DNA from: a virus
Reading direction: 5' to 3' (one strand)
IMG/VR virus record: IMGVR_UViG_3300037422_000051
DNA length: 64,000 nucleotides
The position numbers and the translations under genes are program-made. This document shows positions 1 through 64,000 of this stretch, piece by piece. The notes beneath the pieces are model-generated. The model was not told the DNA's origin. It saw nothing but the letters and a program-made list of their open reading frames with translations, and did no database searches. Position 1 is the stretch's first letter. Every line of letters begins with the position of its first letter.

Positions 1-1408
1 CTGGTTCAAGCAGAGTTTCGCTTACATCAAGCGCACTCAGCATTGTGTTATAATTCAATGCGGGAGATTGATTCTCTTCGCTGAAAGAAGATTCCGGGAT
101 CGCAAGCAAGAGCTGCAAAAGCGGATCGTGAAGAACCTCTGCTTCAACAAGAGTTTCAACCGCATGATGAAGAGAGAGAGAGGGCTCCAGGCTGGCTTGC
201 GTTGCCTCGAGTAGCGGTATTTGCTGCCCGGTGTCGATGCTGGGTTCATGTAGCGTCTCGGCATAGTCCAGAGCCGCAACGGCATGCTGGAATTGCGACG
301 CTGGAGTTTCGACTGTCTCAGTTAACGACAGCGCGTCGATGTTGCTGTAGTAGATCGCGGTCGGCGCATTGAGCGTTTCGCTTTCGGAGAGAGCCCCAAC
401 AGCATGGTCATACCGAAGGCTGAGAACGGCGAGAGTCTCTGTGTCTGCGCGCGCTCCGACCGGATGATTGAGGGCTAGAGTCGGAGTCTGTAAAGCCTCG
501 GTCGCGGAGAGGAGCGGGATCGCCTGCACCTCTGGAACTGTGGGCGCGAATAAAGTTTCCGAAGTCGAGAGCGCGCCGATCAGATACCAGTATTGACCCA
601 ACGGAGCCTGGAGGGTCTCTGTATCGCTACGCAGTCCGATCGCGTGATCGTACCGAGCCGTTATGGCCTGTAGGGTCTCGGTCTCTGACGCAACGCCGAT
701 CTGGTGGTTGTACTTGAGCGTCGGAGCTTGGAGGGTTTCTGCGTCGGAGCGAAGTGGTATCGCCTGCGGACTTCTAACGTCGAGTTCAATCGCATGGGAG
801 GCGTAGACTGTGCCCTGCGTCGCCCCGAAGGTGCAGGTTGCCGTGGTGTTCCCGGTCGCGAGGTAACAGACCTCGCACGCGGTGGTCGGCGTAGACTGGC
901 TCGCGTCCTGGGCTTCGGTCCAACCCGAGACCGGGGTCGTGGTCGTGTCGCCGCTCATCACGGCGGCGATCGACATGTTCGTGGTGAGCGGGGTCTGGTT
1001 GAGAACGGGGGCTGGCGTCGAGCCCGAGGCTTGGTTGGCCTGGCTACCACTGCTGCGAATGGCCGCAGAGCCAACCTGCGTCATGCCAGTGATGGCGAGA
1101 ACGATCAGCTCGCCTGCGGTGTTGGAGCCAGATGTGCAGGTTATAACTGTTGATGTCGAGTTGACCATCAACGCGTCGCGGACGAAAACGGCCGAGTTGT
1201 CAGCCGAGGCGTTCCATAGGGCTTGACCGATACGGGTATAGGTGCCCGACCCGTTGTTGTCGGTCATGGTGGGCGTGCTGCTCGTATTGCCAGAAAGGGA
1301 AACGAAGACGACTAGAAGGTCGCCCGAGGCGGGTGTAATGGTGACAGTCCGGTTACCTGTACCGGACGTACCACCACCCGCGACGCTGGTTCTAACAGCG
1401 GCGGACAA
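1..1408 (-). CDS. Putative virion appendage protein with 20-aa repeats (truncated by window edge; full copy at 41225-43021)
   Basis: Same sequence as 41614-43021; TTG start at 1408 with GGAG RBS. Confidence 0.75.
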   Translation of the reverse strand, partial: MSAAVRTSVAGGGTSGTGNRTVTITPASGDLLVVFVSLSGNTSSTPTMTDNNGSGTYTRIGQALWNASADNSAVFVRDALMVNSTSTVITCTSGSNTAGELIVLAITGMTQVGSAAIRSSGSQANQASGSTPAPVLNQTPLTTNMSIAAVMSGDTTTTPVSGWTEAQDASQSTPTTACEVCYLATGNTTATCTFGATQGTVYASHAIELDVRSPQAIPLRSDAETLQAPTLKYNHQIGVASETETLQAITARYDHAIGLRSDTETLQAPLGQYWYLIGALSTSETLFAPTVPEVQAIPLLSATEALQTPTLALNHPVGARADTETLAVLSLRYDHAVGALSESETLNAPTAIYYSNIDALSLTETVETPASQFQHAVAALDYAETLHEPSIDTGQQIPLLEATQASLEPSLSLHHAVETLVEAEVLHDPLLQLLLAIPESSFSEENQSPALNYNTMLSALDVSETLLEP

Positions 1409-1430
1409 GGCTATCTCCTAGCGCTGGAGG

Positions 1431-1874
1431 CTAGGTCCAGGTAATGATGCCGCTTGCGTTCCACACGAGCACGAGATCCGCAACGGTGTTGCCGACAGAG
1501 GCACCGAAGTCGATCCACGAAACCAGCGGATCGGTTGAGTCCGCCCCGGCTCCGTCCTTGTAGAGAACGCCGATCCGCCCGTTGGAGAAGCCAGAGGCGT
1601 TCTGCGACCAGGTGACGTCAGCCCCATCGAACGTGGTGGTGGCACCGCCCGTAATGGTCGGCGATCCGATGGTGGCCCCCTTCGTGGTGTAGTTGGTCCC
1701 CGTGACCTCATTGGTCGTGTTGTCCCAGAAGTCGTCGGTAGCCTGCGTCGGAACATAGGCCACCGTGTGCATCGACACCTTCATCGTGTCGGTGTTGAAG
1801 TCGATGACCGCGTTTGCGATGCCGGACATCTGGCCTTCGAGGAACTTGTAGTATTTGCTGACTGTGATCGCCAT
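1431..1874 (-). CDS. Conserved phage structural-type protein (147 aa, 'IDFNTDTMKVSMH...NEVTGTNYTTKG' type)
   Basis: Beta-rich Thr/Gly protein of a type I recall from phage minor tail/fibre modules; good RBS and codon usage. Confidence 0.7.
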   Translation of the reverse strand: MAITVSKYYKFLEGQMSGIANAVIDFNTDTMKVSMHTVAYVPTQATDDFWDNTTNEVTGTNYTTKGATIGSPTITGGATTTFDGADVTWSQNASGFSNGRIGVLYKDGAGADSTDPLVSWIDFGASVGNTVADLVLVWNASGIITWT

Positions 1875-1883
1875 GCGGAGCTC

Positions 1884-2144
1884 CTATAGGTAGATCGTTG
1901 GAATCAGGTACACGTTCTTGGGCGCGGGGAGAGGCAGATCCTCATAGACAAAGATTAACTCCTGCTCAAACACATTCTCTCCGCACTCTGGACATTCCGC
2001 CTGTCGTCCCTTGCGCGGCCTCGTTCCATCCGGCAGCACGGCAATCTCGGTGCGGAACCGCTGGCCTTTTCGAGGCACATCCTTCAGAAAGAACGCGACT
2101 TCCTGGCACCTGCCAGTGTTATGAACGGCGGCGTATCGACTCAC
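1884..2144 (-). CDS. Hypothetical protein with CPECG zinc-ribbon half-site
   Basis: 86-aa ORF packed between o-spanin and next gene. Confidence 0.6.
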   Translation of the reverse strand: MSRYAAVHNTGRCQEVAFFLKDVPRKGQRFRTEIAVLPDGTRPRKGRQAECPECGENVFEQELIFVYEDLPLPAPKNVYLIPTIYL

Positions 2145-2147
2145 CGC

Positions 2148-2417
2148 TCAATCCATGCCATGCGCCTTCTCCCACGCCGCGACGAAAGCGCGAATCGCCT
2201 CGCACTCGGCTTCAAGGTAGTCCACGCGATCGGCGAGGTTCACGTACCGCGTGGGCTGGAGTGCTGCGTTCGGAGCGAAGACCTCGAGCTTCTCGCGCGC
2301 GACGAGCTCGTAGCTCGGCCACTGGTCTTTTCCGCGACAGCTACTCGGCGCTGCCGCGGCCGGCGTCTGACAGGCGCTTTGCATCATCAGCCAGGTCGTA
2401 GCCGCGGCTGCTGTCAA
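2148..2417 (-). CDS. o-spanin (Rz1-like lipoprotein)
   Basis: TTG start at 2417 behind AGGAGG; MTAAAATTWLMMQSA-C lipobox-like; overlaps the 3' end of the i-spanin in another frame. Confidence 0.65.
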   Translation of the reverse strand: MTAAAATTWLMMQSACQTPAAAAPSSCRGKDQWPSYELVAREKLEVFAPNAALQPTRYVNLADRVDYLEAECEAIRAFVAAWEKAHGMD

Positions 2418-2577
2418 AAGCGGCCTCCTGAGCGCTCCTGGCCTGGATGCCTTTCCGAAGCTCACGGTTCTCCTCCTCGATCTCTCCCACGCGCTTGCGG
2501 CTGCGCGAGAAAGCCCACCAGCCCGATGCCGCCAGCAGCGTGAGCGCAGCAATGAGCGCGAGGGCCTCGCCGCCCAT
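2341..2577 (-). CDS. i-spanin (Rz-like)
   Basis: N-terminal TM helix followed by coiled coil; directly after holin. Confidence 0.65.
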   Translation of the reverse strand: MGGEALALIAALTLLAASGWWAFSRSRKRVGEIEEENRELRKGIQARSAQEAAFDSSRGYDLADDAKRLSDAGRGSAE

Positions 2578-2578
2578 C

Positions 2579-2758
2579 TTAGGCGCCGATCCCGGTCTTC
2601 GTCACCAGCCGCAGGATGACGTTGACCACGGCCAGCAGCCCCACCTGGGCCTCGGCATCGATGATCTCGCGCCCGGTGGCAGCCTGCGCGGCGATCGCCA
2701 GGGCGGCAATCACGTTGACCCACAGCGTCTTGCTCGTGTACCAGGATTTCGTTTCCAC
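2579..2758 (-). CDS. Holin (59 aa, two TM helices)
   Basis: GTG start behind GGAGG; 'KSWYTSKTLWVNVIAALA...AQVGLLAVVNVILRLVTK' is a typical small phage holin pattern; follows endolysin. Confidence 0.75.
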   Translation of the reverse strand: METKSWYTSKTLWVNVIAALAIAAQAATGREIIDAEAQVGLLAVVNVILRLVTKTGIGA

Positions 2759-2769
2759 GGCCTCGCCTC

Positions 2770-3216
2770 CTATTCCGGCCACCGATAGCCGAGCACGCGC
2801 TCGACTGGATAGGCCGCTTCGCACACCGAATCGCGCTGGTTGCCACCCAGCACCCGCACCCTCGAGCCCTCGTTCGCGAAGCCGAGGAAGAAGCCGACGT
2901 GCCCCGGCGCCTCGATCACCTCGGGCCCAGGCTGCGCGCCCGAGCCGCGCTGCAGCACCACCACGCAGCCGTAGGCCGGATGCCGCAGCAGAAGCCCCCA
3001 CCACAGCCACGCCCGCGCGCGCTTGCTGCCGGTCCCCTCGAGCCCCACCTGCTCGATGCACCAGTTGACGAAGCTCGAGCACCACGACACCTCGTCGGGT
3101 GCGGGCTTCCCATCGGTCGAAGCGTGGTATTCGACGACGCGCGGGTTGTCGGCCTCGCCGGAAGCCTCGAGCACGCCGACTTCCTTGAACGCGACTTCGA
3201 GCCAGGGCGGATTCAC
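2770..3216 (-). CDS. Endolysin, TIGR02594-family NlpC/P60-like peptidase
   Basis: 'PPWLEVA..EVG', 'WCSSFVNWC', 'GHVGF', 'VLGGNQ' motifs. Confidence 0.85.
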   Translation of the reverse strand: MNPPWLEVAFKEVGVLEASGEADNPRVVEYHASTDGKPAPDEVSWCSSFVNWCIEQVGLEGTGSKRARAWLWWGLLLRHPAYGCVVVLQRGSGAQPGPEVIEAPGHVGFFLGFANEGSRVRVLGGNQRDSVCEAAYPVERVLGYRWPE

Positions 3217-3557
3217 CGATCACGCCTCCGCTCTTCGAGCTGCGTCACCTTCGCGAGCAGCAGCGTGTTGCTCGTCGAGAGCCCCGCGAGCTGCGTCACG
3301 ATCCCATCAATCTTCACGGTAGCTTTGTCGATCAGGCCAGCGAGGTGCTTGCTCTGATTCATCTCGGCCTCCAGGTCGCGGACGCGCTCCTGAAGGTCAG
3401 CAATCTGCATCGTGCGCTCTTCGAGCGTCCGGTCCATGCGAATGAACTGCGCCCACGCGCCGCCAGCGGTGAGTAGCGCGCTTCCCAGCAAAGTGGATAG
3501 GACGCCGACGCCGACCTTGTACCAGAGGCTTCGCCCATCACTGCTCCCGTTCGCCAT
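3213..3557 (-). CDS. Membrane-anchored coiled-coil protein (lysis-region, holin/antiholin-like)
   Basis: Single N-terminal TM then heptad coiled coil. Confidence 0.6.
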   Translation of the reverse strand: MANGSSDGRSLWYKVGVGVLSTLLGSALLTAGGAWAQFIRMDRTLEERTMQIADLQERVRDLEAEMNQSKHLAGLIDKATVKIDGIVTQLAGLSTSNTLLLAKVTQLEERRRDR

Positions 3558-3915
3558 TCTCGATCACCTCAGGCTCTAGCTCGATCTTCAGCTCATTCGC
3601 AATCTTCTGCTGGCCCCGCTCAAAGCGAAGTGCACCTTTCGAGAGATTGGAAACGCTCTTGTCGAGCCGTTCGACGCTATGGAACAGCTCGCCAATAGAC
3701 GTTGAGTTTCTTTCGACCGTCACCTGCACGTCGTCTATCTTCGCCGCGATCATGCCGAGCTTCCCATCCCAGTAAGCGTTGGCCTCGTCCTCTAGACGCA
3801 TCACCTGTGGCTCATGCTTCACGAACTGGCCGTACAGGAACACACCGAATCCCGCGATCATCGCCAGCGCGAGAATCGAGATCGCAGAGTTCTCGACGGT
3901 CGCACGAAGGTTCAC
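3538..3915 (-). CDS. Membrane-anchored coiled-coil protein (125 aa)
   Basis: GTG start overlapping upstream TGA (GTGA); TM 'AISILALAMIAGFGVFLYG' then coiled coil. Confidence 0.6.
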   Translation of the reverse strand: MNLRATVENSAISILALAMIAGFGVFLYGQFVKHEPQVMRLEDEANAYWDGKLGMIAAKIDDVQVTVERNSTSIGELFHSVERLDKSVSNLSKGALRFERGQQKIANELKIELEPEVIENGEREQ

Positions 3916-6176
3916 CGAAGACTCACCGCCATCGGTCCCGGCGTCGGCTCTGCGATCAGCCGCAGCACCTTCGCGAGGACTCCGGTGGGCGGAGCCTCCT
4001 GGAATAGCTCGCCGACTTGGCAGCCGATTCGCTCGGTCGCGATCACGATGTTGTCGCGATACCACTCCATGTTGGCCTCTGGTGTGCTGTTGAGCAGCGT
4101 CTCGAAGGCAACGCTATTCAGCGCAAACTCCTGGTAGCTGCGCAGCATGTTCTGATTGCTGTTGCTCGCCTGGATCTCACCGTTGATCCAGTATTCCTCG
4201 ATGCCAGTGTCCTGGTTCCCACGAAACCCGGTCTGATTCAGCCTGTAGCGTGCCTCGACGCAGAGCCACTCGCTGTCTCCTCCGGGGGAGGCTGCTCGCG
4301 TGGCGAACATATCAGCCTCGGCGTGAGCACCGCTGGTCGGAGCGCCAACCTGGGTCATCCAGAACGCCGTATTCGTGTCGTTCCCCTTGTCGATCACAGT
4401 ATTCAACCCGTCAGTCGAGATACCATTGGTCGAGTTGAACTTGATCGAGCCGTCCAGAATGGCAGGATTGCCAGGCGTCGGGTCGAGCCAGAAGTGCCCC
4501 TGATAAGCTGTTGGATGCACGTTCTGGTCGCCAACCATTGGAGGCGATAGGGCGCGCACCCGCATAAACTTCATACCCGCCGGGGGATTCGTCCAGCCTC
4601 CCTTCACCTTGATGAACTGGCGAACGTACAGCTCGGTGTACTTCACGTCTGGATCGCCGACGTGGAAGGGGTGCTGATACTGGACGGCATTCCCAGTACC
4701 CGGCGCAGCGTAGGCTCCGCCGTCTGGCATCTCGTTTCCGACCGGGACGTAAGTTCCGGTTGCGTCTGTATACCAGTGCGGAACCTTACCGATGAGTATA
4801 GAGAAGTTACCGGCGCTCTTGCTTCCGCCAGTCGTGAACCTGGCTCTCATCGCAGTCGATCCGTTTATGCCAACCCCAGCAATCGGCAGGTAGTCCGCAG
4901 TGGCTCCGCCCGGGTTGTAGTCGTTCCACTTGTCTTGAACGGGACGGCCATCATCGAAGTTGTCGCACTTGAGATAGGCTGGGTTTGGAGTGTTAGACCC
5001 GGGGCAGCCGGCGTCCTCTCCAACGCCCGGTCCAGGCGTTGGTGTAGGCATTGCGGTTGGGGTGGGTGGTGTTACAGGCGTCGAGGTTGGAACAGATGTA
5101 GGCATGGCGGTGGGTGTCGCTGTGGCTGTTGGAGTAGCGGTTGGAGTTGGAGTTGGCTGTCCTGGGAATTGCTCTTCAGACGCTCTACCTATCCAGTAAT
5201 TCGGGTCGGCTGGATTCTTGATTGTAGATATAACATAGCTGAACCACGTTACTCCTTTTGTTCTATCGCACCCAGCTCCAGAACAGGTGCCGAAAACCGT
5301 AGTTGCAATTTGCGTTCCGTTATCTCTACCAGCGGCTTCTATCGATGTTACTGGATTCTGAAAATAACCAGGGCCAAAATACTGGATTTGACCTGCCTTT
5401 GGCCCGGTTATCATAGTCAGGCGCACCCTTGCATAGACGTAGTTCGGAGATGGCCCGTTCCAAGAAGTGCTATACTCAGCCGTGATCGGATGGTCGTATG
5501 TATTGATCGGATTATGGTCAGCACAGAACTCCCACATGACCCATCCGTTCTTAAAATCTCCAAACTTTAGATCGCTCCCGCCATCTTGATTTCTAACTAG
5601 ACGGTTTCCTGGCATAGATGGTGCAGTGCCAATGCCAACCTGCGGGCTCCAGTACCCAGGAGCAAACTGAATGTAATCTGGGTTGTAATCCCAGAAACTT
5701 TCAAGCCCAAGATGTGGTCCGCCAACTTCTTTCTCTTCGTATCGAGGCCCCTTAACATTAAAATTTGTTCCTGAAGGGAACGACCAGCCAGACCCGTACT
5801 TAACGTAGAATCGTGAACAGTACGTCTTGTTCGTGAAGTCTCGTGTTTCCGAATCGCCATCGCGTAGCTGGAAGGTGCCATTGTTAACTTGCAAGACGTA
5901 TCCGCTACCACCAACCGTAAGCCCCTGTGATGCTCCAGTGACCCACTGTGCATCGATGCTAGAGAGATACGAGATAGATATTCCGCCATTACATCCAGGA
6001 GAAGAGGTCGGATTAAACGTCTGATTTGAGAAACTTCCGTCGTTTGCTGAAAGCGGCTCACTGCATACACATGTTACCCCGCTACCAGGACTATCGCATA
6101 GCAATTCGCTTGCGTTACCAGCTCCGAACGCCGGGGCAGCCAAGAGAAGGATCGCCAGTGTAGCTAATCTACGCAT
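3912..6176 (-). CDS. Secreted two-domain ConA/polysaccharide-lyase-like protein with Pro-Thr linker (754 aa)
   Basis: Signal peptide MRRLATLAILLLAAPAFG; two aromatic beta-sandwich-like domains ('YCSRFYVKY', 'LYVRQFIKV', 'WLCVE', 'DNIVIAT..IG') joined by a PT repeat; 12 Cys. Confidence 0.7.
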   Translation of the reverse strand: MRRLATLAILLLAAPAFGAGNASELLCDSPGSGVTCVCSEPLSANDGSFSNQTFNPTSSPGCNGGISISYLSSIDAQWVTGASQGLTVGGSGYVLQVNNGTFQLRDGDSETRDFTNKTYCSRFYVKYGSGWSFPSGTNFNVKGPRYEEKEVGGPHLGLESFWDYNPDYIQFAPGYWSPQVGIGTAPSMPGNRLVRNQDGGSDLKFGDFKNGWVMWEFCADHNPINTYDHPITAEYSTSWNGPSPNYVYARVRLTMITGPKAGQIQYFGPGYFQNPVTSIEAAGRDNGTQIATTVFGTCSGAGCDRTKGVTWFSYVISTIKNPADPNYWIGRASEEQFPGQPTPTPTATPTATATPTAMPTSVPTSTPVTPPTPTAMPTPTPGPGVGEDAGCPGSNTPNPAYLKCDNFDDGRPVQDKWNDYNPGGATADYLPIAGVGINGSTAMRARFTTGGSKSAGNFSILIGKVPHWYTDATGTYVPVGNEMPDGGAYAAPGTGNAVQYQHPFHVGDPDVKYTELYVRQFIKVKGGWTNPPAGMKFMRVRALSPPMVGDQNVHPTAYQGHFWLDPTPGNPAILDGSIKFNSTNGISTDGLNTVIDKGNDTNTAFWMTQVGAPTSGAHAEADMFATRAASPGGDSEWLCVEARYRLNQTGFRGNQDTGIEEYWINGEIQASNSNQNMLRSYQEFALNSVAFETLLNSTPEANMEWYRDNIVIATERIGCQVGELFQEAPPTGVLAKVLRLIAEPTPGPMAVSLR
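5030..5159 (-). repeat. Pro-Thr low-complexity linker
   Basis: Encodes QPTPTPTATPTATATPTAMPTSVPTSTPVTPPTPTAMPTPTPGP. Confidence 0.9.
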
Positions 6177-6982
6177 GATCCACCAATAAAGTTGTCAAGG
6201 ACTTCAAAATCTGTTGTCGTAGCCGTTGAGCCGAAGCGCACGAGGGTGCCAGTAAATAAACCGTCGTCTGTTATGTCGCTACCGCTTAGCGTTCCCGTTG
6301 CATCCGCGCATGTAATTCCCAAATCACCAGTCGTGCCAGCATCATTGATGCAACAATCTGGAGCTCCCCAGGTATCGGGGTCGCCGGTAAGCGCTGACGC
6401 GCCAGTGCGGGCCCAGAAGTTAATTTCGGTGTCTGTTCCTGTACCGCGCACATAAACACAGATCTGGTCATCTGTGATTTCGCTAATGGTTCTGGATATT
6501 GTGCAAGTTCCAAGGTCGCTCGTGTTGTCTGCGTCGCGCCAAAAGCAGGCATTACTGCCCTCGCTGCAATAACCGAAATACATATCTCCGGTGCCAGTTT
6601 GCGTGTCAATGCGGAGCGGGACACCGAACTGTGAAGATTGAAGCCCGCCACTGTCAACCATTTGGAGGCAACCGAACTGGTTGATGGTCGCGGTTGCAGT
6701 TGCGTGACCAAGCGTATAACGCTTGTTGTCGCAGTTCGGGTCGAGGTCGTGGTCGAGGCGGAGCTGGTTGTTGTTGGATGAATCAATGGTCCACGGGCAA
6801 TTGGTTTGGTCTACGTTAAGCCCGCCGATCCACGTCGAGCCATAAGTATCGGTAGCAAAGTCGTCGGACATTCCCTGGGTGCATGTGTCAGGCGCTCCAG
6901 TATTGGTGACGGCCGTATGGACCAGGCCAAAGCCAGTTAGCAGCGGGAACAGCGCGAGTAGAACTAGAACGAGACGACGCAT
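6164..6982 (-). CDS. Secreted Cys-rich beta-sandwich (lectin-like) protein (272 aa)
   Basis: Signal-peptide-like MRRLVLVLLALFPLLTG; 12 Cys; Asp/Thr/Gly-rich. Confidence 0.7.
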   Translation of the reverse strand: MRRLVLVLLALFPLLTGFGLVHTAVTNTGAPDTCTQGMSDDFATDTYGSTWIGGLNVDQTNCPWTIDSSNNNQLRLDHDLDPNCDNKRYTLGHATATATINQFGCLQMVDSGGLQSSQFGVPLRIDTQTGTGDMYFGYCSEGSNACFWRDADNTSDLGTCTISRTISEITDDQICVYVRGTGTDTEINFWARTGASALTGDPDTWGAPDCCINDAGTTGDLGITCADATGTLSGSDITDDGLFTGTLVRFGSTATTTDFEVLDNFIGGSCVD

Positions 6983-9333
6983 CAGTTAACGTCACTCCAT
7001 GTGCCGCGATACCCGATCGGGAACCAGTTGGTTGCGTCGAGGGCTACGAGCGTGATGATCGAGCCCACCGTTGCGTCGCTGGAGATCGCGTCTCCCGTGG
7101 CATTGGTGAGAACGAGAATCTGATCGCCAGTATTCGCGTTCACGTCCACGTCGAAGGCGGCGGCTACGCAAACAGTGACTGTCATTCCCGCCACAGCCGA
7201 CGGCAGGTCGTAGACGGCTGAACCAGACGCGCCAGTGTTGCAGATCAGTGTGGACTTGGTCTCATTAGCAGTGATGGTGTGAGGCGTACCGGATTGAGTC
7301 TTCGTTAGAACCTCGGTGTAGGCTCTGAAGTTCCCACCGCTGAAGTCCCAACTTTCACCGGCTACGTCGAGATCTGCATTCTGGATGGTTCCATCTAGCA
7401 ACATGGTTCCGGTAACGGTGCCGCTGTCGCCCGTGTCGATCAGCGTCCCGGTTCCGGCTGCCATCGTGATCGCGGCGGTCGTGTCCGGAATGGTCAGCGA
7501 GGAAACCGTTGTAGGGTCAGCGGGTAGATTTAGCGTCCACTGAGAAGCGTTGGACGTTGTGCCCTCCCACAAGAGCCCAACCGTGCCAGTGGACACAACC
7601 CCGTCTGTCCAAGCGGCCCCGGAGGCGTAACCAGCTCCCACATCGGTGATGTCACCGGAGCCGCCAGCACCGGGGCCGATGTCTACGGCCGCAGCTCCAT
7701 CACCAATCCACAAGTGATTCGCGTCTTCTTCCCAACACACCTGGCCCTCTGCCGTAGCCGAGGCGCATGAGGTTGCGTGGGACGGAAGCATGATGCCTTC
7801 CGTGGCCGAAGAGATGAACGTTCCAAAGTCGAGAAGGTCTCCGTCATCAAACACCAGAGATGTCGCAAGCATGTTCTCAACAACTTTTGCTGCACCGATT
7901 GTGGTTGCGCCTGTGCTCGCGATCGTTACATCGCCACTCATCGTCTTGTTTTGCCAGTCAGTGGTTTGGTAAATCAGGAGGTCTCCAGACTGCACACCCG
8001 AGATCGTAGTTTGAACAGCGTCTTTGCATTCCCAAGCTGTGTCGCCGGAGTTTCGCTGAATGATGTCTAGTGCGCCGCAGGTTCCAATCGAGCCAAAGTC
8101 GGAGAGGGCATTGATATAGCCGGCTGGGAGACGGGCCGCGTCGAGTTCGCCGGATGTGATGTCCTCTGCCTCGTGAGTCTGGCCTGGGTGCGCTAGAGCG
8201 GTTAGGGCTTCGTGAGCGTCCAACTCGCTCTGCGTAGCAAGATCTGGACCCGGTACGATGACCTCATCGGAAACCGCAAAGAAGTCCTCCGAAAAGCCGC
8301 GAACGTACAGGTTGCCACCAGCGGGAGGCGTTGCTCCGATGATTGAGACGAAGGTCACGCCAATCGTCGGCTCATCCGCGAGCTGCCCGGCGCCGCCGCT
8401 GCCAATCGTGATCGGAGCGCCGGTTGACGCTTCGCAGAACTCATACTTGTTGTCTGTCGAGTCCCACCACCAAGACCCAGCCGTCGAACAGGCATCCGAA
8501 TTCAACCCGATGTTGTTGGTATGACGGCCGAGTTCAGAGATTTGATAGACCGTCATGTCTGCGCCATCCGTAACTCGGAAGAGATTGCTCGGTCCATCGT
8601 TGTTTGCGTCGATCTTGACAATAAAGTCGTCATTCGCACGGAAGGTTGGAGCCTGCACGGCTTGGTTCAGAGTGAGCGTCCCGGAAGTCGTCAAGCTCCA
8701 CCCGGAAGCGCTTTGCGTGGAGGTAAATGCGTTGGACCCCCAGCCTGCAAGACACTGGTCCTCTGGATCCTTGGTGTTGTCTCCATTGACGTCCGAGTAG
8801 TAGCCGTAAGAACAAGTCGCAGAGGCAATCGGTCGCAAATCCGGCGTTGTGGTTTGCTCGAGCGCCGTTGCCGAGCTGCCACCCACGCCTGACGGGTAAT
8901 CGACGATCCAGTCGGTTCCGTTGTACGTCGCATTCTGAAGATCAGCGCAGGAGAACTCGAGCGTTCCGCCCGAGCCCAGCGTGTTCACGCGGACGAGCGG
9001 GAAGCCTCGCGTGATGCTGACCGGAGCCGCGACGACGCCACCATCTCGAAGCGTCAGGATCTCCGTGCAACTCGATCGCGTCGAGTCTGAAGCCGGGCAG
9101 TCGTAGATCGTGGTCGTTGCACCCGCTGCGTCGAGCACCGCGGTCGTAATAACATCGCGGCATCCGGTCAGATCCTGGTGCGGAGCTGCGGAGTCTCCAG
9201 CCGCCGCGAACGTGTACGTGAACGCCTGGTCGAAAAGCGCCTGGAGCTTCGGCGTTGCGGTTCCGACATCCCATTGCGCGGAAGCCGAAAGCGGCGCGAA
9301 GAGCAGCGCGAGGAGAATTGCGTAGCGTCTCAT
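6982..9333 (-). CDS. Tail-fibre-like protein with N-terminal Sec signal peptide (783 aa)
   Basis: MRRYAILLALLFAPLSASA|Q (A-X-A site); fibre-type segments ('SGDVTIASTGATTIGAAKV', 'GQVCWEEDANHLWIGDG', C-terminal 'YDLPSAVAG...ITLVALDATNW..GTW'); 14 Cys mostly in close pairs. Confidence 0.75.
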   Translation of the reverse strand: MRRYAILLALLFAPLSASAQWDVGTATPKLQALFDQAFTYTFAAAGDSAAPHQDLTGCRDVITTAVLDAAGATTTIYDCPASDSTRSSCTEILTLRDGGVVAAPVSITRGFPLVRVNTLGSGGTLEFSCADLQNATYNGTDWIVDYPSGVGGSSATALEQTTTPDLRPIASATCSYGYYSDVNGDNTKDPEDQCLAGWGSNAFTSTQSASGWSLTTSGTLTLNQAVQAPTFRANDDFIVKIDANNDGPSNLFRVTDGADMTVYQISELGRHTNNIGLNSDACSTAGSWWWDSTDNKYEFCEASTGAPITIGSGGAGQLADEPTIGVTFVSIIGATPPAGGNLYVRGFSEDFFAVSDEVIVPGPDLATQSELDAHEALTALAHPGQTHEAEDITSGELDAARLPAGYINALSDFGSIGTCGALDIIQRNSGDTAWECKDAVQTTISGVQSGDLLIYQTTDWQNKTMSGDVTIASTGATTIGAAKVVENMLATSLVFDDGDLLDFGTFISSATEGIMLPSHATSCASATAEGQVCWEEDANHLWIGDGAAAVDIGPGAGGSGDITDVGAGYASGAAWTDGVVSTGTVGLLWEGTTSNASQWTLNLPADPTTVSSLTIPDTTAAITMAAGTGTLIDTGDSGTVTGTMLLDGTIQNADLDVAGESWDFSGGNFRAYTEVLTKTQSGTPHTITANETKSTLICNTGASGSAVYDLPSAVAGMTVTVCVAAAFDVDVNANTGDQILVLTNATGDAISSDATVGSIITLVALDATNWFPIGYRGTWSDVN

Positions 9334-10343
9334 GGAATGACTCCTGTGTAGACCAAGTATCCGATCACGGTTGAAGGCGGTCTGTTTTCGTGCGCCGTTC
9401 CGCTGCCGACGCTCGCGTGCGTGTGCGCGCCATCCGAAGTCACGGGCGAATCGACTACGACGAAGCCCGCATCACCGCGCCGAAGCGTCGAATCCTGGCT
9501 CCCGACATTCGGCGACACGTTGAGGTCGTGCGTGTGCGCCCCCGCTGAGCCGTGATCGTGCGCAGCGAGCTCGGCAGTCGTAAGCGCGTGCTTCTTCTCG
9601 CCGAGGAACGTGTCACCCTGGACGCCGCCATCGGCCGCGAAGTTGTTGTAATCGCCGTCGGCATCGCCGCCCGCCCAGTTCCCGACCGGGACGCGGCCGC
9701 GCAGATCGGGAACGCGGAAGCTTCCGGCCGAAGGCGCTCCGAGCAAAGGGTGCGCGTCGTAGACGCCATCGCCGAAGCCGGTCGCGCCGTAGAGCGCAGC
9801 CAGCGCCGGGTAAGTCGCTACGGCATAGGCCGTGCCGTCGCAGACCTTCCAGCCGTTGATTGCAGCGGCAGACGCGCGCCCGCTCGTGAGCCGCAGATCG
9901 CCGACCGCCGGGAGGCTCACGAAGGCCGACAGGTCGAGCGTCTTCGCGAAGTAGATCTCGACATTCGAGAGCGTCGCGGGGACATTCGAGCCGAGAATCG
10001 TGACGACGGTATCCGATCCAGAGAAGTTCGCCGACGCAACGTGCGCCTCGGCCGTCGCTGCGCCTGACATGCGGATCCGGCGACCCACGTTGAAGTAGAC
10101 CGCGGCATTGCATCCCACGATGCGGAACGTGCTCACGTTGTCGCGCGTGATCGTCTTGGCGCCAATTGGCGTCACGTCATTGAGCACCGAGAGCCACTCG
10201 GGGTCGTCGTACCAGGTGCGAACCGTGGCCATCGTCTGCCGGCCCCAGTTATTCACGTCTTTCCCGGTCCAGTTGTCGGGCGCGCCGTTCGGGACCGCCG
10301 CGTTGTTGCTGCCAGGCGTTTTCGACCAGTCGGAGAGCGCCAT
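9330..10343 (-). CDS. Tail fibre protein with phage tail-collar domain
   Basis: 'VGDLRL...GWKVCDG.AY....YPAL...FRVPDLRGRVPVG' collar motif; His-repeat C-terminus (HDH/HTH). Confidence 0.85.
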   Translation of the reverse strand: MALSDWSKTPGSNNAAVPNGAPDNWTGKDVNNWGRQTMATVRTWYDDPEWLSVLNDVTPIGAKTITRDNVSTFRIVGCNAAVYFNVGRRIRMSGAATAEAHVASANFSGSDTVVTILGSNVPATLSNVEIYFAKTLDLSAFVSLPAVGDLRLTSGRASAAAINGWKVCDGTAYAVATYPALAALYGATGFGDGVYDAHPLLGAPSAGSFRVPDLRGRVPVGNWAGGDADGDYNNFAADGGVQGDTFLGEKKHALTTAELAAHDHGSAGAHTHDLNVSPNVGSQDSTLRRGDAGFVVVDSPVTSDGAHTHASVGSGTAHENRPPSTVIGYLVYTGVIP

Positions 10344-10345
10344 GA

Positions 10346-12136
10346 TTACCTCGCCACCGCCTGCGGCTCTTCGCGACCGCTTTCTTGAATCTCGATCAGC
10401 CCGCGCCGCGCAAGCGCCTGCCCGAGTCGCCGCGCGAGCACCGAAGCGTTGGTCGAGGCGCCAGCAGCGACCACCTGCCGGTAGATATCGGGGTCAGTGA
10501 GCGCGGTGAGCGCGAGGTTCGCGACGGCCTCGGCGCCGTACATCTGCCGGAACGTGCGGAAGAGGCCCACCGCTGCGGCACTCGCGCCCGCGAGTGCAGT
10601 CGCCTCCGACCCCAGCGCGCCGCCGCCGGCACCCGTCGCGAGGCCCGCAACGGTCGTCAGGAAGTTGGCCATGCCGGGCCGCCCGGAAGGCATCCGCGCG
10701 GAGAAGGGGGTATCGCTGCGCCCCGAGCGGGCGGCTACGCGCAGCAGTCGCTTGAGCTGCGCGTAGCCGCGCTTGCCGAGGATCTCGGTCAGCGCCACGG
10801 CCTCATCCGAAGCCTTGGAGAGTGCCGCGCCGCCCGTCTGGGGGCTCGAGGCGACATCTTCGGCCGCCTGCCCAGTCTTCCGTCCGAGGACATGCGTAAT
10901 CGCCACTCTCCGCAAGGCCATCTGCTCGGCGGGATTGGTTGCTAGCCGCTTGATTCTCCGCACCTCTTCAAGCGCACGGTCACCCGAGAGGATTCTGTCG
11001 AACGCCTTCTGAGCGTTGTCGATACCGCCGAGGCGAATCAATTCACGATAGACACGCGATTCATATGGAACCGCGTCTAGCATCACCGCACGCGCAGCCT
11101 TCATATTCTTCATCGCGGTCACACCAGCGGCGCCGCCGCGCGCGGAGATGTCATTGAGAATCTCTTCGAGCGGTTCATATAAACCTGCGACCTTTGTGAA
11201 ATGTCCCTTGTTTTCGGGGAACGCCACTCCAACACCGTATTGCCTGCCAACGGAACTCCGAATGTTCTCGGCACGCTGAATGCTAAAAAGTTCAGAAGGA
11301 TCGATATCCACCCCGCGCCGGATTGCGCCAGGGATGTCGCTGAAGTTTTCACCCTCCAACTCTTTATAAAGCTGTTGAGCACGCTCGACGTAGGGCCGCG
11401 CGGGAGCCGCGATGTCGAGGTTCTGCTGCTCGGCCACGCGCCGCGCGGCCTGGTAGGTGTCATCGAGGCTCTCGTATCCGCCACGCACACCAGCCGCGAG
11501 ATCCTCGGCCGGCGTCGCGATCGGCAAGTCAGGCGTCCCGACCGCCGCCGGAGACGGAAGCTCGCTGATTCGCGATGCCGCCGCGCGCGTCGCCGGATCT
11601 GCGGCCTCGGCCGCCCAGCCGCGCCCGAGGAATCGCGAGACGCGGCCTCCGCGCGCGAGCGCGCCTGCACCGGCCTGCTGCGCGCCCATCAGGCCCATGC
11701 GCCGCACGAGTCCCGCCGCGGGTCGCCGCGTCAGCATCGAGACGCCGATATCCGCCGCGAGGCCGCCGCCGAACTGCGCGAGGCCACCGCCGCCGCCTTC
11801 CTCGATCGCGCGCGAGGCGTACTCGCCAGCGAGGCCACCTGCAGCCCCCGTGATCGCGCCCACCGGACCTCCCATAATGAGCCCCGGCACCGCGCCGTAG
11901 ACGGCTGCCTTGCCATAGGCTTCGCCAGCCGGGACGCGCCGCGGGAGTCCAGGACGCCCCACGCTGGGATCGATGCGGAGTCCCGGAAATGGCGACCGGC
12001 CGCGCGGACGATTCGGGTCCGGCGCCGAGGGCGCGGCGGGCCCGCCCATCGCTTCGAGCGCGCGCAGCGCGGCAGCCTCGTCCGGTGCCGTCACCTTGTA
12101 GGTTCCGGTCTGCGTCGAGATGCGGAAGGTCGGCAT
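10346..12136 (-). CDS. Putative DNA ejection/internal virion protein (596 aa)
   Basis: Large Ala/Gly-rich helical protein, third of three in the usual podovirus ejection-gene position. Confidence 0.6.
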   Translation of the reverse strand: MPTFRISTQTGTYKVTAPDEAAALRALEAMGGPAAPSAPDPNRPRGRSPFPGLRIDPSVGRPGLPRRVPAGEAYGKAAVYGAVPGLIMGGPVGAITGAAGGLAGEYASRAIEEGGGGGLAQFGGGLAADIGVSMLTRRPAAGLVRRMGLMGAQQAGAGALARGGRVSRFLGRGWAAEAADPATRAAASRISELPSPAAVGTPDLPIATPAEDLAAGVRGGYESLDDTYQAARRVAEQQNLDIAAPARPYVERAQQLYKELEGENFSDIPGAIRRGVDIDPSELFSIQRAENIRSSVGRQYGVGVAFPENKGHFTKVAGLYEPLEEILNDISARGGAAGVTAMKNMKAARAVMLDAVPYESRVYRELIRLGGIDNAQKAFDRILSGDRALEEVRRIKRLATNPAEQMALRRVAITHVLGRKTGQAAEDVASSPQTGGAALSKASDEAVALTEILGKRGYAQLKRLLRVAARSGRSDTPFSARMPSGRPGMANFLTTVAGLATGAGGGALGSEATALAGASAAAVGLFRTFRQMYGAEAVANLALTALTDPDIYRQVVAAGASTNASVLARRLGQALARRGLIEIQESGREEPQAVAR

Positions 12137-12139
12137 GGG

Positions 12140-13195
12140 CTAGTCCGAGATCCTTTCGATCGTGACGCCTGGCGGGAGCGGAGTCGGGCCTGTTGGATTC
12201 GCTGCCGCCGCGCCGCGAGACGCACCGCTGACCATAGAAAGCGGCGTTCGGCCGAGATAGGTCTCTGCCGGGTAGTCCGGCCCCGGTAGCAATCCAGCAT
12301 ACCGATCGTAATGCGGCTGCTGCGCTTCCGCGGCAGCCTGCATGAGAATTTCAACCTGCGACATCACGTCCGCCATGAATTTCGGAAGCGGGCTACCCGT
12401 TGCAGCTTGCTGCATCATGCCTTCAATGCGCTGGATCAGGCTCTGCCCCATGTCGGACCGCGCCAAGTCAGTCTCGCGGATCGTGCCGGTCGGATCTAGC
12501 GTCTTCGCAAGCGCGGAGATCATCGTATTCTTGGCCTGCGGGTTATTCGTCTTCGACCAATCGTCGAACGCCGCACGCGCACGCTTCCACTGCAGCGCTG
12601 TCTCCGTAAACGGCTTTGCCTGAGTCTCGTACTGGTGCGCGAGCGAGAGCGCGTCCTTCGGCCCCAGCGGCTCCGGCGCGTTCTCGCGTTCGATCGGACT
12701 CTCGCCAACCACAGACCAGGACTTCGCCTCCGGGCTCCACTCCTCGCTCACTTCAACGCCGTCGCGCTTCACCCGACGGGTTGTCGGGGCCGCTGCCGGC
12801 TCTTGCTCCGGGTACATGTTCGCGAACGTGCTCGACATCTTGTCAGCCCACTCGAAAGCGCCATTCTGCATCAGGAACGAAAGCGCACCCTCGCGCTGTC
12901 GAGGGTCGCTGATATCGGGGAAGTTCTGCTCCAAGTGCGAGATGATCGCCTGCTGCCGCGCCTGCTGCTCCGCATAGGCCGCTTGCTGCATCTGCGCCAT
13001 CTGGTTTCGCACCGCAGCGTCCTTCATCTCCTGAAGCGCCGTCGGACCCGCCCACGGATTTTGCGTCACGCCGGATACACCCGCCGAGTACGCGGTCTCC
13101 GCGAGCAGCTGGCCCACGTTGCCGATGACGCCAGCCACGCCCGGAGAAGCGCCGAGCCCGCCGACGATCTTCTTAACGAGGCCGCCAAACGCCAC
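12140..13195 (-). CDS. Putative DNA ejection/internal virion protein (351 aa)
   Basis: Gly-rich N-terminus, Gln/Ala helical body; synteny. Confidence 0.6.
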   Translation of the reverse strand: MAFGGLVKKIVGGLGASPGVAGVIGNVGQLLAETAYSAGVSGVTQNPWAGPTALQEMKDAAVRNQMAQMQQAAYAEQQARQQAIISHLEQNFPDISDPRQREGALSFLMQNGAFEWADKMSSTFANMYPEQEPAAAPTTRRVKRDGVEVSEEWSPEAKSWSVVGESPIERENAPEPLGPKDALSLAHQYETQAKPFTETALQWKRARAAFDDWSKTNNPQAKNTMISALAKTLDPTGTIRETDLARSDMGQSLIQRIEGMMQQAATGSPLPKFMADVMSQVEILMQAAAEAQQPHYDRYAGLLPGPDYPAETYLGRTPLSMVSGASRGAAAANPTGPTPLPPGVTIERISD

Positions 13196-13196
13196 G

Positions 13197-13958
13197 CTAC
13201 TCGCCTCCGCTTGGCATCATGCTCTGCATCGGATTCATCAGACCGCCAATCCCGCCAAGCAGCGCAGTCCCCCACTTGAAAGGCTGCGTCGTGGTGCTCG
13301 CCGAAGACGACTGCGCCATCAGCGGGTTGCCGGTCAGGAACGACTGGAACTGCTCGAGCTTCGCGTAGGGCCACTGGAACTGGCGCAGCGCCTCGGCCTG
13401 CTGATTCGCGGTGTCCTGCTCGTACTGGAGCCCCACCTGCCCCGCGATGCGCGGGTCGGCATACTGAAGCTCCTGCATTCCACCCGTGAGCCCGAGCGCC
13501 GCGAGCATGTTCTGACGCTCTTGCATGTAGTTCGCGCCATAGATGCGCGAAGCCGTTGCCTGCGAAGCATCCGCTACGGCATTTGCCATCGCACCCGAGC
13601 CGAAGCGGCCCGCCGAGGCGTAGCCGGAAACCGGAGCGCCCGCAGCGGCGCCCACCGAGCGGCGAACGATCTCAGCGAGGAACGGGTTAGAATCCGGGTT
13701 GAGGTAGGCACCCGAGATCGTCTTCTGCCACTCGGGGATCGCGGAACCCGCCACACCGCCGCGTTGTGCGATTTGGAGCATCTGCTGGAGCGCGTTTCCA
13801 CGCTCGGGCGAGATGCCGACATACTGAGAGGGCAGCGGCGTCTGATCGTTGTAGAGGTTGCGTGCCTCGCCGAGCGCGAACCTGCCTTGCCCGCGAAGCT
13901 CGCGGTCGATGAACGTGTTGGTCGTCTGCTTCTGCGACGAGCTGAATGCGTCACCCAT
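13197..13958 (-). CDS. Putative DNA ejection (pilot-like) protein (253 aa)
   Basis: 'SSSQKQTT', 'YLNPDSNPFL', 'GRFGSG', Gln-rich helix, C-terminal 'ALLGGIGG' resemble podovirus DNA-transfer proteins. Confidence 0.7.
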   Translation of the reverse strand: MGDAFSSSQKQTTNTFIDRELRGQGRFALGEARNLYNDQTPLPSQYVGISPERGNALQQMLQIAQRGGVAGSAIPEWQKTISGAYLNPDSNPFLAEIVRRSVGAAAGAPVSGYASAGRFGSGAMANAVADASQATASRIYGANYMQERQNMLAALGLTGGMQELQYADPRIAGQVGLQYEQDTANQQAEALRQFQWPYAKLEQFQSFLTGNPLMAQSSSASTTTQPFKWGTALLGGIGGLMNPMQSMMPSGGE

Positions 13959-14427
13959 CGGGCTGCTCCGTCTTCAAGTCGATCGCATAGAGCGTCGCGA
14001 TCTCACGCGCGCCAGCGAGAAAACGCCCCCAGCCGCGCCGGCCGACGACCTCCACCTGGTCGTACCCGAGATCGCGTGCGATGTGCAGGATTCCGGGCCA
14101 CACCACGGGCGCCCACTCGAAAAGATCGGTGCCGCCGCAGATCCCGATGCTGAAAACCTTTTTTCGCGCGTAGTTCTTTCCCTCGCAGAGCATCACCGCA
14201 TGGACGCGCTTCTCATCCGGCTTCCAGGCGAGCAGCACGAGCGCGCCGCCTTCTGCGACGAGCCGCTTCACGTCTTCGAGCTCGAGCCGCTCCTGTGAGT
14301 ATTCCAAGGCCAGCGCGACAAACGGCTCGAGGAAGCTCCAGCACTCGGTCGCGTACTCGGCCGTGAGCGGCGTGAGCTTCACGCCGGATTGGCGAACCGC
14401 GAGGGCCTGATCGAGTGCAGCCGTCAC
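13951..14427 (-). CDS. GNAT-fold-like virion-assembly protein
   Basis: 'GICGGTDLFEW...ARDLGYDQVEVVGRRGWGR' pattern; lies between tail and ejection genes. Confidence 0.65.
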   Translation of the reverse strand: MTAALDQALAVRQSGVKLTPLTAEYATECWSFLEPFVALALEYSQERLELEDVKRLVAEGGALVLLAWKPDEKRVHAVMLCEGKNYARKKVFSIGICGGTDLFEWAPVVWPGILHIARDLGYDQVEVVGRRGWGRFLAGAREIATLYAIDLKTEQPDG

Positions 14428-14876
14428 GCGGCAATCCTCCAGCGATCGTCCTCGGGATCCTTCCAGAGCTGAATCGCTGCAAACTGCGTCACGGTCATAT
14501 CACCGCCAAGCTTGAAGCGGTTGGACGCATCCGAAGATCCGCTTTCGTTCTTGAGCGTAAGCGTATTCGCCGCAGCCGACGCGTTGATGAGGCACACGCG
14601 CTGCCCATCGACGCCGACCATCCCGGTCAGGTCGCGCGCAGCGTCGAGCACCAGGCGGACGACGGACACCGCGCCGAGCGCGAGGTTATTCGTGTTCGCG
14701 TTGATGTTGAACGTCGCGTGGTCGTAGGTCGCCATCCCAATCGGCGCGCTGCCATCGGCCGGAACCGATGCCTCGGCTACGGCCTTCGCGTAGTCCGAAA
14801 GCTGGCGTCTGTGCTCTCGCTCGTTCTCGTTGAACGCGGGCGGTGCCAAGATGCTGATCGCGTTGCGGACGCTCAT
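14424..14876 (-). CDS. Virion structural protein (tail accessory, 150 aa)
   Basis: Overlapping start/stop with neighbours; beta-rich C-terminal domain. Confidence 0.6.
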   Translation of the reverse strand: MSVRNAISILAPPAFNENEREHRRQLSDYAKAVAEASVPADGSAPIGMATYDHATFNINANTNNLALGAVSVVRLVLDAARDLTGMVGVDGQRVCLINASAAANTLTLKNESGSSDASNRFKLGGDMTVTQFAAIQLWKDPEDDRWRIAA

Positions 14877-16396
14877 CGCTTGCCCATCGGAACAGCTGCG
14901 ACGTCGAAGCCATTCAGGTTGTCGATCACGCCAGAGGTGAAGAGAATTGCCTGGTGGTAGCGCCCGCCCACGCGCATTGGAATCACACCCGACGCGTTGA
15001 TTGGTCGTAGCGCCGTGTAGGATGGTGCATCCGTCGGCCGGTAGCGCCCACCGACGCTCGCGCGGATACTTCCCGTTCCGTTGAAAACGGGGCGGATGTA
15101 CCGGACATTCGAGCGCCGGCCTGGGATGGCCTCGTAGTCCTGCGTCTGGATAGCACCTGCAAGGTGCGTCGTCGCGAAGAACGTATGCGCGCAGTGATTG
15201 GTCAGGAACACCGAGAGCTCGGTTTGCGACGAGAACCCACCGCCAATCGTATCTAGATTCACGTCGCCGAGATTCGGAGGCGTCGCGCTATCCAGATTCA
15301 GATCGCCGTAGGTGGCTGGATCGTCGAGGCTCCCGATCGAAAGCGAAGGCGGCGCGCTGAAAACCCACTCGATCGACTTCGTGATCTGCCACCAGCGTTG
15401 AAGCTCGTAGTTGTAACAGACGAGCGAATTCGCACCGCCTCCAAGCGGAAGCGACCAGACGATCGACCGCCAGAGCGGCGCGTGCGCGACCGAGCAGCGC
15501 GACCGCGCGCGGCTCCAGTCAATCAGCGAGCGGATCGTGCGATCGACCTTCTCATGCCCGGTCGGACCCGACTGCGAACCCGCAAACACGCGGAACCCAT
15601 CCTCGGAGAGGTAGTGGATGAAGCTCCCGACTGCGATCGCGGTTCCAGGGACGAGCGCTCCAACCTCATTCTCAACCTTGCGAAACGCGAAGATGTAGGG
15701 CTTGCCGATGTAGTCCGCGCGATGCAGCTGCCGCTCGCGGAAAATCGCCGTGTACTCGGCTGCCGGGACGATTTGCACGATCGGCCCGCCATCGCCTTGC
15801 AGTACTTGGAAGTCGGACTCCACGTCGAGCGCGTCCTGCGTCCCGACCGTTGGCCAGCTCGCGAGGTTCCCGATTGCCGACCAGTGGAGCCCCGCCTCCT
15901 GCGTCCCGATCGCCGAGGCGTTGTCGCCCATGCCCACGATGTCGCCGAGCATCAGGAACTCGCCGAGCACAGCCATCGCTCGTGCGCGCGAGGCGTGAGC
16001 GCTCAGATCCGCGAGGTCCACGCCGGGCGCCGAGGACACCTGCACGGGCTCGGCCTTGCAGGTTGCAAAGCGCTGCTCGCCGTAGAAGTCAAACTCCCAC
16101 CGATCGTCCGGGCCGAGGTTGTAGTCGCCCGCCTGCGAGATATCGACGAGCGCGCCACCCTGGCCTTCGTAGACCTTCGTCGCGGTGCCCGCGAGCAGGA
16201 TGTCGATCCCCGCTTGCGTGCGGCCGCGCACCGCACCGCGGCACTCGGACGTGAGCGCCGGCAAGTCGTCCGGCGTCACGTCGGGTACCGACTGGCAGCC
16301 ATCCGCCGTGGGGCAGAGGTTCACAAATTGCTGGAGTCCGGGCCCGCCGAAGCGCGCGCGATCCGGCAGCCACTCGCTGATGGGTACTTGCGGCAT
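14873..16396 (-). CDS. Tail nozzle / DNA-stabilisation protein (tail tubular protein B-like, 507 aa)
   Basis: Position after adaptor; 'EWLPD', 'HWSAIGN...W', 'GGPIVQI...IFRER' beta-propeller-like motifs. Confidence 0.75.
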   Translation of the reverse strand: MPQVPISEWLPDRARFGGPGLQQFVNLCPTADGCQSVPDVTPDDLPALTSECRGAVRGRTQAGIDILLAGTATKVYEGQGGALVDISQAGDYNLGPDDRWEFDFYGEQRFATCKAEPVQVSSAPGVDLADLSAHASRARAMAVLGEFLMLGDIVGMGDNASAIGTQEAGLHWSAIGNLASWPTVGTQDALDVESDFQVLQGDGGPIVQIVPAAEYTAIFRERQLHRADYIGKPYIFAFRKVENEVGALVPGTAIAVGSFIHYLSEDGFRVFAGSQSGPTGHEKVDRTIRSLIDWSRARSRCSVAHAPLWRSIVWSLPLGGGANSLVCYNYELQRWWQITKSIEWVFSAPPSLSIGSLDDPATYGDLNLDSATPPNLGDVNLDTIGGGFSSQTELSVFLTNHCAHTFFATTHLAGAIQTQDYEAIPGRRSNVRYIRPVFNGTGSIRASVGGRYRPTDAPSYTALRPINASGVIPMRVGGRYHQAILFTSGVIDNLNGFDVAAVPMGKR

Positions 16397-16398
16397 CG

Positions 16399-17049
16399 CT
16401 AGGCCCAGACCTTCCCATCGCGCGGCGACAGGTACGGCCGCATCGACCCGCCCGGTCGGTAGCGCGCGCGCGTATCCGCCGCGCGCAAGCTCGTAAGCGC
16501 GCGGTCGTAGAGCCCCTGCCAGATGCCCGCGCGCTCATCGTCCATCACGAAAGGCTGCGCCTCGAGCAGCGCGCCGTAGAGGTAGAGATCCGGCGCCTTC
16601 GCGAGCAAGAAGTTCGAGGTGTTCGTAGTCGTCAGCGGCGGAATCTTGGCAAGGTACTCGAGCGAGGTTCCGTAGGTGCCCGGTGCGATGCTCCCAGGAT
16701 TTGGCGCGAACCAGGCCGAGCTTCCGAGAATCGTGTAGATCTTCGGAGGCCCCGTGATCGAGTGCGCGACCGACGAAAAGAATCGATCCGGCGGCAGGTA
16801 CTGCGCGGTCACGTCCGGCGATGCAAACGTGAACCGCCAGGCGATGATCTCGAGGAAGTCCGCGGGCAGCGCGACCTCTTCGGTGTCGATGTCGATCTCG
16901 GCGAGCTTGTGCATCTCGCGTATTCGCAGCTCGCGGTTGAAGCGCGCCTCGGCGAGCGTGATGAAGTCCACGACACGCCCCGTCACATCATCGTTTTCGA
17001 GGTACGCGGTGATCGTCGTCTGCAAGTCGCTGTAGTTCGAGAGAGGCAC
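16399..17049 (-). CDS. Head-tail adaptor protein
   Basis: 'NYSDLQTTI..YL...FITLAEARFNRELR...PDLYLYGALLEA.PF' adaptor signature. Confidence 0.8.
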   Translation of the reverse strand: MPLSNYSDLQTTITAYLENDDVTGRVVDFITLAEARFNRELRIREMHKLAEIDIDTEEVALPADFLEIIAWRFTFASPDVTAQYLPPDRFFSSVAHSITGPPKIYTILGSSAWFAPNPGSIAPGTYGTSLEYLAKIPPLTTTNTSNFLLAKAPDLYLYGALLEAQPFVMDDERAGIWQGLYDRALTSLRAADTRARYRPGGSMRPYLSPRDGKVWA

Positions 17050-17406
17050 CTACACCCTCCCCGGAGCCGTGCGGAATCCCGCGTAGGCAGGATCGTTGAG
17101 CTTGCGCATGAGCTTTGCTTTGTCCTCGTCGCTGTTGCGCCAAATGTTGATGTCCTCTTCCTTCTGCCAGCGCTCGAGCTCGGCCAGTGGAATCGACGCG
17201 ACGTGGACCATCGACCGGCCCGCCCAGAGTGACCCCGAGAAGTTGTCGCGGTTGCGAAGCGAGGCGTTGAGCGCGAGCAAATCCGTGCAATCCATCTCGG
17301 TCTGGAACTCCACGGACCCGCGCCCGTGCGGGTTCCAGCGCATCTTTCGCCGCACAAGCGAGTCGGGAAGCGACACGTCCTCCCACGGCGTGTACGAGTG
17401 CGACAC
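17050..17406 (-). CDS. Conserved phage protein between capsid and adaptor
   Basis: GTG start overlapping upstream TAG; 'HVASIP...W.KE...D..KL.RKLNDP.Y..FRT..G.V' pattern. Confidence 0.7.
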   Translation of the reverse strand: MSHSYTPWEDVSLPDSLVRRKMRWNPHGRGSVEFQTEMDCTDLLALNASLRNRDNFSGSLWAGRSMVHVASIPLAELERWQKEEDINIWRNSDEDKAKLMRKLNDPAYAGFRTAPGRV

Positions 17407-17732
17407 TAGATGTCCTTCAGGCCCTCGACCCAAGCTGCCGTGAGGTTCTGCGTGATGACGCTCAGCCGGATCTTGCGACCCAGCGCGGCGATGATGTGCG
17501 CCTCGGCCGTGGTGCTCGCAACCGTGCGCGTCCAGACAGCGCCCGCCTCGTCATGCACGTTCGCCCAAGTCGTCCCGCCATCCGGGCTCGCCTGAAGCGT
17601 GACGACCGCGCCGTTGCCGGCCAGGAACAGCAGCCCGTGCGTGAACTCTTCGAGGTCGATCGCAATTGACTGCGACGCGGCCGTGACCGCTCCGAAGGCG
17701 CGAACGCCGTGTCGCTTCTGAATGGGCATCAA
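17406..17732 (-). CDS. Putative head decoration/structural protein (108 aa)
   Basis: Directly after capsid; 'VTLQASPDGGTTW' beta-rich motif; AGGAG RBS. Confidence 0.65.
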   Translation of the reverse strand: MMPIQKRHGVRAFGAVTAASQSIAIDLEEFTHGLLFLAGNGAVVTLQASPDGGTTWANVHDEAGAVWTRTVASTTAEAHIIAALGRKIRLSVITQNLTAAWVEGLKDI

Positions 17733-17733
17733 G

Positions 17734-17820
17734 CCACTCCTACGAGAGAGCGAAGGCGCGTGGCAGGTCCGGCCGGGTCGGCCGTCGAAGGAGTGTGACC
17801 CGCCACGCGCCGCCCTCTCA
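17734..17820 (-). promoter_or_regulatory. Structured intergenic RNA (23-bp stem with anti-SD loop) after the major capsid gene
   Basis: GAGAGGGC-GGCGCGUGGCGGGUC pairs with GACCUGCCACGCGCC-(UUC)-GCUCUCUC; inner hairpin CGGCCG/CGGCCG; loop CACUCCU is complementary to downstream RBS AGGAGUG. Confidence 0.6.
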
Positions 17821-18810
17821 CTAGCTGTTGTTCAGGTCCGCGACGATTCCGTGCGCCTTCTCGTTGCACATCTCGAGCGTCCACTCGACCAGCAGCTCGC
17901 GCTTGAACGCGTCACCCGTGCGCGCCAGGTCGAACTGCTGCCAGTTGCGGAAATACGCAATCTTCAGGTACTCGGGATCGAGCACGTAGACCTCACGATC
18001 GATCGACGAGCCATCCTTTCGGATGTGGCGGCTCGGGAGCACCATCAGCTCGCCGAAGTTGCTGACGTACACATCCGCCGACGCGAAGATCGTGCGCGTT
18101 GCCCGATCGCTTCGCGTCACGCCGCTTGCGCCCTTGGTCCCGACGCCATCGAAGAGCGACAGGTTCGCCTTCTGCTTCGCTCCGAGCACGATGCGAGAGG
18201 GCTTGCCGCCGTTCTCCCACGCGAGCGCGATCACGGCGTCGAGCAGCGCCTGCGTGAAGCTGCGCTGCGTGCCGTCCGTTCGCGCCGCCACCTGGCCGGC
18301 CGAGAATCCACCATTGGCCGCAGCGCCCGTGCCCATCGACACGTTCGTGACGAGCCACGCGGTGATGCCCGCCGACTGACGCGGAGCCGCCGCGCTGTCC
18401 GTGACCGTGGGCTTGTTGGAGCAGATCGTCTTGTCGACGTCCGTCTTCAGCTCGCGCGCGCGCTTCGCCGACTGGTACGCGACTTCGCTGTCGCGACCCG
18501 CCTTGCTAGCTGCCTCGAGCGAGCCGGTCACGGCGACCGTCTTGGTGCTGATCTGCGTGTAGTTCCCGAGCCGCACCGTTGCGGTCGGGTCCGCGAACGA
18601 GGCGTCTGCGCCTTCGTCGACGGCATTCGTGTCCACGGGCGCCGTGAGCACGTCCGTCTGCCACTCGTGGTAGCGTTGGGTCGCGCGGCCCGTCTGCGCC
18701 ATCGACAGGACCGGAGTCTCGGTCGGACTGATGTTGAAGATTACGTCCGAGAGATCGTCGATGATCCCCACGGCGTTGTAGGTGTCGTAGTACCCTGCCG
18801 GAATTGCCAC
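17821..18810 (-). CDS. Major capsid protein (DUF5309/SU10-type)
   Basis: 'DDLSDVIFNISPTETP', 'HEWQTD.L', 'RLGNYTQISTK', 'ELKTDV', 'EWTLE..NEKAHG' motifs; follows scaffold. Confidence 0.92.
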   Translation of the reverse strand: MAIPAGYYDTYNAVGIIDDLSDVIFNISPTETPVLSMAQTGRATQRYHEWQTDVLTAPVDTNAVDEGADASFADPTATVRLGNYTQISTKTVAVTGSLEAASKAGRDSEVAYQSAKRARELKTDVDKTICSNKPTVTDSAAAPRQSAGITAWLVTNVSMGTGAAANGGFSAGQVAARTDGTQRSFTQALLDAVIALAWENGGKPSRIVLGAKQKANLSLFDGVGTKGASGVTRSDRATRTIFASADVYVSNFGELMVLPSRHIRKDGSSIDREVYVLDPEYLKIAYFRNWQQFDLARTGDAFKRELLVEWTLEMCNEKAHGIVADLNNS

Positions 18811-18820
18811 AGCTGCGTCC

Positions 18821-19864
18821 TCACGTCGGACCTCGCCGCCCCGGCATCCGGGCTCTCTTCGCGCGTTCTCGTACCTCGAACATGCGTTGAATCGCCTCGG
18901 TCGAATCCGGGTTCTTGTTCAGCTGGTCCATGGCGGCCTTCAGCTCCCGCTCCATCGTGTCCCCGGTGCCGCGCGTCGAGGCGCCGGGACGAATGGTGCG
19001 AGGCTTCTGAGCCAGTTTCCCGTGGACTTCAGGCTGGGTCTTCCGTGTCGCCTTGTCGTATTCCCGTGCTTTCCACACGAGAGTGACATGCCGATGGTCG
19101 ATCAGCTGTTCCCACTCTTCCGGCCGGAGATTGCCTCCGTCCGGGGCCAACGCGTAGCGCCCGAGACTCTCGTACTCGGTCGCGAAATCCTTCTTGAAAG
19201 CCGGCACCGCAGCCTGAAGCGACGCCACCTCCTGCGGAATGCGCGCCTGCCGCTCCTGCTCCGCGCGCGCAGCCGCCTCCTGCATCATCTGATTCCGCGT
19301 CGCCTGAACCGTCGCAAACAGATTCTGGCGCCGCTGAATTTCCATCATCTTCGCCGAGAACTCGGCCGGATCTTCTACGCGCAGCCGCTGCAGCTCGATC
19401 GCGGAAGGCATGAGCTGCGCCATCTCGAACTGCAGCTGCTCGGCGATTCCGTTGACCTGCTGCATCCGCTGCTCGATGGCTGTCTGGTGCGCCCGCTGCG
19501 TCGCCTCGAATGTGGCGCGCTGCTGCGCAAGCTCCATCGCCTTGCGCGTGTAGTCGGCCTCGCGCAGCCACCCGCGCTTGAGCTCGTGCGCAGTGATCTC
19601 GGTGCCATCCTCGAGCTTCAGCGTCGGCTCTTCGGGCTCGCCTTCCGATTCGGATTCCGGCTCGGCGTCGCCAGCGGGTTCCGCCTCGGGCTCAGCTGAC
19701 TCGCCCTCCGGCTCCCCTTCGGGTGCCGGCTCGGGCTCTGCGGCCTCGCCTTCGGGATCGATCCCCTGCCGGCGCTGGTTCATGTCGAAGATCGCCTTCG
19801 CGGCCTCGTCCATGCCATCGCTCATGCGGCGCGGTTCGAAGACCGGGATCTCGGGAGCGGCCAT
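18821..19864 (-). CDS. Capsid scaffolding protein
   Basis: Acidic Pro/Glu N-terminus, 'ELKRGWLREADYTRKAMELA' motif, coiled coil; between portal and capsid. Confidence 0.85.
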   Translation of the reverse strand: MAAPEIPVFEPRRMSDGMDEAAKAIFDMNQRRQGIDPEGEAAEPEPAPEGEPEGESAEPEAEPAGDAEPESESEGEPEEPTLKLEDGTEITAHELKRGWLREADYTRKAMELAQQRATFEATQRAHQTAIEQRMQQVNGIAEQLQFEMAQLMPSAIELQRLRVEDPAEFSAKMMEIQRRQNLFATVQATRNQMMQEAAARAEQERQARIPQEVASLQAAVPAFKKDFATEYESLGRYALAPDGGNLRPEEWEQLIDHRHVTLVWKAREYDKATRKTQPEVHGKLAQKPRTIRPGASTRGTGDTMERELKAAMDQLNKNPDSTEAIQRMFEVRERAKRARMPGRRGPT

Positions 19865-19867
19865 CGG

Positions 19868-20185
19868 TTACCTCCCACCCGCGGCGACGCGCTCGAGAAA
19901 CTCGCGCTCGGGCGTCGGCTTGTGGAACCGCCGCTTGCGGTCCGCCTCTTGCATCGCCTCGACGTTCGCCTTCCCGTGCGTGAGCACCGCGCGCAGATAC
20001 GCGGCGAAGACTTCGACCGCCTCGATCCGCTGCCGCGCGTCCCACGCCTCGTCGCGCGTCTTCGCCGCCGTGAGGCTACTCATCGCCCACGAGCGCACCG
20101 CTTCGAGCGCGTCGCGCAAGATGGGCGTCTCCAGCAGCCGGCGCGCTTCCTCAGCGCGCTGGATCGGTCGGTCGGTCGGTTCCAT
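19868..20185 (-). CDS. Conserved small protein between portal and scaffold
   Basis: ATG at 20185; 'AEEARRLLETPILRDALE' helical pattern; synteny. Confidence 0.7.
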   Translation of the reverse strand: MEPTDRPIQRAEEARRLLETPILRDALEAVRSWAMSSLTAAKTRDEAWDARQRIEAVEVFAAYLRAVLTHGKANVEAMQEADRKRRFHKPTPEREFLERVAAGGR

Positions 20186-22352
20186 TGCCCCCCGCCCTCT
20201 CCGCAGAAGGTCGCGCAACTGGCGGATCCGTCAAGCGCCACGGCATGTCCGTGGTCGCCGGATACCCCGCTTGGCGTAGCTTCTGGACCTCGATCTCGTG
20301 CGCGAGCTCGACCTTCTTGTTCTCAAAAAGCAGCTTGTCGCGCTCGAGCTCAATCCGCTGACGCTCCAGCTCGAGCTTCATCATCGAGGTCTGCTGCTCG
20401 ATCTCCAGAGCCGCCTGCACCGGGTCCGGCTTCGGCTCGGGCGGCGGCGCGGTCCTCGGATCGGTGAAATAGGGCTCCGCGTGGCGGAATCCGAGCGCCT
20501 CGGTGAGCGTCGCCGCGGCGTTGTAGACGTTCTCGATCGAGGTGACATTCGTCATGCCCGACTGCAGCATCTTCTCCTGAATCGCGAGGATCGTCTGCAA
20601 CGCGCTCGACTTCTCGAGCTTCGAGCCGTGCCCGAGCCCCACCGTCACCTCGCAGTCGAGCTCCCCGCGCCACGAGGTCGGATCCACCGGCACGTACTCG
20701 CCGCGAAGCCGCACGATCAGATCCTTCATGTCGTTTCGGATCACTTCCTTGTAGATCTTCTGGAACATCGCCTTGATGCCCGTCTCAGCGAAGATCCGCG
20801 CGTAGAGCGTGAGCCGCACCGCAGCCGCCGATGCCTGCACCATCGTCCCGTAGACGTGCTTGCTGATCGAATCCGGGTTGATGCCCATCGCCTCGGGGCT
20901 GATTCCCGTGCGCGTCTCCTTCATCTTCGCGTGGACATCGAATGCCGGGAGGATCTCGGCAGCGTTGGTCTTCTGCACGTAGGGAGTCAGCGCGCCGTCG
21001 GCGTACACCTCGATGTAATCGCCCGGCGTCGGGTTGAGCAGCTGCGAAAGATTCACGAGCGGCTCGGCCGTTTCGCCGACGCCCGCACACTTCACAATGT
21101 TGCGCGGGTCCGTCCCGAGATACAGGCTGTTGAGGTACTGCCGCCAGAGCGCCGTGTTGATCTCTTGGAGATCGCCCGTCACGTCCGCGAGCGACTGGCC
21201 CTGAAGCCGGTGCGGAATCGGAATCGGCGTGATCGAAAAGAACGGATGCTCGGAGACCGGCTCCGTGTGAAGCAGCACGTTCGGATCGTCGCCACCCGCA
21301 CAGACTTTCCACCACTCGCTGATGCCATCCCCGTCGCGATCCACGAGCAGATACGCCTCGGTCAGCGTCACCGTGCGCTCGCTGTCGTTTCGCTCGGCGT
21401 AGGCGAACAGCTCGCCCTCGTCCTGGCTCGAGCGCGCTTCGGTTTCGCCCGTGAAGTCGTAGGGAGACTGCCGCGAGGGGATCGAGCGCACCGCGTCCTC
21501 GTCGTATCCCTGCTCAAGCAAGGCGCTCACCGAGACCGGCGTCTGATGCGCGACGAAGCGGCAAGTCGGGTGGTCGAGGCTACGCGCGGCGCGATTGTGG
21601 AAAAACTCCTCGGGCGGGATGTTGTCGATCACGATCTTGCCGCGGCCTTCAACGCGGACCCCTTCGATGTCGTACTTCACGGCCATCGGATCGTACCCGG
21701 GCGGAAGCGAGCTCTCCTGTGTGAGCTCCTGGATCTCGCCGCTCTGCGGATCCTCCCAGAAGGCTCGGAAGTCGCGGATGCGGTAGTCCTTATCGGCCAT
21801 GAGACGCTGCAGCTCGAGCAGGTTCTTTCCGCGGTAGCTCTCGTGCGTCGCCCGCTGCGCGTAGTCGTGGATCACCTTCCCCGTGCCGAGCTTCGACAGG
21901 AATGCATCCTTGATGAGCGTGTAGAGGATCATGAAGCCGCCGTTTTGATAGAAGACCTTGTTGCAGACGGCAGTTGCTTGCTCGGCTTCATCCTGGTCCT
22001 CGGGCCCGACCGGCATGAACTTCACCACCTCGGGGCCTGAAGTGAAGATCTCCATCATCGAGGGCATCGCCCACTCGATCTGCTCGAACACGTCGCGGGT
22101 AACGACCTTGCTCCGGCCCTCGCGCTCGTCTCCACGCGGGTTGCCGAAATACTGCTCGAGCGCAGCCTCGCGCGCGCGCGTGAGCCGCGACCACTCGCGC
22201 CCCGACGAGTGCTCGATCTCGCGCTTCACGATCCCGAGCAGCTCGGAGTCGTCGATCGCGTAGCCGCTGCCCTCAGCCGATGACATCTCCGGGCGATCGT
22301 CTTGCGTCTCGATCTCGACGAAGCCCTCGATGCTCGGGTACGCGGTCGTCAT
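20151..22352 (-). CDS. Portal protein
   Basis: 'ALEQYFG...GRSKVVTRDVFEQIEW..PS.MEIF', 'NIPPEEF', 'PIPHR..G.S.AD' motifs; ATGA overlap with terL. Confidence 0.92.
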   Translation of the reverse strand: MTTAYPSIEGFVEIETQDDRPEMSSAEGSGYAIDDSELLGIVKREIEHSSGREWSRLTRAREAALEQYFGNPRGDEREGRSKVVTRDVFEQIEWAMPSMMEIFTSGPEVVKFMPVGPEDQDEAEQATAVCNKVFYQNGGFMILYTLIKDAFLSKLGTGKVIHDYAQRATHESYRGKNLLELQRLMADKDYRIRDFRAFWEDPQSGEIQELTQESSLPPGYDPMAVKYDIEGVRVEGRGKIVIDNIPPEEFFHNRAARSLDHPTCRFVAHQTPVSVSALLEQGYDEDAVRSIPSRQSPYDFTGETEARSSQDEGELFAYAERNDSERTVTLTEAYLLVDRDGDGISEWWKVCAGGDDPNVLLHTEPVSEHPFFSITPIPIPHRLQGQSLADVTGDLQEINTALWRQYLNSLYLGTDPRNIVKCAGVGETAEPLVNLSQLLNPTPGDYIEVYADGALTPYVQKTNAAEILPAFDVHAKMKETRTGISPEAMGINPDSISKHVYGTMVQASAAAVRLTLYARIFAETGIKAMFQKIYKEVIRNDMKDLIVRLRGEYVPVDPTSWRGELDCEVTVGLGHGSKLEKSSALQTILAIQEKMLQSGMTNVTSIENVYNAAATLTEALGFRHAEPYFTDPRTAPPPEPKPDPVQAALEIEQQTSMMKLELERQRIELERDKLLFENKKVELAHEIEVQKLRQAGYPATTDMPWRLTDPPVARPSAERAGGNGTDRPTDPAR

Positions 22353-23779
22353 ATCACCCACGCCTTCGGAACCGGCGGCCGCGCGACGGAAGCCACCGGC
22401 CGCAGGCCCAGCGAGAGGTACCGGAACGCGTCGCTCCCATGGGACGCGCCGCCGTCATGCTCGGGCGTGTCCGTCAGCTCACCCGTCGAGCGGTTGCGCT
22501 TGCGGCGGTAGTTCTCGAGCGCCCAGATCCCATCGCCGCACTTCTCCTCGTCGAAGTAGCAGCGGCTCAAGATCCGGCGCACTGCGTCGATTCCCTCGGC
22601 AACTTCCGATCCCTGCCGCGTGGCGTTTGCGCGCACGATGCGGAAGTTGATCCCAAGCTCCTGCGCGATCGCGATGCGGCTTCGCGCACCCGCACCCCAC
22701 TCGCGCTCGGCCATGTCGTGCGGCGCGATGTGCTCCGTCCGGTAGACGTAGGGTTTCTCCTTGAGCAGCTTGACGTAGTACGGAAGCCCCTTGCCCGAAG
22801 CCTCGAAGTAGTCGATCAGGTGGATGCGCTGGCCGACCTGCTGATAGAACCAAATCGCCGTCTCATCTGACACGCCGATATCCCACGCGGTGCCGACCGG
22901 GTAGGCCGGGTCGTAGGGGACGATCCCGATGCGATTCTCCGCGCGCGCAGCCTTCATCAGCTCACCGTAGTAGGCGCCCTCGATCACGAGCGGGAACTCG
23001 CCGCGCACGCGCGCCTGCCACGCGGCGCTATCCACACCCCACAAGGCGAAGCGCTCGGCGACCCACTCGGGCGAGATCAGCTCGGGATACGGCATCGGGC
23101 GGCCGTCGATCTTCGCGCGCCAGGAGCCGTCGATGATGTCGCTCTCGACGATCCCGAACTCCTGGAAGTTCGGGGTCCCCCACGCACTGATCGGAATCGT
23201 CTTGACGTTCGGGCTCTCGCAGTCGCGCTGGAAGCTGCCACCTGCGACCACGGGATTGCCGATCAGCAGCTTTCGCGCGTGTCCGCCGGAGAGCAGCGAG
23301 TCGATCTGATCCATAAGCTGCACGCTGATGCCGGAAGCCTCATCGACCACCACGAGCACATGCGGCGCATGGAAGCCCTGGAAGCGCGAAGCGTCCCAGT
23401 CCGGGGCCGTGAAGCCGAGGATCCAGTGCTTGTCCGCGAGCTTGATCTGAAGCGCGGTCGATTCGCCTCCCAGCGGGAGCCTCGCGCGGCGATGCGACTT
23501 GTGGAGCTCGCCCCAGAGCACGCCCTTCACCTGCCGCTCGGTAGGCGCCGTGGTGATGACTTGCGCCTCCTCGTGGCAGTAGCAGAACCAGAGCGCGATG
23601 CGAGCAGCTACCCAGGATTTTCCACTGCCGTGACAACTCGGCACCGCGGTCACGCGGTTGTCGCGCACCGCCTCGGCGATCTCGACTTGCTTGGCGGAAG
23701 GATTCTCCCCGAGCACCTCGCGCATGAACCACTCGGGATCCTTCTTGCAGCGCTCGAGGACCACAAGCTCGTCGCTCAC
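22349..23779 (-). CDS. terL: Terminase large subunit
   Basis: Walker A 'SCHGSGKS', Walker B 'VVVDEASG', 'LLIGNP', nuclease 'AWDIG' and 'SHGSDAFRY'. Confidence 0.95.
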   Translation of the reverse strand: MSDELVVLERCKKDPEWFMREVLGENPSAKQVEIAEAVRDNRVTAVPSCHGSGKSWVAARIALWFCYCHEEAQVITTAPTERQVKGVLWGELHKSHRRARLPLGGESTALQIKLADKHWILGFTAPDWDASRFQGFHAPHVLVVVDEASGISVQLMDQIDSLLSGGHARKLLIGNPVVAGGSFQRDCESPNVKTIPISAWGTPNFQEFGIVESDIIDGSWRAKIDGRPMPYPELISPEWVAERFALWGVDSAAWQARVRGEFPLVIEGAYYGELMKAARAENRIGIVPYDPAYPVGTAWDIGVSDETAIWFYQQVGQRIHLIDYFEASGKGLPYYVKLLKEKPYVYRTEHIAPHDMAEREWGAGARSRIAIAQELGINFRIVRANATRQGSEVAEGIDAVRRILSRCYFDEEKCGDGIWALENYRRKRNRSTGELTDTPEHDGGASHGSDAFRYLSLGLRPVASVARPPVPKAWVI

Positions 23780-23985
23780 GCGGATTCCTTGGCTCTGGCG
23801 AGCGACGCGCTCTTCAGGAGATGCCTTAGCGTCTCCACTCGGGCCTGCAGCTCGGCCACCTGTCGCCGGAGATCATTGCGCTCCTCGAGCAGATCCAGCG
23901 TCGAAGGTGCGCTGACGCCATAGGCGACCATGTGCCACGCGCGCCGCAGGCCCCATGCGATCCCGTGGCGGGCTGCGTCGCTCAC
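23776..23985 (-). CDS. Small coiled-coil hypothetical protein
   Basis: GTGA overlaps at both ends. Confidence 0.55.
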   Translation of the reverse strand: MSDAARHGIAWGLRRAWHMVAYGVSAPSTLDLLEERNDLRRQVAELQARVETLRHLLKSASLARAKESA

Positions 23986-24182
23986 GCGCGTGCCTCGCCC
24001 TGCCGCTTCGCCTGCGGTGCTCGCTGCGGCTGCGCCGGCTCCGCTTCCACGGGCGCGGGCGGCCGCCCCTCGTCTTTCAGCAGGAACCGCAGCAGCGTGA
24101 CCATCTTCCGCTCGTTCGCCCACGGCTCGCGCATGATGCGACGCGCCTCGCGGCCCACCTCGCCATCGGTGTAGTGCGGCAC
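23982..24182 (-). CDS. Hypothetical protein (66 aa)
   Basis: GGAG RBS, operon packing. Confidence 0.55.
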   Translation of the reverse strand: MPHYTDGEVGREARRIMREPWANERKMVTLLRFLLKDEGRPPAPVEAEPAQPQRAPQAKRQGEARA

Positions 24183-24187
24183 GGCCG

Positions 24188-24364
24188 CTACTCCTTCGCG
24201 CGCTTGGACTTCGCTGCCGGCTTCTCATCCTCGGCCGGCGCCGGGTCGGCCTTGTCGTGGTTCTTCAAGAAGTCGATCAGCTGCGCGCCGAGCGACTGGT
24301 CGTTTCCGCCCGCCGCGACGATCGCGCGTACCTTGTCTCCGACCTCCGCTGCTGTGAGCGCCAT
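24188..24364 (-). CDS. Hypothetical protein (58 aa, MALTAAEVGDKVRAIV...)
   Basis: Hand-translated; GGAGG RBS; below ORF-track length cutoff. Confidence 0.55.
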   Translation of the reverse strand: MALTAAEVGDKVRAIVAAGGNDQSLGAQLIDFLKNHDKADPAPAEDEKPAAKSKRAKE

Positions 24365-24366
24365 GG

Positions 24367-24534
24367 CTACCTCCGGCCCATGCGGCGCGGCATCTTCGCC
24401 GTGGGGATCGCGAGCGGCGCGTGCTCGCGCGGCCCACCGCCTGCCTTGCGCGGCATCTTGCCCTTCGGGATCGCGAGTGCTGCCACGGAGCCGTCAGCGG
24501 CCCCAGGCGGCCGTTTCATGGTCATACCCTTCAT
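24367..24534 (-). CDS. Small basic protein with internal repeat (55 aa)
   Basis: Hand-translated MKGMTMKRPP...LAIPKGKMPRK...LAIPTAKMPRRMGRR; AAGGAGG RBS. Confidence 0.6.
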   Translation of the reverse strand: MKGMTMKRPPGAADGSVAALAIPKGKMPRKAGGGPREHAPLAIPTAKMPRRMGRR

Positions 24535-24547
24535 CGGATGCCTCCTT

Positions 24548-25240
24548 TTAGAAAAGCCCGCCGCTGCGGGGCGCTGCGGCCGTCAGGCGCGAGAATAGCG
24601 GGCTGCCACTGTAGGCCACGGGGTTGAGCGGAGCGGGCTGAGCGGACGGCAGCGGAACCGCACCTCCCCCCGGAGTCGCGGAACCGCCGCCGTCCTGGCC
24701 CCCGCCCTGCCCACCGAAAAGCTGCTGGATCATCTTCGAGTAGTCGTCGTAGCCCATGCTGCCGAGCTTGCTCATGAGCGAATCGAACGCGGTGGGCGCG
24801 GCGGGCCCCTGAACCGGCATGCTCGCGCCGGGCATGCCCATCGGCGCGGCACCGGAGGCGGTGACTGGGCCTTGCACGGGGCCCCATCCGCCGGCTGCCG
24901 TCATCGGGCCTTGTAGCGGGCCGAGTGACGAGGGAGCCGCCGAGGCTGCGGTGGGTACTGCCCCAGCTGGAATTGCGCTGCTGAGTCCACCAGCCACGCC
25001 ACCAGCCGCCCCGGTCAATGCAGCGGGGACTGCCCCAGCAGCGGCGCCAGTCGCGGCCGCAGGAACCGCGCCGGCAGCGGCACCAGCAGCTGCCGGGACA
25101 AAAGATGTCGCCGTCGCAGGGGCAAGTCCGAGGGCGCTACCTACTGCCGTGGCAGCGGTGCTCAACGCTCCGCCTACGGCAGTCGCGCCAGTACCTATGG
25201 CCCCGGCGACAGCTCCGAGTGCGGCGCCGAGCCAGGGCAT
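24548..25240 (-). CDS. Ala/Gly/Pro-rich low-complexity protein, pilot/ejection-like N-terminus
   Basis: MPWLGAALGAVAGAIG...; GAGGT RBS before ATG 25240. Confidence 0.65.
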   Translation of the reverse strand: MPWLGAALGAVAGAIGTGATAVGGALSTAATAVGSALGLAPATATSFVPAAAGAAAGAVPAAATGAAAGAVPAALTGAAGGVAGGLSSAIPAGAVPTAASAAPSSLGPLQGPMTAAGGWGPVQGPVTASGAAPMGMPGASMPVQGPAAPTAFDSLMSKLGSMGYDDYSKMIQQLFGGQGGGQDGGGSATPGGGAVPLPSAQPAPLNPVAYSGSPLFSRLTAAAPRSGGLF

Positions 25241-25265
25241 CAGTCGACCTCTGCGGCGAGCCGCG

Positions 25266-25520
25266 TCATTGCAAATCACCTTGATCGCGTTTGACCACAG
25301 CCTCGATCACGTTGGCCGCATGGTCCAAGAGCGCGACTTGATCTCCCGCTATAAGCGAAGAGGTTACGCGAATGTCGGTTCCCGGTAGCCGCTGGATAAG
25401 AATCCACTCGCCGCCTTCTTCCGCCGAAAAAAGATCCATCACGCGCCGACTGCGACTCTCTACGATCTGCTCAAGCAACGCGGCGGGCGTGAATAGACTG
25501 GCAAATTCAGAGCGCGTCAC
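25266..25520 (-). CDS. Hypothetical protein
   Basis: GTGA overlap; protein-like composition. Confidence 0.5.
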   Translation of the reverse strand: MTRSEFASLFTPAALLEQIVESRSRRVMDLFSAEEGGEWILIQRLPGTDIRVTSSLIAGDQVALLDHAANVIEAVVKRDQGDLQ

Positions 25521-25792
25521 GGCATTCCTCTTCGCTGCTCCGGCGCCGTCGTCAGCCGCTCGAATAGCGGCCGCTTCAGCGCCTCGGTTGCGTGTCCCAT
25601 GCCATGAGTCGGAAGCGCGAGCACTGGCAGCAACGCGCGGCGACAATCTTCACTGTGTCGCAGGCCACCAGGGATCGCGTCGGGTCTCGGACGCCAGCGG
25701 CCTTGGTCGATGTCCACGAGCCAGCTCACGGTACGCTGCGTGCGGCGCACGATGCCGAGCGCCATGCCGCCGCGCGTGGGCTCAAGTCGCAT
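25517..25792 (-). CDS. Hypothetical protein
   Basis: Fills the gap after terS with overlapping start. Confidence 0.4.
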   Translation of the reverse strand: MRLEPTRGGMALGIVRRTQRTVSWLVDIDQGRWRPRPDAIPGGLRHSEDCRRALLPVLALPTHGMGHATEALKRPLFERLTTAPEQRRGMP

Positions 25793-26117
25793 CGGTTCTG
25801 TCTTTCGCTTCTTGGCGCGCTTTCTCCGCGAGCTGCGCGAAGGAAACCGGAGCGCCATCGGCGCCCGTGAGTTCCACGGTGCGGATGTCGCCAACGGCGC
25901 TCATCAGGAACTTCGCTGCGGTCACGTCCCCGGTCTGCGCGAGTTCAATCATCTTCGAGAGGATCCCGGGTAGATGGGGTCCGAGTTGCTGCCGATACTC
26001 TTCGCGGAGCTGCTGCCAGCTTTTGCTCCTACCGCCTGGATTCCCACTATGACCCTTTGGAAACGGTCTGAGATTTGCGATCTCGCGATCAGTCGGCCTG
26101 CGTCCTTTCGCCATCAA
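25782..26117 (-). CDS. terS: Terminase small subunit (DUF5681-like)
   Basis: 'NLRPFPKGHSGNPGGR' N-terminal motif; C-terminal 'VELTGADGAPV'. Confidence 0.8.
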   Translation of the reverse strand: MMAKGRRPTDREIANLRPFPKGHSGNPGGRSKSWQQLREEYRQQLGPHLPGILSKMIELAQTGDVTAAKFLMSAVGDIRTVELTGADGAPVSFAQLAEKARQEAKDRTDAT

Positions 26118-26485
26118 AGCTGACCTTTGAGCTCACCACAGATGAGCGGTACCAAAGGGCTTATATCGGCTCCGAGTACGTGAGCGGCTTCGTGCGCGCG
26201 TAGCTCGTGTCGTGCCCGCGCAGCGAGCCATCGACTTCGGGAGCCTGTTCGATCGGAGGGGGATTGAATTCGAGGGTTTCGCGGGCTTCGGTATGTCGCA
26301 GCGGCATGCGCCCCTTGGAGCCAGGACCAGAGGGCGCGGCGTACCCCGAGACGCGGCGCGGCTTGGAAAACGGCGGGATGGCCATAGGGTGGCTCCTTGC
26401 AAGTGTGCTCGCTCAATCCATACGCGAGGCGGGCATTTGCGTCAAGTGCTGCGAGGTCTCGCGATCCCGTGGCGTGCTCCGTCAC
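26114..26485 (-). CDS. Hypothetical protein, possible C-terminal HTH
   Basis: Overlapping starts/stops; 'LRAHEAAHVLG'. Confidence 0.4.
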   Translation of the reverse strand: MTEHATGSRDLAALDANARLAYGLSEHTCKEPPYGHPAVFQAAPRLGVRRALWSWLQGAHAAATYRSPRNPRIQSPSDRTGSRSRWLAARARHELRAHEAAHVLGADISPLVPLICGELKGQL

Positions 26486-26787
26486 GAGGCTTCTGGCGGT
26501 GGAGCGGGCGGCTGGTAATGAGGGCGCATCGTGGTGGCTTGCTCCATCACCGCCGCCATCGTGACGAGCTGCTGGTGGACCGAGCGCGGATTCAGGTCCG
26601 AGAAGAGCTGCTGATCGGTGCCCCGCTGGCCGTCCGGGTGCGCGACGAGGACCGTGCAGCGGAGCATGGGGAATCGCTTCTTGATGCGGCGCATCTCCTG
26701 TTGGAGTCGCCGCTTCGCGGCAGCGAAGGCGCGCTTCGAGGTCTCATTGTGCTCGATTGCAGCGGGTGTCGGGTCGGGTGTCAACAT
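26482..26787 (-). CDS. Hypothetical protein
   Basis: ATG 26787; helical composition. Confidence 0.5.
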   Translation of the reverse strand: MLTPDPTPAAIEHNETSKRAFAAAKRRLQQEMRRIKKRFPMLRCTVLVAHPDGQRGTDQQLFSDLNPRSVHQQLVTMAAVMEQATTMRPHYQPPAPPPEAS

Positions 26788-27011
26788 GCGTCTCTCCCAT
26801 TGGCGCGCGTGGACGCGCGAGGCTTCGAGATGAGCGAAGCGTAGAGCTTCGCTGCGCACGGCGCGCAGCGGTTGAATCCCGGCTGCGGTGGGTTGGCGCG
26901 CACGCCAGGTGGGATGAACTCGGACCACAGGATGAGCTGGTTGCAGTACCGGCATCGGGAGGACCGAGGCCGCAGGAAGGGTCGATCGTAGGGCTCAGGT
27001 CCACGCGGCAC
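26781..27011 (-). CDS. Small CxxC...CxxC zinc-finger protein
   Basis: CRYC and CAPC motifs. Confidence 0.5.
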   Translation of the reverse strand: MPRGPEPYDRPFLRPRSSRCRYCNQLILWSEFIPPGVRANPPQPGFNRCAPCAAKLYASLISKPRASTRANGRDAC

Positions 27012-27198
27012 AGGCTTTCAGCTCCTCTTCGGCGGCTTTGAGTTCACGGGTGGCCCGCGCGATGCGATCTTCCTCGCCGGAGTGCTGGGCGCGAGCGAGC
27101 TCCTTCTGCGCTTCCAGAACGCGATGCTTGGCGTCCCGGATAGCGACAGCTCCGCTCTCAGATTCGTAGTGTCCGCCCAGTTCGTTCGGGATCTTCAT
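26995..27198 (-). CDS. Small coiled-coil hypothetical protein
   Basis: ATGA overlap; GGAGG RBS. Confidence 0.55.
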   Translation of the reverse strand: MKIPNELGGHYESESGAVAIRDAKHRVLEAQKELARAQHSGEEDRIARATRELKAAEEELKACAAWT

Positions 27199-27446
27199 GG
27201 TTGCTTCCTCCATCCAGATTCCCACGATCCGCGCGTGTGTCGGATCCCTTCTTGGCACGCGCGATCGATGATGATGAGCTTTATAGAGCCATGCCATTTT
27301 GCTTCCCGAAATGGTTTGTACCGCAGGTCGAACGATCCTTTTGATTCCAGCTTCGCGAGGTGCCATTCGAGGACGCGGAGGGCTTCGAGCTCTTGGTAGG
27401 CTTCGTGGCCTTGTCCGTACCGCGGCGGCTTGCCTTTATTCGGCAT
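27195..27446 (-). CDS. Hypothetical protein (83 aa)
   Basis: GAGGA RBS; operon packing. Confidence 0.5.
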   Translation of the reverse strand: MPNKGKPPRYGQGHEAYQELEALRVLEWHLAKLESKGSFDLRYKPFREAKWHGSIKLIIIDRACQEGIRHTRGSWESGWRKQP

Positions 27447-27801
27447 GGTCTTCCTCGAATGGTTGTCTCCATTTCTTTGGATTCACACGCCACAGAAACA
27501 CTTCTTGATTGACCGCGAACTTCACGAGTTCCACGGCGGCATCTACGTCGCGGATGATGAACACTGCAGCTCCAATGCGTTCCCAGCGCTCGATTTGTCG
27601 ATCCTGTGCAATCGAGGTTTTCGCTTTTCCGGTTTTCACTTCGAGGAAGATCGCGAAGCCTTGCGAGACCACGAGCAGGTCCGGTGTCCCCGCTGGCATA
27701 TAGGGTCCACCGTGTAGCGGGAGCACATCCGTCTCGGGGAGCGCGCGGAGAGCTTTGACGATCTTCTTGACGAGGGTCGAGTGCGAGGCGGTCTGGTTCA
27801 T
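27436..27801 (-). CDS. VRR-NUC family nuclease (Holliday-junction resolvase-like)
   Basis: 'GTPDLLVV...FLEVKT...Q' PD-(D/E)xK motif. Confidence 0.88.
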   Translation of the reverse strand: MNQTASHSTLVKKIVKALRALPETDVLPLHGGPYMPAGTPDLLVVSQGFAIFLEVKTGKAKTSIAQDRQIERWERIGAAVFIIRDVDAAVELVKFAVNQEVFLWRVNPKKWRQPFEEDHAE

Positions 27802-29390
27802 GCCGGCGCCCTGAACTCGAACTGCCGCCGGCTCGAGGGGCCAGCCAGCACGAGTCGGTGCTTCGCGCGGGTCATCGAGACGTAGAAGGTTCGCGTCTGG
27901 GTGTCGCGTGCCTTTTGCTTCATCGAAGCCTCCCACATCGCGGGCGTGAGATCGGGGAACACCACGACGGTATCCGCTTCCGATCCTTTCAAGCTGTGAG
28001 CAGTCCCAACGAATAGCTGCGGCGGTGTCTCGAGCGCCTCACGGCCGCGTTTCTCGTAGACGCGGAGCGCGAACTCGAGGGTCTTGCGTCGCGCTTTCGT
28101 GGAGTGCTCGAGCAGCCACGCGACATCGCGATCGAGGGCGCGATCGAAGTCGGATTCTTGGAGGAACAGCGCGCGGAGCTCGGCGAATGTCCAGGGGCTA
28201 CTCACCTTCGGATCGCTCTTCGCGCCGCGCACGAGTAGGCCCGTGGATTGCAGGAGCCCGAGCCAGAGTCGAATCGCATCGGGTGTCCACGATTCCCAGC
28301 CATCGAGGAACGCGAGAAGCTGCGAGACGGTGGTCACCGCATCCTTGCGCTTGAGAACCAGCGGATTCCAGTCGCCGCGCTTCGGGGCCCACGGGTTTGC
28401 GAAGGGGATGCCGCGCTGGCGCAGGAGCTTGAGCAGCGGGAAGAGCGGGAACTCCGTAGCGGCGAGGACCATGACGGTGCCCTCGCCGAGCCATGTGTCG
28501 AGGTGCCTGAGGATCGGGTCTGGGTAGCGCGAGGTGATCTCGGAGGCACGTCGGACCTCGCCCTCGGCGTCGCGCGGGTGGTAGTTCACGTCGACGCGCT
28601 CACGGATCTGCCGGATGGTTCGCTGCGCCCAGCGGTGGACGGAGCGCGGGATGCGGTAGCTCTGCTCGAGCAGGTGGCTTCCAGCAGCCGGGTAGTCCAT
28701 GAACATGCGCGGATCGATCGCGCGGATGCCGCTAAAGATGCATTGATCTGGATCTCCTGCGAGAATCACGCGTTCGATCTTCGGAGCCCATACCTCGCGA
28801 ACGAGGTAGAGCTCAAGCGGTGAGCTGTCTTGAACCTCGTCGATGCAGACCGTATCGGGCTTGTGGCCGCCCACCAGCGGCAAGGCCCCGGTTTCGACGG
28901 TCTGCTCGATGCAGTCGTGGAAGTCGAGGATCTCGTGTGCGCGCTTCCAGGCCGTGTAGGCGTCGAAGAACTCCCGGAGGCCGACCAGGGGCACCCACTT
29001 CGCGCGCGGGAGTCGCTGATCGCGGGCGAGGTTGGCAGCTTGGAGGAACCGATCTCCGCGGGTATCCGGCTTGGCTTCCTCGGTCAGCCTCCACTCGGGG
29101 TGCCTGAGGCGTTTTGCCTCTTCGGCCCACTCGTCGAGATAGTTCACGACGAGCTGCTCCTGGCCGATCCCGATCGCGTTCATGCAGAGCTTGTGGAGGG
29201 TGCCGACCTCGACCATCGATCGGTCGGTGAGCTTCGTCCGTGCTCTGATCTCTGCGGCGGCGGTATTCGTGAGCGAGGCGATTGCCACACGTCGCCCGCG
29301 TTGGAGGACGGCTTCCTGAGTGGAATTCGCCAGGAATTGACTCTTTCCGCACCCCGGGGGGCCCGTGATCTGAAAAACATTGGAATTCAA
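27798..29390 (-). CDS. UvrD/Rep-like SF1 helicase
   Basis: 'GPPGCGKS', 'IDEVQD', 'AGDPDQCIF', 'QSYRIP', 'TAHSLKGSEAD', 'FYVSMTRAK'; likely TTG start at 29390. Confidence 0.9.
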   Translation of the reverse strand: MNSNVFQITGPPGCGKSQFLANSTQEAVLQRGRRVAIASLTNTAAAEIRARTKLTDRSMVEVGTLHKLCMNAIGIGQEQLVVNYLDEWAEEAKRLRHPEWRLTEEAKPDTRGDRFLQAANLARDQRLPRAKWVPLVGLREFFDAYTAWKRAHEILDFHDCIEQTVETGALPLVGGHKPDTVCIDEVQDSSPLELYLVREVWAPKIERVILAGDPDQCIFSGIRAIDPRMFMDYPAAGSHLLEQSYRIPRSVHRWAQRTIRQIRERVDVNYHPRDAEGEVRRASEITSRYPDPILRHLDTWLGEGTVMVLAATEFPLFPLLKLLRQRGIPFANPWAPKRGDWNPLVLKRKDAVTTVSQLLAFLDGWESWTPDAIRLWLGLLQSTGLLVRGAKSDPKVSSPWTFAELRALFLQESDFDRALDRDVAWLLEHSTKARRKTLEFALRVYEKRGREALETPPQLFVGTAHSLKGSEADTVVVFPDLTPAMWEASMKQKARDTQTRTFYVSMTRAKHRLVLAGPSSRRQFEFRAPA

Positions 29391-29399
29391 CTTGATTAA

Positions 29400-29553
29400 T
29401 TCCCTTTCAGAATCGCAGATGTAACACCGTGCAACAGCCTTGTAACATCCCCATTTGGGCACCTAAGTGTTTGATTTTGTTCATGTAACATCTGTAACAC
29501 TTGTTGCCTAGTGATTTGTTTTTAAAATGCGATTTTTGTCTCTTATAGGAATC
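29400..29553. other. Putative replication origin: AT-rich with TGTAACA iterons
   Basis: TGTAACA at 29420, 29441, 29484, 29493, TGCAACA at 29430; AT-rich island just downstream of the primase gene. Confidence 0.65.
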
Positions 29554-31038
29554 TCACGGGGTCTCTATCACCTTCCAGTATCGGCGCTGCACGACCTTCC
29601 CTCCGTACCTAAAAAGCGCAGGCACTTCGACCACGGCCCCGCACTCACGGAGTCTGGCCCAAAATGACCCAACCGCTTCCCGAGCCCCGAAGCCAGACTT
29701 GTCGTAGAAGCTGCGGAAGTTGTCGAAGCGGATGTAGGAGGCTCCCTCGAATTGGATGTGGGGCGTGTTCAAGTAGCGGCTCTCCGCAAAGGCTTCCGGG
29801 GTCTCCGCAGCGGAAATGTCCTCGCCCTCCGTGTCTGGGTGCATAAAGAGCTCGAGGATGTGGCGGATCTCCGCAGGCGGGTCGGAGAGCCCCGGGTCGA
29901 TCGTCTCCGCGATCTTCGAGAGCAGGACCGCGCAGGCCATCCAATTCTTCCGCTTGACTCGCAGCGAGCAGGTAGCGCCATCGAAGATCGCGCGGCGGAC
30001 CTCGTCATAGGCGAGGAGATTGCGAATCGGGATCTCGTGGGGCGCTCCGTTGAGCTCGACGATCAGCTGGTAGCGCGCGGGCCGCGTCCCCGACTTCGTG
30101 ACTCGGAGCAGCGGCACGCCCATCGCCTCGCGCAGGTGCGCGAGCTGGTCGCTGGCCTCACTGTTCTCCGCCGCGGTGAGAAGCTGCGTCTCGAGTGCTT
30201 GCGATGCGGCCTTACTGACCGTCTTCTCGACCGCCGCATCGAAGGCGTGCCGATACGAGGGCGCGATCTCGAGCTTCGCGGCGCTCTCGATGAGACGACG
30301 GATCTCGATCTCTGAAAGCGGGGGCTCACAGAGCAAGTCGTTCGCGAGCGCGATCACGCGCGAGATCAGCGGAAGCTCCTGTCCGCGCGCGCGAAGCGAA
30401 GCCGCGTAGCGGAAGAGCCGGTCGTTTCGCGCGCCCTCGCCGATCCGAATGCGCGGGATGCCCGAAGCCTCGAGCATCCACGCTTGGTCCTCGTTGTCGA
30501 TCGGGATCAGAGGCCCGGCCGCGTCGAAGTCGAGCACCTGGCCATTCCCGCGCAGCGCCGCGGTGAGCCACTCGGGGCACTCTGGAAGCGGCTCGTCGAT
30601 GTAGCCCATCGCGTAGGGCGTGCCGTTGGGGTGGATGCTCGGGGCCGCGACCACGTACCCGCCCTCGCCGCGGGTATCGATCCCTGGCAGCCGCCCGGTG
30701 GAGTTCCCGAGCGCGCCACCTACGAAGAAGAGCTGCCGCCCGCGGCCGGTTTGCTGGCAGGGTCCGAGCGGCAGCGGCCCGTGCTTCTCTTCGAGCGCCG
30801 CGAGCGCCTGCTCGCCCTCCGGGCCATCGATATCGAGGGCGTCGAACGACCGGGGGCCCGTAGCGATCGCGACGTTCGCCGCAGGCCAGCGTTTCCACCA
30901 GGCCCGGATCGTCTGGGCGTCCGTGGTCGCATCCTTGCAGCCATGCACGGTGAGCGGCTTCTTGCCGCGCGGCTGGCACGGGAAGCAGGGCCAATCTCGG
31001 GCCGCGTAGCGCAGTGCAGCCTCAAGGATCGAGCTCAT
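29554..31038 (-). CDS. Bifunctional primase-polymerase (AEP Prim-Pol) with PriCT domain
   Basis: 'FPCQPRGKKP...GCKDATTD', 'NVAIATG...DID', 'GIDTRGEGGYVVAAPSIH', PriCT 'GARNDRLFRYA'. Confidence 0.9.
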   Translation of the reverse strand: MSSILEAALRYAARDWPCFPCQPRGKKPLTVHGCKDATTDAQTIRAWWKRWPAANVAIATGPRSFDALDIDGPEGEQALAALEEKHGPLPLGPCQQTGRGRQLFFVGGALGNSTGRLPGIDTRGEGGYVVAAPSIHPNGTPYAMGYIDEPLPECPEWLTAALRGNGQVLDFDAAGPLIPIDNEDQAWMLEASGIPRIRIGEGARNDRLFRYAASLRARGQELPLISRVIALANDLLCEPPLSEIEIRRLIESAAKLEIAPSYRHAFDAAVEKTVSKAASQALETQLLTAAENSEASDQLAHLREAMGVPLLRVTKSGTRPARYQLIVELNGAPHEIPIRNLLAYDEVRRAIFDGATCSLRVKRKNWMACAVLLSKIAETIDPGLSDPPAEIRHILELFMHPDTEGEDISAAETPEAFAESRYLNTPHIQFEGASYIRFDNFRSFYDKSGFGAREAVGSFWARLRECGAVVEVPALFRYGGKVVQRRYWKVIETP

Positions 31039-31937
31039 GGGGCGACCCGGAATAGATCCTTCTGCGATTCGATCGTTTTCATGCGATCCGCTGCTTGCTC
31101 GAAGTAGGTCTTCTTGAGCTCGACTCCGACGAATCGGCGGCCCTGCTCGAGCGAGCCAACACCTTCCGATCCGATTCCCATGAACGGCGACAGCACCACG
31201 TCATCCGGGTTGCTCCACAGCACGAGCGCGCGGAAGATCACATCGAGCTGAAGTGGGCACAGGTGCCGCTCGTCGCCTTGTTCCTTCGATCCCTTGACGC
31301 TCAGCACGTTACTCTGCTGAACCGTCATCCAGACGGGCGAAGCCCACTCCTGCCACTGATCGAGCGGGAACTGCTCGGGCGTGTGAACGATCGGGCTCTC
31401 GTTCTCGCCCGGCTTGATAAACGTCATCACGTAGTCCGCGAGTCCGCCGCGACTCTTCGAGGAATCCTTCTTGAGTTGTTTGTAGAGAAGCCCGACGTGC
31501 TTCGTGCGCGTCATCTCGACGACAGGGCAGCGCCAGACGGTGCGCCGTCCGTGGTAGATCCAGCCGGCCTCTTCGTGAATGCGGATGATCGAGCCTGAGA
31601 AATCCTTGACGCCGACGGCGCCATCGCGCCACTTCGTCATCGGTAGATCCGAACAATGCACGGCCGTCAGGCGTCCGGGCTTGGTGATTCGCAGCTTCTG
31701 CTCAACGGCGAATCGGTAGTGCTGCTCGAACTCGCCATCGCTAGACGAGTTTCCCATGTCCGCCACGCTGTCGGAGTAGACAAACAGATTCCCGAAGGGT
31801 GGCGAGTACACCGAGAAATCGATGCTCGCGTCGGGTAGCTGCTGCATCACATCCACGCAATCACCCCAATAAACGTGGAAACGTTCACCTGCTGATTCTC
31901 CTAGACACCTAACGACTGATTCCACGCCGCACCTCAT
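31035..31937 (-). CDS. DNA N4/N6 methyltransferase (beta class)
   Basis: Motif IV 'SPPF' precedes motif I 'SPFMGIGS'; 'HLCPLQL'; start may be GTG 31925. Confidence 0.9.
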   Translation of the reverse strand: MRCGVESVVRCLGESAGERFHVYWGDCVDVMQQLPDASIDFSVYSPPFGNLFVYSDSVADMGNSSSDGEFEQHYRFAVEQKLRITKPGRLTAVHCSDLPMTKWRDGAVGVKDFSGSIIRIHEEAGWIYHGRRTVWRCPVVEMTRTKHVGLLYKQLKKDSSKSRGGLADYVMTFIKPGENESPIVHTPEQFPLDQWQEWASPVWMTVQQSNVLSVKGSKEQGDERHLCPLQLDVIFRALVLWSNPDDVVLSPFMGIGSEGVGSLEQGRRFVGVELKKTYFEQAADRMKTIESQKDLFRVAP

Positions 31938-32391
31938 TCATTCGAGTGAGTCTTCCATCGGCCAACATGTGACAACGGCGACAGAGAAATGCGATATTTT
32001 CGCGCGCGTTGTTCCTCGTGTTATCGTCGATGTGGTGACGGTCCAATCGCGGACCGGTCCGGCCGCATCTCTCGCAGGCGGCAGGCGGCTCGAATGATCG
32101 GAGTGCTCGCGTTCGACCTGCTCTCTCGCAGGCATCCTCACCCCTCCAGCCGTGATGCTCCGCGCCGTACCGCTTCCGCTTCTCGACGTGTTCCGGTGAT
32201 TGCTTGCGACCAGACATGGCCGTCGCCCCGCATGCAGACGAGCAGAACTTTCTCACGCGACTCGGAGGCGAGTAGGCCGAGAACGACCAGCCGCACCGAG
32301 CACAGACATGCGAGGTGAGAATTAGAGCCACGCCGGCAATCCCCCACCATGATAGGCCGACCACGCGTCGCCGTGCGCTTCGCCGAGGCAT
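31909..32391 (-). CDS. HNH homing endonuclease with zinc finger and NUMOD3-like motif
   Basis: 'CERCG...DRHHIDDNTRNN...FLCRRCH'; 'GRKQSPEHVEK'; start uncertain (32391 or 32331). Confidence 0.8.
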   Translation of the reverse strand: MPRRSARRRVVGLSWWGIAGVALILTSHVCARCGWSFSAYSPPSRVRKFCSSACGATAMSGRKQSPEHVEKRKRYGAEHHGWRGEDACERAGRTRALRSFEPPAACERCGRTGPRLDRHHIDDNTRNNARENIAFLCRRCHMLADGRLTRMNEVRRGISR

Positions 32392-32395
32392 CGGA

Positions 32396-32644
32396 TCACG
32401 GGATGCTCCGCTGCGCGAATAGATTATCGATGCCAGTACATTCCATCGCGAGCCGAATCGCGACGGCTGCAACCTGAATCGACTCGCGCTCCACTCCAGC
32501 TAGATCGTTGCACCGAATCGCATCGAGTAGCTCTGCGCATTCCTCCGCGAGCACACCATATCCCTCGTGCGTAGAAGCGAAGGGTCCGTATCTCTCTTCC
32601 GCGTTCTCAACTTCGAGTCGCACGATCTTGATTACTTCATCCAT
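32396..32644 (-). CDS. MazG-like nucleotide pyrophosphohydrolase
   Basis: 'HEGYGVLAEECAEL...ESIQVAAVA' EExxE...E acidic pattern. Confidence 0.65.
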   Translation of the reverse strand: MDEVIKIVRLEVENAEERYGPFASTHEGYGVLAEECAELLDAIRCNDLAGVERESIQVAAVAIRLAMECTGIDNLFAQRSIP

Positions 32645-34014
32645 GCCGGGAGTCTCCCCTCGTGGGTCGGGTTGTAGGCGACTTTCGTTTCCGAGATGCG
32701 GCCCATTGCGCGCAGCATCGACTCGCGCATCTGCGCTTTCATGGATTCGTGCGCGGCAGCCTTCTTGTCGATCACGCGCCCAATGGCATCCTCGCCCTCA
32801 GCGACGATCAGATGCGCTTGAACCTCGCGCTTTTGACCGAAGCGCCACATGCGTCGGATAGCCTGATACCAGGATTCGTAGGAGAAGGTTCGCCCGACGA
32901 ATGCGGTACGCGCGCAATGCTGCCAGTTCAATCCGAACCCCGTGACGCTTGGCTTCGTAACTAGGACACGGATACTGCCATCGTCGAAGCCTTCGAGCGT
33001 CTTCTCCTTTCGCTCGACGTGGTGCGATCCGCGAATCTCTCCGACGGAATCGACGCCTTTGAGTGCTTTCAGGAGTGAATCCGACTCGTAGTCGGTGTCA
33101 CACCAGATCACCCACGGCTCGCCGGGTTCCGCATCGACCAGCTCTCGCACGATGGCGGCCCGCGCATCTGCGGTTTCGCGCTTGACCTCGTGCATCCCAG
33201 TTGCCGAGATCGCAACGTGCCCGAAGAGATCGCCTAGCTGGCTGACGTGAGCCGACGGCGCGCAGCGGTGCTTCGTGACGGACAGCTTCGGAAGCACGAA
33301 TCCGTCGTCGGAGTCGCCGAGATCCGATGGCATACCGGCCATCCGGCACCAGGAAGCCATCCAATCCCAGAAAGCGGAGACGCCATGACGCTTGAGCCGC
33401 CAGACTTGCGAGGCTTCTGAGGTATCGTTGATGAAGAATCGAGACAGCATCTCGTTGCTCGTCATCACGCCGCAGAAATCTGCATGCTGGCCGAGCTCCA
33501 TGTGGTCATTTGGCGCGGGCGTTGCGGTCGCCGAGAGCCGAAAGCGGTGATTCGCGAAGGCCGAGCGCAGCGCGCGCGAGGTGGCACCCGAGAAGCTCTT
33601 GAGGATACTCGACTCGTCAAGCGCCACCGCGCCGAATGCGGAAGGATCGATCTTGTCGATCCGATCGTAGTTGCAGATGTTGATCCCGGGGGCGGCCTCG
33701 CTCTGATCGCGGATCACGCGAACATCGTAGTACCAGCGAAGCCCCTCGCGTTCGATTTGCCGAGCCACTGCAAGCGGCGTGAGGATCAGCGCGTAGCCGT
33801 TGGTCGCAGCCGCTGCGTGCTGACACCATTCGAGCTCGCAGGCGGTTTTCCCGAGTCCGGTATCGAGGAACAGCCCGCCGGACCCCGCGCGCAGCAGGAA
33901 GTCGACGCAATCGCGCTGGAACGGGAAGAGGTAGGAGGCCAGCCGACCGGGCTCGATTCCACGAGGCTTCGCGGAGAGCACCTTCCCAGCGAGGAAGTCG
34001 GCGTACGCCATCAC
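32632..34014 (-). CDS. SNF2-like (SF2) helicase, methyltransferase-associated
   Basis: 'DTGLGKT', 'LDESSILK', 'TATPAPND', 'GLNWQHC', 'QAIRRMWRFGQ'. Confidence 0.9.
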   Translation of the reverse strand: MMAYADFLAGKVLSAKPRGIEPGRLASYLFPFQRDCVDFLLRAGSGGLFLDTGLGKTACELEWCQHAAAATNGYALILTPLAVARQIEREGLRWYYDVRVIRDQSEAAPGINICNYDRIDKIDPSAFGAVALDESSILKSFSGATSRALRSAFANHRFRLSATATPAPNDHMELGQHADFCGVMTSNEMLSRFFINDTSEASQVWRLKRHGVSAFWDWMASWCRMAGMPSDLGDSDDGFVLPKLSVTKHRCAPSAHVSQLGDLFGHVAISATGMHEVKRETADARAAIVRELVDAEPGEPWVIWCDTDYESDSLLKALKGVDSVGEIRGSHHVERKEKTLEGFDDGSIRVLVTKPSVTGFGLNWQHCARTAFVGRTFSYESWYQAIRRMWRFGQKREVQAHLIVAEGEDAIGRVIDKKAAAHESMKAQMRESMLRAMGRISETKVAYNPTHEGRLPAWMK

Positions 34015-34274
34015 GCAGCCGCCTTGGATTCACCTCCTGGCGTCCGTCTTGGAGGTGGCCCATCGAGCCCCAGCAGGAGCCATGCGGGGAGTCGCCCTCG
34101 GCTGGCCTTCTCAATCCGGCGGGCGATGCGAGGGGTGCAGTAGCCGCGCGCGGCCATGTTGCGCAGGACGGGCCCAGCGGTACCCAGGAGCTTCCCGGTG
34201 GCCTCCCAATCGAGGTCGCCATGCTCCTTGCGGTAGCGGTCCAGTTCCAAGGCCAGTGCGGTGCGCCGCGCCAT
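34011..34274 (-). CDS. Cro/CI-like HTH transcriptional regulator
   Basis: 'WEATGKLLGTAGPVLRNMAARG...RIARRIEKAS.G' HTH pattern; first gene after the leftward promoter. Confidence 0.6.
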   Translation of the reverse strand: MARRTALALELDRYRKEHGDLDWEATGKLLGTAGPVLRNMAARGYCTPRIARRIEKASRGRLPAWLLLGLDGPPPRRTPGGESKAAA

Positions 34275-34307
34275 CGTCGCTTCCCTCCCCCATGCGATCC
34301 CGGGGCG

Positions 34308-34336
34308 ACTCTAGCCGATCAAAAATCGACCGTCAA
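34308..34336 (-). promoter_or_regulatory. Leftward sigma70-like promoter
   Basis: TTGACG-17 nt-TAGAGT on the - strand. Confidence 0.6.
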
Positions 34337-34349
34337 TGGAATTATTTAG

Positions 34350-34377
34350 TTGACAACCCCCTCAAGCCGGCTAGGAT
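34350..34377 (+). promoter_or_regulatory. Rightward sigma70-like promoter
   Basis: TTGACA-16 nt-TAGGAT. Confidence 0.65.
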
Positions 34378-34457
34378 GGGTGCCGAAACACGAGGTGCCG
34401 CTCGACTGGAAAGCCCAGCGAACCGGCCTCGGAAAGCAGAGAACGAGGAACGAGGAC

Positions 34458-34619
34458 ATGCCCGATCTCGCCTACCTGATCATCGCCGCCGCGGTCGGCG
34501 CGATCCCGGCCTACTTCGCGGGCCGCCGCCACGAGTGGCACCGCTGGCACGGCCAGCGCCGGGTCGCGATCTCGCGCGGCGAGGCGCGGCGCCTGACGCG
34601 CGTGGTGATCCGGCGATGA
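34458..34619 (+). CDS. Small membrane protein
   Basis: GAGGA RBS; N-terminal TM helix. Confidence 0.5.
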   Translation: MPDLAYLIIAAAVGAIPAYFAGRRHEWHRWHGQRRVAISRGEARRLTRVVIRR

Positions 34620-35971
34620 CACTCCCGCCTCTCTGGCAACACCAGCGCCGCGCCATCGACTTCGCGCAGCACCGCGCAGGCACGATGCTCGCGATTCGCC
34701 TCGGTGGCGGCAAGACTCGTACCACGATCGAGTTGCTCGAGCGCTGGGGTGCTTCGCGCGTGCTCATCCTCTCCCCGCTCTCCGTCGTCTCCACCTGGCC
34801 GCGCGAGATCGAACGCTACGCAGCGCGAACCTGGACAACGCTCCCGCTCCCGACTGGCACCTGCGCGCAGCGCACCGCGCGAGCCGAGGCCGCGCTTCGT
34901 GTATTCCACCCGCTCGCGGTCATCATAAATCATGAGTCTGCGTGGCGGATGCCATTTCGCAAGCTCGCGCTCTCGACACTGTGGGATGTTGTGGTAGTCG
35001 ATGAGCTGCATCGCGGAAAAGCCCCAGGAGGCCGCTTCTCGATGTTCCTAGCCGAGCTTCGCAAGCATCAACCCTTTGCGAAGCGCCTCGGGCTCACTGG
35101 CACCCCGATGCCCCACTCGGCGCTCGACCTCTACGGCCAGCTACGATTCATTGATCCGACGGTGTACGGAACGAGCAACACCCGTTTCAAGGCGCGCTAC
35201 GCGATCTATGGCGGCTTCGAGAATCGCCAGGTCATCGGATTCCGCGACACCGCCGACATGATGGCGCGCTTTCACAGCGCGGCCTTCGTCGCGCAGGAGA
35301 AGGATCTGCTCGACCTGCCCGAAGAGGTCGATACCGAGATCACCGTCGAGCTCGAGCCCGCTGCGCGGAAGATCTACGCGGAGCTCGAAAGCGAATTCTA
35401 CGCGCAGGTGGAAGCCGGCGAGATCACAGCCTCGAATGCGCTGGTCAAATTGCTTCGCCTTCAACAGATTTGCTCGGGAACCGTGAAGCTTGACTCCGGC
35501 GAGGAGAAGATCGTGAGCGAAGCGAAGCTCGACGCGCTGACCGAGCTGCTGATGGACGTGGAGCCCGGCCGCAAGATGGTCGTTTTCGGCCGCTTTCGCT
35601 GCGACCTCGAGACGGCGCGTGCAGCCGCAGAGATCCACCACCTTCGCTATGGCGAGGTGAGCGGCTCGCGCAAGGATCTCGACGCCGGGCGCTACCCAGA
35701 CGACGTGGATCTGCTCGGGGTCCAGGTGCAAGCGGGAGGCGTTGGCATCGACCTCTCGAAGGCTTCGCTCGCGTTCTACCTGTCCACGGGATTCTCGCTT
35801 GGCGACTACACGCAGACGCGCGCGCGTCTGCACCGGCCCGGGCAGAAGCATCCGGTGACGTTTGTCCACTTGCTTGCAGGCAACACGATCGACTGGCGGA
35901 TCTACCGCGCGCTCGCGAAGCGACAGGATGTGATCGCGCAACTACTCAAGAAGGAGCCCACCGATGGCTGA
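34616..35971 (+). CDS. SNF2-family helicase
   Basis: 'GGGKT', 'VDELHRGK', 'LTGTP', 'GGVGIDL', 'QTRARLHRPGQ'; true start ATG 34616 (ATGA overlap). Confidence 0.92.
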   Translation: MTLPPLWQHQRRAIDFAQHRAGTMLAIRLGGGKTRTTIELLERWGASRVLILSPLSVVSTWPREIERYAARTWTTLPLPTGTCAQRTARAEAALRVFHPLAVIINHESAWRMPFRKLALSTLWDVVVVDELHRGKAPGGRFSMFLAELRKHQPFAKRLGLTGTPMPHSALDLYGQLRFIDPTVYGTSNTRFKARYAIYGGFENRQVIGFRDTADMMARFHSAAFVAQEKDLLDLPEEVDTEITVELEPAARKIYAELESEFYAQVEAGEITASNALVKLLRLQQICSGTVKLDSGEEKIVSEAKLDALTELLMDVEPGRKMVVFGRFRCDLETARAAAEIHHLRYGEVSGSRKDLDAGRYPDDVDLLGVQVQAGGVGIDLSKASLAFYLSTGFSLGDYTQTRARLHRPGQKHPVTFVHLLAGNTIDWRIYRALAKRQDVIAQLLKKEPTDG

Positions 35972-36692
35972 CTACTACGTCCTCAAAGACAAAGCTGCTG
36001 TGCTTTGCGAATCTGTACTCGAATGGGCGAAATGGTATGAGACGGCCGACCGAATAGTCGCCAAGGACGTTATCGGAGAGTCTTCAGTTTCAACCGTTTT
36101 CATCGGTCTCGATCACTCATTCGGCGGCCCTGTGCCGCTCATTTTCGAGACGATGGTCTTTGGCGGGACGCTAGACGGCGAACAAGATAGATATTCCACA
36201 TGGGGCGAAGCAGTCTCTGGTCATCAAAGGACAGTCCAGAGAGTTTTAGAGAATGCGAAGGAGACACCGATGGCCGCACCGAATCCGATTGACCTGTCCG
36301 ACGAGATCACCGAGTACGCGGCGCTCGAAAACAGGCGCATGGATCTGAAAGACGAGCTGGTCGCGATCGAGTCGAAGATCGCGGAGCTTGCTCCGCGTGT
36401 GCTCGAGTGGTTCCAGGCGAGCGGCACGCAGAAGATCACGCGCGATGGGCGCACGCTCTACTTGAAGCGCGAGCTGTGGGCTGGCCGCGCCGAGGGTGTG
36501 AGCAACGAGGCGGCAGTCGCCGCGCTCGAAGGTGCCGGCCTCAACGAGTTCTGCGGGATGAAGGTGAACACGCAGTCGCTCTCGGCCTGGATGCGCGAGC
36601 GCGAGAAGGAAGGCCAGGCGCCGGTCCCGACCGAGCTCGAAGGCGCGTTCGTGGCTAACGAGGTTTTCAAGGTCGGCAGTCGCCGATCTTAA
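35964..36692 (+). CDS. Fusion ORF: conserved phage hypothetical domain plus gp33-like replication-cluster protein (internal start at 36270)
   Basis: Strong internal AAGGAG RBS and ATG at 36270; the two halves differ in base composition. Confidence 0.7.
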   Translation: MADYYVLKDKAAVLCESVLEWAKWYETADRIVAKDVIGESSVSTVFIGLDHSFGGPVPLIFETMVFGGTLDGEQDRYSTWGEAVSGHQRTVQRVLENAKETPMAAPNPIDLSDEITEYAALENRRMDLKDELVAIESKIAELAPRVLEWFQASGTQKITRDGRTLYLKRELWAGRAEGVSNEAAVAALEGAGLNEFCGMKVNTQSLSAWMREREKEGQAPVPTELEGAFVANEVFKVGSRRS

Positions 36693-36707
36693 CGAGGAGA
36701 AAGGAAC

Positions 36708-37430
36708 ATGGCGAAGAACGAAGAGAAGGCCGTTGCAATTCGGGTAGACCAGTTTGCGGCACTGCAGGTGGGAAGCGATTTCGCGGAGGTCGTTCGCGCG
36801 AACATCGGCGACGCGAAGGTGGCCCCGTTTGATCTCGATCGGGTCAGGGTGCCGGCCGGCGGCGGCCTCCAGTGGGAGGTGCCCACGCTCGAGGGTGCCG
36901 AGCAGGTGAGCCAGATCGAGGGAGTGATCGTCCACTGGAGAAAGCTCCGGTCGTACTGGCGCGAGAGCTTCGCGTCGACCGGAGGCGGCACGCCGCCCGA
37001 CTGCGCGAGCGAGGATGGGCTCACGGGGATCGGAGATCCCGGCGGAAGCTGCGCTGCGTGTCCACTCGCGAAGTTCGGCTCGGCCGAAAACGGCCGCGCG
37101 CAGGCGTGCAGCGAGATGCGGATGCTGTTTGTGATCCGTGAAGGCGACCGGCTGCCGATCGTCGTGACAATCCCGCCGAGCTCGCTTGGGAGCGTGTCGA
37201 AGTACTTCCTCCGGCTCGTCTCGCACGGCGTCCCGTACTTCGGGGCTCTCACGCAGATCAAGCTCGCGCGGACCAAGAACAAGGACGGGATCGCCTACTC
37301 GCAGGTCGAGCTGGCGCTCTCCTCGGTGCTCGATGACGACCAGCGCGCGAAGGTCCGCAACTACGCGGAGGGCCTGAGGCCGCTCTTCGCCGCGGCGCAA
37401 GCGGACTACGACGACGTAGCCGAGGTGTAG
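36708..37430 (+). CDS. Putative phage ssDNA-binding/annealing protein
   Basis: 'RVRVPAGGG..WEV', 'PPDCAS.DG', 'CAACP..KFGS...GRAQAC', 'IPPSSL'; acidic C-terminal tail. Confidence 0.65.
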   Translation: MAKNEEKAVAIRVDQFAALQVGSDFAEVVRANIGDAKVAPFDLDRVRVPAGGGLQWEVPTLEGAEQVSQIEGVIVHWRKLRSYWRESFASTGGGTPPDCASEDGLTGIGDPGGSCAACPLAKFGSAENGRAQACSEMRMLFVIREGDRLPIVVTIPPSSLGSVSKYFLRLVSHGVPYFGALTQIKLARTKNKDGIAYSQVELALSSVLDDDQRAKVRNYAEGLRPLFAAAQADYDDVAEV

Positions 37431-37432
37431 CG

Positions 37433-37660
37433 ATGCCGATTGAGCAAGTCTACTTCGAGGATTCGTGTGTCGAAGAGCCGCACATGTACTGCGCCGAGGT
37501 TGAAGAGGGCCGTGTCGCGCGAGCAACCTTCTACAAGTGGGACTCGAAGGCTCAGCGATTCTACGACGGAACCCCAGTCGAGGTCACGCCGCGAATTCGT
37601 GACTTCGCGCAACAGAGAATCGATCAGCGCTCGGAACGGCTGGCTCGGTTTGGAGGTTAG
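37433..37660 (+). CDS. Hypothetical protein
   Basis: GAGGT RBS, operon packing. Confidence 0.55.
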   Translation: MPIEQVYFEDSCVEEPHMYCAEVEEGRVARATFYKWDSKAQRFYDGTPVEVTPRIRDFAQQRIDQRSERLARFGG

Positions 37661-37667
37661 GAATTCA

Positions 37668-37958
37668 ATGCGAATCATGAGAACCGAAACGTTCGACGAC
37701 GAGACCGGCCTCTTCGAGAAGCCAAGTTACGAGATCGAGTTCGAGCTCGACGTGGAGGCCGGTGAGGCCATCGAGATCATCGACTACGACCTGATCGGCG
37801 ACTGGATCGAGCAGGATCAGCGCTTCGCGGAGGTGCCCGTCACGCCGGAGCAGGATGCGGTGATCCGAAAAACCTTCCTCTCGAAGTGGGACGGGAACGA
37901 GCTGTTTGAGGAAGCTGAGCTCGCACGCGCAGATGCGCGCCGCGACGGCGGCTACTAG
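37668..37958 (+). CDS. Small acidic hypothetical protein
   Basis: GGAGG RBS; very Asp/Glu-rich. Confidence 0.55.
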   Translation: MRIMRTETFDDETGLFEKPSYEIEFELDVEAGEAIEIIDYDLIGDWIEQDQRFAEVPVTPEQDAVIRKTFLSKWDGNELFEEAELARADARRDGGY

Positions 37959-37967
37959 GAGGGCGTC

Positions 37968-38228
37968 ATGGGCGTTGATCCGATCGATTCTGAAAGCAAA
38001 CCCGCTCTGCGCGGCGCGTTGGAAGCATCACGCGGAGAGATCCACGCCTTGCGCGTGCTGCAACGCGCAGATTTGCTGGAGCGTGATCGCCGCATTCTCG
38101 CTCTTGAGCGCGCGCTGCACGATGCCTTTCTCGATTTCGAGAGGCTCGCGTTTGGAACATTCAGTCACGACACGATCAAGCGAATCGCGAAAAGCGCGCT
38201 CGACCGCTGCGACCGGGCGCTGCGATGA
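37968..38228 (+). CDS. Hypothetical coiled-coil protein
   Basis: GGAGG RBS. Confidence 0.55.
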   Translation: MGVDPIDSESKPALRGALEASRGEIHALRVLQRADLLERDRRILALERALHDAFLDFERLAFGTFSHDTIKRIAKSALDRCDRALR

Positions 38229-38872
38229 GCACTCTCTACAAGGTGCTCAACGCCGACGGAACCTGCCATCACGGCGGAACCGGACAATGGGATCTTCCGA
38301 ATGGCAAGCCCGGCTCTTGGCTGTCCGTAGTCGGCGAGCTCGTCCCGTGCGAGAACGGAATCCATCTCTGCCGACGGCAGGATCTAGTCGCCTGGCTTGG
38401 GCCTGTGATCTTCGAGGCCGAGTACGAAGGCGACGAGCAGATCGACCACGGCGACAAAATCGTAGTCCGCAAAGCCAGGCTCGTTCGCCGCGTTGAATCA
38501 TGGAACGAAAAAACGGCGCGCCTATTCGCTGCTGATTGTGCAGAGCGCGTGCTGCCAATTTTCGAGCGCGAGAGACCAGACGACAATCGACCCCGCCTTG
38601 CCATTGCAGCCGCGCGCGCTTTTGCGCGCGGAGAGATCGACGCGGCTGCGAGGGAGGCTGCGGGGGAGGCTGCGAGGGAGGCTGCGAGGGAGGCTGCGAG
38701 GGCGGCTGCGAGGGAGGCTGCGTGGTCGGCTGCGTGGTCGGCTGCGGGGGCGGCTGCGTGGGAGGCTGCGTGGGCGGCTGCGAGGGAGGCTGCGGGGGCG
38801 GCTGCGTGGGAGGCTGAACGCGCGTGGCAGACGGAGCGACTGTTCGACTACTTGGAGGGTAGCGCACAATGA
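38225..38872 (+). CDS. Phage protein with Imm5-like segment and AA(R/W/G)(E/A/S) repeat
   Basis: 'ARLFAADCAERVLPIFE...DNRPRLAIAAARAFARG' followed by a 4-aa repeat. Confidence 0.75.
   Translation: MSTLYKVLNADGTCHHGGTGQWDLPNGKPGSWLSVVGELVPCENGIHLCRRQDLVAWLGPVIFEAEYEGDEQIDHGDKIVVRKARLVRRVESWNEKTARLFAADCAERVLPIFERERPDDNRPRLAIAAARAFARGEIDAAAREAAGEAAREAAREAARAAAREAAWSAAWSAAGAAAWEAAWAAAREAAGAAAWEAERAWQTERLFDYLEGSAQ
38645..38812 (+). repeat. 12-bp tandem repeat, 14 units (GCTGCG-DGG-KMG)
   Basis: Counted 14 units; only 3 positions vary. Confidence 0.95.
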
Positions 38873-39057
38873 CCGAATCTGAAATCCACTGGCCGCAGAT
38901 CCTCGTGATTCTCGCCATCGGCGCGATCTTGCAGGAGTTCGTGATCTCGCGATCGTTTCGCGAGTGGCGGCGCTACCGCAAGTGGCGGAAGTTCGATCGC
39001 TGGACGCAGCACCAGCCCGGCAAACACCACGCACCGCCGCCTTCGCAGCGGCTTTGA
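38869..39057 (+). CDS. Small membrane protein
   Basis: One TM helix then basic tail. Confidence 0.55.
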   Translation: MTESEIHWPQILVILAIGAILQEFVISRSFREWRRYRKWRKFDRWTQHQPGKHHAPPPSQRL

Positions 39058-39068
39058 GAGGAGAGACC

Positions 39069-39443
39069 ATGAAGATGCACTACCTGGCCATCATCGCGTT
39101 GATGATGCTGTTCGGCTGCTCCGACACCGAGGGCCTCAAGCACTCGCTCCACGATCGCATCGACCCGCTCGAGATGCGCGTCGACCAGCTCGAGCTCGGG
39201 GAGCGAAATGACCAGCTGCTGCAGGAGGCTGTCATCGAGATCTTCATCCGGCGTCGCCCGATCCCGCAGGAGAAATGCGAGACCTACGACGGCCTGTGGC
39301 TTCTCCAATGCGAGCACCTGGAGTCGGGCCTGTGCATGTGCGAGTTCACGCCCGACTCGATCGACGTAGAAAACGCGCAGCGCGCGCAGCGAGATCGCCT
39401 CGAAGCGCGCGCGAAGCCAGCCCCCGAGGAGGCTCCGAAATGA
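39069..39443 (+). CDS. Lipoprotein
   Basis: MKMHYLAIIALMMLFG-C lipobox; 4 further Cys. Confidence 0.7.
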   Translation: MKMHYLAIIALMMLFGCSDTEGLKHSLHDRIDPLEMRVDQLELGERNDQLLQEAVIEIFIRRRPIPQEKCETYDGLWLLQCEHLESGLCMCEFTPDSIDVENAQRAQRDRLEARAKPAPEEAPK

Positions 39444-39808
39444 ATCATCTGCTGCTCGCCTGGTTCTGCTTGTCCGGCGCAGCGCCAGCGAACGTTCCGC
39501 TCGGCGCGCCGCGAGCCTACTACGCCTTCGAGATCAACGGTGTGCGCGAGCTGCCATCTGGCCCACATTGGGAATACTGCTTCCGGCAGGAGGGCCCGCG
39601 CGAGGCGGTGATGCTCCTGACCGATGCCGAGGGCAAAGTGCTCGGCACAGGCTCCCCGATCAACGTGGAGGTCCGAACGAAGCCGATGGCCGACAGCGTG
39701 CGCGCTGATCTCGACGGAAACGGCATCGTCGGGATCTCCGACCTCGGCGTGTTCGTGAAGGCGTTTGGGTTGTGCAACGAGAATCTGCAGGAGGCGACGT
39801 GCAAATGA
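39440..39808 (+). CDS. Exported protein with dockerin/EF-hand-like motif
   Basis: Hydrophobic N-terminus; 'ADLDGNGIVGISDLGVFVKAFG'. Confidence 0.65.
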   Translation: MNHLLLAWFCLSGAAPANVPLGAPRAYYAFEINGVRELPSGPHWEYCFRQEGPREAVMLLTDAEGKVLGTGSPINVEVRTKPMADSVRADLDGNGIVGISDLGVFVKAFGLCNENLQEATCK

Positions 39809-39905
39809 CCGACCACGAAACCAAGCTCGCTGCCCGGACAGATCAATTCCTCCAAACTGAACTCAAAGCCTGCACTCGTTAGTGCAGGGCCGCCCGGAGA
39901 ACACG

Positions 39906-40250
39906 ATGCCGAAGAGTGAGACGCCGGAGCGAGCAATCAAGAGGCGTGCGCCTGGGAGGATCTGGCTCCAATGGAGCGGCGACCACGCGATTGAAACAAC
40001 TTGGTGCGTAGACCGACAGGACATTGACGATGTGGAGTATGTTCGCTCAAGCAAGATCCGATCAGCGGTCGCCGCAGAAACCGATCGGTGCGCGAAGATC
40101 AACCCGATATTCGCGGTTGACTGCCCGGTGTGTCCCGCCTCAGCAAACTATCCTTGCTACGACGACTGCACCGACACTAACTGCGATCCGCACGCAGAAA
40201 GGTGGCGCGCCGCCATCCGCGCCGAGCCGAAGGAGGAGACCGAACCGTGA
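39906..40250 (+). CDS. Hypothetical protein with Cys-rich zinc-finger-like C-terminus
   Basis: 'PGRIWLQW', 'CPVCPA....C...C....CDPH..R'. Confidence 0.55.
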   Translation: MPKSETPERAIKRRAPGRIWLQWSGDHAIETTWCVDRQDIDDVEYVRSSKIRSAVAAETDRCAKINPIFAVDCPVCPASANYPCYDDCTDTNCDPHAERWRAAIRAEPKEETEP

Positions 40251-40585
40251 AGGTCCACTGGTTCGTCTACGCAGCCGCTATCGGTGCCATGTTCTCGCTC
40301 GCCGCGCTGCGAGATCCACAGCGCGCCCACATGGGTAGCTGGTCCTACGATGAGAATGGCCGCGCGCTGCCGCTCGTATTCAATGGCGTCGCATACAACC
40401 AGGCAGCGGTCGATGAGATCACAGGGCGATCGCACAGAGCATGCAAGATGCTCGACCTCTACGAGCTCGCCGATACGATGTTCCGCGGCGAGCCGCTGCC
40501 GTACCACCTCGAGCCGCGCGCGAAAGAGATCCTCGCCGCGTGCCACGAGGCGCTCGTTACGGCAGGAACGCTGCCAGGCCCATAG
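40247..40585 (+). CDS. Membrane-anchored/exported hypothetical protein
   Basis: GTGA overlap; N-terminal hydrophobic helix. Confidence 0.55.
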   Translation: MKVHWFVYAAAIGAMFSLAALRDPQRAHMGSWSYDENGRALPLVFNGVAYNQAAVDEITGRSHRACKMLDLYELADTMFRGEPLPYHLEPRAKEILAACHEALVTAGTLPGP

Positions 40586-40865
40586 CAATCGGAACGCCCA
40601 GCGCATGGTGCGCCGTGTCGAGCGCGCGATCGAGCAGGTGAAGCTTCCCGGTCGAGCGCGCCTGGATCCATTCCCGCAGCGCGCCGCCGCCGAGAGCGAA
40701 GGCAAGGGCCGCTACGGCCACGATTGCTAGCTGCCAGTCGCGCCACGCGCCCAGGGCCGCCACCGGCAACGCGTAGGCCGCGCCGAGGCCAGCGTGGCCG
40801 AGCACGTCGAGACCGTACTGGCTCCAGGTCTTCTCTCCCGTGAGAACCTCGTCAATCCGTGCCAT
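40557..40865 (-). CDS. Small integral membrane protein (VanZ-like pattern)
   Basis: Three hydrophobic helices; 'GH..LG...LREWIQ...DRALD...LG'. Confidence 0.55.
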   Translation of the reverse strand: MARIDEVLTGEKTWSQYGLDVLGHAGLGAAYALPVAALGAWRDWQLAIVAVAALAFALGGGALREWIQARSTGKLHLLDRALDTAHHALGVPIAMGLAAFLP

Positions 40866-40876
40866 GCGCGCGCTCG

Positions 40877-41215
40877 TTATGCCACATCAAATCCACTTCG
40901 GGTTATTGCTTCGACCGGGAGCTCCCAATAGGCATCACGTCCTGCACCATCCTGCAGTGTCACCAAGATCGTATAGCTTTCACCAGAAACAAATGGAATC
41001 GATGCAGGAATCAGAGCTCGGAATTCACCGCGCGAGCCAGCCTGGTAGACAAAATCAATCGGGAAGGTACCCGCCAGTGGATCCCCCCCAACATCTTCGA
41101 TAGCGGGAATCTGGAAAGTATTTACGTTCTCGTCGAGGTATGAAGCTCCAATCTTCACCTTGTAGAAAATGAGTTCGGTTGAATTGCCAGGATAGATTTT
41201 GAAATTAGTTGCCAT
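40877..41215 (-). CDS. Ig-like beta-sandwich structural-type protein (112 aa)
   Basis: GAGGAGG RBS; alternating beta-strand pattern; last of the post-lysis module. Confidence 0.6.
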   Translation of the reverse strand: MATNFKIYPGNSTELIFYKVKIGASYLDENVNTFQIPAIEDVGGDPLAGTFPIDFVYQAGSRGEFRALIPASIPFVSGESYTILVTLQDGAGRDAYWELPVEAITRSGFDVA

Positions 41216-41224
41216 GTAACCTCC

Positions 41225-43021
41225 TCATCTTCGTCGTCTCCGGTGCCGTGGAGTAGGGAATACACCTTCTTCAAGAAGTGTATTTTCCCCGAGTTGGGTT
41301 AAAGTTGTGCGAACAATCGGATGCGAAGCGATATTCACGCATTGACCGGCAGGAGCAGTCGCTCCCCAAGCAACCTCAACGAGTCCAATAACGTGGATGT
41401 CCTCTCCGTCGCCAGCTAATTCTAGGTCAAAAAGGCTTGGACGTTTACAGCTTTGCCGAAAAGCCGTAAAGGGTATGAACAGATTGTTTGTTGCCGGGGC
41501 GTACAGGATCTCAGAATCTTCCCGTAGCGGGATGGGAAGTTGATAAGCCAGGAGTGGAGTTTCAAGAGCTTCGACGTCAGATCTAGAGGGAATTGATGTG
41601 AGGAGCGAAAGCGCTGGTTCAAGCAGAGTTTCGCTTACATCAAGCGCACTCAGCATTGTGTTATAATTCAATGCGGGAGATTGATTCTCTTCGCTGAAAG
41701 AAGATTCCGGGATCGCAAGCAAGAGCTGCAAAAGCGGATCGTGAAGAACCTCTGCTTCAACAAGAGTTTCAACCGCATGATGAAGAGAGAGAGAGGGCTC
41801 CAGGCTGGCTTGCGTTGCCTCGAGTAGCGGTATTTGCTGCCCGGTGTCGATGCTGGGTTCATGTAGCGTCTCGGCATAGTCCAGAGCCGCAACGGCATGC
41901 TGGAATTGCGACGCTGGAGTTTCGACTGTCTCAGTTAACGACAGCGCGTCGATGTTGCTGTAGTAGATCGCGGTCGGCGCATTGAGCGTTTCGCTTTCGG
42001 AGAGAGCCCCAACAGCATGGTCATACCGAAGGCTGAGAACGGCGAGAGTCTCTGTGTCTGCGCGCGCTCCGACCGGATGATTGAGGGCTAGAGTCGGAGT
42101 CTGTAAAGCCTCGGTCGCGGAGAGGAGCGGGATCGCCTGCACCTCTGGAACTGTGGGCGCGAATAAAGTTTCCGAAGTCGAGAGCGCGCCGATCAGATAC
42201 CAGTATTGACCCAACGGAGCCTGGAGGGTCTCTGTATCGCTACGCAGTCCGATCGCGTGATCGTACCGAGCCGTTATGGCCTGTAGGGTCTCGGTCTCTG
42301 ACGCAACGCCGATCTGGTGGTTGTACTTGAGCGTCGGAGCTTGGAGGGTTTCTGCGTCGGAGCGAAGTGGTATCGCCTGCGGACTTCTAACGTCGAGTTC
42401 AATCGCATGGGAGGCGTAGACTGTGCCCTGCGTCGCCCCGAAGGTGCAGGTTGCCGTGGTGTTCCCGGTCGCGAGGTAACAGACCTCGCACGCGGTGGTC
42501 GGCGTAGACTGGCTCGCGTCCTGGGCTTCGGTCCAACCCGAGACCGGGGTCGTGGTCGTGTCGCCGCTCATCACGGCGGCGATCGACATGTTCGTGGTGA
42601 GCGGGGTCTGGTTGAGAACGGGGGCTGGCGTCGAGCCCGAGGCTTGGTTGGCCTGGCTACCACTGCTGCGAATGGCCGCAGAGCCAACCTGCGTCATGCC
42701 AGTGATGGCGAGAACGATCAGCTCGCCTGCGGTGTTGGAGCCAGATGTGCAGGTTATAACTGTTGATGTCGAGTTGACCATCAACGCGTCGCGGACGAAA
42801 ACGGCCGAGTTGTCAGCCGAGGCGTTCCATAGGGCTTGACCGATACGGGTATAGGTGCCCGACCCGTTGTTGTCGGTCATGGTGGGCGTGCTGCTCGTAT
42901 TGCCAGAAAGGGAAACGAAGACGACTAGAAGGTCGCCCGAGGCGGGTGTAATGGTGACAGTCCGGTTACCTGTACCGGACGTACCACCACCCGCGACGCT
43001 GGTTCTAACAGCGGCGGACAA
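41225..43021 (-). CDS. Putative virion appendage protein: beta-rich N-domain plus about 15 x 20-aa repeats (598 aa)
   Basis: Repeat consensus I(P/G)xLSxxETLxxPxLxYxHx; basic C-terminus RHRRRR. Confidence 0.75.
   Translation of the reverse strand: MSAAVRTSVAGGGTSGTGNRTVTITPASGDLLVVFVSLSGNTSSTPTMTDNNGSGTYTRIGQALWNASADNSAVFVRDALMVNSTSTVITCTSGSNTAGELIVLAITGMTQVGSAAIRSSGSQANQASGSTPAPVLNQTPLTTNMSIAAVMSGDTTTTPVSGWTEAQDASQSTPTTACEVCYLATGNTTATCTFGATQGTVYASHAIELDVRSPQAIPLRSDAETLQAPTLKYNHQIGVASETETLQAITARYDHAIGLRSDTETLQAPLGQYWYLIGALSTSETLFAPTVPEVQAIPLLSATEALQTPTLALNHPVGARADTETLAVLSLRYDHAVGALSESETLNAPTAIYYSNIDALSLTETVETPASQFQHAVAALDYAETLHEPSIDTGQQIPLLEATQASLEPSLSLHHAVETLVEAEVLHDPLLQLLLAIPESSFSEENQSPALNYNTMLSALDVSETLLEPALSLLTSIPSRSDVEALETPLLAYQLPIPLREDSEILYAPATNNLFIPFTAFRQSCKRPSLFDLELAGDGEDIHVIGLVEVAWGATAPAGQCVNIASHPIVRTTLTQLGENTLLEEGVFPTPRHRRRRR
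41490..42373 (-). repeat. Degenerate 60-nt (20-aa) coding repeats, about 15 units
   Basis: IPLRSDAETLQAPTLKYNHQ / IGVASETETLQAITARYDHA / IGLRSDTETLQAPLGQYWYL ... Confidence 0.85.
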
Positions 43022-43043
43022 GGCTATCTCCTAGCGCTGGAGG

Positions 43044-43487
43044 CTAGGTCCAGGTAATGATGCCGCTTGCGTTCCACACGAGCACGAGATCCGCAACGGT
43101 GTTGCCGACAGAGGCACCGAAGTCGATCCACGAAACCAGCGGATCGGTTGAGTCCGCCCCGGCTCCGTCCTTGTAGAGAACGCCGATCCGCCCGTTGGAG
43201 AAGCCAGAGGCGTTCTGCGACCAGGTGACGTCAGCCCCATCGAACGTGGTGGTGGCACCGCCCGTAATGGTCGGCGATCCGATGGTGGCCCCCTTCGTGG
43301 TGTAGTTGGTCCCCGTGACCTCATTGGTCGTGTTGTCCCAGAAGTCGTCGGTAGCCTGCGTCGGAACATAGGCCACCGTGTGCATCGACACCTTCATCGT
43401 GTCGGTGTTGAAGTCGATGACCGCGTTTGCGATGCCGGACATCTGGCCTTCGAGGAACTTGTAGTATTTGCTGACTGTGATCGCCAT
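43044..43487 (-). CDS. Structural-type protein (copy of 1431-1874)
   Basis: Identical repeat copy. Confidence 0.7.
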   Translation of the reverse strand: MAITVSKYYKFLEGQMSGIANAVIDFNTDTMKVSMHTVAYVPTQATDDFWDNTTNEVTGTNYTTKGATIGSPTITGGATTTFDGADVTWSQNASGFSNGRIGVLYKDGAGADSTDPLVSWIDFGASVGNTVADLVLVWNASGIITWT

Positions 43488-43496
43488 GCGGAGCTC

Positions 43497-43757
43497 CTAT
43501 AGGTAGATCGTTGGAATCAGGTACACGTTCTTGGGCGCGGGGAGAGGCAGATCCTCATAGACAAAGATTAACTCCTGCTCAAACACATTCTCTCCGCACT
43601 CTGGACATTCCGCCTGTCGTCCCTTGCGCGGCCTCGTTCCATCCGGCAGCACGGCAATCTCGGTGCGGAACCGCTGGCCTTTTCGAGGCACATCCTTCAG
43701 AAAGAACGCGACTTCCTGGCACCTGCCAGTGTTATGAACGGCGGCGTATCGACTCAC
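43497..43757 (-). CDS. Hypothetical protein (copy of 1884-2144)
   Basis: Identical repeat copy. Confidence 0.6.
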   Translation of the reverse strand: MSRYAAVHNTGRCQEVAFFLKDVPRKGQRFRTEIAVLPDGTRPRKGRQAECPECGENVFEQELIFVYEDLPLPAPKNVYLIPTIYL

Positions 43758-43760
43758 CGC

Positions 43761-44030
43761 TCAATCCATGCCATGCGCCTTCTCCCACGCCGCGACGAAA
43801 GCGCGAATCGCCTCGCACTCGGCTTCAAGGTAGTCCACGCGATCGGCGAGGTTCACGTACCGCGTGGGCTGGAGTGCTGCGTTCGGAGCGAAGACCTCGA
43901 GCTTCTCGCGCGCGACGAGCTCGTAGCTCGGCCACTGGTCTTTTCCGCGACAGCTACTCGGCGCTGCCGCGGCCGGCGTCTGACAGGCGCTTTGCATCAT
44001 CAGCCAGGTCGTAGCCGCGGCTGCTGTCAA
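43761..44030 (-). CDS. o-spanin (copy)
   Basis: Identical repeat copy. Confidence 0.65.
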   Translation of the reverse strand: MTAAAATTWLMMQSACQTPAAAAPSSCRGKDQWPSYELVAREKLEVFAPNAALQPTRYVNLADRVDYLEAECEAIRAFVAAWEKAHGMD

Positions 44031-44190
44031 AAGCGGCCTCCTGAGCGCTCCTGGCCTGGATGCCTTTCCGAAGCTCACGGTTCTCCTCCTCGATCTCTCC
44101 CACGCGCTTGCGGCTGCGCGAGAAAGCCCACCAGCCCGATGCCGCCAGCAGCGTGAGCGCAGCAATGAGCGCGAGGGCCTCGCCGCCCAT
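43954..44190 (-). CDS. i-spanin (copy)
   Basis: Identical repeat copy. Confidence 0.65.
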   Translation of the reverse strand: MGGEALALIAALTLLAASGWWAFSRSRKRVGEIEEENRELRKGIQARSAQEAAFDSSRGYDLADDAKRLSDAGRGSAE

Positions 44191-44191
44191 C

Positions 44192-44371
44192 TTAGGCGCC
44201 GATCCCGGTCTTCGTCACCAGCCGCAGGATGACGTTGACCACGGCCAGCAGCCCCACCTGGGCCTCGGCATCGATGATCTCGCGCCCGGTGGCAGCCTGC
44301 GCGGCGATCGCCAGGGCGGCAATCACGTTGACCCACAGCGTCTTGCTCGTGTACCAGGATTTCGTTTCCAC
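44192..44371 (-). CDS. Holin (copy)
   Basis: Identical repeat copy. Confidence 0.75.
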   Translation of the reverse strand: METKSWYTSKTLWVNVIAALAIAAQAATGREIIDAEAQVGLLAVVNVILRLVTKTGIGA

Positions 44372-44382
44372 GGCCTCGCCTC

Positions 44383-44829
44383 CTATTCCGGCCACCGATA
44401 GCCGAGCACGCGCTCGACTGGATAGGCCGCTTCGCACACCGAATCGCGCTGGTTGCCACCCAGCACCCGCACCCTCGAGCCCTCGTTCGCGAAGCCGAGG
44501 AAGAAGCCGACGTGCCCCGGCGCCTCGATCACCTCGGGCCCAGGCTGCGCGCCCGAGCCGCGCTGCAGCACCACCACGCAGCCGTAGGCCGGATGCCGCA
44601 GCAGAAGCCCCCACCACAGCCACGCCCGCGCGCGCTTGCTGCCGGTCCCCTCGAGCCCCACCTGCTCGATGCACCAGTTGACGAAGCTCGAGCACCACGA
44701 CACCTCGTCGGGTGCGGGCTTCCCATCGGTCGAAGCGTGGTATTCGACGACGCGCGGGTTGTCGGCCTCGCCGGAAGCCTCGAGCACGCCGACTTCCTTG
44801 AACGCGACTTCGAGCCAGGGCGGATTCAC
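44383..44829 (-). CDS. Endolysin TIGR02594 family (copy)
   Basis: Identical repeat copy. Confidence 0.85.
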   Translation of the reverse strand: MNPPWLEVAFKEVGVLEASGEADNPRVVEYHASTDGKPAPDEVSWCSSFVNWCIEQVGLEGTGSKRARAWLWWGLLLRHPAYGCVVVLQRGSGAQPGPEVIEAPGHVGFFLGFANEGSRVRVLGGNQRDSVCEAAYPVERVLGYRWPE

Positions 44830-45170
44830 CGATCACGCCTCCGCTCTTCGAGCTGCGTCACCTTCGCGAGCAGCAGCGTGTTGCTCGTCGAGAGCCCCGC
44901 GAGCTGCGTCACGATCCCATCAATCTTCACGGTAGCTTTGTCGATCAGGCCAGCGAGGTGCTTGCTCTGATTCATCTCGGCCTCCAGGTCGCGGACGCGC
45001 TCCTGAAGGTCAGCAATCTGCATCGTGCGCTCTTCGAGCGTCCGGTCCATGCGAATGAACTGCGCCCACGCGCCGCCAGCGGTGAGTAGCGCGCTTCCCA
45101 GCAAAGTGGATAGGACGCCGACGCCGACCTTGTACCAGAGGCTTCGCCCATCACTGCTCCCGTTCGCCAT
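44826..45170 (-). CDS. Membrane coiled-coil protein (copy)
   Basis: Identical repeat copy. Confidence 0.6.
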   Translation of the reverse strand: MANGSSDGRSLWYKVGVGVLSTLLGSALLTAGGAWAQFIRMDRTLEERTMQIADLQERVRDLEAEMNQSKHLAGLIDKATVKIDGIVTQLAGLSTSNTLLLAKVTQLEERRRDR

Positions 45171-45528
45171 TCTCGATCACCTCAGGCTCTAGCTCGATCT
45201 TCAGCTCATTCGCAATCTTCTGCTGGCCCCGCTCAAAGCGAAGTGCACCTTTCGAGAGATTGGAAACGCTCTTGTCGAGCCGTTCGACGCTATGGAACAG
45301 CTCGCCAATAGACGTTGAGTTTCTTTCGACCGTCACCTGCACGTCGTCTATCTTCGCCGCGATCATGCCGAGCTTCCCATCCCAGTAAGCGTTGGCCTCG
45401 TCCTCTAGACGCATCACCTGTGGCTCATGCTTCACGAACTGGCCGTACAGGAACACACCGAATCCCGCGATCATCGCCAGCGCGAGAATCGAGATCGCAG
45501 AGTTCTCGACGGTCGCACGAAGGTTCAC
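45151..45528 (-). CDS. Membrane coiled-coil protein (copy)
   Basis: Identical repeat copy. Confidence 0.6.
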   Translation of the reverse strand: MNLRATVENSAISILALAMIAGFGVFLYGQFVKHEPQVMRLEDEANAYWDGKLGMIAAKIDDVQVTVERNSTSIGELFHSVERLDKSVSNLSKGALRFERGQQKIANELKIELEPEVIENGEREQ

Positions 45529-47789
45529 CGAAGACTCACCGCCATCGGTCCCGGCGTCGGCTCTGCGATCAGCCGCAGCACCTTCGCGAGGACTCCGGTG
45601 GGCGGAGCCTCCTGGAATAGCTCGCCGACTTGGCAGCCGATTCGCTCGGTCGCGATCACGATGTTGTCGCGATACCACTCCATGTTGGCCTCTGGTGTGC
45701 TGTTGAGCAGCGTCTCGAAGGCAACGCTATTCAGCGCAAACTCCTGGTAGCTGCGCAGCATGTTCTGATTGCTGTTGCTCGCCTGGATCTCACCGTTGAT
45801 CCAGTATTCCTCGATGCCAGTGTCCTGGTTCCCACGAAACCCGGTCTGATTCAGCCTGTAGCGTGCCTCGACGCAGAGCCACTCGCTGTCTCCTCCGGGG
45901 GAGGCTGCTCGCGTGGCGAACATATCAGCCTCGGCGTGAGCACCGCTGGTCGGAGCGCCAACCTGGGTCATCCAGAACGCCGTATTCGTGTCGTTCCCCT
46001 TGTCGATCACAGTATTCAACCCGTCAGTCGAGATACCATTGGTCGAGTTGAACTTGATCGAGCCGTCCAGAATGGCAGGATTGCCAGGCGTCGGGTCGAG
46101 CCAGAAGTGCCCCTGATAAGCTGTTGGATGCACGTTCTGGTCGCCAACCATTGGAGGCGATAGGGCGCGCACCCGCATAAACTTCATACCCGCCGGGGGA
46201 TTCGTCCAGCCTCCCTTCACCTTGATGAACTGGCGAACGTACAGCTCGGTGTACTTCACGTCTGGATCGCCGACGTGGAAGGGGTGCTGATACTGGACGG
46301 CATTCCCAGTACCCGGCGCAGCGTAGGCTCCGCCGTCTGGCATCTCGTTTCCGACCGGGACGTAAGTTCCGGTTGCGTCTGTATACCAGTGCGGAACCTT
46401 ACCGATGAGTATAGAGAAGTTACCGGCGCTCTTGCTTCCGCCAGTCGTGAACCTGGCTCTCATCGCAGTCGATCCGTTTATGCCAACCCCAGCAATCGGC
46501 AGGTAGTCCGCAGTGGCTCCGCCCGGGTTGTAGTCGTTCCACTTGTCTTGAACGGGACGGCCATCATCGAAGTTGTCGCACTTGAGATAGGCTGGGTTTG
46601 GAGTGTTAGACCCGGGGCAGCCGGCGTCCTCTCCAACGCCCGGTCCAGGCGTTGGTGTAGGCATTGCGGTTGGGGTGGGTGGTGTTACAGGCGTCGAGGT
46701 TGGAACAGATGTAGGCATGGCGGTGGGTGTCGCTGTGGCTGTTGGAGTAGCGGTTGGAGTTGGAGTTGGCTGTCCTGGGAATTGCTCTTCAGACGCTCTA
46801 CCTATCCAGTAATTCGGGTCGGCTGGATTCTTGATTGTAGATATAACATAGCTGAACCACGTTACTCCTTTTGTTCTATCGCACCCAGCTCCAGAACAGG
46901 TGCCGAAAACCGTAGTTGCAATTTGCGTTCCGTTATCTCTACCAGCGGCTTCTATCGATGTTACTGGATTCTGAAAATAACCAGGGCCAAAATACTGGAT
47001 TTGACCTGCCTTTGGCCCGGTTATCATAGTCAGGCGCACCCTTGCATAGACGTAGTTCGGAGATGGCCCGTTCCAAGAAGTGCTATACTCAGCCGTGATC
47101 GGATGGTCGTATGTATTGATCGGATTATGGTCAGCACAGAACTCCCACATGACCCATCCGTTCTTAAAATCTCCAAACTTTAGATCGCTCCCGCCATCTT
47201 GATTTCTAACTAGACGGTTTCCTGGCATAGATGGTGCAGTGCCAATGCCAACCTGCGGGCTCCAGTACCCAGGAGCAAACTGAATGTAATCTGGGTTGTA
47301 ATCCCAGAAACTTTCAAGCCCAAGATGTGGTCCGCCAACTTCTTTCTCTTCGTATCGAGGCCCCTTAACATTAAAATTTGTTCCTGAAGGGAACGACCAG
47401 CCAGACCCGTACTTAACGTAGAATCGTGAACAGTACGTCTTGTTCGTGAAGTCTCGTGTTTCCGAATCGCCATCGCGTAGCTGGAAGGTGCCATTGTTAA
47501 CTTGCAAGACGTATCCGCTACCACCAACCGTAAGCCCCTGTGATGCTCCAGTGACCCACTGTGCATCGATGCTAGAGAGATACGAGATAGATATTCCGCC
47601 ATTACATCCAGGAGAAGAGGTCGGATTAAACGTCTGATTTGAGAAACTTCCGTCGTTTGCTGAAAGCGGCTCACTGCATACACATGTTACCCCGCTACCA
47701 GGACTATCGCATAGCAATTCGCTTGCGTTACCAGCTCCGAACGCCGGGGCAGCCAAGAGAAGGATCGCCAGTGTAGCTAATCTACGCAT
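45525..47789 (-). CDS. Secreted two-domain ConA/lyase-like protein (copy)
   Basis: Identical repeat copy. Confidence 0.7.
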   Translation of the reverse strand: MRRLATLAILLLAAPAFGAGNASELLCDSPGSGVTCVCSEPLSANDGSFSNQTFNPTSSPGCNGGISISYLSSIDAQWVTGASQGLTVGGSGYVLQVNNGTFQLRDGDSETRDFTNKTYCSRFYVKYGSGWSFPSGTNFNVKGPRYEEKEVGGPHLGLESFWDYNPDYIQFAPGYWSPQVGIGTAPSMPGNRLVRNQDGGSDLKFGDFKNGWVMWEFCADHNPINTYDHPITAEYSTSWNGPSPNYVYARVRLTMITGPKAGQIQYFGPGYFQNPVTSIEAAGRDNGTQIATTVFGTCSGAGCDRTKGVTWFSYVISTIKNPADPNYWIGRASEEQFPGQPTPTPTATPTATATPTAMPTSVPTSTPVTPPTPTAMPTPTPGPGVGEDAGCPGSNTPNPAYLKCDNFDDGRPVQDKWNDYNPGGATADYLPIAGVGINGSTAMRARFTTGGSKSAGNFSILIGKVPHWYTDATGTYVPVGNEMPDGGAYAAPGTGNAVQYQHPFHVGDPDVKYTELYVRQFIKVKGGWTNPPAGMKFMRVRALSPPMVGDQNVHPTAYQGHFWLDPTPGNPAILDGSIKFNSTNGISTDGLNTVIDKGNDTNTAFWMTQVGAPTSGAHAEADMFATRAASPGGDSEWLCVEARYRLNQTGFRGNQDTGIEEYWINGEIQASNSNQNMLRSYQEFALNSVAFETLLNSTPEANMEWYRDNIVIATERIGCQVGELFQEAPPTGVLAKVLRLIAEPTPGPMAVSLR

Positions 47790-48595
47790 GATCCACCAAT
47801 AAAGTTGTCAAGGACTTCAAAATCTGTTGTCGTAGCCGTTGAGCCGAAGCGCACGAGGGTGCCAGTAAATAAACCGTCGTCTGTTATGTCGCTACCGCTT
47901 AGCGTTCCCGTTGCATCCGCGCATGTAATTCCCAAATCACCAGTCGTGCCAGCATCATTGATGCAACAATCTGGAGCTCCCCAGGTATCGGGGTCGCCGG
48001 TAAGCGCTGACGCGCCAGTGCGGGCCCAGAAGTTAATTTCGGTGTCTGTTCCTGTACCGCGCACATAAACACAGATCTGGTCATCTGTGATTTCGCTAAT
48101 GGTTCTGGATATTGTGCAAGTTCCAAGGTCGCTCGTGTTGTCTGCGTCGCGCCAAAAGCAGGCATTACTGCCCTCGCTGCAATAACCGAAATACATATCT
48201 CCGGTGCCAGTTTGCGTGTCAATGCGGAGCGGGACACCGAACTGTGAAGATTGAAGCCCGCCACTGTCAACCATTTGGAGGCAACCGAACTGGTTGATGG
48301 TCGCGGTTGCAGTTGCGTGACCAAGCGTATAACGCTTGTTGTCGCAGTTCGGGTCGAGGTCGTGGTCGAGGCGGAGCTGGTTGTTGTTGGATGAATCAAT
48401 GGTCCACGGGCAATTGGTTTGGTCTACGTTAAGCCCGCCGATCCACGTCGAGCCATAAGTATCGGTAGCAAAGTCGTCGGACATTCCCTGGGTGCATGTG
48501 TCAGGCGCTCCAGTATTGGTGACGGCCGTATGGACCAGGCCAAAGCCAGTTAGCAGCGGGAACAGCGCGAGTAGAACTAGAACGAGACGACGCAT
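47777..48595 (-). CDS. Secreted Cys-rich protein (copy)
   Basis: Identical repeat copy. Confidence 0.7.
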   Translation of the reverse strand: MRRLVLVLLALFPLLTGFGLVHTAVTNTGAPDTCTQGMSDDFATDTYGSTWIGGLNVDQTNCPWTIDSSNNNQLRLDHDLDPNCDNKRYTLGHATATATINQFGCLQMVDSGGLQSSQFGVPLRIDTQTGTGDMYFGYCSEGSNACFWRDADNTSDLGTCTISRTISEITDDQICVYVRGTGTDTEINFWARTGASALTGDPDTWGAPDCCINDAGTTGDLGITCADATGTLSGSDITDDGLFTGTLVRFGSTATTTDFEVLDNFIGGSCVD

Positions 48596-50946
48596 CAGTT
48601 AACGTCACTCCATGTGCCGCGATACCCGATCGGGAACCAGTTGGTTGCGTCGAGGGCTACGAGCGTGATGATCGAGCCCACCGTTGCGTCGCTGGAGATC
48701 GCGTCTCCCGTGGCATTGGTGAGAACGAGAATCTGATCGCCAGTATTCGCGTTCACGTCCACGTCGAAGGCGGCGGCTACGCAAACAGTGACTGTCATTC
48801 CCGCCACAGCCGACGGCAGGTCGTAGACGGCTGAACCAGACGCGCCAGTGTTGCAGATCAGTGTGGACTTGGTCTCATTAGCAGTGATGGTGTGAGGCGT
48901 ACCGGATTGAGTCTTCGTTAGAACCTCGGTGTAGGCTCTGAAGTTCCCACCGCTGAAGTCCCAACTTTCACCGGCTACGTCGAGATCTGCATTCTGGATG
49001 GTTCCATCTAGCAACATGGTTCCGGTAACGGTGCCGCTGTCGCCCGTGTCGATCAGCGTCCCGGTTCCGGCTGCCATCGTGATCGCGGCGGTCGTGTCCG
49101 GAATGGTCAGCGAGGAAACCGTTGTAGGGTCAGCGGGTAGATTTAGCGTCCACTGAGAAGCGTTGGACGTTGTGCCCTCCCACAAGAGCCCAACCGTGCC
49201 AGTGGACACAACCCCGTCTGTCCAAGCGGCCCCGGAGGCGTAACCAGCTCCCACATCGGTGATGTCACCGGAGCCGCCAGCACCGGGGCCGATGTCTACG
49301 GCCGCAGCTCCATCACCAATCCACAAGTGATTCGCGTCTTCTTCCCAACACACCTGGCCCTCTGCCGTAGCCGAGGCGCATGAGGTTGCGTGGGACGGAA
49401 GCATGATGCCTTCCGTGGCCGAAGAGATGAACGTTCCAAAGTCGAGAAGGTCTCCGTCATCAAACACCAGAGATGTCGCAAGCATGTTCTCAACAACTTT
49501 TGCTGCACCGATTGTGGTTGCGCCTGTGCTCGCGATCGTTACATCGCCACTCATCGTCTTGTTTTGCCAGTCAGTGGTTTGGTAAATCAGGAGGTCTCCA
49601 GACTGCACACCCGAGATCGTAGTTTGAACAGCGTCTTTGCATTCCCAAGCTGTGTCGCCGGAGTTTCGCTGAATGATGTCTAGTGCGCCGCAGGTTCCAA
49701 TCGAGCCAAAGTCGGAGAGGGCATTGATATAGCCGGCTGGGAGACGGGCCGCGTCGAGTTCGCCGGATGTGATGTCCTCTGCCTCGTGAGTCTGGCCTGG
49801 GTGCGCTAGAGCGGTTAGGGCTTCGTGAGCGTCCAACTCGCTCTGCGTAGCAAGATCTGGACCCGGTACGATGACCTCATCGGAAACCGCAAAGAAGTCC
49901 TCCGAAAAGCCGCGAACGTACAGGTTGCCACCAGCGGGAGGCGTTGCTCCGATGATTGAGACGAAGGTCACGCCAATCGTCGGCTCATCCGCGAGCTGCC
50001 CGGCGCCGCCGCTGCCAATCGTGATCGGAGCGCCGGTTGACGCTTCGCAGAACTCATACTTGTTGTCTGTCGAGTCCCACCACCAAGACCCAGCCGTCGA
50101 ACAGGCATCCGAATTCAACCCGATGTTGTTGGTATGACGGCCGAGTTCAGAGATTTGATAGACCGTCATGTCTGCGCCATCCGTAACTCGGAAGAGATTG
50201 CTCGGTCCATCGTTGTTTGCGTCGATCTTGACAATAAAGTCGTCATTCGCACGGAAGGTTGGAGCCTGCACGGCTTGGTTCAGAGTGAGCGTCCCGGAAG
50301 TCGTCAAGCTCCACCCGGAAGCGCTTTGCGTGGAGGTAAATGCGTTGGACCCCCAGCCTGCAAGACACTGGTCCTCTGGATCCTTGGTGTTGTCTCCATT
50401 GACGTCCGAGTAGTAGCCGTAAGAACAAGTCGCAGAGGCAATCGGTCGCAAATCCGGCGTTGTGGTTTGCTCGAGCGCCGTTGCCGAGCTGCCACCCACG
50501 CCTGACGGGTAATCGACGATCCAGTCGGTTCCGTTGTACGTCGCATTCTGAAGATCAGCGCAGGAGAACTCGAGCGTTCCGCCCGAGCCCAGCGTGTTCA
50601 CGCGGACGAGCGGGAAGCCTCGCGTGATGCTGACCGGAGCCGCGACGACGCCACCATCTCGAAGCGTCAGGATCTCCGTGCAACTCGATCGCGTCGAGTC
50701 TGAAGCCGGGCAGTCGTAGATCGTGGTCGTTGCACCCGCTGCGTCGAGCACCGCGGTCGTAATAACATCGCGGCATCCGGTCAGATCCTGGTGCGGAGCT
50801 GCGGAGTCTCCAGCCGCCGCGAACGTGTACGTGAACGCCTGGTCGAAAAGCGCCTGGAGCTTCGGCGTTGCGGTTCCGACATCCCATTGCGCGGAAGCCG
50901 AAAGCGGCGCGAAGAGCAGCGCGAGGAGAATTGCGTAGCGTCTCAT
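48595..50946 (-). CDS. Signal-peptide tail-fibre-like protein (copy)
   Basis: Identical repeat copy. Confidence 0.75.
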   Translation of the reverse strand: MRRYAILLALLFAPLSASAQWDVGTATPKLQALFDQAFTYTFAAAGDSAAPHQDLTGCRDVITTAVLDAAGATTTIYDCPASDSTRSSCTEILTLRDGGVVAAPVSITRGFPLVRVNTLGSGGTLEFSCADLQNATYNGTDWIVDYPSGVGGSSATALEQTTTPDLRPIASATCSYGYYSDVNGDNTKDPEDQCLAGWGSNAFTSTQSASGWSLTTSGTLTLNQAVQAPTFRANDDFIVKIDANNDGPSNLFRVTDGADMTVYQISELGRHTNNIGLNSDACSTAGSWWWDSTDNKYEFCEASTGAPITIGSGGAGQLADEPTIGVTFVSIIGATPPAGGNLYVRGFSEDFFAVSDEVIVPGPDLATQSELDAHEALTALAHPGQTHEAEDITSGELDAARLPAGYINALSDFGSIGTCGALDIIQRNSGDTAWECKDAVQTTISGVQSGDLLIYQTTDWQNKTMSGDVTIASTGATTIGAAKVVENMLATSLVFDDGDLLDFGTFISSATEGIMLPSHATSCASATAEGQVCWEEDANHLWIGDGAAAVDIGPGAGGSGDITDVGAGYASGAAWTDGVVSTGTVGLLWEGTTSNASQWTLNLPADPTTVSSLTIPDTTAAITMAAGTGTLIDTGDSGTVTGTMLLDGTIQNADLDVAGESWDFSGGNFRAYTEVLTKTQSGTPHTITANETKSTLICNTGASGSAVYDLPSAVAGMTVTVCVAAAFDVDVNANTGDQILVLTNATGDAISSDATVGSIITLVALDATNWFPIGYRGTWSDVN

Positions 50947-51956
50947 GGAATGACTCCTGTGTAGACCAAGTATCCGATCACGGTTGAAGGCGGTCTGTTT
51001 TCGTGCGCCGTTCCGCTGCCGACGCTCGCGTGCGTGTGCGCGCCATCCGAAGTCACGGGCGAATCGACTACGACGAAGCCCGCATCACCGCGCCGAAGCG
51101 TCGAATCCTGGCTCCCGACATTCGGCGACACGTTGAGGTCGTGCGTGTGCGCCCCCGCTGAGCCGTGATCGTGCGCAGCGAGCTCGGCAGTCGTAAGCGC
51201 GTGCTTCTTCTCGCCGAGGAACGTGTCACCCTGGACGCCGCCATCGGCCGCGAAGTTGTTGTAATCGCCGTCGGCATCGCCGCCCGCCCAGTTCCCGACC
51301 GGGACGCGGCCGCGCAGATCGGGAACGCGGAAGCTTCCGGCCGAAGGCGCTCCGAGCAAAGGGTGCGCGTCGTAGACGCCATCGCCGAAGCCGGTCGCGC
51401 CGTAGAGCGCAGCCAGCGCCGGGTAAGTCGCTACGGCATAGGCCGTGCCGTCGCAGACCTTCCAGCCGTTGATTGCAGCGGCAGACGCGCGCCCGCTCGT
51501 GAGCCGCAGATCGCCGACCGCCGGGAGGCTCACGAAGGCCGACAGGTCGAGCGTCTTCGCGAAGTAGATCTCGACATTCGAGAGCGTCGCGGGGACATTC
51601 GAGCCGAGAATCGTGACGACGGTATCCGATCCAGAGAAGTTCGCCGACGCAACGTGCGCCTCGGCCGTCGCTGCGCCTGACATGCGGATCCGGCGACCCA
51701 CGTTGAAGTAGACCGCGGCATTGCATCCCACGATGCGGAACGTGCTCACGTTGTCGCGCGTGATCGTCTTGGCGCCAATTGGCGTCACGTCATTGAGCAC
51801 CGAGAGCCACTCGGGGTCGTCGTACCAGGTGCGAACCGTGGCCATCGTCTGCCGGCCCCAGTTATTCACGTCTTTCCCGGTCCAGTTGTCGGGCGCGCCG
51901 TTCGGGACCGCCGCGTTGTTGCTGCCAGGCGTTTTCGACCAGTCGGAGAGCGCCAT
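50943..51956 (-). CDS. Tail fibre with collar domain (copy)
   Basis: Identical repeat copy. Confidence 0.85.
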   Translation of the reverse strand: MALSDWSKTPGSNNAAVPNGAPDNWTGKDVNNWGRQTMATVRTWYDDPEWLSVLNDVTPIGAKTITRDNVSTFRIVGCNAAVYFNVGRRIRMSGAATAEAHVASANFSGSDTVVTILGSNVPATLSNVEIYFAKTLDLSAFVSLPAVGDLRLTSGRASAAAINGWKVCDGTAYAVATYPALAALYGATGFGDGVYDAHPLLGAPSAGSFRVPDLRGRVPVGNWAGGDADGDYNNFAADGGVQGDTFLGEKKHALTTAELAAHDHGSAGAHTHDLNVSPNVGSQDSTLRRGDAGFVVVDSPVTSDGAHTHASVGSGTAHENRPPSTVIGYLVYTGVIP

Positions 51957-51958
51957 GA

Positions 51959-53749
51959 TTACCTCGCCACCGCCTGCGGCTCTTCGCGACCGCTTTCTTG
52001 AATCTCGATCAGCCCGCGCCGCGCAAGCGCCTGCCCGAGTCGCCGCGCGAGCACCGAAGCGTTGGTCGAGGCGCCAGCAGCGACCACCTGCCGGTAGATA
52101 TCGGGGTCAGTGAGCGCGGTGAGCGCGAGGTTCGCGACGGCCTCGGCGCCGTACATCTGCCGGAACGTGCGGAAGAGGCCCACCGCTGCGGCACTCGCGC
52201 CCGCGAGTGCAGTCGCCTCCGACCCCAGCGCGCCGCCGCCGGCACCCGTCGCGAGGCCCGCAACGGTCGTCAGGAAGTTGGCCATGCCGGGCCGCCCGGA
52301 AGGCATCCGCGCGGAGAAGGGGGTATCGCTGCGCCCCGAGCGGGCGGCTACGCGCAGCAGTCGCTTGAGCTGCGCGTAGCCGCGCTTGCCGAGGATCTCG
52401 GTCAGCGCCACGGCCTCATCCGAAGCCTTGGAGAGTGCCGCGCCGCCCGTCTGGGGGCTCGAGGCGACATCTTCGGCCGCCTGCCCAGTCTTCCGTCCGA
52501 GGACATGCGTAATCGCCACTCTCCGCAAGGCCATCTGCTCGGCGGGATTGGTTGCTAGCCGCTTGATTCTCCGCACCTCTTCAAGCGCACGGTCACCCGA
52601 GAGGATTCTGTCGAACGCCTTCTGAGCGTTGTCGATACCGCCGAGGCGAATCAATTCACGATAGACACGCGATTCATATGGAACCGCGTCTAGCATCACC
52701 GCACGCGCAGCCTTCATATTCTTCATCGCGGTCACACCAGCGGCGCCGCCGCGCGCGGAGATGTCATTGAGAATCTCTTCGAGCGGTTCATATAAACCTG
52801 CGACCTTTGTGAAATGTCCCTTGTTTTCGGGGAACGCCACTCCAACACCGTATTGCCTGCCAACGGAACTCCGAATGTTCTCGGCACGCTGAATGCTAAA
52901 AAGTTCAGAAGGATCGATATCCACCCCGCGCCGGATTGCGCCAGGGATGTCGCTGAAGTTTTCACCCTCCAACTCTTTATAAAGCTGTTGAGCACGCTCG
53001 ACGTAGGGCCGCGCGGGAGCCGCGATGTCGAGGTTCTGCTGCTCGGCCACGCGCCGCGCGGCCTGGTAGGTGTCATCGAGGCTCTCGTATCCGCCACGCA
53101 CACCAGCCGCGAGATCCTCGGCCGGCGTCGCGATCGGCAAGTCAGGCGTCCCGACCGCCGCCGGAGACGGAAGCTCGCTGATTCGCGATGCCGCCGCGCG
53201 CGTCGCCGGATCTGCGGCCTCGGCCGCCCAGCCGCGCCCGAGGAATCGCGAGACGCGGCCTCCGCGCGCGAGCGCGCCTGCACCGGCCTGCTGCGCGCCC
53301 ATCAGGCCCATGCGCCGCACGAGTCCCGCCGCGGGTCGCCGCGTCAGCATCGAGACGCCGATATCCGCCGCGAGGCCGCCGCCGAACTGCGCGAGGCCAC
53401 CGCCGCCGCCTTCCTCGATCGCGCGCGAGGCGTACTCGCCAGCGAGGCCACCTGCAGCCCCCGTGATCGCGCCCACCGGACCTCCCATAATGAGCCCCGG
53501 CACCGCGCCGTAGACGGCTGCCTTGCCATAGGCTTCGCCAGCCGGGACGCGCCGCGGGAGTCCAGGACGCCCCACGCTGGGATCGATGCGGAGTCCCGGA
53601 AATGGCGACCGGCCGCGCGGACGATTCGGGTCCGGCGCCGAGGGCGCGGCGGGCCCGCCCATCGCTTCGAGCGCGCGCAGCGCGGCAGCCTCGTCCGGTG
53701 CCGTCACCTTGTAGGTTCCGGTCTGCGTCGAGATGCGGAAGGTCGGCAT
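51959..53749 (-). CDS. Putative ejection protein (copy)
   Basis: Identical repeat copy. Confidence 0.6.
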   Translation of the reverse strand: MPTFRISTQTGTYKVTAPDEAAALRALEAMGGPAAPSAPDPNRPRGRSPFPGLRIDPSVGRPGLPRRVPAGEAYGKAAVYGAVPGLIMGGPVGAITGAAGGLAGEYASRAIEEGGGGGLAQFGGGLAADIGVSMLTRRPAAGLVRRMGLMGAQQAGAGALARGGRVSRFLGRGWAAEAADPATRAAASRISELPSPAAVGTPDLPIATPAEDLAAGVRGGYESLDDTYQAARRVAEQQNLDIAAPARPYVERAQQLYKELEGENFSDIPGAIRRGVDIDPSELFSIQRAENIRSSVGRQYGVGVAFPENKGHFTKVAGLYEPLEEILNDISARGGAAGVTAMKNMKAARAVMLDAVPYESRVYRELIRLGGIDNAQKAFDRILSGDRALEEVRRIKRLATNPAEQMALRRVAITHVLGRKTGQAAEDVASSPQTGGAALSKASDEAVALTEILGKRGYAQLKRLLRVAARSGRSDTPFSARMPSGRPGMANFLTTVAGLATGAGGGALGSEATALAGASAAAVGLFRTFRQMYGAEAVANLALTALTDPDIYRQVVAAGASTNASVLARRLGQALARRGLIEIQESGREEPQAVAR

Positions 53750-53752
53750 GGG

Positions 53753-54808
53753 CTAGTCCGAGATCCTTTCGATCGTGACGCCTGGCGGGAGCGGAGTCGG
53801 GCCTGTTGGATTCGCTGCCGCCGCGCCGCGAGACGCACCGCTGACCATAGAAAGCGGCGTTCGGCCGAGATAGGTCTCTGCCGGGTAGTCCGGCCCCGGT
53901 AGCAATCCAGCATACCGATCGTAATGCGGCTGCTGCGCTTCCGCGGCAGCCTGCATGAGAATTTCAACCTGCGACATCACGTCCGCCATGAATTTCGGAA
54001 GCGGGCTACCCGTTGCAGCTTGCTGCATCATGCCTTCAATGCGCTGGATCAGGCTCTGCCCCATGTCGGACCGCGCCAAGTCAGTCTCGCGGATCGTGCC
54101 GGTCGGATCTAGCGTCTTCGCAAGCGCGGAGATCATCGTATTCTTGGCCTGCGGGTTATTCGTCTTCGACCAATCGTCGAACGCCGCACGCGCACGCTTC
54201 CACTGCAGCGCTGTCTCCGTAAACGGCTTTGCCTGAGTCTCGTACTGGTGCGCGAGCGAGAGCGCGTCCTTCGGCCCCAGCGGCTCCGGCGCGTTCTCGC
54301 GTTCGATCGGACTCTCGCCAACCACAGACCAGGACTTCGCCTCCGGGCTCCACTCCTCGCTCACTTCAACGCCGTCGCGCTTCACCCGACGGGTTGTCGG
54401 GGCCGCTGCCGGCTCTTGCTCCGGGTACATGTTCGCGAACGTGCTCGACATCTTGTCAGCCCACTCGAAAGCGCCATTCTGCATCAGGAACGAAAGCGCA
54501 CCCTCGCGCTGTCGAGGGTCGCTGATATCGGGGAAGTTCTGCTCCAAGTGCGAGATGATCGCCTGCTGCCGCGCCTGCTGCTCCGCATAGGCCGCTTGCT
54601 GCATCTGCGCCATCTGGTTTCGCACCGCAGCGTCCTTCATCTCCTGAAGCGCCGTCGGACCCGCCCACGGATTTTGCGTCACGCCGGATACACCCGCCGA
54701 GTACGCGGTCTCCGCGAGCAGCTGGCCCACGTTGCCGATGACGCCAGCCACGCCCGGAGAAGCGCCGAGCCCGCCGACGATCTTCTTAACGAGGCCGCCA
54801 AACGCCAC
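53753..54808 (-). CDS. Putative ejection protein (copy)
   Basis: Identical repeat copy. Confidence 0.6.
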   Translation of the reverse strand: MAFGGLVKKIVGGLGASPGVAGVIGNVGQLLAETAYSAGVSGVTQNPWAGPTALQEMKDAAVRNQMAQMQQAAYAEQQARQQAIISHLEQNFPDISDPRQREGALSFLMQNGAFEWADKMSSTFANMYPEQEPAAAPTTRRVKRDGVEVSEEWSPEAKSWSVVGESPIERENAPEPLGPKDALSLAHQYETQAKPFTETALQWKRARAAFDDWSKTNNPQAKNTMISALAKTLDPTGTIRETDLARSDMGQSLIQRIEGMMQQAATGSPLPKFMADVMSQVEILMQAAAEAQQPHYDRYAGLLPGPDYPAETYLGRTPLSMVSGASRGAAAANPTGPTPLPPGVTIERISD

Positions 54809-54809
54809 G

Positions 54810-55571
54810 CTACTCGCCTCCGCTTGGCATCATGCTCTGCATCGGATTCATCAGACCGCCAATCCCGCCAAGCAGCGCAGTCCCCCACTTGAAAGGCTGC
54901 GTCGTGGTGCTCGCCGAAGACGACTGCGCCATCAGCGGGTTGCCGGTCAGGAACGACTGGAACTGCTCGAGCTTCGCGTAGGGCCACTGGAACTGGCGCA
55001 GCGCCTCGGCCTGCTGATTCGCGGTGTCCTGCTCGTACTGGAGCCCCACCTGCCCCGCGATGCGCGGGTCGGCATACTGAAGCTCCTGCATTCCACCCGT
55101 GAGCCCGAGCGCCGCGAGCATGTTCTGACGCTCTTGCATGTAGTTCGCGCCATAGATGCGCGAAGCCGTTGCCTGCGAAGCATCCGCTACGGCATTTGCC
55201 ATCGCACCCGAGCCGAAGCGGCCCGCCGAGGCGTAGCCGGAAACCGGAGCGCCCGCAGCGGCGCCCACCGAGCGGCGAACGATCTCAGCGAGGAACGGGT
55301 TAGAATCCGGGTTGAGGTAGGCACCCGAGATCGTCTTCTGCCACTCGGGGATCGCGGAACCCGCCACACCGCCGCGTTGTGCGATTTGGAGCATCTGCTG
55401 GAGCGCGTTTCCACGCTCGGGCGAGATGCCGACATACTGAGAGGGCAGCGGCGTCTGATCGTTGTAGAGGTTGCGTGCCTCGCCGAGCGCGAACCTGCCT
55501 TGCCCGCGAAGCTCGCGGTCGATGAACGTGTTGGTCGTCTGCTTCTGCGACGAGCTGAATGCGTCACCCAT
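54810..55571 (-). CDS. Putative ejection/pilot protein (copy)
   Basis: Identical repeat copy. Confidence 0.7.
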   Translation of the reverse strand: MGDAFSSSQKQTTNTFIDRELRGQGRFALGEARNLYNDQTPLPSQYVGISPERGNALQQMLQIAQRGGVAGSAIPEWQKTISGAYLNPDSNPFLAEIVRRSVGAAAGAPVSGYASAGRFGSGAMANAVADASQATASRIYGANYMQERQNMLAALGLTGGMQELQYADPRIAGQVGLQYEQDTANQQAEALRQFQWPYAKLEQFQSFLTGNPLMAQSSSASTTTQPFKWGTALLGGIGGLMNPMQSMMPSGGE

Positions 55572-56040
55572 CGGGCTGCTCCGTCTTCAAGTCGATCGCA
55601 TAGAGCGTCGCGATCTCACGCGCGCCAGCGAGAAAACGCCCCCAGCCGCGCCGGCCGACGACCTCCACCTGGTCGTACCCGAGATCGCGTGCGATGTGCA
55701 GGATTCCGGGCCACACCACGGGCGCCCACTCGAAAAGATCGGTGCCGCCGCAGATCCCGATGCTGAAAACCTTTTTTCGCGCGTAGTTCTTTCCCTCGCA
55801 GAGCATCACCGCATGGACGCGCTTCTCATCCGGCTTCCAGGCGAGCAGCACGAGCGCGCCGCCTTCTGCGACGAGCCGCTTCACGTCTTCGAGCTCGAGC
55901 CGCTCCTGTGAGTATTCCAAGGCCAGCGCGACAAACGGCTCGAGGAAGCTCCAGCACTCGGTCGCGTACTCGGCCGTGAGCGGCGTGAGCTTCACGCCGG
56001 ATTGGCGAACCGCGAGGGCCTGATCGAGTGCAGCCGTCAC
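55564..56040 (-). CDS. GNAT-like virion-assembly protein (copy)
   Basis: Identical repeat copy. Confidence 0.65.
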   Translation of the reverse strand: MTAALDQALAVRQSGVKLTPLTAEYATECWSFLEPFVALALEYSQERLELEDVKRLVAEGGALVLLAWKPDEKRVHAVMLCEGKNYARKKVFSIGICGGTDLFEWAPVVWPGILHIARDLGYDQVEVVGRRGWGRFLAGAREIATLYAIDLKTEQPDG

Positions 56041-56489
56041 GCGGCAATCCTCCAGCGATCGTCCTCGGGATCCTTCCAGAGCTGAATCGCTGCAAACTGC
56101 GTCACGGTCATATCACCGCCAAGCTTGAAGCGGTTGGACGCATCCGAAGATCCGCTTTCGTTCTTGAGCGTAAGCGTATTCGCCGCAGCCGACGCGTTGA
56201 TGAGGCACACGCGCTGCCCATCGACGCCGACCATCCCGGTCAGGTCGCGCGCAGCGTCGAGCACCAGGCGGACGACGGACACCGCGCCGAGCGCGAGGTT
56301 ATTCGTGTTCGCGTTGATGTTGAACGTCGCGTGGTCGTAGGTCGCCATCCCAATCGGCGCGCTGCCATCGGCCGGAACCGATGCCTCGGCTACGGCCTTC
56401 GCGTAGTCCGAAAGCTGGCGTCTGTGCTCTCGCTCGTTCTCGTTGAACGCGGGCGGTGCCAAGATGCTGATCGCGTTGCGGACGCTCAT
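56037..56489 (-). CDS. Virion structural protein (copy)
   Basis: Identical repeat copy. Confidence 0.6.
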   Translation of the reverse strand: MSVRNAISILAPPAFNENEREHRRQLSDYAKAVAEASVPADGSAPIGMATYDHATFNINANTNNLALGAVSVVRLVLDAARDLTGMVGVDGQRVCLINASAAANTLTLKNESGSSDASNRFKLGGDMTVTQFAAIQLWKDPEDDRWRIAA

Positions 56490-58009
56490 CGCTTGCCCAT
56501 CGGAACAGCTGCGACGTCGAAGCCATTCAGGTTGTCGATCACGCCAGAGGTGAAGAGAATTGCCTGGTGGTAGCGCCCGCCCACGCGCATTGGAATCACA
56601 CCCGACGCGTTGATTGGTCGTAGCGCCGTGTAGGATGGTGCATCCGTCGGCCGGTAGCGCCCACCGACGCTCGCGCGGATACTTCCCGTTCCGTTGAAAA
56701 CGGGGCGGATGTACCGGACATTCGAGCGCCGGCCTGGGATGGCCTCGTAGTCCTGCGTCTGGATAGCACCTGCAAGGTGCGTCGTCGCGAAGAACGTATG
56801 CGCGCAGTGATTGGTCAGGAACACCGAGAGCTCGGTTTGCGACGAGAACCCACCGCCAATCGTATCTAGATTCACGTCGCCGAGATTCGGAGGCGTCGCG
56901 CTATCCAGATTCAGATCGCCGTAGGTGGCTGGATCGTCGAGGCTCCCGATCGAAAGCGAAGGCGGCGCGCTGAAAACCCACTCGATCGACTTCGTGATCT
57001 GCCACCAGCGTTGAAGCTCGTAGTTGTAACAGACGAGCGAATTCGCACCGCCTCCAAGCGGAAGCGACCAGACGATCGACCGCCAGAGCGGCGCGTGCGC
57101 GACCGAGCAGCGCGACCGCGCGCGGCTCCAGTCAATCAGCGAGCGGATCGTGCGATCGACCTTCTCATGCCCGGTCGGACCCGACTGCGAACCCGCAAAC
57201 ACGCGGAACCCATCCTCGGAGAGGTAGTGGATGAAGCTCCCGACTGCGATCGCGGTTCCAGGGACGAGCGCTCCAACCTCATTCTCAACCTTGCGAAACG
57301 CGAAGATGTAGGGCTTGCCGATGTAGTCCGCGCGATGCAGCTGCCGCTCGCGGAAAATCGCCGTGTACTCGGCTGCCGGGACGATTTGCACGATCGGCCC
57401 GCCATCGCCTTGCAGTACTTGGAAGTCGGACTCCACGTCGAGCGCGTCCTGCGTCCCGACCGTTGGCCAGCTCGCGAGGTTCCCGATTGCCGACCAGTGG
57501 AGCCCCGCCTCCTGCGTCCCGATCGCCGAGGCGTTGTCGCCCATGCCCACGATGTCGCCGAGCATCAGGAACTCGCCGAGCACAGCCATCGCTCGTGCGC
57601 GCGAGGCGTGAGCGCTCAGATCCGCGAGGTCCACGCCGGGCGCCGAGGACACCTGCACGGGCTCGGCCTTGCAGGTTGCAAAGCGCTGCTCGCCGTAGAA
57701 GTCAAACTCCCACCGATCGTCCGGGCCGAGGTTGTAGTCGCCCGCCTGCGAGATATCGACGAGCGCGCCACCCTGGCCTTCGTAGACCTTCGTCGCGGTG
57801 CCCGCGAGCAGGATGTCGATCCCCGCTTGCGTGCGGCCGCGCACCGCACCGCGGCACTCGGACGTGAGCGCCGGCAAGTCGTCCGGCGTCACGTCGGGTA
57901 CCGACTGGCAGCCATCCGCCGTGGGGCAGAGGTTCACAAATTGCTGGAGTCCGGGCCCGCCGAAGCGCGCGCGATCCGGCAGCCACTCGCTGATGGGTAC
58001 TTGCGGCAT
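56486..58009 (-). CDS. Tail nozzle protein (copy)
   Basis: Identical repeat copy. Confidence 0.75.
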   Translation of the reverse strand: MPQVPISEWLPDRARFGGPGLQQFVNLCPTADGCQSVPDVTPDDLPALTSECRGAVRGRTQAGIDILLAGTATKVYEGQGGALVDISQAGDYNLGPDDRWEFDFYGEQRFATCKAEPVQVSSAPGVDLADLSAHASRARAMAVLGEFLMLGDIVGMGDNASAIGTQEAGLHWSAIGNLASWPTVGTQDALDVESDFQVLQGDGGPIVQIVPAAEYTAIFRERQLHRADYIGKPYIFAFRKVENEVGALVPGTAIAVGSFIHYLSEDGFRVFAGSQSGPTGHEKVDRTIRSLIDWSRARSRCSVAHAPLWRSIVWSLPLGGGANSLVCYNYELQRWWQITKSIEWVFSAPPSLSIGSLDDPATYGDLNLDSATPPNLGDVNLDTIGGGFSSQTELSVFLTNHCAHTFFATTHLAGAIQTQDYEAIPGRRSNVRYIRPVFNGTGSIRASVGGRYRPTDAPSYTALRPINASGVIPMRVGGRYHQAILFTSGVIDNLNGFDVAAVPMGKR

Positions 58010-58011
58010 CG

Positions 58012-58662
58012 CTAGGCCCAGACCTTCCCATCGCGCGGCGACAGGTACGGCCGCATCGACCCGCCCGGTCGGTAGCGCGCGCGCGTATCCGCCGCGCGCA
58101 AGCTCGTAAGCGCGCGGTCGTAGAGCCCCTGCCAGATGCCCGCGCGCTCATCGTCCATCACGAAAGGCTGCGCCTCGAGCAGCGCGCCGTAGAGGTAGAG
58201 ATCCGGCGCCTTCGCGAGCAAGAAGTTCGAGGTGTTCGTAGTCGTCAGCGGCGGAATCTTGGCAAGGTACTCGAGCGAGGTTCCGTAGGTGCCCGGTGCG
58301 ATGCTCCCAGGATTTGGCGCGAACCAGGCCGAGCTTCCGAGAATCGTGTAGATCTTCGGAGGCCCCGTGATCGAGTGCGCGACCGACGAAAAGAATCGAT
58401 CCGGCGGCAGGTACTGCGCGGTCACGTCCGGCGATGCAAACGTGAACCGCCAGGCGATGATCTCGAGGAAGTCCGCGGGCAGCGCGACCTCTTCGGTGTC
58501 GATGTCGATCTCGGCGAGCTTGTGCATCTCGCGTATTCGCAGCTCGCGGTTGAAGCGCGCCTCGGCGAGCGTGATGAAGTCCACGACACGCCCCGTCACA
58601 TCATCGTTTTCGAGGTACGCGGTGATCGTCGTCTGCAAGTCGCTGTAGTTCGAGAGAGGCAC
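58012..58662 (-). CDS. Head-tail adaptor (copy)
   Basis: Identical repeat copy. Confidence 0.8.
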   Translation of the reverse strand: MPLSNYSDLQTTITAYLENDDVTGRVVDFITLAEARFNRELRIREMHKLAEIDIDTEEVALPADFLEIIAWRFTFASPDVTAQYLPPDRFFSSVAHSITGPPKIYTILGSSAWFAPNPGSIAPGTYGTSLEYLAKIPPLTTTNTSNFLLAKAPDLYLYGALLEAQPFVMDDERAGIWQGLYDRALTSLRAADTRARYRPGGSMRPYLSPRDGKVWA

Positions 58663-59019
58663 CTACACCCTCCCCGGAGCCGTGCGGAATCCCGCGTAGG
58701 CAGGATCGTTGAGCTTGCGCATGAGCTTTGCTTTGTCCTCGTCGCTGTTGCGCCAAATGTTGATGTCCTCTTCCTTCTGCCAGCGCTCGAGCTCGGCCAG
58801 TGGAATCGACGCGACGTGGACCATCGACCGGCCCGCCCAGAGTGACCCCGAGAAGTTGTCGCGGTTGCGAAGCGAGGCGTTGAGCGCGAGCAAATCCGTG
58901 CAATCCATCTCGGTCTGGAACTCCACGGACCCGCGCCCGTGCGGGTTCCAGCGCATCTTTCGCCGCACAAGCGAGTCGGGAAGCGACACGTCCTCCCACG
59001 GCGTGTACGAGTGCGACAC
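58663..59019 (-). CDS. Conserved phage protein (copy)
   Basis: Identical repeat copy. Confidence 0.7.
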   Translation of the reverse strand: MSHSYTPWEDVSLPDSLVRRKMRWNPHGRGSVEFQTEMDCTDLLALNASLRNRDNFSGSLWAGRSMVHVASIPLAELERWQKEEDINIWRNSDEDKAKLMRKLNDPAYAGFRTAPGRV

Positions 59020-59345
59020 TAGATGTCCTTCAGGCCCTCGACCCAAGCTGCCGTGAGGTTCTGCGTGATGACGCTCAGCCGGATCTTGCGACCCAGCGCG
59101 GCGATGATGTGCGCCTCGGCCGTGGTGCTCGCAACCGTGCGCGTCCAGACAGCGCCCGCCTCGTCATGCACGTTCGCCCAAGTCGTCCCGCCATCCGGGC
59201 TCGCCTGAAGCGTGACGACCGCGCCGTTGCCGGCCAGGAACAGCAGCCCGTGCGTGAACTCTTCGAGGTCGATCGCAATTGACTGCGACGCGGCCGTGAC
59301 CGCTCCGAAGGCGCGAACGCCGTGTCGCTTCTGAATGGGCATCAA
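59019..59345 (-). CDS. Putative head decoration protein (copy)
   Basis: Identical repeat copy. Confidence 0.65.
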   Translation of the reverse strand: MMPIQKRHGVRAFGAVTAASQSIAIDLEEFTHGLLFLAGNGAVVTLQASPDGGTTWANVHDEAGAVWTRTVASTTAEAHIIAALGRKIRLSVITQNLTAAWVEGLKDI

Positions 59346-59346
59346 G

Positions 59347-59433
59347 CCACTCCTACGAGAGAGCGAAGGCGCGTGGCAGGTCCGGCCGGGTCGGCCGTCG
59401 AAGGAGTGTGACCCGCCACGCGCCGCCCTCTCA
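59347..59433 (-). promoter_or_regulatory. Structured post-capsid RNA element (copy)
   Basis: Identical repeat copy. Confidence 0.6.
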
Positions 59434-60423
59434 CTAGCTGTTGTTCAGGTCCGCGACGATTCCGTGCGCCTTCTCGTTGCACATCTCGAGCGTCCACTCG
59501 ACCAGCAGCTCGCGCTTGAACGCGTCACCCGTGCGCGCCAGGTCGAACTGCTGCCAGTTGCGGAAATACGCAATCTTCAGGTACTCGGGATCGAGCACGT
59601 AGACCTCACGATCGATCGACGAGCCATCCTTTCGGATGTGGCGGCTCGGGAGCACCATCAGCTCGCCGAAGTTGCTGACGTACACATCCGCCGACGCGAA
59701 GATCGTGCGCGTTGCCCGATCGCTTCGCGTCACGCCGCTTGCGCCCTTGGTCCCGACGCCATCGAAGAGCGACAGGTTCGCCTTCTGCTTCGCTCCGAGC
59801 ACGATGCGAGAGGGCTTGCCGCCGTTCTCCCACGCGAGCGCGATCACGGCGTCGAGCAGCGCCTGCGTGAAGCTGCGCTGCGTGCCGTCCGTTCGCGCCG
59901 CCACCTGGCCGGCCGAGAATCCACCATTGGCCGCAGCGCCCGTGCCCATCGACACGTTCGTGACGAGCCACGCGGTGATGCCCGCCGACTGACGCGGAGC
60001 CGCCGCGCTGTCCGTGACCGTGGGCTTGTTGGAGCAGATCGTCTTGTCGACGTCCGTCTTCAGCTCGCGCGCGCGCTTCGCCGACTGGTACGCGACTTCG
60101 CTGTCGCGACCCGCCTTGCTAGCTGCCTCGAGCGAGCCGGTCACGGCGACCGTCTTGGTGCTGATCTGCGTGTAGTTCCCGAGCCGCACCGTTGCGGTCG
60201 GGTCCGCGAACGAGGCGTCTGCGCCTTCGTCGACGGCATTCGTGTCCACGGGCGCCGTGAGCACGTCCGTCTGCCACTCGTGGTAGCGTTGGGTCGCGCG
60301 GCCCGTCTGCGCCATCGACAGGACCGGAGTCTCGGTCGGACTGATGTTGAAGATTACGTCCGAGAGATCGTCGATGATCCCCACGGCGTTGTAGGTGTCG
60401 TAGTACCCTGCCGGAATTGCCAC
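59434..60423 (-). CDS. Major capsid protein (copy)
   Basis: Identical repeat copy. Confidence 0.92.
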   Translation of the reverse strand: MAIPAGYYDTYNAVGIIDDLSDVIFNISPTETPVLSMAQTGRATQRYHEWQTDVLTAPVDTNAVDEGADASFADPTATVRLGNYTQISTKTVAVTGSLEAASKAGRDSEVAYQSAKRARELKTDVDKTICSNKPTVTDSAAAPRQSAGITAWLVTNVSMGTGAAANGGFSAGQVAARTDGTQRSFTQALLDAVIALAWENGGKPSRIVLGAKQKANLSLFDGVGTKGASGVTRSDRATRTIFASADVYVSNFGELMVLPSRHIRKDGSSIDREVYVLDPEYLKIAYFRNWQQFDLARTGDAFKRELLVEWTLEMCNEKAHGIVADLNNS

Positions 60424-60433
60424 AGCTGCGTCC

Positions 60434-61477
60434 TCACGTCGGACCTCGCCGCCCCGGCATCCGGGCTCTCTTCGCGCGTTCTCGTACCTCGAACATGCGT
60501 TGAATCGCCTCGGTCGAATCCGGGTTCTTGTTCAGCTGGTCCATGGCGGCCTTCAGCTCCCGCTCCATCGTGTCCCCGGTGCCGCGCGTCGAGGCGCCGG
60601 GACGAATGGTGCGAGGCTTCTGAGCCAGTTTCCCGTGGACTTCAGGCTGGGTCTTCCGTGTCGCCTTGTCGTATTCCCGTGCTTTCCACACGAGAGTGAC
60701 ATGCCGATGGTCGATCAGCTGTTCCCACTCTTCCGGCCGGAGATTGCCTCCGTCCGGGGCCAACGCGTAGCGCCCGAGACTCTCGTACTCGGTCGCGAAA
60801 TCCTTCTTGAAAGCCGGCACCGCAGCCTGAAGCGACGCCACCTCCTGCGGAATGCGCGCCTGCCGCTCCTGCTCCGCGCGCGCAGCCGCCTCCTGCATCA
60901 TCTGATTCCGCGTCGCCTGAACCGTCGCAAACAGATTCTGGCGCCGCTGAATTTCCATCATCTTCGCCGAGAACTCGGCCGGATCTTCTACGCGCAGCCG
61001 CTGCAGCTCGATCGCGGAAGGCATGAGCTGCGCCATCTCGAACTGCAGCTGCTCGGCGATTCCGTTGACCTGCTGCATCCGCTGCTCGATGGCTGTCTGG
61101 TGCGCCCGCTGCGTCGCCTCGAATGTGGCGCGCTGCTGCGCAAGCTCCATCGCCTTGCGCGTGTAGTCGGCCTCGCGCAGCCACCCGCGCTTGAGCTCGT
61201 GCGCAGTGATCTCGGTGCCATCCTCGAGCTTCAGCGTCGGCTCTTCGGGCTCGCCTTCCGATTCGGATTCCGGCTCGGCGTCGCCAGCGGGTTCCGCCTC
61301 GGGCTCAGCTGACTCGCCCTCCGGCTCCCCTTCGGGTGCCGGCTCGGGCTCTGCGGCCTCGCCTTCGGGATCGATCCCCTGCCGGCGCTGGTTCATGTCG
61401 AAGATCGCCTTCGCGGCCTCGTCCATGCCATCGCTCATGCGGCGCGGTTCGAAGACCGGGATCTCGGGAGCGGCCAT
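60434..61477 (-). CDS. Scaffolding protein (copy)
   Basis: Identical repeat copy. Confidence 0.85.
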   Translation of the reverse strand: MAAPEIPVFEPRRMSDGMDEAAKAIFDMNQRRQGIDPEGEAAEPEPAPEGEPEGESAEPEAEPAGDAEPESESEGEPEEPTLKLEDGTEITAHELKRGWLREADYTRKAMELAQQRATFEATQRAHQTAIEQRMQQVNGIAEQLQFEMAQLMPSAIELQRLRVEDPAEFSAKMMEIQRRQNLFATVQATRNQMMQEAAARAEQERQARIPQEVASLQAAVPAFKKDFATEYESLGRYALAPDGGNLRPEEWEQLIDHRHVTLVWKAREYDKATRKTQPEVHGKLAQKPRTIRPGASTRGTGDTMERELKAAMDQLNKNPDSTEAIQRMFEVRERAKRARMPGRRGPT

Positions 61478-61480
61478 CGG

Positions 61481-61798
61481 TTACCTCCCACCCGCGGCGA
61501 CGCGCTCGAGAAACTCGCGCTCGGGCGTCGGCTTGTGGAACCGCCGCTTGCGGTCCGCCTCTTGCATCGCCTCGACGTTCGCCTTCCCGTGCGTGAGCAC
61601 CGCGCGCAGATACGCGGCGAAGACTTCGACCGCCTCGATCCGCTGCCGCGCGTCCCACGCCTCGTCGCGCGTCTTCGCCGCCGTGAGGCTACTCATCGCC
61701 CACGAGCGCACCGCTTCGAGCGCGTCGCGCAAGATGGGCGTCTCCAGCAGCCGGCGCGCTTCCTCAGCGCGCTGGATCGGTCGGTCGGTCGGTTCCAT
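61481..61798 (-). CDS. Small conserved protein (copy)
   Basis: Identical repeat copy. Confidence 0.7.
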   Translation of the reverse strand: MEPTDRPIQRAEEARRLLETPILRDALEAVRSWAMSSLTAAKTRDEAWDARQRIEAVEVFAAYLRAVLTHGKANVEAMQEADRKRRFHKPTPEREFLERVAAGGR

Positions 61799-63965
61799 TG
61801 CCCCCCGCCCTCTCCGCAGAAGGTCGCGCAACTGGCGGATCCGTCAAGCGCCACGGCATGTCCGTGGTCGCCGGATACCCCGCTTGGCGTAGCTTCTGGA
61901 CCTCGATCTCGTGCGCGAGCTCGACCTTCTTGTTCTCAAAAAGCAGCTTGTCGCGCTCGAGCTCAATCCGCTGACGCTCCAGCTCGAGCTTCATCATCGA
62001 GGTCTGCTGCTCGATCTCCAGAGCCGCCTGCACCGGGTCCGGCTTCGGCTCGGGCGGCGGCGCGGTCCTCGGATCGGTGAAATAGGGCTCCGCGTGGCGG
62101 AATCCGAGCGCCTCGGTGAGCGTCGCCGCGGCGTTGTAGACGTTCTCGATCGAGGTGACATTCGTCATGCCCGACTGCAGCATCTTCTCCTGAATCGCGA
62201 GGATCGTCTGCAACGCGCTCGACTTCTCGAGCTTCGAGCCGTGCCCGAGCCCCACCGTCACCTCGCAGTCGAGCTCCCCGCGCCACGAGGTCGGATCCAC
62301 CGGCACGTACTCGCCGCGAAGCCGCACGATCAGATCCTTCATGTCGTTTCGGATCACTTCCTTGTAGATCTTCTGGAACATCGCCTTGATGCCCGTCTCA
62401 GCGAAGATCCGCGCGTAGAGCGTGAGCCGCACCGCAGCCGCCGATGCCTGCACCATCGTCCCGTAGACGTGCTTGCTGATCGAATCCGGGTTGATGCCCA
62501 TCGCCTCGGGGCTGATTCCCGTGCGCGTCTCCTTCATCTTCGCGTGGACATCGAATGCCGGGAGGATCTCGGCAGCGTTGGTCTTCTGCACGTAGGGAGT
62601 CAGCGCGCCGTCGGCGTACACCTCGATGTAATCGCCCGGCGTCGGGTTGAGCAGCTGCGAAAGATTCACGAGCGGCTCGGCCGTTTCGCCGACGCCCGCA
62701 CACTTCACAATGTTGCGCGGGTCCGTCCCGAGATACAGGCTGTTGAGGTACTGCCGCCAGAGCGCCGTGTTGATCTCTTGGAGATCGCCCGTCACGTCCG
62801 CGAGCGACTGGCCCTGAAGCCGGTGCGGAATCGGAATCGGCGTGATCGAAAAGAACGGATGCTCGGAGACCGGCTCCGTGTGAAGCAGCACGTTCGGATC
62901 GTCGCCACCCGCACAGACTTTCCACCACTCGCTGATGCCATCCCCGTCGCGATCCACGAGCAGATACGCCTCGGTCAGCGTCACCGTGCGCTCGCTGTCG
63001 TTTCGCTCGGCGTAGGCGAACAGCTCGCCCTCGTCCTGGCTCGAGCGCGCTTCGGTTTCGCCCGTGAAGTCGTAGGGAGACTGCCGCGAGGGGATCGAGC
63101 GCACCGCGTCCTCGTCGTATCCCTGCTCAAGCAAGGCGCTCACCGAGACCGGCGTCTGATGCGCGACGAAGCGGCAAGTCGGGTGGTCGAGGCTACGCGC
63201 GGCGCGATTGTGGAAAAACTCCTCGGGCGGGATGTTGTCGATCACGATCTTGCCGCGGCCTTCAACGCGGACCCCTTCGATGTCGTACTTCACGGCCATC
63301 GGATCGTACCCGGGCGGAAGCGAGCTCTCCTGTGTGAGCTCCTGGATCTCGCCGCTCTGCGGATCCTCCCAGAAGGCTCGGAAGTCGCGGATGCGGTAGT
63401 CCTTATCGGCCATGAGACGCTGCAGCTCGAGCAGGTTCTTTCCGCGGTAGCTCTCGTGCGTCGCCCGCTGCGCGTAGTCGTGGATCACCTTCCCCGTGCC
63501 GAGCTTCGACAGGAATGCATCCTTGATGAGCGTGTAGAGGATCATGAAGCCGCCGTTTTGATAGAAGACCTTGTTGCAGACGGCAGTTGCTTGCTCGGCT
63601 TCATCCTGGTCCTCGGGCCCGACCGGCATGAACTTCACCACCTCGGGGCCTGAAGTGAAGATCTCCATCATCGAGGGCATCGCCCACTCGATCTGCTCGA
63701 ACACGTCGCGGGTAACGACCTTGCTCCGGCCCTCGCGCTCGTCTCCACGCGGGTTGCCGAAATACTGCTCGAGCGCAGCCTCGCGCGCGCGCGTGAGCCG
63801 CGACCACTCGCGCCCCGACGAGTGCTCGATCTCGCGCTTCACGATCCCGAGCAGCTCGGAGTCGTCGATCGCGTAGCCGCTGCCCTCAGCCGATGACATC
63901 TCCGGGCGATCGTCTTGCGTCTCGATCTCGACGAAGCCCTCGATGCTCGGGTACGCGGTCGTCAT
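61764..63965 (-). CDS. Portal protein (copy)
   Basis: Identical repeat copy. Confidence 0.92.
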   Translation of the reverse strand: MTTAYPSIEGFVEIETQDDRPEMSSAEGSGYAIDDSELLGIVKREIEHSSGREWSRLTRAREAALEQYFGNPRGDEREGRSKVVTRDVFEQIEWAMPSMMEIFTSGPEVVKFMPVGPEDQDEAEQATAVCNKVFYQNGGFMILYTLIKDAFLSKLGTGKVIHDYAQRATHESYRGKNLLELQRLMADKDYRIRDFRAFWEDPQSGEIQELTQESSLPPGYDPMAVKYDIEGVRVEGRGKIVIDNIPPEEFFHNRAARSLDHPTCRFVAHQTPVSVSALLEQGYDEDAVRSIPSRQSPYDFTGETEARSSQDEGELFAYAERNDSERTVTLTEAYLLVDRDGDGISEWWKVCAGGDDPNVLLHTEPVSEHPFFSITPIPIPHRLQGQSLADVTGDLQEINTALWRQYLNSLYLGTDPRNIVKCAGVGETAEPLVNLSQLLNPTPGDYIEVYADGALTPYVQKTNAAEILPAFDVHAKMKETRTGISPEAMGINPDSISKHVYGTMVQASAAAVRLTLYARIFAETGIKAMFQKIYKEVIRNDMKDLIVRLRGEYVPVDPTSWRGELDCEVTVGLGHGSKLEKSSALQTILAIQEKMLQSGMTNVTSIENVYNAAATLTEALGFRHAEPYFTDPRTAPPPEPKPDPVQAALEIEQQTSMMKLELERQRIELERDKLLFENKKVELAHEIEVQKLRQAGYPATTDMPWRLTDPPVARPSAERAGGNGTDRPTDPAR

Positions 63966-64000
63966 ATCACCCACGCCTTCGGAACCGGCGGCCGCGCGAC

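Follow-up and report, generated by a model that had tools for sequence, protein, structure and literature searches.

Particles of tailed phages are taken to be built entirely in the reducing cytoplasm of the host cell, and the locus described here raises the question of whether some of a phage's fibre-like proteins mature in another compartment. The window, that is, the whole stretch of DNA that was analysed (64,000 nucleotides), is a wrapped circular podophage genome of 41,613 bp with SU10-like tail genes. The phage is uncultured and originates from a freshwater metagenome; neither DNA nor protein searches of GenBank phages gave a match. Between a tail fibre with a Collar domain and the lysis genes lie three overlapping minus-strand ORFs, here called P0001, P0002 and P0003:

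9330..10343, minus strand: collar tail fibre, 337 aa (Pfam Collar, E=7.6e-9, and PHROG tail families)
6982..9333, minus strand: P0001, 783 aa, predicted exported fibre-like protein, 14 Cys
6164..6982, minus strand: P0002, 272 aa, predicted exported or membrane-anchored ConA/LamG-like jelly roll, 12 Cys
3912..6176, minus strand: P0003, 754 aa, predicted exported two-domain protein, 12 Cys
2341..3876, minus strand: lysis cassette, whole
about 3538-3876, minus strand: transmembrane and coiled-coil protein of the lysis cassette
3213-3557, minus strand: transmembrane and coiled-coil protein of the lysis cassette
2770-3216, minus strand: soluble endolysin, TIGR02594 (E=1.1e-36)
within 2579-2770, minus strand: small holin-like ORF of the lysis cassette with two transmembrane segments
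2341-2577, minus strand: i-spanin-like ORF of the lysis cassette, transmembrane and coiled-coil

The earlier note on this DNA had described three consecutive, coupled genes of 783, 272 and 754 aa at this place, and the overlaps bear it out: the start of P0001 and the stop of the collar fibre share 4 nt (9330-9333), P0001 and P0002 overlap by 1 nt, and P0002 and P0003 by 13 nt. A search for promoters and terminators across the three-gene block found none interrupting it. The collar fibre itself, whose N-terminal ~116 aa are kept in relatives, has no signal peptide and contains 2 Cys. By comparing the leaders, cysteines and architecture of the three products with those of their homologues, we propose that these proteins very probably fold outside the cytoplasm, where the virus is otherwise assembled, by a route undescribed for tailed phages.

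Leaders and paired cysteines

Signal peptides were called by rule (from charge and hydrophobicity, agreement with the -3/-1 rule and retention among homologues), not by a trained predictor. All three N-termini consist of MRR, a hydrophobic core of 12-15 residues and a (-3,-1) site, and in a hydrophobicity scan of 35 ORFs these were the only proteins with a peak >2.3 within the first 25 residues. The predicted leaders are as follows, a slash marking the cut:

9277..9333, minus strand: P0001 signal peptide, aa 1-19, predicted ASA/QW, kept in homologues
6932-6982, minus strand: P0002 leader, aa 1-17, predicted LTG/F (weaker), possibly a longer anchor, to aa 25
6123-6176, minus strand: P0003 signal peptide, aa 1-18, predicted AFG/A

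These leaders are conserved as a feature and not as a sequence. All seven members examined of the family that shares the N-terminal module of P0001 (six aligned homologues and the protein of locus L020) carry a signal peptide of the P0001 type, with the site A-x-A/QW in 6/7 and ASG/W in P0088; the P0002 homologue P0009 (54% identity) retains the leader, as do the P0003 homologues P0004 and P0005. A positive n-region, an h-region and small residues at -3 and -1 are kept across these divergent sequences. The signal-peptide-like N-termini to which the earlier note drew attention therefore stand, heading the 35-ORF scan and being kept by every homologue.

Several other readings of the leaders were considered and set aside. 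Because homologues keep the signal peptide but not the twin arginine (RW, KW, KK, RH, R or KR occur in place of RR), and no S/T-R-R-x-F-L-K consensus was seen, Sec fits better than Tat. A lipoprotein signal, cut by signal peptidase II, was rejected, as all three proteins lack a lipobox, and their predicted mature forms do not begin with Cys. Databases start P0002 at Met38; since P0009 has the leader but lacks that Met, the long start is taken as the real one. Leaderless isoforms from in-frame internal starts were likewise discarded, no credible start or Shine-Dalgarno site having been found. The hydrophobic stretch of P0002 may be a membrane anchor instead of a cleaved signal.

The cysteines follow the leaders. 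P0001, P0002 and P0003 contain 14, 12 and 12 Cys, against 0-2 in neighbouring tail proteins, and in nine related loci the Cys content is 2.2% in signal-peptide-like proteins and 0.58% in their neighbours. Even counts, and close pairs in the 783-aa protein, had been remarked on before, and both hold: six of the seven sequential pairs of P0001 are at most 25 residues apart (P about 0.006 versus random placement), and 11/11 of the triad proteins and their direct homologues have an even number of Cys in the mature chain. Gains and losses across homologues are pairwise; P0002, for example, has an extra pair (139/146), both members of which P0009 lacks. Within the set of P0001's 150 best relatives, signal-peptide-like proteins with at least 6 Cys divide into 44 even and 6 odd (p=1.6e-8), as against 18 even and 17 odd for those that lack a signal peptide. 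The shaft repeat of P0001 behaves similarly: both Cys of its pair are present in 82 of 94 units (46 proteins), neither in 12 and a single one in none, and the pair is found in 71 units and missing from 3 in signal-peptide proteins, compared with 4 and 9, respectively, in proteins without a signal peptide.

Taken together, the conserved leaders, the even counts, the paired gain and loss, and a repeat whose Cys pair co-varies with the leader strongly support the export and disulfide bonding that the earlier note had suggested. On this comparative evidence we regard Sec export and oxidative folding of P0001, P0002 and P0003 as well supported, with a probability of about 0.85.

A fibre-like core gene and two accessory genes

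The following parts of P0001 were distinguished:

8884..9276, minus strand: N-module, aa 20-150, jelly-roll beta-sandwich (homologue alignment and AF2)
7636..7881, minus strand: shaft repeat unit, aa 485-566, with the Cys pair C523/C533
6985..7368, minus strand: C-terminal tip domain, aa 656-783, with C698/C722

A gene with a signal peptide and this N-module stands next after the collar-fibre homologue in 5/5 loci (the window, L010, L007, L009 and L020), of which L020 was reached without bias, by way of a 596-aa tail protein. The relatives share the leader and the ~130-aa module with its four Cys (58, 79, 89 and 129 in P0001, invariant in the alignment), and their distal parts differ; GC content in the window is 63% in the N-module, about the genome value, and then 58%, 54% and 49% further along. 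It is therefore strongly supported by these comparisons that P0001 is a core gene of the lineage, mosaic distally, and P0002 and P0003, which are dispensable in relatives (L020, L007), appear to be lower-GC accessory additions behind it. Three further searches found nothing: a metagenome scan with the 596-aa tail protein, a word-based homologue search with P0001, and a search for the N-module in IMG/VR and GTDB genomes.

The N-module was modelled by AF2 with a pLDDT of 76 (in the core, aa 31-140, mostly 85-96, with two blocks at 78-79). Its fold matches are generic or borderline, being YomS (Z 8.0), XepA (Z 7.1), and phage cement and turret proteins, the two Z values lying at the level that the fold tool calls common; searches of the PDB, BFVD, AFDB and the Atlas returned nothing beyond such generic jelly-roll matches. 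The distal part is better connected, as its fibre repeats and tip domain are common to >1000 proteins. The tip shares 75% identity with the C-terminal end of a signal-peptide protein (1493 aa) from the lambda-like siphophage L011, forms the C-terminus of >100 clusters among those listed, and in its Atlas model resembles viral fibre-tip clusters. The P0001 sequence had no match in Pfam, PHROG, NCBIfam or the PDB, and its only links to fibres are the Atlas structural neighbours and the shaft repeats shared with P0020, which bears an S74 domain that P0001 lacks. In tail-module position, conserved N-terminus and mosaic distal part, P0001 fits the pattern of receptor-binding proteins.

P0002 has no Pfam match, and its likeness to ConA/LamG is at the level of the fold: an Atlas model (pTM 0.80) aligns with TM 0.60-0.70 to LamG_3, GH16-like and viral DUF7257 clusters. 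It has no similarity to the proteins of 281 aa (L001) and 275 aa (L015) that occupy the second position elsewhere. P0003 divides into two domains and a linker:

5157-6122, minus strand: N-domain, GC 49%
about 5022-5156, minus strand: Pro/Thr linker
about 4002-5021, minus strand: C-domain, putatively polysaccharide-lyase-like

The two domains show no detectable kinship (hhalign probability 0.3%), PDB profile searches with both returned nothing, P0003 has no match in Pfam, and an AF2 model from 3 sequences reached a pLDDT of 29. Its resemblance to heparin lyase I and PL14 enzymes (PF21294 / PF14099) comes from the nearest language-model clusters in the Atlas (score 0.92), from the domain homologue P0006, which matches PF21294 below the cut-off of 27 (24.6 bits, E=2.5e-5), and from a secreted layout with a Pro/Thr linker; by this weak and transitive route P0003 may be lyase-like. 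Phage depolymerases, by comparison, usually take the form of beta-helix tailspikes carried by the particle. The earlier reading of the triad as fibre and lectin proteins is thus roughly right: P0001 shares repeats and tip with >1000 proteins and P0002 is predicted to be a jelly roll, while the lyase look of P0003 is tenuous.

Action on the particle or away from it

We propose that the three genes would be expressed late, on one transcript with the tail genes and in translational coupling to them, and that their products would cross the inner membrane of a probably diderm host via Sec, be cut by signal peptidase I and be stabilised by disulfides outside the cytoplasm. P0001 would be the lineage's second receptor-binding fibre, its constant N-module docking and its swappable shaft and tip binding the host surface, and P0003 would mainly be a free polysaccharide-degrading enzyme let out at lysis. 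Because the TIGR02594 endolysin is soluble and lacks an N-terminal hydrophobic segment, its release presumably requires a canonical holin, and for this reason the opening of the inner membrane by the holin, or lysis, is suggested as the moment when periplasmic P0001 would meet the cytoplasm-built particles and dock. That the fibre docks after holin action is a tentative proposal, to which we give somewhat less than an even chance. As the phage already encodes an ordinary, leaderless fibre, its particle does not need P0001; docking at lysis would be inefficient owing to dilution; no fold match of the N-module rises above the borderline (Z 8 or less); and we know of no tailed phage that adds periplasm-matured fibres.

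Known systems share parts of this design. Among podophages, branched or dual receptor-binding proteins (the T7 gp17 N-domain, G7C gp63.1/gp66, and adaptors of the SP6/K1-5 and KP32 types) likewise combine a conserved N-anchor with exchangeable distal modules, and their genes close the tail module, a second gene lying right behind the first; unlike P0001 these proteins are Cys-poor, have no signal peptide and assemble in the cytoplasm. The receptor-binding protein pIII of filamentous (Ff) phages is exported via Sec, is cleaved, and acquires its disulfides in the periplasm before becoming part of the virion. The whole Ff virion, however, is assembled at the membrane, whereas the present phage is of the terminase/portal kind, with heads and tails built in the cytoplasm. 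The mosaic adhesive trimer (MAT) fibres of Bdellovibrio bacteriovorus combine a signal peptide, a conserved N-domain and a variable fibre (Caulton et al. 2024, PMC10769870). Like P0001 they are akin to phage tail fibres, but they are encoded by the predatory cell and sit on its surface, whereas P0001 belongs to the core genes of a phage tail operon. What the two have in common is the architecture; comparison of the N-module with AFDB clusters and with PDB folds gave no MAT match. They show that a leader, a constant N-domain and a variable tip also suit anchoring on a cell surface, which speaks against docking (PMC10769870). In Porphyromonas phages, genes with Sec signal peptides have been described, some of which expose an N-terminal Gln on cleavage (Matrishin et al. 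2023, PMC10367356), as the A/QW site of the N-module family would; those genes encode capsid, spanin or unknown-function proteins, and the study names no tail fibres and contains no cysteine analysis.

A precedent for proteins that leave the cytoplasm and stay off the particle is XepA of PBSX, a late protein encoded between the tail-fibre and holin genes, exported past the membrane and missing from particles (Freitag-Pohl et al. 2019, PMC6834076). It weighs against docking and in favour of another explanation, namely that all three proteins are late exo-proteins, periplasmic and released at lysis, or aiding lysis and escape, that never enter the particle. Their targets would be exopolysaccharide or receptors on the debris of the mother cell and on neighbouring cells, which they would bind or degrade, thereby destroying receptors or clearing matrix, and the role of the N-module would lie in oligomerisation or in binding to the envelope instead of docking on the virion. 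XepA and YomS, as jelly-roll sandwiches, are also the best fold neighbours of the N-module, at the borderline Z values given above; they have no sequence similarity to it and are small pentamers without a fibre part, from a Gram-positive host, and PMC6834076, as far as its text was searched, describes neither a signal peptide nor disulfides for XepA. The presence of a normal leaderless fibre and the dispensability of P0002 and P0003 favour such free proteins, as does P0003, which resembles a secreted, host-style carbohydrate-active enzyme in its Pro/Thr linker, its pair of jelly-roll-type domains and its lyase-like neighbours. Yet a gene fixed beside the fibre gene in 5/5 loci, with a swappable distal part, matches the classic build of a receptor-binding protein anchored to the virion; the tip has been swapped between podophage and siphophage, as host-range determinants are; and Sec export alone does not reach the cell surface in a diderm host. 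We consider this explanation a real possibility, with the balance nonetheless tilted against it.

A quite improbable alternative is that the genes are morons, lysogenic-conversion cargo encoding adhesins or biofilm- and matrix-remodelling enzymes that benefit the lysogen. The interval between tail-fibre and lysis genes, where these genes sit, is a known hot spot for morons, as exemplified by lambda lom/bor and sodC of the Gifsy phages at the same genome position; the fall in GC (49-58% versus 63% for the genome) and the signal peptides, which suit envelope proteins, agree with such an origin. However, the genes have no promoter or terminator of their own and are tied to the late tail operon by overlapping starts, the scanned ORFs yielded no integrase, and the N-module gene is core in relatives and not sporadic. 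Least probable is the absence of export, with folding and assembly in the cytoplasm (the textbook tail-fibre route), an N-terminus buried or cut by another protease, and Cys that bind metal or are oxidised after release, as is reported for siphovirus tail-tube crosslinks (PMC13576161), since the n-region, h-region and -3/-1 residues are conserved across divergent homologues, Cys pairs follow the leader within one repeat family, and even-Cys parity is limited to leader-bearing relatives.

The earlier note had known of no characterised phage pathway resembling this one. That statement needs qualification, as XepA, MAT fibres and pIII each share parts of it; its core is retained, as none of them concerns the fibres of tailed phages, and a literature search found no published account of Sec-exported fibres of tailed phages.

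Implications and a comparable siphophage locus

If the fibre encoded by a core gene is exported and disulfide-bonded, then either host-recognition parts can mature in another compartment and be added to the particle at a late stage, or a secreted kit of fibres and enzymes that stays outside the particle is made by many environmental phages. Extended to this lineage and to the many uncultured phages with leader-bearing, Cys-paired fibres, the former would mean two-compartment assembly, with distal fibres added after holin opening, a generalisation that we regard as doubtful at present. Either outcome would change the annotation of tail-fibre loci in uncultured phages, and would bear on host-range prediction and on how such fibres have to be produced when they are studied or engineered (periplasmic expression, Dsb). 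The association of Cys pairs with signal peptides provides a simple sequence marker by which such proteins can be found at scale.

The siphophage L011, whose 1493-aa protein shares the P0001 tip, has three exported-type proteins between its J-like gene and the holin and endolysin genes, two of them flagged by the signal-peptide rule and the third having a P0002-like leader. Its 686-aa protein has no similarity to P0003. The 30-aa leader of P0002 is 57% identical to that of an otherwise unrelated 426-aa L011 protein, and the DNA similarity between the two ends at the gene junction.

Gene layout and predicted signal peptides

The three minus-strand open reading frames of the triad match their description in the earlier note, which had read them as consecutive, coupled genes for exported proteins between an ordinary tail fibre and the lysis genes:

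9330..10343, minus strand: Collar-domain tail fibre (collar fibre), upstream of the triad
6982..9333, minus strand: P0001, 783 aa, with its N-module (aa 20-150) at 8884..9276
6164..6982, minus strand: P0002, 272 aa
3912..6176, minus strand: P0003, 754 aa

All the junctions overlap: the collar-fibre stop and the P0001 start share 4 nt, the P0001 and P0002 genes 1 nt, and the P0002 and P0003 genes 13 nt. Within the block we found neither a promoter-like site nor a convincing terminator-like one. Downstream of the triad are TM/coiled-coil proteins, a soluble endolysin (TIGR02594) and two ORFs, one small and holin-like, the other i-spanin-like. A hydrophobicity scan of 35 ORFs singled out the triad as the only proteins that are charged at the N-terminus and also strongly hydrophobic over their first 25 residues.

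Signal peptides (leaders) were assigned from rules and from conservation in homologues, not with a trained tool, and the N-termini of relatives are automatic gene calls; some 'leader-less' relatives are fragments. The hydrophobic N-termini behind the earlier claim of export are retained in homologues (P0004, P0005, P0009 and the N-module family). P0004 and P0005, 31-32% identical to P0003, have the same leader type and the same ...P-A-(F/W)-G-(A/S)↓G-D-A... junction. An exhaustive HMMER search with P0001 gave 1017 relatives, the best 150 of which were listed; among these 150, all five that share its first 150 residues carry the leader, as does the protein at a further locus, L020. An A-x-A↓Q-W junction is found in six of the seven N-module family members, window counted. 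Gln-Trp is thus exposed past the predicted cleavage in 6/7 N-module proteins (window 8884-9276); the exposed Gln is reminiscent of the 'Q rule' of Bacteroidetes that Matrishin et al. 2023 quote, although the genome here is 63% GC.

P0009, a homologue 54% identical to P0002, also has the leader, and it lacks a Met at the position of P0002 Met38, the start used by databases, so the long start of P0002 is the correct one. Public gene calls begin P0002 at Met38 (window 6871-6982) and so drop the leader; truncated calls of that kind would hide signal peptides of phage proteins from database-wide surveys. Because the twin arginine is not conserved among homologues, a Tat signal was rejected, which argues for Sec as the probable route. 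The triad leaders contain no lipobox. A search for leader-less isoforms made from internal starts found no credible start.

In a lambda-like siphophage (L011), an unrelated 426-aa protein has a leader (L011 14482-14571) that is 57% identical to the first 30 residues of P0002 (window 6893-6982); its gene comes after the homologous tip domain and DNA similarity stops at the gene junction, a case of a conserved leader on unrelated mature parts.

Cysteines and probable oxidative folding

The triad proteins have 12-14 cysteines, against 0-2 in the other tail proteins, and in P0001 six of seven sequential pairs are at most 25 residues apart (P about 0.006). The mature count is even in 11/11 triad proteins and direct homologues. 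In P0009 both members of the extra P0002 pair (C139, C146) are replaced together, and the extra cysteines of P0004 and P0005 arrive in twos and fours. Among the best 150 of the 1017 P0001 relatives, 109 look leader-bearing; those with at least six cysteines are even in 44 cases and odd in 6 (p=1.6e-8), and the leader-less ones, some of them fragments, are even in 18 and odd in 17. Across nine related loci, cysteine content is 2.2% in leader-bearing proteins vs 0.58% in their neighbours.

The sharpest test of disulfides is the shaft repeat (P0001 aa 485-566), whose two cysteines are ten residues apart in sequence, with nine between: among 94 units from 46 proteins, 82 have both, 12 neither, and none a single one. 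The pair is present in 71 units and absent from 3 in leader-bearing proteins, and present in 4 and absent from 9 in leader-less proteins. P0020 (L019 10001-17290), a leader-less, nearly Cys-free protein of 2429 aa that shares fibre repeats with P0001 and has a Peptidase_S74 domain, carries V/S or V/A at both positions in 6/6 units. Its neighbourhood is cellular, not phage (TonB receptor, M16 peptidase and trypsin-like protease). Since conserved leaders and cysteine evidence combine, export with oxidative folding of the triad is the only simple reading, to which we give a probability of roughly 85%.

The phage, its resident gene and its cargo

The window wraps around a circular genome of 41,613 bp, its bases 1-22387 being identical (100%) to 41614-64000; an 83,346-bp database contig bearing P0002, about twice the genome, suggests concatemeric assembly. 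The window encodes a portal (phrog_1216, E=3e-122), a large terminase, two 'virion structural' PHROGs, a helicase, a primase-polymerase and an SNF2 helicase, and we take it for a short-tailed phage whose tail genes are SU10-like because its syntenic relative L010 carries the SU10_MCP and SU10_adaptor Pfam families. Portal relatives in GenBank phages are at most 36% identical, no nucleotide match was found among GenBank phages, and the DNA was found in one freshwater metagenome. The host is presumably a diderm, to judge from the endolysin family and the spanin-like ORF. Three proteins beyond the lysis genes (598, 147 and 112 aa; window 40877-43021, 1431-1874) are leader-less and match no family.

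P0001 is a mosaic protein, without a match in curated families: a leader is followed by a 130-aa N-module with four invariant cysteines, a middle region, fibre repeats common to very large leader-bearing, Cys-rich proteins, and a 128-aa tip domain. AF2 models the N-module as a jelly-roll sandwich, with pLDDT of 85-96 in most of the core and 78-79 in two blocks. Its fold matches are generic or borderline: SPbeta YomS (Z 8.0) and PBSX XepA (Z 7.1) rank best, ahead of a phage cement protein and of viral turret proteins. The tip ends more than 100 clusters among the matches listed, and is 75% identical to that of a 1493-aa leader-bearing protein of the siphophage L011.

The leader and N-module gene directly follows a collar-fibre homologue in the window and at L010, L007, L009 and L020, the last found independently via a 596-aa tail protein, and the distal parts of these proteins vary in length (452 to 1324 aa) and sequence. 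L020 and L007 lack P0002-like and P0003-like genes, the holin-like gene coming at once. GC content is 63% in the N-module, declines through distal P0001 (58%) and P0002 (54%) to 49% in the P0003 N-domain, and is back at 65% in the lysis genes. P0001 is therefore core and resident, with a distal part open to exchange, and P0002 and P0003 are cargo acquired behind it. The N-domain of P0003 (within window 5157-6176; 49% GC, GC3 0.45, in a 63% GC genome) is the most foreign piece of the block.

The P0002 Atlas model is a ConA/LamG-type jelly roll, and its hydrophobic stretch could be a membrane anchor instead of a cleaved leader. P0003 consists of two domains with a Pro/Thr linker between them; its nearest language-model clusters are heparin-lyase-I and PL14-like, and its domain homologue P0006 matches PL14 Pfam sub-threshold. 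We treat 'lyase' as a lead rather than a finding.

Unrelated phages (the siphophage L011, and L001, L004 and L017) likewise have several leader-bearing, Cys-rich proteins in a block where tail-fibre and lysis genes meet; L015 has a comparable block in a context that may be phage or cellular, and L022 is a case with the gene in another place. On a circular 61-kb phage contig (L022 10001-13453), a leader-bearing relative of 1150 aa and 40 cysteines is not at the tail-module end and directly follows head genes (portal DUF4055, Mu F-like, capsid-sized ORF). A leader-bearing triad (2100, 275 and >1300 aa; L014 278-8271) lies directly downstream of a glycosyltransferase/epimerase/methyltransferase run, in a locus that may be phage or cellular.

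Proposed export and fate of the triad proteins

The triad proteins are most likely synthesised late, sent out by Sec, then processed and disulfide-bonded. We tentatively propose, at somewhat below an even chance, that P0001 afterwards docks on particles: the holin would open a hole through which particles from the cytoplasm reach fibres in the periplasm shortly before lysis. Docking is favoured by the constant N-module in its fixed place next to the fibre gene, by a distal part that can be swapped, by the exchange of the tip between phage types, and by the endolysin, whose solubility implies a holin of the hole-forming kind through which particles and fibres could meet. Against it stand dilution at lysis, the ordinary fibre that the phage already has, and the want of precedent; searches of the literature turned up no account of tailed-phage fibres exported by Sec. 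A free, off-particle exported kit is only slightly less likely than docking. Two known systems also weigh against docking: PBSX XepA is exported, late, encoded at the same position and absent from particles (Freitag-Pohl et al. 2019, PMC6834076), and the MAT fibres of Bdellovibrio, of the same design as P0001, are anchored on the cell surface (Caulton et al. 2024, PMC10769870). Moron cargo is an improbable account of the triad, P0001 being core, and a lack of export, set against the leaders and cysteines, is about as improbable.

The contribution of this window lies in the co-variation of Cys pair and leader inside a single repeat family, in the division into core and accessory genes that the GC gradient accompanies, and in the coexistence of an ordinary fibre with a probably exported one. 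The studies of XepA and of the MAT fibres and that of Matrishin et al. 2023 (PMC10367356), reporting signal peptides on other Porphyromonas phage genes, are the nearest published items.
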